Virus record (IMG/VR): IMGVR_UViG_2698536618_000030
DNA: 25,572 nt
From: a virus
Taxonomy: Duplodnaviria; Heunggongvirae; Uroviricota; Caudoviricetes
Direction: 5' to 3' (one strand)
Translations under genes and position numbers: made by a program
Shown here: one piece after another, positions 1-25,572 of the stretch
How the letters are laid out: each line of letters opens with the position of its first letter
How positions within the stretch are numbered: the first letter of the stretch is position 1
The notes under the pieces: generated by a model
Seen by the model: the letters and a program-made list of their open reading frames with translations, nothing else
Database searches by the model: none
Told to the model about the DNA's origin: nothing

Positions 1-456
1 GTGAACCTCTCACAAGACGGCATCAAATTACATCGCGGCAACTTCACCGCTATCGGTCGGCAGATCCAGCCTTATCTGGAGGAGGGCAAATGCTTTCGCA
101 TGGTGCTTAAACCGTGGCGTGAGAAACGCAGTCTTTCCCAGAATGCACTCAGCCACATGTGGTACAGCGAAATCAGTGAATACCTCATCAGCAGGGGTAA
201 AACGTTCGCCACTCCAGCTTGGGTAAAAGATGCTCTCAAACACACATATCTCGGTTATGAAACCAAAGACCTGGTTGATGTCGTAACCGGTGATATCACC
301 ACTATCCAGTCGTTACGCCATACCTCCGATCTTGATACCGGAGAGATGTATGTCTTCCTGTGTAAGGTTGAAGCCTGGGCGGTGAATATTGGCTGCCACC
401 TGACTATTCCGCAGAGCTGCGAGTTCCAGCTGCTCCGCGACAAGCAGGAGGCGTAA
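1..456 (+). CDS. ybcN: NinB/Orf-family protein, YbcN-like (151 aa); GTG at window position 1, so the true start could lie upstream
   Basis: ORF track 1..456; translation MNLSQDGIKLHRGNF... recalled as DLP12 YbcN; sits at head of ninE-ybcO-rusA array. Confidence 0.7.
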   Translation: MNLSQDGIKLHRGNFTAIGRQIQPYLEEGKCFRMVLKPWREKRSLSQNALSHMWYSEISEYLISRGKTFATPAWVKDALKHTYLGYETKDLVDVVTGDITTIQSLRHTSDLDTGEMYVFLCKVEAWAVNIGCHLTIPQSCEFQLLRDKQEA

Positions 457-626
457 TGGCTACACCGCTTATTCGTGTCATGAACGGACACATCTACAGA
501 GTATCAAATCGTCGTAAGCGTAAGCCTGAGCTGAAGCCATCCGAAATACCAACACTGCTCGGATATACCGCTAGCCTGGTTGATAAAAAATGGTTGCGAC
601 TGGCAGCAAGGAGGAATCATGGCTGA
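456..626 (+). CDS. ninE: NinE-family small protein (56 aa)
   Basis: Hand-translated [59 protein letters not shown]; ATG overlaps ybcN stop (TAATG); below the 60-aa cutoff so absent from ORF track. Confidence 0.65.
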   Translation: MATPLIRVMNGHIYRVSNRRKRKPELKPSEIPTLLGYTASLVDKKWLRLAARRNHG

Positions 627-909
627 TTTGAGAAAAGCAGCGCGTGGTCGGGAATGCCAGGTAAGAATCCCTGGCGTATGTAATGGCAATTCTGAAACGT
701 CTGTACTGGCACATATCCGGCTGGCTGGATTGTGCGGTACCGGTATCAAACCGCCAGACCTGATTGCCACCATTGCATGTTCTGCCTGCCACGACGAAAT
801 CGACCGCCGCACACATTTTGTCGATGCTGCATATGCAAAAGAATGCGCGCTGGAAGGTATGGCGAGAACACAGGTTATCTGGCTGAAAGAGGGGGTTATT
901 AAGGCGTGA
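619..909 (+). CDS. ybcO: YbcO-like DUF1364 putative nuclease (96 aa)
   Basis: ORF track 580..909; likely start at internal ATG 619 ([14 protein letters not shown]...) preceded by AGGAGG; Cys/His-rich; position between ninE and rusA as in DLP12. Confidence 0.7.
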
Positions 910-1268
910 ATACCTACAGTATCACATTACCCTGGCCTCCGAGCAATAATCGCTATTACCGCCATAATCGCGGGCGCACGCACGTCAGTGCAGAGGGGCA
1001 GGCATACCGCGATAACGTCGCCCGAATCATTAAAAGCGCAATGCTGGATATCGGCCTGGCTATGCCTGTGAAAATCCGCATTGAGTGCCACATGCCGGAT
1101 CGCCGTCGCCGTGACCTGGATAATCTGCAAAAAGCCGCTTTTGACGCACTCACTAAAGCAGGTTTCTGGCTGGATGATGCTCAGGTCGTTGATTACCGCG
1201 TTGTGAAGATGCCTGTTACCAAAGGTGGGAGGCTGGAACTGACCATCACCGAAATGGGGAATGAATGA
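906..1268 (+). CDS. rusA: RusA Holliday junction resolvase (120 aa)
   Basis: ORF 906..1268; [18 protein letters not shown]... matches the RusA family; start overlaps ybcO stop. Confidence 0.9.
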
Positions 1269-1405
1269 TGTTTGAGTTTAATATAGCAGAACTTCTTCGC
1301 CACCGCTGGGGGCGTCTGCGCTTATATCGTTTCCCCGGTTCTGTTTTGACCGATTACCGAATACTGAAGAATTACGCCAAAACCCTGACAGGAGCAGGAG
1401 TATGA
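1265..1405 (+). CDS. ylcG: YlcG-like small protein (46 aa)
   Basis: Hand-translated [46 protein letters not shown]; ATG overlaps rusA stop; below ORF-track size cutoff. Confidence 0.55.
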
Positions 1406-1490
1406 AGTCAGAGATAACAATCAACTAATACTGTTTTATTGATTTTTGCTTGTAATTGGCGTTCTGGTCTGATTTTTGTGGAGTAAGTTG

Positions 1491-1874
1491 ATGCGTGATA
1501 TTCAGATGGTTCTTGAGCGTTGGGGAGCGTGGGCGGCTAATAATCATGAAGATGTGACCTGGTCGTCCATTGCCGCCGGTTTTAAGGGATTAATTCCTTC
1601 AAAAGTAAAATCTCGCCCGCAATGTTGTGACGATGACGCGATGATCATTTGCGGGTGCATGGCCCGTCTGAAAAAGAACAACAGCGATTTGCACGATTTA
1701 TTAGTAGATTATTATGTAGTCGGTATGACATTCATGTCACTGGCAGGTAAGCATTGCTGCTCTGATGGTTATATCGGGAAAAGGTTACAAAAGGCTGAGG
1801 GCATAATTGAAGGGATGTTAATGGCATTAGATATCCGGTTAGAGATGGATATCGTTGTTAATAACTCTAATTAA
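1491..1874 (+). CDS. quuD: Late-gene antiterminator Q family (QuuD-like, 127 aa)
   Basis: ORF track 1476..1874 (TTG); ATG at 1491 gives [21 protein letters not shown]...; Cys-rich; positioned after nin region and before lysis genes. Confidence 0.8.
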
Positions 1875-1894
1875 TACGCCAATTATTTACTAAA

Positions 1895-1926
1895 AGTTAT
1901 TAAAAATGGGGCGTTGAAACGCCCCC
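1895..1926 (-). terminator. Candidate rho-independent terminator for the minus-strand porin transcript
   Basis: GGGGCG (1908-1913) pairs with CGCCCC (1920-1925); read on the minus strand the stem is followed by ATTTTTAAT; lies 3' of the porin gene. Confidence 0.4.
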
Positions 1927-2013
1927 AAAAATAAAGGGTAATATATAACAGAAGGTTTGTATAGTTAGAAGCAAGGTTGTGCTTCTAAAGGAAGTGGCTT
2001 GAGGGAGCCACTT

Positions 2014-2053
2014 ATATGTTGGGGAGGCAAAGCCTCCCACAACATATCTTTTA
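2014..2053 (+). terminator. Candidate plus-strand rho-independent terminator (tR'-like) downstream of Q
   Basis: About 15-bp stem ATATGTTGGGGAGGC / GCCTCCCACAACATAT with one bulged base and AAA loop, followed by CTTTT on the plus strand. Confidence 0.4.
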
Positions 2054-2062
2054 GTAATCAAA

Positions 2063-3145
2063 TTAGAACTGGTAAACCATACCTACAGCAACGATATCAT
2101 CGGTAGCAACGCCAGATGCTTTCGTGAAATCGCTCTTATCAATCAGGTTGATTTTGTAGTCAACAAAAGTGGACATATTTTTGTTGAAGTAATAGGTTGC
2201 ACCTACATCAACATATTCAACCAGGTCCTGATCACCCCAAACACCCAAGTCTTTTCCTTTAGAATGCAGGTAAGCAACGGATGGACGCAGGCCGAAGTCG
2301 AACTGATATTGTGCAACAGCTTCGAAGTTTTGTGCTTTTTTGGCAATATGGTTATTACCAAAAACAGTCATGTTCTGGGTTTCAGAATAGGTGGTGGCCA
2401 GATAGATGTTGTTCGCATCATATTTCAGACCAGCTGCCCATACTTCAGCATTTTGACCAGAAGCATTCAGACCGTTGTTACCGTAGATAACCTGATTATT
2501 AGTGCGATCAGATTTAGCATAGGTTGCACCTACACCGAATCCTTCATACTCATAAGTAGTGGAGAAACCGAAACCATCACCATTAGCTTCAGTTACGTCA
2601 GTGCGGTCATTTTTACCCTGATACTGAGCAGCAAAGTTCAGACCATCAACCAGACCAAAGAAGTCGTTGTTACGATAAGTTGCAACACCAGTGGTGCGAC
2701 CAGTCATGAACACATCTGTTTGAGTCCAAGTGTCACCACCGAATTCTGGCAGGACGTCAGTCCACGCACCGATGTCGTATGCTACACCGTAGTTACGGCC
2801 GTAATCGATGGAGCCGTAGTCACCGAATTTCAGGCCAGCGAAGGCAAGACGGGTTTTATCTTTGGAGGAACCTTGAGATTCAGCGCGGTTGCCTTTGAAT
2901 TCATATTCCCACTGACCGAAACCAGTCAGTTGATCGTTGATTTGGGTTTCACCTTTGAAGCCAAGACGGGCATAAGTAGTATCACCATCATCTGCATCAC
3001 TAGAGGAGAAGTAGTGCTTAGCATTAACTTTCCCGTACAGATCCAGCTTGTTACTGTCTTTATTATAAATTTCAGCTGCCTGAGCAGACATCGCCATCAG
3101 TACTGATGCAGCTACAGCAGAAATTGCCACTGTTAATTTTTTCAT
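2063..3145 (-). CDS. nmpC: General porin of the OmpC/OmpF/PhoE family, NmpC/Lc-like phage moron (360 aa)
   Basis: ORF 2063..3145 minus; signal peptide [30 protein letters not shown] mature N-terminus, C-terminal ...VGMVYQF; very close to DLP12 NmpC as I recall it. Confidence 0.9.
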
Positions 3146-3733
3146 CGTGAGCCCTTTTTTTTGAACTATTATTAAAAAATGATGTCACTGCGCGATAAAT
3201 ATTCATCTAATCAATGTGATTATTTCAAGATGTAAGTTTTAGTTTCTCATTTAATTTGTGAAGTAGATCTCTATTTTTATCTGAACTTTTTCTATCGAAA
3301 CCTATTTATGGCTCTTATTTGAACAAAAATAAACCTATTAGCTAATTTATATTAATGGCTGTTATTTATGGGGGGTCTATGATTCGATGGTTTAATTTAA
3401 ATTAACTAAAAATAACGCCGGAAATTATTTATTGGTTATTTGTTGAGGTTTTCTTATGTATTTGTGGTGGTGTTTTGAACACTCGGTAGCATTCTCATAA
3501 ATATCATTCAGTGGTTTACGTACGTAAAAAATTGGTTATGCTGTTAAGAGTGGTTACTTCGTCACACAGCTTAAACCCGCCGTCGAGCTGGTTTTTCCAT
3601 TTTTTGAGTCTCGATATTAGCTGATAACTCAATACCTGAGTTATTCACTGACTCCGAGTCTGTTACGTTTCTGCTTTTTTGCGATACGTTGTATTCCCTC
3701 AATTTACACCCGCTTTGTCTGCGAGGTGGGGTT
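3146..3733. promoter_or_regulatory. AT-rich intergenic region; expected to hold the porin promoter (minus strand) and possibly the late promoter/leader for the lysis cassette (plus strand)
   Basis: 588 bp with no ORF of plausible size, strongly AT-rich, flanked by divergent gene starts (porin at 3145, holin at 3734). No specific -35/-10 assigned. Confidence 0.3.
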
Positions 3734-3949
3734 ATGAAATCCATGGATAAGTTAACAACGGGTGTCGCCTATGGCACCTCAGCAGGTAGTGCCGGTTACT
3801 GGTTTTTACAGCTGCTCGATAAAGTCACGCCCTCACAGTGGGCAGCAATAGGTGTGCTGGGTAGCCTGGTATTTGGCCTGCTGACGTACCTGACAAACCT
3901 TTATTTCAAGATTAAAGAAGATAAGCGCAAGGCTGCGAGAGGTGAATAA
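3734..3949 (+). CDS. S: Class II holin, phage-21 S-type pinholin (71 aa) with dual start Met1/Met4
   Basis: ORF track 3689..3949; ATG at 3734 preceded by GAGGTGGGG gives [24 protein letters not shown]...; two TMDs and charged C-terminus; matches S21 as recalled. Confidence 0.9.
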
Positions 3950-4446
3950 TGCCTCCATCATTACGAAAAGCCGTTGCTGCTGCTATTGGTGGCGGAGCAA
4001 TTGCTATAGCATCAGTGTTAATCACTGGCCCAAGTGGTAACGATGGTCTGGAAGGTGTCAGCTACATACCATACAAAGATATTGTTGGTGTATGGACCGT
4101 ATGTCACGGGCATACAGGAAAAGACATCATGCTCGGTAAAACGTATACCAAAGCAGAATGCAAAGCACTCTTGAATAAAGACCTTGCCACTGTCGCCAGA
4201 CAAATTAACCCATACATCGAAGTCGATATACCGGAAACAACGCGCGGCGCTCTTTACTCATTCGTTTACAACGTGGGTGCTGGCAATTTCAGAACATCGA
4301 CGCTTCTTCGCAAAATAAACCAGGGCGATATCAAAGGCGCATGTGATCAGTTACGTCGCTGGACATATGCTGGCGGTAAGCAATGGAAAGGTCTCATGAC
4401 TCGTCGTGAGATTGAGCGTGAAATCTGTTTGTGGGGTCAGCAATGA
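3949..4446 (+). CDS. R: SAR endolysin (T4-lysozyme-like muramidase, phage-21 R-type, 165 aa)
   Basis: ORF 3949..4446; Gly/Ala-rich N-terminal SAR segment [20 protein letters not shown]; Glu35/Asp44/Thr50 in the expected spacing; start overlaps holin stop (TAATG). Confidence 0.9.
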
Positions 4447-4904
4447 ACAGAGTAACCGCGATTATCTCCGCTCTGGTTATCTGCATCATCGTCTGCCTGT
4501 CATGGGCTGTTAATCATTACCGTGATAACGCCATTACCTATAAAGCCCAGCGCGACAAAAATGCCAAAGAACTGAAGCTGGCGAACGCGGCAATTACTGA
4601 CATGCAGATGCGTCAGCGTGATGTTGCTGCGCTCGATGCAAAATACACGAAGGAGTTAGCTGATGCGAAAGCTGAAAATGATGCTCTGCGTGATGATGTT
4701 GCCGCTGGTCGTCGTCGGTTGCACATCAAAGCAGTCTGTCAGTCAGTGCGTGAAGCCACCACCGCCTCCGGCGTGGATAATGCAGCCTCCCCCCGACTGG
4801 CAGACACCGCTGAACAGGATTATTTCACCCTCAGAGAGAGGCTGATCACTATGCAAAAACAACTGGAAGGAACCCAGAAGTATATTAATGAGCAGTGCAG
4901 ATAG
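4443..4904 (+). CDS. Rz: Rz inner-membrane spanin (153 aa)
   Basis: ORF track 4431..4904; ATG 4443 overlaps R stop (ATGA); N-terminal TMD then coiled-coil-rich periplasmic domain. Confidence 0.85.
4663..4845 (+). CDS. Rz1: Rz1 outer-membrane lipoprotein spanin (60 aa), embedded in the +1 frame of Rz
   Basis: ORF 4663..4845; [20 protein letters not shown] lipobox, proline-rich (PPPPP) mature part; wholly inside Rz. Confidence 0.8.
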
Positions 4905-4935
4905 AGCTGCCCATATCGATGGGCAACTCATGCAA

Positions 4936-5229
4936 TTATTGTGAGCAATACACACGCGCTTCCAGCGGAGTATAAATGCCTAAAGTAATAAAACCGAGCA
5001 ATCCATTTACGAATGTTTGCTGGGTTTCTGTTTTAACAACATTTTCTGCGCCGCCACAAATTTTGGCTGCATCAACAGTTTTCTCCTGTCCAATTCCCGA
5101 AACGAAGAAGTGATGGGTGATGGTTTCCTTTGGTGTTACTGCTGTCGGTTTGTTTCCAACAGTAAACGTCTGTTGAGCACATCCTGTAATAAGCATTGCC
5201 AGAGCGGCAGAAAACAACATTTTTTTCAT
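4936..5229 (-). CDS. bor: Bor outer-membrane lipoprotein (97 aa)
   Basis: ORF track 4936..5277 minus; start at internal Met (CAT at 5227-5229) gives MKKMLFSAALAMLITGCAQQ... with lipobox LITGC; matches lambda Bor. Confidence 0.9.
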   Translation of the reverse strand: MKKMLFSAALAMLITGCAQQTFTVGNKPTAVTPKETITHHFFVSGIGQEKTVDAAKICGGAENVVKTETQQTFVNGLLGFITLGIYTPLEARVYCSQ

Positions 5230-5589
5230 CTTATTATCCTGCATTGTTAAAAACGGCAGAATCCTATGTGACAACAATTAAACGATAGTTAAATGGATTG
5301 ATGAAAATTAAAACTATATAGGTGGATGCTCAGCCTATTGGAGGAGGGGGGGCACTCAGAATCCTGTGGAATGAAATAAACCGCTCTATCTGTCCATTAC
5401 CCTTTTAGCTGCGCTGTATCGTCGCCGTATTCCCGCATTAACCATGACCGTAGCCCGACGGGGAATTCCTTCTGCGTGAGTGTGCGGGAATAATCAAAAA
5501 CGATGCACACGGGGTTTTACTGTGCTGACAGACGCAGGGTTACCCTCATAGTCGCTTTTCCGGTGCGATGGTGGAAGAAACCGGGATGT

Positions 5590-5784
5590 TCATCCATCAT
5601 CACTTTGGATTGATGTATATGCTCTCTTTTCTGACGTTAGTCTCCGACGGCAGGCTTCAATGACCCAGGCTGAGAAATTCCCAGACCCTTTTTGCTCAAG
5701 AGCGATGTTAATTTGTTCAATCATTTGGTTAGGAAAGCGGATGTTGCGGGTTGTTGTTCTGCGGGTTCTGTTCTTCGTTGACAT
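5590..5784 (-). CDS. ylcI: Small YlcI-like (DUF3950-type) protein, 64 aa, function unknown
   Basis: ORF 5590..5784 minus; MSTKNRTRRTTTRNIRFPNQMIEQINIALEQKGSGNFSAWVIEACRRRL...; basic N-terminus; position just upstream of cos/Nu1 as ylcI is in DLP12 (from memory). Confidence 0.5.
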   Translation of the reverse strand: MSTKNRTRRTTTRNIRFPNQMIEQINIALEQKGSGNFSAWVIEACRRRLTSEKRAYTSIQSDDG

Positions 5785-5930
5785 GAGGTTGCCCCGTATT
5801 CAGTGTCGCTGATTTGTATTGTCTGAAGTTGTTTTTACGTTAAGTTGATGCAGATCAATTAATACGATACCTGCGTCATAATTGATTATTTGACGTGGTT
5901 TGATGGCGTAGATGCACGTTGTGACATGTA

Positions 5931-6172
5931 GATGATAATTATTATCATTTTGCGGGTCCTTTCCGGCGATCCGACAGGTTACGGGGCGGCGACCTCGCGG
6001 GTTTTCGCTATTTATGAAAATTTTCCGGTTTAAGGCGTTTCCGTTCTTCTTCGTCATAACTTAATGTTTTTATTTAAAATACCCTCTGAAAAGAAAGGAA
6101 ACGACAGGTGCTGAAAGCGAGCTTTTTGGCCTCTGTCGTTTCCTTTCTCTGTTTTTGTCCGTGGAATGAACA
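5931..6172. other. cos: cos DNA packaging site: cosQ/cosN/cosB region, cosN 12-nt cohesive end GGGCGGCGACCT at 5984..5995
   Basis: Sequence ...CAGGTTACG|GGGCGGCGACCTCGCGGGTTTTCGCTATTTATGAAAATTTTCCGG... matches the lambda genome right-end/left-end junction as I recall it; directly upstream of Nu1. Confidence 0.85.
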
Positions 6173-6692
6173 ATGGAAGTCAACAAAAAGCAGCTGGCTG
6201 ACATTTTCGGTGCGAGTATCCGTACCATTCAGAACTGGCAGGAACAGGGAATGCCCGTTCTGCGAGGCGGTGGCAAGGGTAATGAGGTGCTTTATGACTC
6301 TGCCGCCGTCATAAAATGGTATGCCGAAAGGGATGCTGAAATTGAGAACGAAAAGCTGCGCCGGGAAGTTGAAGAACTGCGGCAGGCCAGCGAGACAGAT
6401 CTCCAGCCAGGGACTATTGAGTACGAACGCCATCGACTTACGCGTGCGCAGGCCGACGCACAGGAGCTGAAAAATGCCAGAGACTCCGCTGAAGTGGTGG
6501 AAACCGCATTCTGTACTTTCGTGCTGTCGCGGATCGCAGGTGAAATTGCCAGTATTCTCGACGGGATCCCCCTGTCGGTGCAGCGGCGTTTTCCGGAACT
6601 GGAAAACCGACATGTTGATTTCCTGAAACGGGATATCATCAAAGCCATGAACAAAGCAGCCGCGCTGGATGAACTGATACCGGGGTTGCTGA

Positions 6693-6718
<26 letters not shown>
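6173..6718 (+). CDS. nu1: Terminase small subunit Nu1 (181 aa)
   Basis: ORF 6173..6718; MEVNKKQLADIFGASIRTIQNWQEQGMPV... winged-HTH N-terminus; lambda Nu1. Confidence 0.95.
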
Positions 6719-10399
<3,681 letters not shown>

Positions 10400-10419
<20 letters not shown>

Positions 10420-11719
10420 TCTCCCGCATATTGCCAGCATGGCCTTTAATGAGCCGCTGATGCTTGAACCCGCCTATGCGCGGGTTTTCTTTTGTGCGCT
10501 TGCAGGCCAGCTTGGGATCAGCCGCCTGACGGATGCGGTGTCCGGTGACAGCCTGACTGCCGGAGAGGCACCCGCGACGCTGGCGTTATCCGTTAATGAT
10601 GACGGACCACGACAGGCCCGCAGTTATCAGGTCATGAATGGCATCGCCGTGCTGCCGGTTTCCGGCACGCTGGTCAGCCGGACGCGGGCGCTGCAGCCGT
10701 ATTCGGGGATGACCGGTTACAACGGCATTATCGCCCGTCTGCAACAGGCTGCCAGTGACCCGATGGTGGACGGCATTCTGCTGGATATGGACACGCCAGG
10801 CGGAATGGTGGCGGGGGCATTTGACTGCGCTGACATCATCGCCCGTGTGCGTGACATAAAACCGGTATGGGCGCTGGCCAACGACATGAACTGCAGTGCA
10901 GGTCAGCTGCTTGCCAGTGCCGCCTCCCGGCGTCTGGTCACGCAGACCGCCCGGACAGGCTCCATCGGCGTCATGATGGCTCACAGTAATTACGGTGCTG
11001 CCCTGGAGAAACAGGGTGTGGAAATCACGCTGATTTACAGCGGCAGCCATAAGGTGGATGGCAATCCCTACAGCCATCTTCCGGATGACGTCCGGGAGAC
11101 ACTGCAGTCCCGGATGGACGCAACCCGCCAGATGTTTGCGCAGAAGGTGTCGGCATATACCGGCCTGTCTGTGCAGGCTGTGCTGGATACCGAGGCTGCA
11201 GTGTACAGCGGTCAGGAGGCCATTGATGCCGGACTGGCTGATGAACTTGTTAACAGCACCGATGCGATCACCGTCATGCGTGATGCACTGGATGCGCGTA
11301 AATCCCGTCTCTCAGGAGGGCGAATGACCAAAGAGACTCAATCAACAACTGTTTCAGCCACTGCTTCGCAGGCTGACGTTACTGACGTGGTGCCAGCGAC
11401 GGAGGGCGAAAACGCCAGCGCGGCGCAGCCGGACGTGAACGCGCAGATCACCGCAGCGGTTGCGGCAGAAAACAGCCGCATTATGGGGATCCTCAACTGT
11501 GAGGAGGCTCACGGACGCGAAGAACAGGCGCGCGTTCTGGCAGAAACCCCCGGAATGACCGTGGAAACGGCCCGCCGCATTCTGGCTGCAGCACCACAGA
11601 GTGCACAGGCGCGCAGTGACACTGCGCTGGATCGTCTGATGCAGGGGGCACCGGCACCGCTGGCTGCAGGTAACCCGGCATCTGATGCCGTTAACGATTT
11701 GCTGAACACACCAGTGTAA
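10400..11719 (+). CDS. C: Head maturation protease gpC (439 aa), GTG start
   Basis: ORF track 10268..11719; true start GTG at 10400 (VTAELRNLPHIASMAFNEP...) overlapping B 3' end; S49-type protease fold family. Confidence 0.9.
11114..11719 (+). CDS. nu3: Scaffolding protein Nu3, in-frame nested start within C
   Basis: Internal ATG at 11114 (MDATRQMFAQKV...) in C frame; same arrangement as lambda. Confidence 0.7.
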   Translation: MDATRQMFAQKVSAYTGLSVQAVLDTEAAVYSGQEAIDAGLADELVNSTDAITVMRDALDARKSRLSGGRMTKETQSTTVSATASQADVTDVVPATEGENASAAQPDVNAQITAAVAAENSRIMGILNCEEAHGREEQARVLAETPGMTVETARRILAAAPQSAQARSDTALDRLMQGAPAPLAAGNPASDAVNDLLNTPV

Positions 11720-11728
11720 GGGATGTTT

Positions 11729-12061
11729 ATGACGAGCAAAGAAACCTTTACCCATTACCAGCCGCTGGGCAACAGTGACCCGGCTCATACCGCAACCGCG
11801 CCCGGCGGATTGAGTGCGAAAGCGCCTGCAATGACCCCGCTGATGCTGGACACCTCCACCCGTAAGCTGGTTGCGTGGGATGGCACCACCGACGGTGCTG
11901 CCGTTGGCATTCTGGCGGTTGCTGCTGACCAGACCAGCACCACGCTGACGTTCTACAAGTCCGGCACGTTCCGTTATGAGGATGTGCTCTGGCCGGAGGC
12001 TGCCAGCGACGAGACGAAAAAACGGACCGCGTTTGCCGGAACGGCAATCAGCATCGTTTAA
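11729..12061 (+). CDS. D: Head decoration protein gpD (110 aa)
   Basis: ORF track 11723..12061; start at second ATG gives [41 protein letters not shown]... Confidence 0.9.
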
Positions 12062-12116
12062 CTTTACCCTTCATCACTAAAGGCCGCCTGTGCGGCTTTT
12101 TTTACGGGATTTTTTT

Positions 12117-13210
<1,094 letters not shown>

Positions 13211-13251
13211 TCATGGCCCTTCGGGGCCATTTTCTCTCTGTGGAGGAGTCC

Positions 13252-13647
13252 ATGACGAAAGATGAACTGATTGCCCGTCTCCGGTCGCTGGGTGAGCAAC
13301 TGAACCGTGATGTCAGCCTGACGGGGACGAAAGAAGAACTGGCGCTCCGTGTGGCAGAGCTGGAAGAGGAGCTTGATGACACGGATGACGGAGCCGGTCA
13401 GGACTCGTCTGTCAGCCCGGAAAATGCGCTGACCGGACATGAAAATGAGGTGGTATCAGCACAGACGGATACCGTGACTGATACGGCTGCTCTGGTCACG
13501 GTTGTGGCACTGGTGACGCTGCATACCGATGCACTTCACGCCACGCGGGATGAACCTGTGGCATTTGTGCTGCCGGGAACGGCGTTTCGTGTCTCTGCCG
13601 GTGTGGCAGCCGAAATGACAGAGCGCGGCCTGGCCAGAATGCAATAA
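13252..13647 (+). CDS. FI: DNA-packaging/head assembly protein gpFI (131 aa)
   Basis: ORF track 13213..13647; start at MTKDELIARLRSLGEQLNRD... Confidence 0.85.
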   Translation: MTKDELIARLRSLGEQLNRDVSLTGTKEELALRVAELEEELDDTDDGAGQDSSVSPENALTGHENEVVSAQTDTVTDTAALVTVVALVTLHTDALHATRDEPVAFVLPGTAFRVSAGVAAEMTERGLARMQ

Positions 13648-13658
13648 CGGGAGGCGCT

Positions 13659-14012
13659 GTGGCTGATTTCGATAACCTGTTCGATGCTGCCATTGTCCGC
13701 GCCGATGAAACGATACGCGGGTACATGGGAACGTCAGCCACCATGACATCCGGTGAGCAGTCCGGCGCAGTAATACGTGGTGTTTTTGATGACCCTGAAA
13801 ATATCAGCTATGCCGGACAGGGCGTGCGCGTTGAAGGCTCCAGCCCGTCCCTGTTTGTCCGGACTGATGATGTGCGGCAGCTGCGGCGTGGAGACACGCT
13901 GACCATCGGTGAGGAAAACTTCTGGATAGACCGGGTTTCGCCGGATGATGGTGGAAGCTGTCATCTCTGGCTTGGGCGGGGCGTACCGCCTGCCGTTAAC
14001 CGTCGCCGCTGA
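13659..14012 (+). CDS. FII: Head-tail connector protein gpFII (117 aa), GTG start
   Basis: ORF 13659..14012; MADFDNLFDAAIVRADETIRGYMG... Confidence 0.9.
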   Translation: MADFDNLFDAAIVRADETIRGYMGTSATMTSGEQSGAVIRGVFDDPENISYAGQGVRVEGSSPSLFVRTDDVRQLRRGDTLTIGEENFWIDRVSPDDGGSCHLWLGRGVPPAVNRRR

Positions 14013-14023
14013 AAGGGGGATGT

Positions 14024-14602
14024 ATGGCCATAAAAGGTCTTGAGCAGGCCATTGAAAACCTCTGCCGTATCAGCAAAACGGCGGTGCCTGGTGCCGCCGC
14101 AATGGCCATTAACCGCGTTGCTTCATCCGCGATATCGCAGTCGGCGTCACAGGTTGCCCGTGAGACAAAGGTACGCCGGAAACTGGTAAAGGAAAGGGCC
14201 AGGCTGAAAAGGGCCACGGTCAAAAATCCGCAGGCCAGAATCAAAGTTAACCGGGGGGATTTGCCCGTAATCAAGCTGGGTAATGCGCGGGTTGTCCTTT
14301 CGCGCCGCAGGCGTCGTAAAAAGGGGCAGCGTTCATCCCTGAAAGGTGGCGGCAGCGTGCTTGTGGTGGGTAACCGTCGTATTCCCGGCGCGTTTATTCA
14401 GCAACTGAAAAATGGCCGGTGGCATGTCATGCAGCGTGTGGCCGGGAAAAACCGTTACCCCATTGATGTGGTGAAAATCCCGATGGCGGTGCCGCTGACC
14501 ACGGCGTTTAAACAAAATATTGAGCGGATACGGCGTGAACGTCTTCCGAAAGAGCTGGGCTATGCGCTGCAGCATCAACTGAGGATGGTAATAAAGCGAT
14601 GA
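14024..14602 (+). CDS. Z: Tail completion protein gpZ (192 aa)
   Basis: ORF 14024..14602; MAIKGLEQAIENL... Confidence 0.9.
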   Translation: MAIKGLEQAIENLCRISKTAVPGAAAMAINRVASSAISQSASQVARETKVRRKLVKERARLKRATVKNPQARIKVNRGDLPVIKLGNARVVLSRRRRRKKGQRSSLKGGGSVLVVGNRRIPGAFIQQLKNGRWHVMQRVAGKNRYPIDVVKIPMAVPLTTAFKQNIERIRRERLPKELGYALQHQLRMVIKR

Positions 14603-14994
14603 AACATACTGAACTCCGTGCAGCCGTACTGGATGCACTGGAGAAGCATGACACCGGGGCGACGTTTTTTGATGGTCGCCCCGCTGTTTTTGATGAGGCG
14701 GATTTTCCGGCAGTTGCCGTTTATCTCACCGGCGCTGAATACACGGGCGAAGAGCTGGACAGCGATACCTGGCAGGCGGAGCTGCATATCGAAGTTTTCC
14801 TGCCTGCTCAGGTGCCGGATTCAGAGCTGGATGCGTGGATGGAGTCCCGGATTTATCCGGTGATGAGCGATATCCCGGCACTGTCAGATTTGATCACCAG
14901 TATGGTGGCCAGCGGCTATGACTACCGGCGCGACGATGATGCGGGCCTGTGGAGTTCAGCCGATCTGACTTATGTCATTACCTATGAAATGTGA
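14599..14994 (+). CDS. U: Tail terminator protein gpU (131 aa)
   Basis: ORF 14599..14994; [18 protein letters not shown]...; start overlaps Z stop. Confidence 0.9.
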
Positions 14995-15001
14995 GGACGA
15001 T

Positions 15002-15742
15002 ATGCCTGTACCAAATCCAGCAATACCGGTGAAAGGTGCCGGGACCACCCTGTGGGTTTATAACGGGAGCGGCGACCCTTATGCGAACCCGCTTTCAGAC
15101 GTTGACTGGTCGCGTCTGGCTAAAGTTAAAGACCTGACGCCCGGCGAACTGACCGCTGAGTCCTATGACGACAGTTATCTCGATGATGAAGATGCGGACT
15201 GGACCGCGACCGGGCAGGGGCAGAAATCCGCCGGAGATACCAGCTTCACGCTGGCGTGGATGCCCGGAGAGCAGGGGCAGCAGGCGCTGCTGGCGTGGTT
15301 TAATGAAGGTGATACCCGTGCCTATAAAATCCGCTTCCCGAACGGCACGGTCGATGTGTTCCGTGGCTGGGTCAGCAGTATCGGTAAGGCGGTGACGGCG
15401 AAGGAAGTGATCACCCGTACGGTGAAGGTCACCAATGTGGGCCGTCCGTCAATGGCAGAAGATCGCAGTACGGTGACGGCGGCAACCAGTATGACTGTGA
15501 CGCCTGCCAGCTCCTCGGTGGTGAAAGGGCAGAGCACCACGCTGACCGTGGCATTCCAGCCGGAGGGCGCAACTGACAAGAGCTTCCGTGCGGTGTCAGC
15601 GGATAAAACAAAAGCCACCGTGTCGGTCAGTGGTATGACCATCACCGTGAAAGGCGTTGCTGCAGGTAAGGTCAACATTCCGGTTGTATCCGGTAATGGT
15701 GAACTTGCTGCGGTTGCAGAAATCACTGTCACCGACAGTTAA
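15002..15742 (+). CDS. V: Major tail tube protein gpV (246 aa) with C-terminal Ig-like domain
   Basis: ORF track 14972..15742; start at [20 protein letters not shown]... preceded by GAGGACGA. Confidence 0.9.
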
Positions 15743-15757
15743 TCCGGAGAGTCAGCG

Positions 15758-16180
15758 ATGTTCCTGAAAACCGAATCATTTGAACATAACGGCGTGACCG
15801 TCACGCTTTCTGAACTGTCAGCCCTGCAGCGTATTGAGCATCTCGCCCTGATGAAACGGCAGGCAGAACAGGCGGAGTCAGACAGCAACCGGAAGTTTAC
15901 TGTGGAAGACGCCATCAGAACCGGCGCGTTTCTGGTGGCGATGTCCCTGTGGCATAACCATCCGCAGAAGACGCAGATGCCGTCCATGAATGAAGCCGTT
16001 AAACAGATTGAGCAGGAAGTGCTTACCACCTGGCCCACGGAGGCAATTTCTCATGCTGAAAACGTGGTGTACCGGCTGTCTGGTATGTATGAGTTTGTTG
16101 TGAATAATGCCCCTGAACAGACAGAGGACGCCGGGCCCGCAGAGCCTGTTTCTGCGGGAAAGTGTTCGACGGTGAGCTGA
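15758..16180 (+). CDS. G: Tail assembly chaperone gpG (140 aa)
   Basis: ORF 15758..16180; MFLKTESFEHNGVTVTLSELSALQRIEHL... Confidence 0.9.
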   Translation: MFLKTESFEHNGVTVTLSELSALQRIEHLALMKRQAEQAESDSNRKFTVEDAIRTGAFLVAMSLWHNHPQKTQMPSMNEAVKQIEQEVLTTWPTEAISHAENVVYRLSGMYEFVVNNAPEQTEDAGPAEPVSAGKCSTVS

Positions 16181-16596
16181 GTTTTGCCCTGAAACTGGCG
16201 CGTGAGATGGGGCGACCCGACTGGCGTGCCATGCTTGCCGGGATGTCATCCACGGAGTATGCCGACTGGCACCGCTTTTACAGTACCCATTATTTTCATG
16301 ATGTTCTGCTGGATATGCACTTTTCCGGGCTGACGTACACCGTGCTCAGCCTGTTTTTCAGCGATCCGGATATGCATCCGCTGGATTTCAGTCTGCTGAA
16401 CCGGCGCGAGGCTGACGAAGAGCCTGAAGATGATGTGCTGATGCAGAAAGCGGCAGGGCTTGCCGGAGGTGTCCGCTTTGGCCCGGACGGGAATGAAGTT
16501 ATCCCCGCTTCCCCGGATGTGGCGGACATGACGGAGGATGACGTAATGCTGATGACAGTATCAGAAGGGATCGCAGGAGGAGTCCGGTATGGCTGA
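15758..16596 (+). CDS. T: Tail assembly chaperone G-T fusion made by programmed -1 frameshift at GGGAAAG (16156..16162)
   Basis: T-frame ORF 16162..16596 is in the -1 frame relative to G and overlaps its 3' end; canonical lambda slippery heptamer G GGA AAG present in the G frame. Confidence 0.8.
16156..16162 (+). other. Programmed -1 ribosomal frameshift slippery site GGGAAAG (G to G-T)
   Basis: Heptamer read directly; G frame codons GCG GGA AAG TGT. Confidence 0.8.
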
Positions 16597-19150
16597 ACCG
16601 GTAGGCGATCTGGTCGTTGATTTGAGTCTGGATGCGGCCAGATTTGACGAGCAGATGGCCAGAGTCAGGCGTCATTTTTCCGGTACGGAAAGTGATGCGA
16701 AAAAAACAGCGGCAGTCGTTGAACAGTCGCTGAGCCGACAGGCGCTGGCTGCACAGAAAGCGGGGATTTCCGTCGGGCAGTATAAAGCCGCCATGCGTAT
16801 GCTGCCTGCACAGTTCACCGACGTGGCCACGCAGCTTGCAGGCGGGCAAAGTCCGTGGCTGATCCTGCTGCAACAGGGGGGGCAGGTGAAGGACTCCTTC
16901 GGCGGGATGATCCCCATGTTCAGGGGGCTTGCCGGTGCGATCACCCTGCCGATGGTGGGGGCCACCTCGCTGGCGGTGGCGACCGGTGCGCTGGCGTATG
17001 CCTGGTATCAGGGCAACTCAACCCTGTCCGATTTCAACAAAACGCTGGTCCTTTCCGGCAATCAGGCGGGACTGACGGCAGATCGTATGCTGGTCCTGTC
17101 CAGAGCCGGGCAGGCGGCAGGGCTGACGTTTAACCAGACCAGCGAGTCACTCAGCGCACTGGTTAAGGCGGGGGTAAGCGGTGAGGCTCAGATTGCGTCC
17201 ATCAGCCAGAGTGTGGCGCGTTTCTCCTCTGCATCCGGCGTGGAGGTGGACAAGGTCGCTGAAGCCTTCGGGAAGCTGACCACAGACCCGACGTCGGGGC
17301 TGACGGCGATGGCACGCCAGTTCCATAACGTGACGGCGGAGCAGATTGCGTATGTTGCTCAGTTGCAGCGTTCCGGCGATGAAGCCGGGGCATTGCAGGC
17401 GGCGAACGAGGCCGCAACGAAAGGGTTTGATGACCAGACCCGCCGCCTGAAAGAGAACATGGGCACGCTGGAGACCTGGGCAGACAGGACAGCGCGGGCA
17501 TTCAAATCCATGTGGGATGCGGTGCTGGATATTGGTCGTCCTGATACCGCGCAGGAGATGCTGATTAAGGCAGAGGCTGCGTTTAAGAAAGCAGACGACA
17601 TCTGGAATCTGCGCAAGGATGATTATTTTGTTAACGATGAAGCGCGGGCGCGTTACTGGGATGATCGTGAAAAGGCCCGTCTTGCGCTTGAAGCCGCCCG
17701 AAAGAAGGCTGAGCAGCAGACTCAACAGGACAAAAATGCGCAGCAGCAGAGCGATACCGAAGCGTCACGGCTGAAATATACCGAAGAGGCGCAGAAGGCT
17801 TACGAACGGCTGCAGACGCCGCTGGAGAAATATACCGCCCGTCAGGAAGAACTGAACAAGGCACTGAAAGACGGGAAAATCCTGCAGGCAGATTACAACA
17901 CGCTGATGGCGGCGGCGAAAAAGGATTATGAAGCGACGCTGAAAAAGCCGAAACAGTCCGGCGTGAAGGTGTCTGCGGGCGATCGTCAGGAAGACAGTGC
18001 TCATGCTGCCCTGCTGACGCTTCAGGCTGAACTCCGGACGCTGGAGAAGCATGCCGGAGCAAATGAGAAAATCAGCCAGCAGCGCCGGGATTTGTGGAAG
18101 GCGGAGAGTCAGTTCGCGGTACTGGAGGAGGCGGCACAACGTCGCCAGCTGTCCGCACAGGAGAAATCCCTGCTGGCGCATAAAGATGAGACGCTGGAGT
18201 ACAAACGCCAGCTGGCTGCACTTGGCGATAAGGTCACGTATCAGGAGCGCCTGAATGCGCTGGCGCAGCAGGCGGATAAATTCGCACAGCAGCAACGGGC
18301 AAAACGGGCCGCCATTGATGCGAAAAGCCGGGGGCTGACTGACCGGCAGGCAGAACGGGAAGCCACAGAACAGCGCCTGAAGGAACAGTATGGCGATAAT
18401 CCGCTGGCGCTGAATAACGTCATGTCAGAGCAGAAAAAGACCTGGGCGGCTGAAGACCAGCTTCGCGGGAACTGGATGGCAGGCCTGAAGTCCGGCTGGA
18501 GTGAGTGGGAAGAGAGCGCCACGGACAGTATGTCGCAGGTAAAAAGTGCAGCCACGCAGACCTTTGATGGTATTGCACAGAATATGGCGGCGATGCTGAC
18601 CGGCAGTGAGCAGAACTGGCGCAGCTTCACCCGTTCCGTGCTGTCCATGATGACAGAAATTCTGCTTAAGCAGGCAATGGTGGGGATTGTCGGGAGTATC
18701 GGCAGCGCCATTGGCGGGGCTGTTGGTGGCGGCGCATCCGCGTCAGGCGGTACAGCCATTCAGGCCGCTGCGGCGAAATTCCATTTTGCAACCGGAGGGT
18801 TTACGGGAACCGGCGGCAAATATGAGCCAGCGGGGATTGTTCACCGTGGTGAGTTTGTCTTCACGAAGGAGGCAACCAGCCGGATTGGCGTGGGGAATCT
18901 TTACCGGCTGATGCGCGGCTATGCCACCGGCGGTTATGTCGGTACACCGGGCAGCATGGCAGACAGCCGGTCGCAGGCGTCCGGGACGTTTGAGCAGAAT
19001 AACCATGTGGTGATTAACAACGACGGCACGAACGGGCAGATAGGGCCACAGGCGCTGAAGGCTGTTTATGACGTAGCCCGTAAGGCGGCAATGGATGTTG
19101 TGACCGGGCAGATGCGCGATGGTGGTCTGTTCTCCGGAGGTGGACGATGA
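16589..19150 (+). CDS. H: Tail tape measure protein gpH (853 aa)
   Basis: ORF 16589..19150; long Ala/Gln-rich coiled-coil protein; matches lambda H in length and sequence. Confidence 0.95.
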   Translation: MAEPVGDLVVDLSLDAARFDEQMARVRRHFSGTESDAKKTAAVVEQSLSRQALAAQKAGISVGQYKAAMRMLPAQFTDVATQLAGGQSPWLILLQQGGQVKDSFGGMIPMFRGLAGAITLPMVGATSLAVATGALAYAWYQGNSTLSDFNKTLVLSGNQAGLTADRMLVLSRAGQAAGLTFNQTSESLSALVKAGVSGEAQIASISQSVARFSSASGVEVDKVAEAFGKLTTDPTSGLTAMARQFHNVTAEQIAYVAQLQRSGDEAGALQAANEAATKGFDDQTRRLKENMGTLETWADRTARAFKSMWDAVLDIGRPDTAQEMLIKAEAAFKKADDIWNLRKDDYFVNDEARARYWDDREKARLALEAARKKAEQQTQQDKNAQQQSDTEASRLKYTEEAQKAYERLQTPLEKYTARQEELNKALKDGKILQADYNTLMAAAKKDYEATLKKPKQSGVKVSAGDRQEDSAHAALLTLQAELRTLEKHAGANEKISQQRRDLWKAESQFAVLEEAAQRRQLSAQEKSLLAHKDETLEYKRQLAALGDKVTYQERLNALAQQADKFAQQQRAKRAAIDAKSRGLTDRQAEREATEQRLKEQYGDNPLALNNVMSEQKKTWAAEDQLRGNWMAGLKSGWSEWEESATDSMSQVKSAATQTFDGIAQNMAAMLTGSEQNWRSFTRSVLSMMTEILLKQAMVGIVGSIGSAIGGAVGGGASASGGTAIQAAAAKFHFATGGFTGTGGKYEPAGIVHRGEFVFTKEATSRIGVGNLYRLMRGYATGGYVGTPGSMADSRSQASGTFEQNNHVVINNDGTNGQIGPQALKAVYDVARKAAMDVVTGQMRDGGLFSGGGR

Positions 19151-19476
19151 AAACCTTCCGCTGGAAAGTGAAACCCGGGATGGATGTGACATCGGCTCCT
19201 TCCGTCAGGGAGGTGCGCTTTGGTGATGGCTATTCCCAGCGTGCGCCTGCCGGGCTGAACGCTGACCTGAAAACGTACAGCGTGACGCTGTCTGTCTCCC
19301 GTGAGGAGGCCACGGCGCTGGAGTCGTTTCTGGCAGAGCACGGAGGCTGGAAGGCCTTTCTGTGGACGCCGCCTTATGGTTACAGGCAGATAAAGGTGAC
19401 CTGCGCAAAATGGTCGTCGCAGGTCAGTATGTTGCGTGTTGAGTTCAGCGCAGAGTTTAAACAGGTGGTGAACTGA
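19147..19476 (+). CDS. M: Tail tip protein gpM (109 aa)
   Basis: ORF 19147..19476; MKTFRWKVKPGMDV... Confidence 0.9.
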   Translation: MKTFRWKVKPGMDVTSAPSVREVRFGDGYSQRAPAGLNADLKTYSVTLSVSREEATALESFLAEHGGWKAFLWTPPYGYRQIKVTCAKWSSQVSMLRVEFSAEFKQVVN

Positions 19477-20174
19477 TGCAGGATATCCGGCAGGAAACAC
19501 TGAATGAATGCACCCGTGCGGAGCAGTCGGCCAGCGTGGTGCTCTGGGAAATCGATCTGACAGAGGTCGGTGGAGAACGTTATTTTTTCTGTAATGAGCA
19601 GAACGAAAAAGGTGAGCCGGTCACCTGGCAGGGGCGACAGTATCAGCCGTATCCCATTCAGGGGAGTGGTTTTGAACTGAATGGCAAAGGCACCAGTACG
19701 CGCCCCACGCTGACGGTTTCTAACCTGTACGGTATGGTCACCGGGATGGCGGAAGATCTGCAGAGTCTGGTCGGCGGAACGGTGGTCCGGCGTAAGGTTT
19801 ACGCCCGTTTTCTGGATGCGGTGAACTTCGTCAACGGAAACAGTGACGCCGATCCGGAGCAGGAGGTGATCAGCCGCTGGCGCATTGAGCAGTGCAGCGA
19901 ACTGAGCGCGGTCAGTGCCTCCTTTGTACTGTCCACGCCGACGGAAACGGACGGCGCTGTTTTTCCGGGACGTATCATGCTGGCCAACACCTGCACCTGG
20001 ACCTATCGCGGCGGTGAGTGCGGTTATCACGGTCCGGCGGTCGCGGATGAATATGACCAGCCAACGTCCGATATCACGAAGGATAAATGCAGCAAATGCC
20101 TGAGCGGTTGTAAGTTCCGCAATAACGTCGGCAACTTTGGCGGCTTCCTTTCCATTAACAAACTTTCGCAGTAA
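19476..20174 (+). CDS. L: Tail tip protein gpL (232 aa)
   Basis: ORF 19476..20174; MQDIRQETLNECTRAEQSASVVLWEIDL...; Cys-rich C-terminus. Confidence 0.9.
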   Translation: MQDIRQETLNECTRAEQSASVVLWEIDLTEVGGERYFFCNEQNEKGEPVTWQGRQYQPYPIQGSGFELNGKGTSTRPTLTVSNLYGMVTGMAEDLQSLVGGTVVRRKVYARFLDAVNFVNGNSDADPEQEVISRWRIEQCSELSAVSASFVLSTPTETDGAVFPGRIMLANTCTWTYRGGECGYHGPAVADEYDQPTSDITKDKCSKCLSGCKFRNNVGNFGGFLSINKLSQ

Positions 20175-20179
20175 ATCCC

Positions 20180-20923
20180 ATGACAAAGACAGAATCAGCG
20201 ATTCTGGCGCACGCCCGGCGATGTGCGCCAGCGGAGTCGTGCGGCTTCGTGGTGAGAACGCCGGAGGGGGAAAGATATTTTCCCGGCGTGAATATTTCCG
20301 GTGAGCCGGAGGCGTATTTCCGTATGTCGCCGGAAGACTGGCTGCAGGCAGAAATGCAGGGGGAGATTGTGGCGCTGGTCCACAGCCACCCCGGTGGTCT
20401 GCCCTGGCTGAGTGAGGCCGACCGGCGGCTGCAGGTGCAGAGTGATTTGCCGTGGTGGCTGGTCTGCCGGGGTGAGATTCATAAGTTCCGCTGTGTGCCG
20501 CATCTCACCGGGCGGCGCTTTGAGCACGGTGTGACGGACTGTTACACACTGTTCCGGGATGCTTATCATCTGGCGGAGATTGAGATGCCGGATTTTGTGC
20601 GTGAGGATGACTGGTGGCGTAACGGTCAGAATCTCTATCTGGATAATCTGGAGGCCACAGGGCTGTATCAGGTGCCGTTGTCAGCGGCGCAGCCGGGCGA
20701 TGTGCTGCTGTGCTGTTTTGGTTCATCGGTGCCGAATCACGCCGCTATTTACTGTGGTGACGGCGAGCTGCTGCACCATATTCCTGAACAACTGAGTAAA
20801 CGGGAGAGGTATACCGACAAATGGCAGCGACGCACACACTCCCTCTGGCGTCACCGGGAATGGCACGCATCTGCCTTCACGGGGATTTGCAACGATTTGG
20901 CCGCCGCATCGACCTTCGTGTGA
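20180..20923 (+). CDS. K: Tail tip assembly protein gpK (JAB/MPN plus NlpC/P60 domains), 247-aa open frame
   Basis: ORF 20180..20923; HSHPGG (JAMM-like) motif and C-terminal Cys/His NlpC-P60-like region; classical lambda annotation starts at the internal Met near 20324. Confidence 0.85.
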   Translation: MTKTESAILAHARRCAPAESCGFVVRTPEGERYFPGVNISGEPEAYFRMSPEDWLQAEMQGEIVALVHSHPGGLPWLSEADRRLQVQSDLPWWLVCRGEIHKFRCVPHLTGRRFEHGVTDCYTLFRDAYHLAEIEMPDFVREDDWWRNGQNLYLDNLEATGLYQVPLSAAQPGDVLLCCFGSSVPNHAAIYCGDGELLHHIPEQLSKRERYTDKWQRRTHSLWRHREWHASAFTGICNDLAAASTFV

Positions 20924-21492
20924 AAACGGGGGCTGAAGCCATCCGCGCACTGGCCACACAGCTCCCGGCGTTTCGTCAGAAACTGAGCGACGGCTGGTAT
21001 CAGGTACGGATTGCCGGGCGGGACGTCAGCGCGTCCGGGTTAACGGCGCAGTTACATGAGACTCTGCCTGATGGCGCTGTGATTCATATTGTTCCCAGAG
21101 TCGCCGGGGCCAAGTCAGGTGGCGTATTCCAGATTGTCCTGGGGGCTGCCGCCATTGCCGGATCATTCTTTACCGCCGGAGCCACCCTTGCAGCATGGGG
21201 GGCAGCCATTGGGGCCGGTGGTATGACCGGCATCCTGTTTTCTCTCGGTGCCAGTATGGTGCTCGGTGGTGTGGCGCAGATGCTGGCACCGAAAGCCAGA
21301 ACTCCCCGTACACAGACAACGGATAACGGTAAGCAGAACACGTATTTCTCATCACTGGATAACATGGTTGCCCAGGGCAATGTTCTGCCTGTTCTGTACG
21401 GTGAAATGCGTGTGGGGTCACGGGTAATTTCGCAGGAAATCAGCACGGCAGACGAAGGGGATGGTGGTCAGGTTGTGGTGATTGGTCGCTGA
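20821..21492 (+). CDS. I: Tail tip assembly protein gpI (223 aa)
   Basis: ORF 20821..21492; overlaps K 3' end in another frame as in lambda. Confidence 0.9.
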   Translation: MAATHTLPLASPGMARICLHGDLQRFGRRIDLRVKTGAEAIRALATQLPAFRQKLSDGWYQVRIAGRDVSASGLTAQLHETLPDGAVIHIVPRVAGAKSGGVFQIVLGAAAIAGSFFTAGATLAAWGAAIGAGGMTGILFSLGASMVLGGVAQMLAPKARTPRTQTTDNGKQNTYFSSLDNMVAQGNVLPVLYGEMRVGSRVISQEISTADEGDGGQVVVIGR

Positions 21493-24951
<3,459 letters not shown>

Positions 24952-24968
24952 ATTTTATAACCCAGAAC

Positions 24969-24995
24969 GGGCGTCAGAAATGACGCCTTTTTTAT
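24969..24995 (+). terminator. Rho-independent terminator after J
   Basis: GGGCGTCA gaaa TGACGCC followed by TTTTTTATT. Confidence 0.6.
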
Positions 24996-25017
24996 TGCAG
25001 AAAAGCGAGAGGTAATT

Positions 25018-25572
25018 ATGCGTAAACTTTATGCCGCCATTTTGTCCGCAGCCATCTGTCTGGCCGTATCCGGTGCGCCTGCATGGGCGTCTGAGCAGCA
25101 GGCCACGCTGAGCGCGGGGTATCTTCATGCCTCGACGAACGTTCCCGGCAGCGATGATCTGAACGGGATTAACGTGAAATACCGTTATGAGTTTACGGAC
25201 ACACTGGGTATGGTGACGTCATTCAGCTATGCAGGAGACAAGAATCGCCAGCTGACCCGTTACAGCGATACCCGCTGGCATGAAGATTCCGTTCGTAACC
25301 GCTGGTTCAGCGTAATGGCGGGGCCGTCTGTGCGCGTGAATGAATGGTTCAGCGCGTATGCGATGGCGGGTATGGCTTACAGCCGTGTGTCGACTTTCTC
25401 CGGGGATTATCTCCGCGTAACTGACAACAAGGGGAAAACGCACGACGTGCTGACCGGAAGTGATGACGGTCGCCACAGCAACACGTCTCTGGCGTGGGGG
25501 GCTGGCGTGCAGTTTAACCCGACCGAATCCGTGGCCATTGATATTGCTTATGAAGGCTCCGGCAGTGGCGAC
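25018..25572 (+). CDS. lom: Lom/Ail/PagC-family outer-membrane beta-barrel protein, 3' end cut by window edge
   Basis: ATG at 25018 preceded by GAGAGG; hand translation MRKLYAAILSAAICLAVSGAPAWASEQQATLSAGYLHAS...INVKYRYEFTD...AYEGSGSGD; no stop before window end, so not in ORF track. Confidence 0.8.
   Translation, partial: MRKLYAAILSAAICLAVSGAPAWASEQQATLSAGYLHASTNVPGSDDLNGINVKYRYEFTDTLGMVTSFSYAGDKNRQLTRYSDTRWHEDSVRNRWFSVMAGPSVRVNEWFSAYAMAGMAYSRVSTFSGDYLRVTDNKGKTHDVLTGSDDGRHSNTSLAWGAGVQFNPTESVAIDIAYEGSGSGD

Follow-up and report, generated by a model that had tools for sequence, protein, structure and literature searches.

Does RNA polymerase modified by the antiterminator Q have to cross an antisense porin gene to reach the lysis genes, or does the late promoter lie beyond that gene? 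The question is raised by the window analysed here, that is, the whole 25,572-nucleotide stretch of the caudoviricete virus record IMGVR_UViG_2698536618_000030. A sequence-only reading of it had left two arrangements, with the late promoter either just downstream of Q or in the AT-rich spacer next to the holin gene, with Q acting more than 1.8 kb from its own gene, and had held that each of them couples porin expression to late transcription. The second arrangement stood up and the coupling did not: very probably, the lc/nmpC cassette is self-contained and lies between Q and the late promoter pR', and Q acts in trans on a pR' that faces away from the porin. What is clarified is the architecture, in which the Q-dependent late promoter separates the porin gene, upstream of it, from the lysis genes; the porin observation itself is a rediscovery, lc/nmpC having been sequenced in 1986 and being present in nearly half of the complete E. 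coli genomes.

Layout of the locus and identity of the porin gene

At its left end, the window carries a nin/Q/lysis region of lambdoid type (Table 1). The Q protein shares 99% identity with QuuD of K-12. A lineage-specific tail of 7 aa follows its conserved core, which reaches to ...LEMD (nt 1850) and has 78-82% identity with Q from 933W-type Stx phages. With phage 21, the window shares the PF06530 family of Q21 and a phage-21-type holin with an adjoining lysozyme; the match of its Q to the solved Q21 structures (6P18, 6JNX) is distant (E 7.6e-8 over ~80 aa).

Table 1. Features of the Q-porin-lysis region, in window coordinates
Feature	Position	Strand	Remarks
NinB-like gene	1-456
YbcO	580-909
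RusA	906-1268
YlcG-like ORF	1265-1405
Q antiterminator gene, QuuD type, Q21 family	1491-1874	+	127 aa; PF06530, E 8.5e-54
Porin 3' UTR, IpeX sRNA-equivalent	1896-2062	minus	three stable hairpins and intrinsic terminator
Porin intrinsic terminator	hairpin 1908-1925, U tract 1901-1907	minus
Porin gene lc/nmpC	2063-3145	minus	360 aa; signal peptide; C-terminal ...VYQF
AT-rich porin regulatory region	3146-3513		28.5% GC
Probable sigma-E promoter of the lysis cassette	3161-3195	+	tGAACTa-N16-TCACT; start ~3194
CRP site annotated upstream of lc in PA-2	3254-3274	minus	ATTTGTGAAGTAGATCTCTAT on the + strand
Late promoter pR'	3515-3549	+	homology to start-mapped Stx-phage pR'
pR' -35	3515-3520	+	TTTACG
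Candidate Q binding element	3515-3528	+	palindrome TTTACGTACGTAAA; overlaps -35
pR' spacer	3521-3536	+	16 nt
pR' -10	3537-3542	+	TATGCT
pR' +1	3549	+	A in gttaagAgtgg
Late leader	3549-3733	+	185 nt; terminal hairpin includes the S ribosome-binding site
Promoter-proximal hairpin and U tract (+25 to +58)	3573-3606	+	homolog of the first post-pR' terminator in Stx phages
Lysis cassette S-R-Rz/Rz1	3734-4904	+
Phage-21-type holin (S21-type)	3734-3949	+
Lysozyme	3949-4446	+
Rz	4443-4904	+	Rz1 embedded at 4663-4845
bor		minus	after Rz/Rz1; then terminase

The porin ORF matches the Pfam family Porin_1 (PF00267) over profile positions 1-337 of 337 (E 2.6e-151) and falls in the OmpC subfamily of NCBIfam (511.6 bits, cut-off 484), which bears out the claim of a complete OmpC-family porin gene lying antisense between Q and the holin gene. 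Among solved structures, OmpK37, OmpC, and PhoE are closest to it (E 1e-132 to 1e-135), and the solved OmpC chains are aligned to it from residue 24; the mature part begins with AEIYNK after 23 residues, the length annotated for the signal peptide of lc in the PA-2 record, and ends in ...GMVYQF, with Phe as the last residue. The product would be a 16-strand trimeric beta-barrel diffusion pore.

Judged by its sequence, the locus is the long-known and already described lc/nmpC lysogenic-conversion porin cassette of PA-2/DLP12-type lambdoid phages. Specifically, the PA-2 lc record (J02580; Blasband, Marcotte and Schnaitman 1986) covers the same locus in the order Q 3' end, antisense lc, spacer, S, R, and Rz, is 93% identical in nucleotides to window 1837-4636, and has an lc CDS that corresponds exactly to 2063-3145. 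The ~7% of differing nucleotides lie mostly in the porin gene and at 3280-3420 of the AT-rich region, and the spacer at 3440-3740 is nearly base-for-base the same, including a weakened hairpin and a 16-nt leader insert. The DLP12 (qsr') prophage of K-12 carries nmpC/ipeX/quuD-essD in the same gene order, with a porin that is 90% identical in amino acids over NmpC fragment 1 (the differences are concentrated at aa 181-235 and 263-270), although K-12 nmpC is interrupted by IS5 and the porin gene of the window is intact. The nmpC gene is the E. coli counterpart of Salmonella ompD and a target of RybB, and the insertion keeps it silent in K-12 (PMC3333887). Of 5426 complete E. coli genomes, 2393 contain the 2.6-kb region 1400-4000 at a coverage of at least 80%, with the annotated order quuD, porin, essD, rrrD, and the locus layout recurs in 36 phage records. 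PA-2 lysogens make the Lc porin ("protein 2") and lose OmpC and OmpF, OmpC being the receptor of PA-2, and the Q-lysis block of DLP12 is functional in lambda qsr' hybrids.

The spacer between Q and the porin gene

Were the late promoter located directly downstream of Q (~1914-1965), the hairpins at 1968-2048 would act as tR', and Q-modified polymerase would run antisense through the whole porin gene and then the AT-rich region to S. This layout could draw on a weak promoter-like match (GTAATA-16-TATAGT at 1938-1965, 8/12), on a strong plus-strand hairpin at 2014-2048 followed by CUUUUAG (-22.7 kcal/mol), and on the habit of most relatives, in which pR' comes straight after Q (47 of 72 loci). 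We consider it highly improbable, however, given that a sensitive search of phage genomes found no homolog of 1851-2062 beside a related porin-less Q, all 36 phage records that match this sequence being porin-bearing, that 1875-2062 contains neither a match to a profile of seven pR' modules nor the clade-specific palindrome described below, that its structures fit a role on the minus strand, and that a full homolog of a mapped pR' is present at 3515-3549. The first of the two arrangements of the sequence-only reading is not supported.

The 1875-2062 spacer is instead best read as a part of the porin cassette and not as a Q-linked promoter region, since it fits a minus-strand role as IpeX and terminator. 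On the minus strand, it has a predicted fold of -58.5 kcal/mol (z -7.9) and a predicted terminator, and it is near-identical to the nmpC-quuD spacer of K-12. IpeX is a 167-nt RNA that is processed from the transcript of the DLP12 phage porin and lowers OmpC (PMC12197685); in the window, the terminator U tract is reached ~160-167 nt after the porin stop codon, a length that equals the reported size of IpeX. A search of window 1-7000 against Rfam in E-value mode returned no IpeX family and only two chance-level miRNA matches.

Position of the late promoter

Transcript evidence for a promoter of this type comes from other phages. In Stx phages, dRNA-seq mapped the pR' start to a point 258 nt ahead of the tR' 3' end determined by Term-seq (Sy et al., PMC7547250); in Sakai Sp5, this distance, measured upstream from where the tR' U tract ends, leads to the A of gataagAgtgg, which lies 7 nt after TATCAT, itself 16 nt after TTTACG. 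In 933W-derived records, these 28 bp carry the annotation "pR', putative late promoter", with a terminator feature after them. The window has the homologous module on the S side of the porin gene, where, as in the pR'-tR' region of 933W/Sakai (StxS sRNA), TTTACG, a palindrome, a 16-nt spacer, TATnnT, a start at the A of AAGAGTGG, and a hairpin with a U tract follow one another. Specifically, a word-size-7 blastn aligned 3514-3596 at 76-77% identity with the final 14 nt of Q and the ~70 nt that follow in Stx2 II and YYZ-2008, and the profile of seven pR' modules gives a single nhmmer match in the window, at 3498-3613 (E 1.4e-31). Moreover, the -35 element, the palindrome, the -10 element, and the initial transcribed region are identical in K-12 DLP12, and PA-2 is identical at the promoter.

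This homology supports a pR' on the S side of the porin gene that fires away from the porin, so that late transcription need not cross it. The distance to the Q stop codon is 1640 nt; the porin ATG lies 369 nt behind the promoter, and S begins 185 nt further downstream. Since pR' points away and Q-modified RNA polymerase would not enter the porin gene, the coupling of porin expression to late transcription that had been presented as obligatory is not supported. The built-in promoter scan found no site of at least 9/12 in either spacer flanking the porin gene, and pR', which scores only 8/12 against the sigma-70 consensus, emerges only when the threshold is relaxed to 8/12.

The late leader

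The leader between pR' and S folds at -52 kcal/mol (z -2.9) and shares ~75% identity with the sequence immediately preceding the holin gene of SfIV. Its promoter-proximal hairpin, whose homolog in L008 is annotated as a "possible rho-independent terminator", would be the site of termination in the absence of Q, but its predicted stability varies among relatives, from -5.8 kcal/mol in the window and PA-2 to -12 in K-12 and -14.8 in Stx2 II. A G-to-T change accounts for the weakening from -12 to -5.8 kcal/mol in the window and PA-2, whereas in K-12 DLP12 the hairpin is of the stronger form (GAGCGGG) and the 16-nt insert in the leader is missing; 22 of the 23 loci with the G-to-T change also have this insert. 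A second terminator was not found in the 185-nt leader, in which the U run of the 16-nt insert sits in a loop and not after a stem. Likewise, +1 to +25 of the window showed no clear match to a sigma-dependent pause element (TAnnnT, with A2 and T6); the pause-element position (+8 to +13) reads TACTTC, without the T at position 6, against TACATT in 933W. The weak hairpin and the lack of another terminator and of a clear pause element weigh against the pR' reading, and they do not account for the silence of the late genes in the lysogen.

The AT-rich region and the control of the porin gene

The 588 bp that had been described as AT-rich DNA (3146-3733) are two units. The description fits 3146-3513, the lowest-GC 368-bp stretch in the window (28.5% GC, the window as a whole having 54.2%), but is too broad, as 3514-3733 has 42% GC and is a separate functional unit composed of the late promoter and its leader. 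The porin cassette would be a leftward unit made of the AT-rich regulatory region with the PA-2-annotated CRP site, the ORF, the structured IpeX 3' UTR, and its own terminator, placed in the gap between the Q gene and the promoter targeted by Q. The CRP site was positioned by aligning the misc_binding feature 1363-1383 of J02580 to the window; a second CRP site of the PA-2 record maps to 3549-3569, where it coincides with +1 to +21 of pR'. Among the traits of a moron, the cassette has its own terminator and a composition unlike that of its flanks, and its promoter matches reach only 8/12: several sigma-70 candidates of this weak score occur on the minus strand of the AT-rich region, none of them convincing. 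The composition, together with the presence/absence polymorphism of the cassette, is consistent with a mobile element and agrees with the horizontal acquisition that had been suggested. The likewise suggested silencing by H-NS would be plausible given the base composition; the literature search for H-NS binding at nmpC yielded nothing specific.

In Stx phages, pR' overlaps the Q stop codon, and the tRNAs and stx lie downstream of pR'/tR', inside the late operon; in the window, by contrast, the cargo is upstream of pR', antisense, and outside the late operon. Because it stands outside the late operon, unlike stx, the porin gene would be a gene expressed in the lysogen and not a late gene, presumably transcribed from a promoter of its own. 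The couplings that could still link the porin to the phage programme are early read-through past Q, a sigma-E promoter at ~3161-3195, and the proximity of divergent promoters, which would lie ~300 bp apart.

Early transcription would affect the porin if N-antiterminated pR transcripts continued past Q and ran antisense through IpeX and the porin gene, shutting the porin off after induction. The convergent geometry of Q and the porin gene would permit it, as only hairpins lie between them, one of which, at 2014-2054, is terminator-like on the plus strand, and the cargo at this position is predominantly antisense in other phages too. The same plus-strand hairpin may, on the other hand, stop unmodified polymerase, and the early antiterminator of the phage and its reach lie outside the window, so this silencing is put forward only tentatively.

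A second coupling would arise if, in the prophage, the lysis genes were transcribed mainly from a host sigma-E promoter next to the porin start codon, in addition to pR', in which case envelope stress would raise the lysis genes and lower the porin. In PMC7918800, which cites Rueggeberg 2013 and 2015, the DLP12 lysis cassette is described as controlled by RpoE and Q. The primers given there map to window 3073 and ~3860, and their "-121 to +650" numbering (from Rueggeberg 2015) would place +1 at 3194, where tGAACTa-N16-TCACT fits the sigma-E consensus and is, by our own reading, a probable sigma-E motif. The numbering may, however, give the distance from the essD ATG with its sign swapped, so that the sigma-E start site is uncertain, and any interference of sigma-E transcripts with the porin promoter is pure inference on our part. 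A dominant role of this promoter is therefore regarded as possible but rather unlikely.

A palindrome that follows the Q subtype

The -35 element of pR' is overlapped by an inverted repeat that is conserved together with the type of Q. Specifically, all 42 genome loci with a Q of 63% or higher identity to that of the window, 933W, or the Morganella type, drawn from more than 12 genera, have TTTACG(TA/AT)CGTAAAA-N8-9-TAT..T-G(A/T)TAAGAGTG after Q. More distant Q clades have other palindromes at the same place, namely ACGCGTACGC, GCGGTCCGC, and TGTAATTACA. The relation also holds among 120 IMG/VR loci that were picked solely by an identical 20-nt initial transcribed region and in which Q is 30 to 2927 nt away: wherever the motif could be classified and an upstream Q was present in the locus (88 of 88), the spacer motif agrees with the subtype of that Q (49/49, 16/16, and 23/23).

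As the palindrome follows the Q subtype in more than 100 loci of many genera, TTTACGTACGTAAA is probably the Q binding site, although linkage and shared ancestry may explain a part of the covariation. A position in the -35/spacer zone fits this role, as the Q21 site, a TGAGCA direct repeat, lies between the -35 and -10 elements (PMC6606751). For the 933W/QuuD clade, inverted repeats, unlike the direct repeat of Q21, would then be predicted as Q binding sites. A Q21-type site was looked for as well and is absent from the window. According to the proposed mechanism, Q produced from 1491-1874 would diffuse to its binding element, probably the palindrome, and load onto RNA polymerase starting at A3549, and the modified polymerase would then pass the promoter-proximal hairpin and the leader to transcribe S-R-Rz/Rz1.

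Cargo between Q and pR' in related phages

Among loci with a related Q (mostly a set of 80 genome loci), the pR' profile matches 72, the reference loci being counted, in Escherichia, Citrobacter, Pantoea, Proteus, Xenorhabdus, Photorhabdus, Providencia, Morganella, Yersinia, Erwinia, Serratia, and other genera. In the 47 loci with an adjacent promoter, the module begins at most 60 nt from the Q stop codon and often overlaps it, whereas in 22 of the 72 it lies 0.65-2.9 kb from Q and the gap is filled mostly by minus-strand genes. Phage ev087 has a Q 89% identical to that of the window, yet carries no pR' module, a point against the proposed pairing of Q and promoter.

The porin gene is thus one of several cargoes found in the gap, the others being genes for KAP-family NTPases, for NA37-type proteins (together with a partner gene), and for a DUF6731 protein, as well as unannotated genes in SfIV and Stx2a_1447, two phages that likewise carry mostly antisense cargo between Q and the pR' module. 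The SfIV protein gp49 (356 aa, antisense, in the same position) is not a porin and has no Pfam or PADLOC match; family searches gave no assignment for the cargo genes of Stx2a_1447.

These loci suggest, with about even confidence, that the Q-pR' junction is a recurrent insertion slot of Q21-family lambdoid phages across Enterobacterales, whose cargo would be mostly antisense, upstream of pR', and outside Q-driven late transcription in the lysogen, would face convergent early read-through after induction, and would leave each clade with its own palindrome across the gap. Such a slot, together with clade palindromes that track Q, may help in the annotation of late promoters and in the finding of prophage cargo. 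Lastly, the 1.64-kb gap between Q and pR' occurs in plaque-forming phages, and phage 434B, which acquired the DLP12 block with IS5 in nmpC, has a gap of 2.86 kb, indicating that the Q of this clade can act over 1.6-2.9 kb.

Inverted repeats at the promoter following Q

Each clade of Q21-family antiterminators represented in the window and in the comparison loci L013-L091 has its own palindrome, which overlaps the -35 element and the spacer of the promoter that follows the Q gene. These clade-specific palindromes suggest that the Q binding sites of these clades are inverted repeats, in contrast to Q21, which has direct TGAGCA repeats. The window holds a second exact match to TTACGNNCGTAA, within the porin coding sequence, and K-12 nmpC also has it; this porin-internal match is probably a chance occurrence driven by coding.

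In phage ev087, Q is 89% identical to the window Q, and the two proteins differ in a stretch that reads KHGRSDCWIGRMLQ in one and another 14-residue sequence in the other. Past the ev087 Q gene, the palindrome module was not detected; what comes next there is another promoter-like region and the Stx-type tR' hairpin, and then an antisense blc lipocalin gene.

Cargo and tandem arrays after Q

The Q/pR' junction is a recurrent cargo slot: Q and the late promoter pR' are separated by 0.65-2.9 kb with cargo in 22 of the 72 loci matched by the promoter module. The cargo is mainly antisense; KAP NTPases, NA37-type pairs and DUF6731 proteins are among it, as are unknowns. PADLOC gave no match for any of the four slot cargos tested. 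In two Serratia loci, a 109-112-bp unit is tandemly repeated. Since every copy combines the clade palindrome with a -10-like hexamer and a terminator hairpin, these arrays are repeated promoter-terminator modules.

Features of the Q-pR' region and of the late leader
Feature	Position	Context
Palindrome TTACG-NN-CGTAA	window 3515-3528; L013-L091	just past Q genes in L013-L091
Palindromes ACGCGTACGC, GCGGTCCGC, TGTAATTACA	L013-L091 set	-35/spacer of promoter after Q
Second TTACGNNCGTAA match (TTACGGCCGTAA)	window 2793-2804	porin coding sequence
ev087 region	L002 4379-5060	
Cargo slot	L005 3364-5878; L009 863-2482	between Q and promoter module
Cargo slot	L021, L054, L056, L057, L062, L066, L067, L069, L074, L078-L082, L084, L091	Q to promoter module
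Array, ~7.7 copies	L087 6465-7319	immediately 3' of Q gene
Array, three copies (nhmmer)	L088 6457-6790	
G-to-T change (GAGCTGG)	window 3588	promoter-proximal hairpin
16-nt insert	window 3669-3684	leader
Stx phage hairpin	L001 4480-4506; L006 770-797	about +25..+52 of pR' transcript
Second annotated CRP site, PA-2	window 3549-3569	+1..+21

Promoter-proximal hairpin and late leader

In the PA-2 lineage, a G-to-T substitution weakens the promoter-proximal hairpin (-5.8 kcal/mol, against -12 in K-12), and this weakening occurs together with a leader insert containing CTGCTTTTTTGCG in 22 of 23 loci. The Stx phages have a strong hairpin that resembles a terminator and carries seven U residues. Because the published terminated pR' RNA is 258 nt long (PMC7547250), polymerase apparently either passes through this hairpin or pauses at it. 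Lastly, of the CRP sites given in the PA-2 record of 1986, the second falls precisely on +1..+21 of the conserved initial transcribed region of the late promoter; it may be a misassigned conserved late-leader element or may have a dual role.
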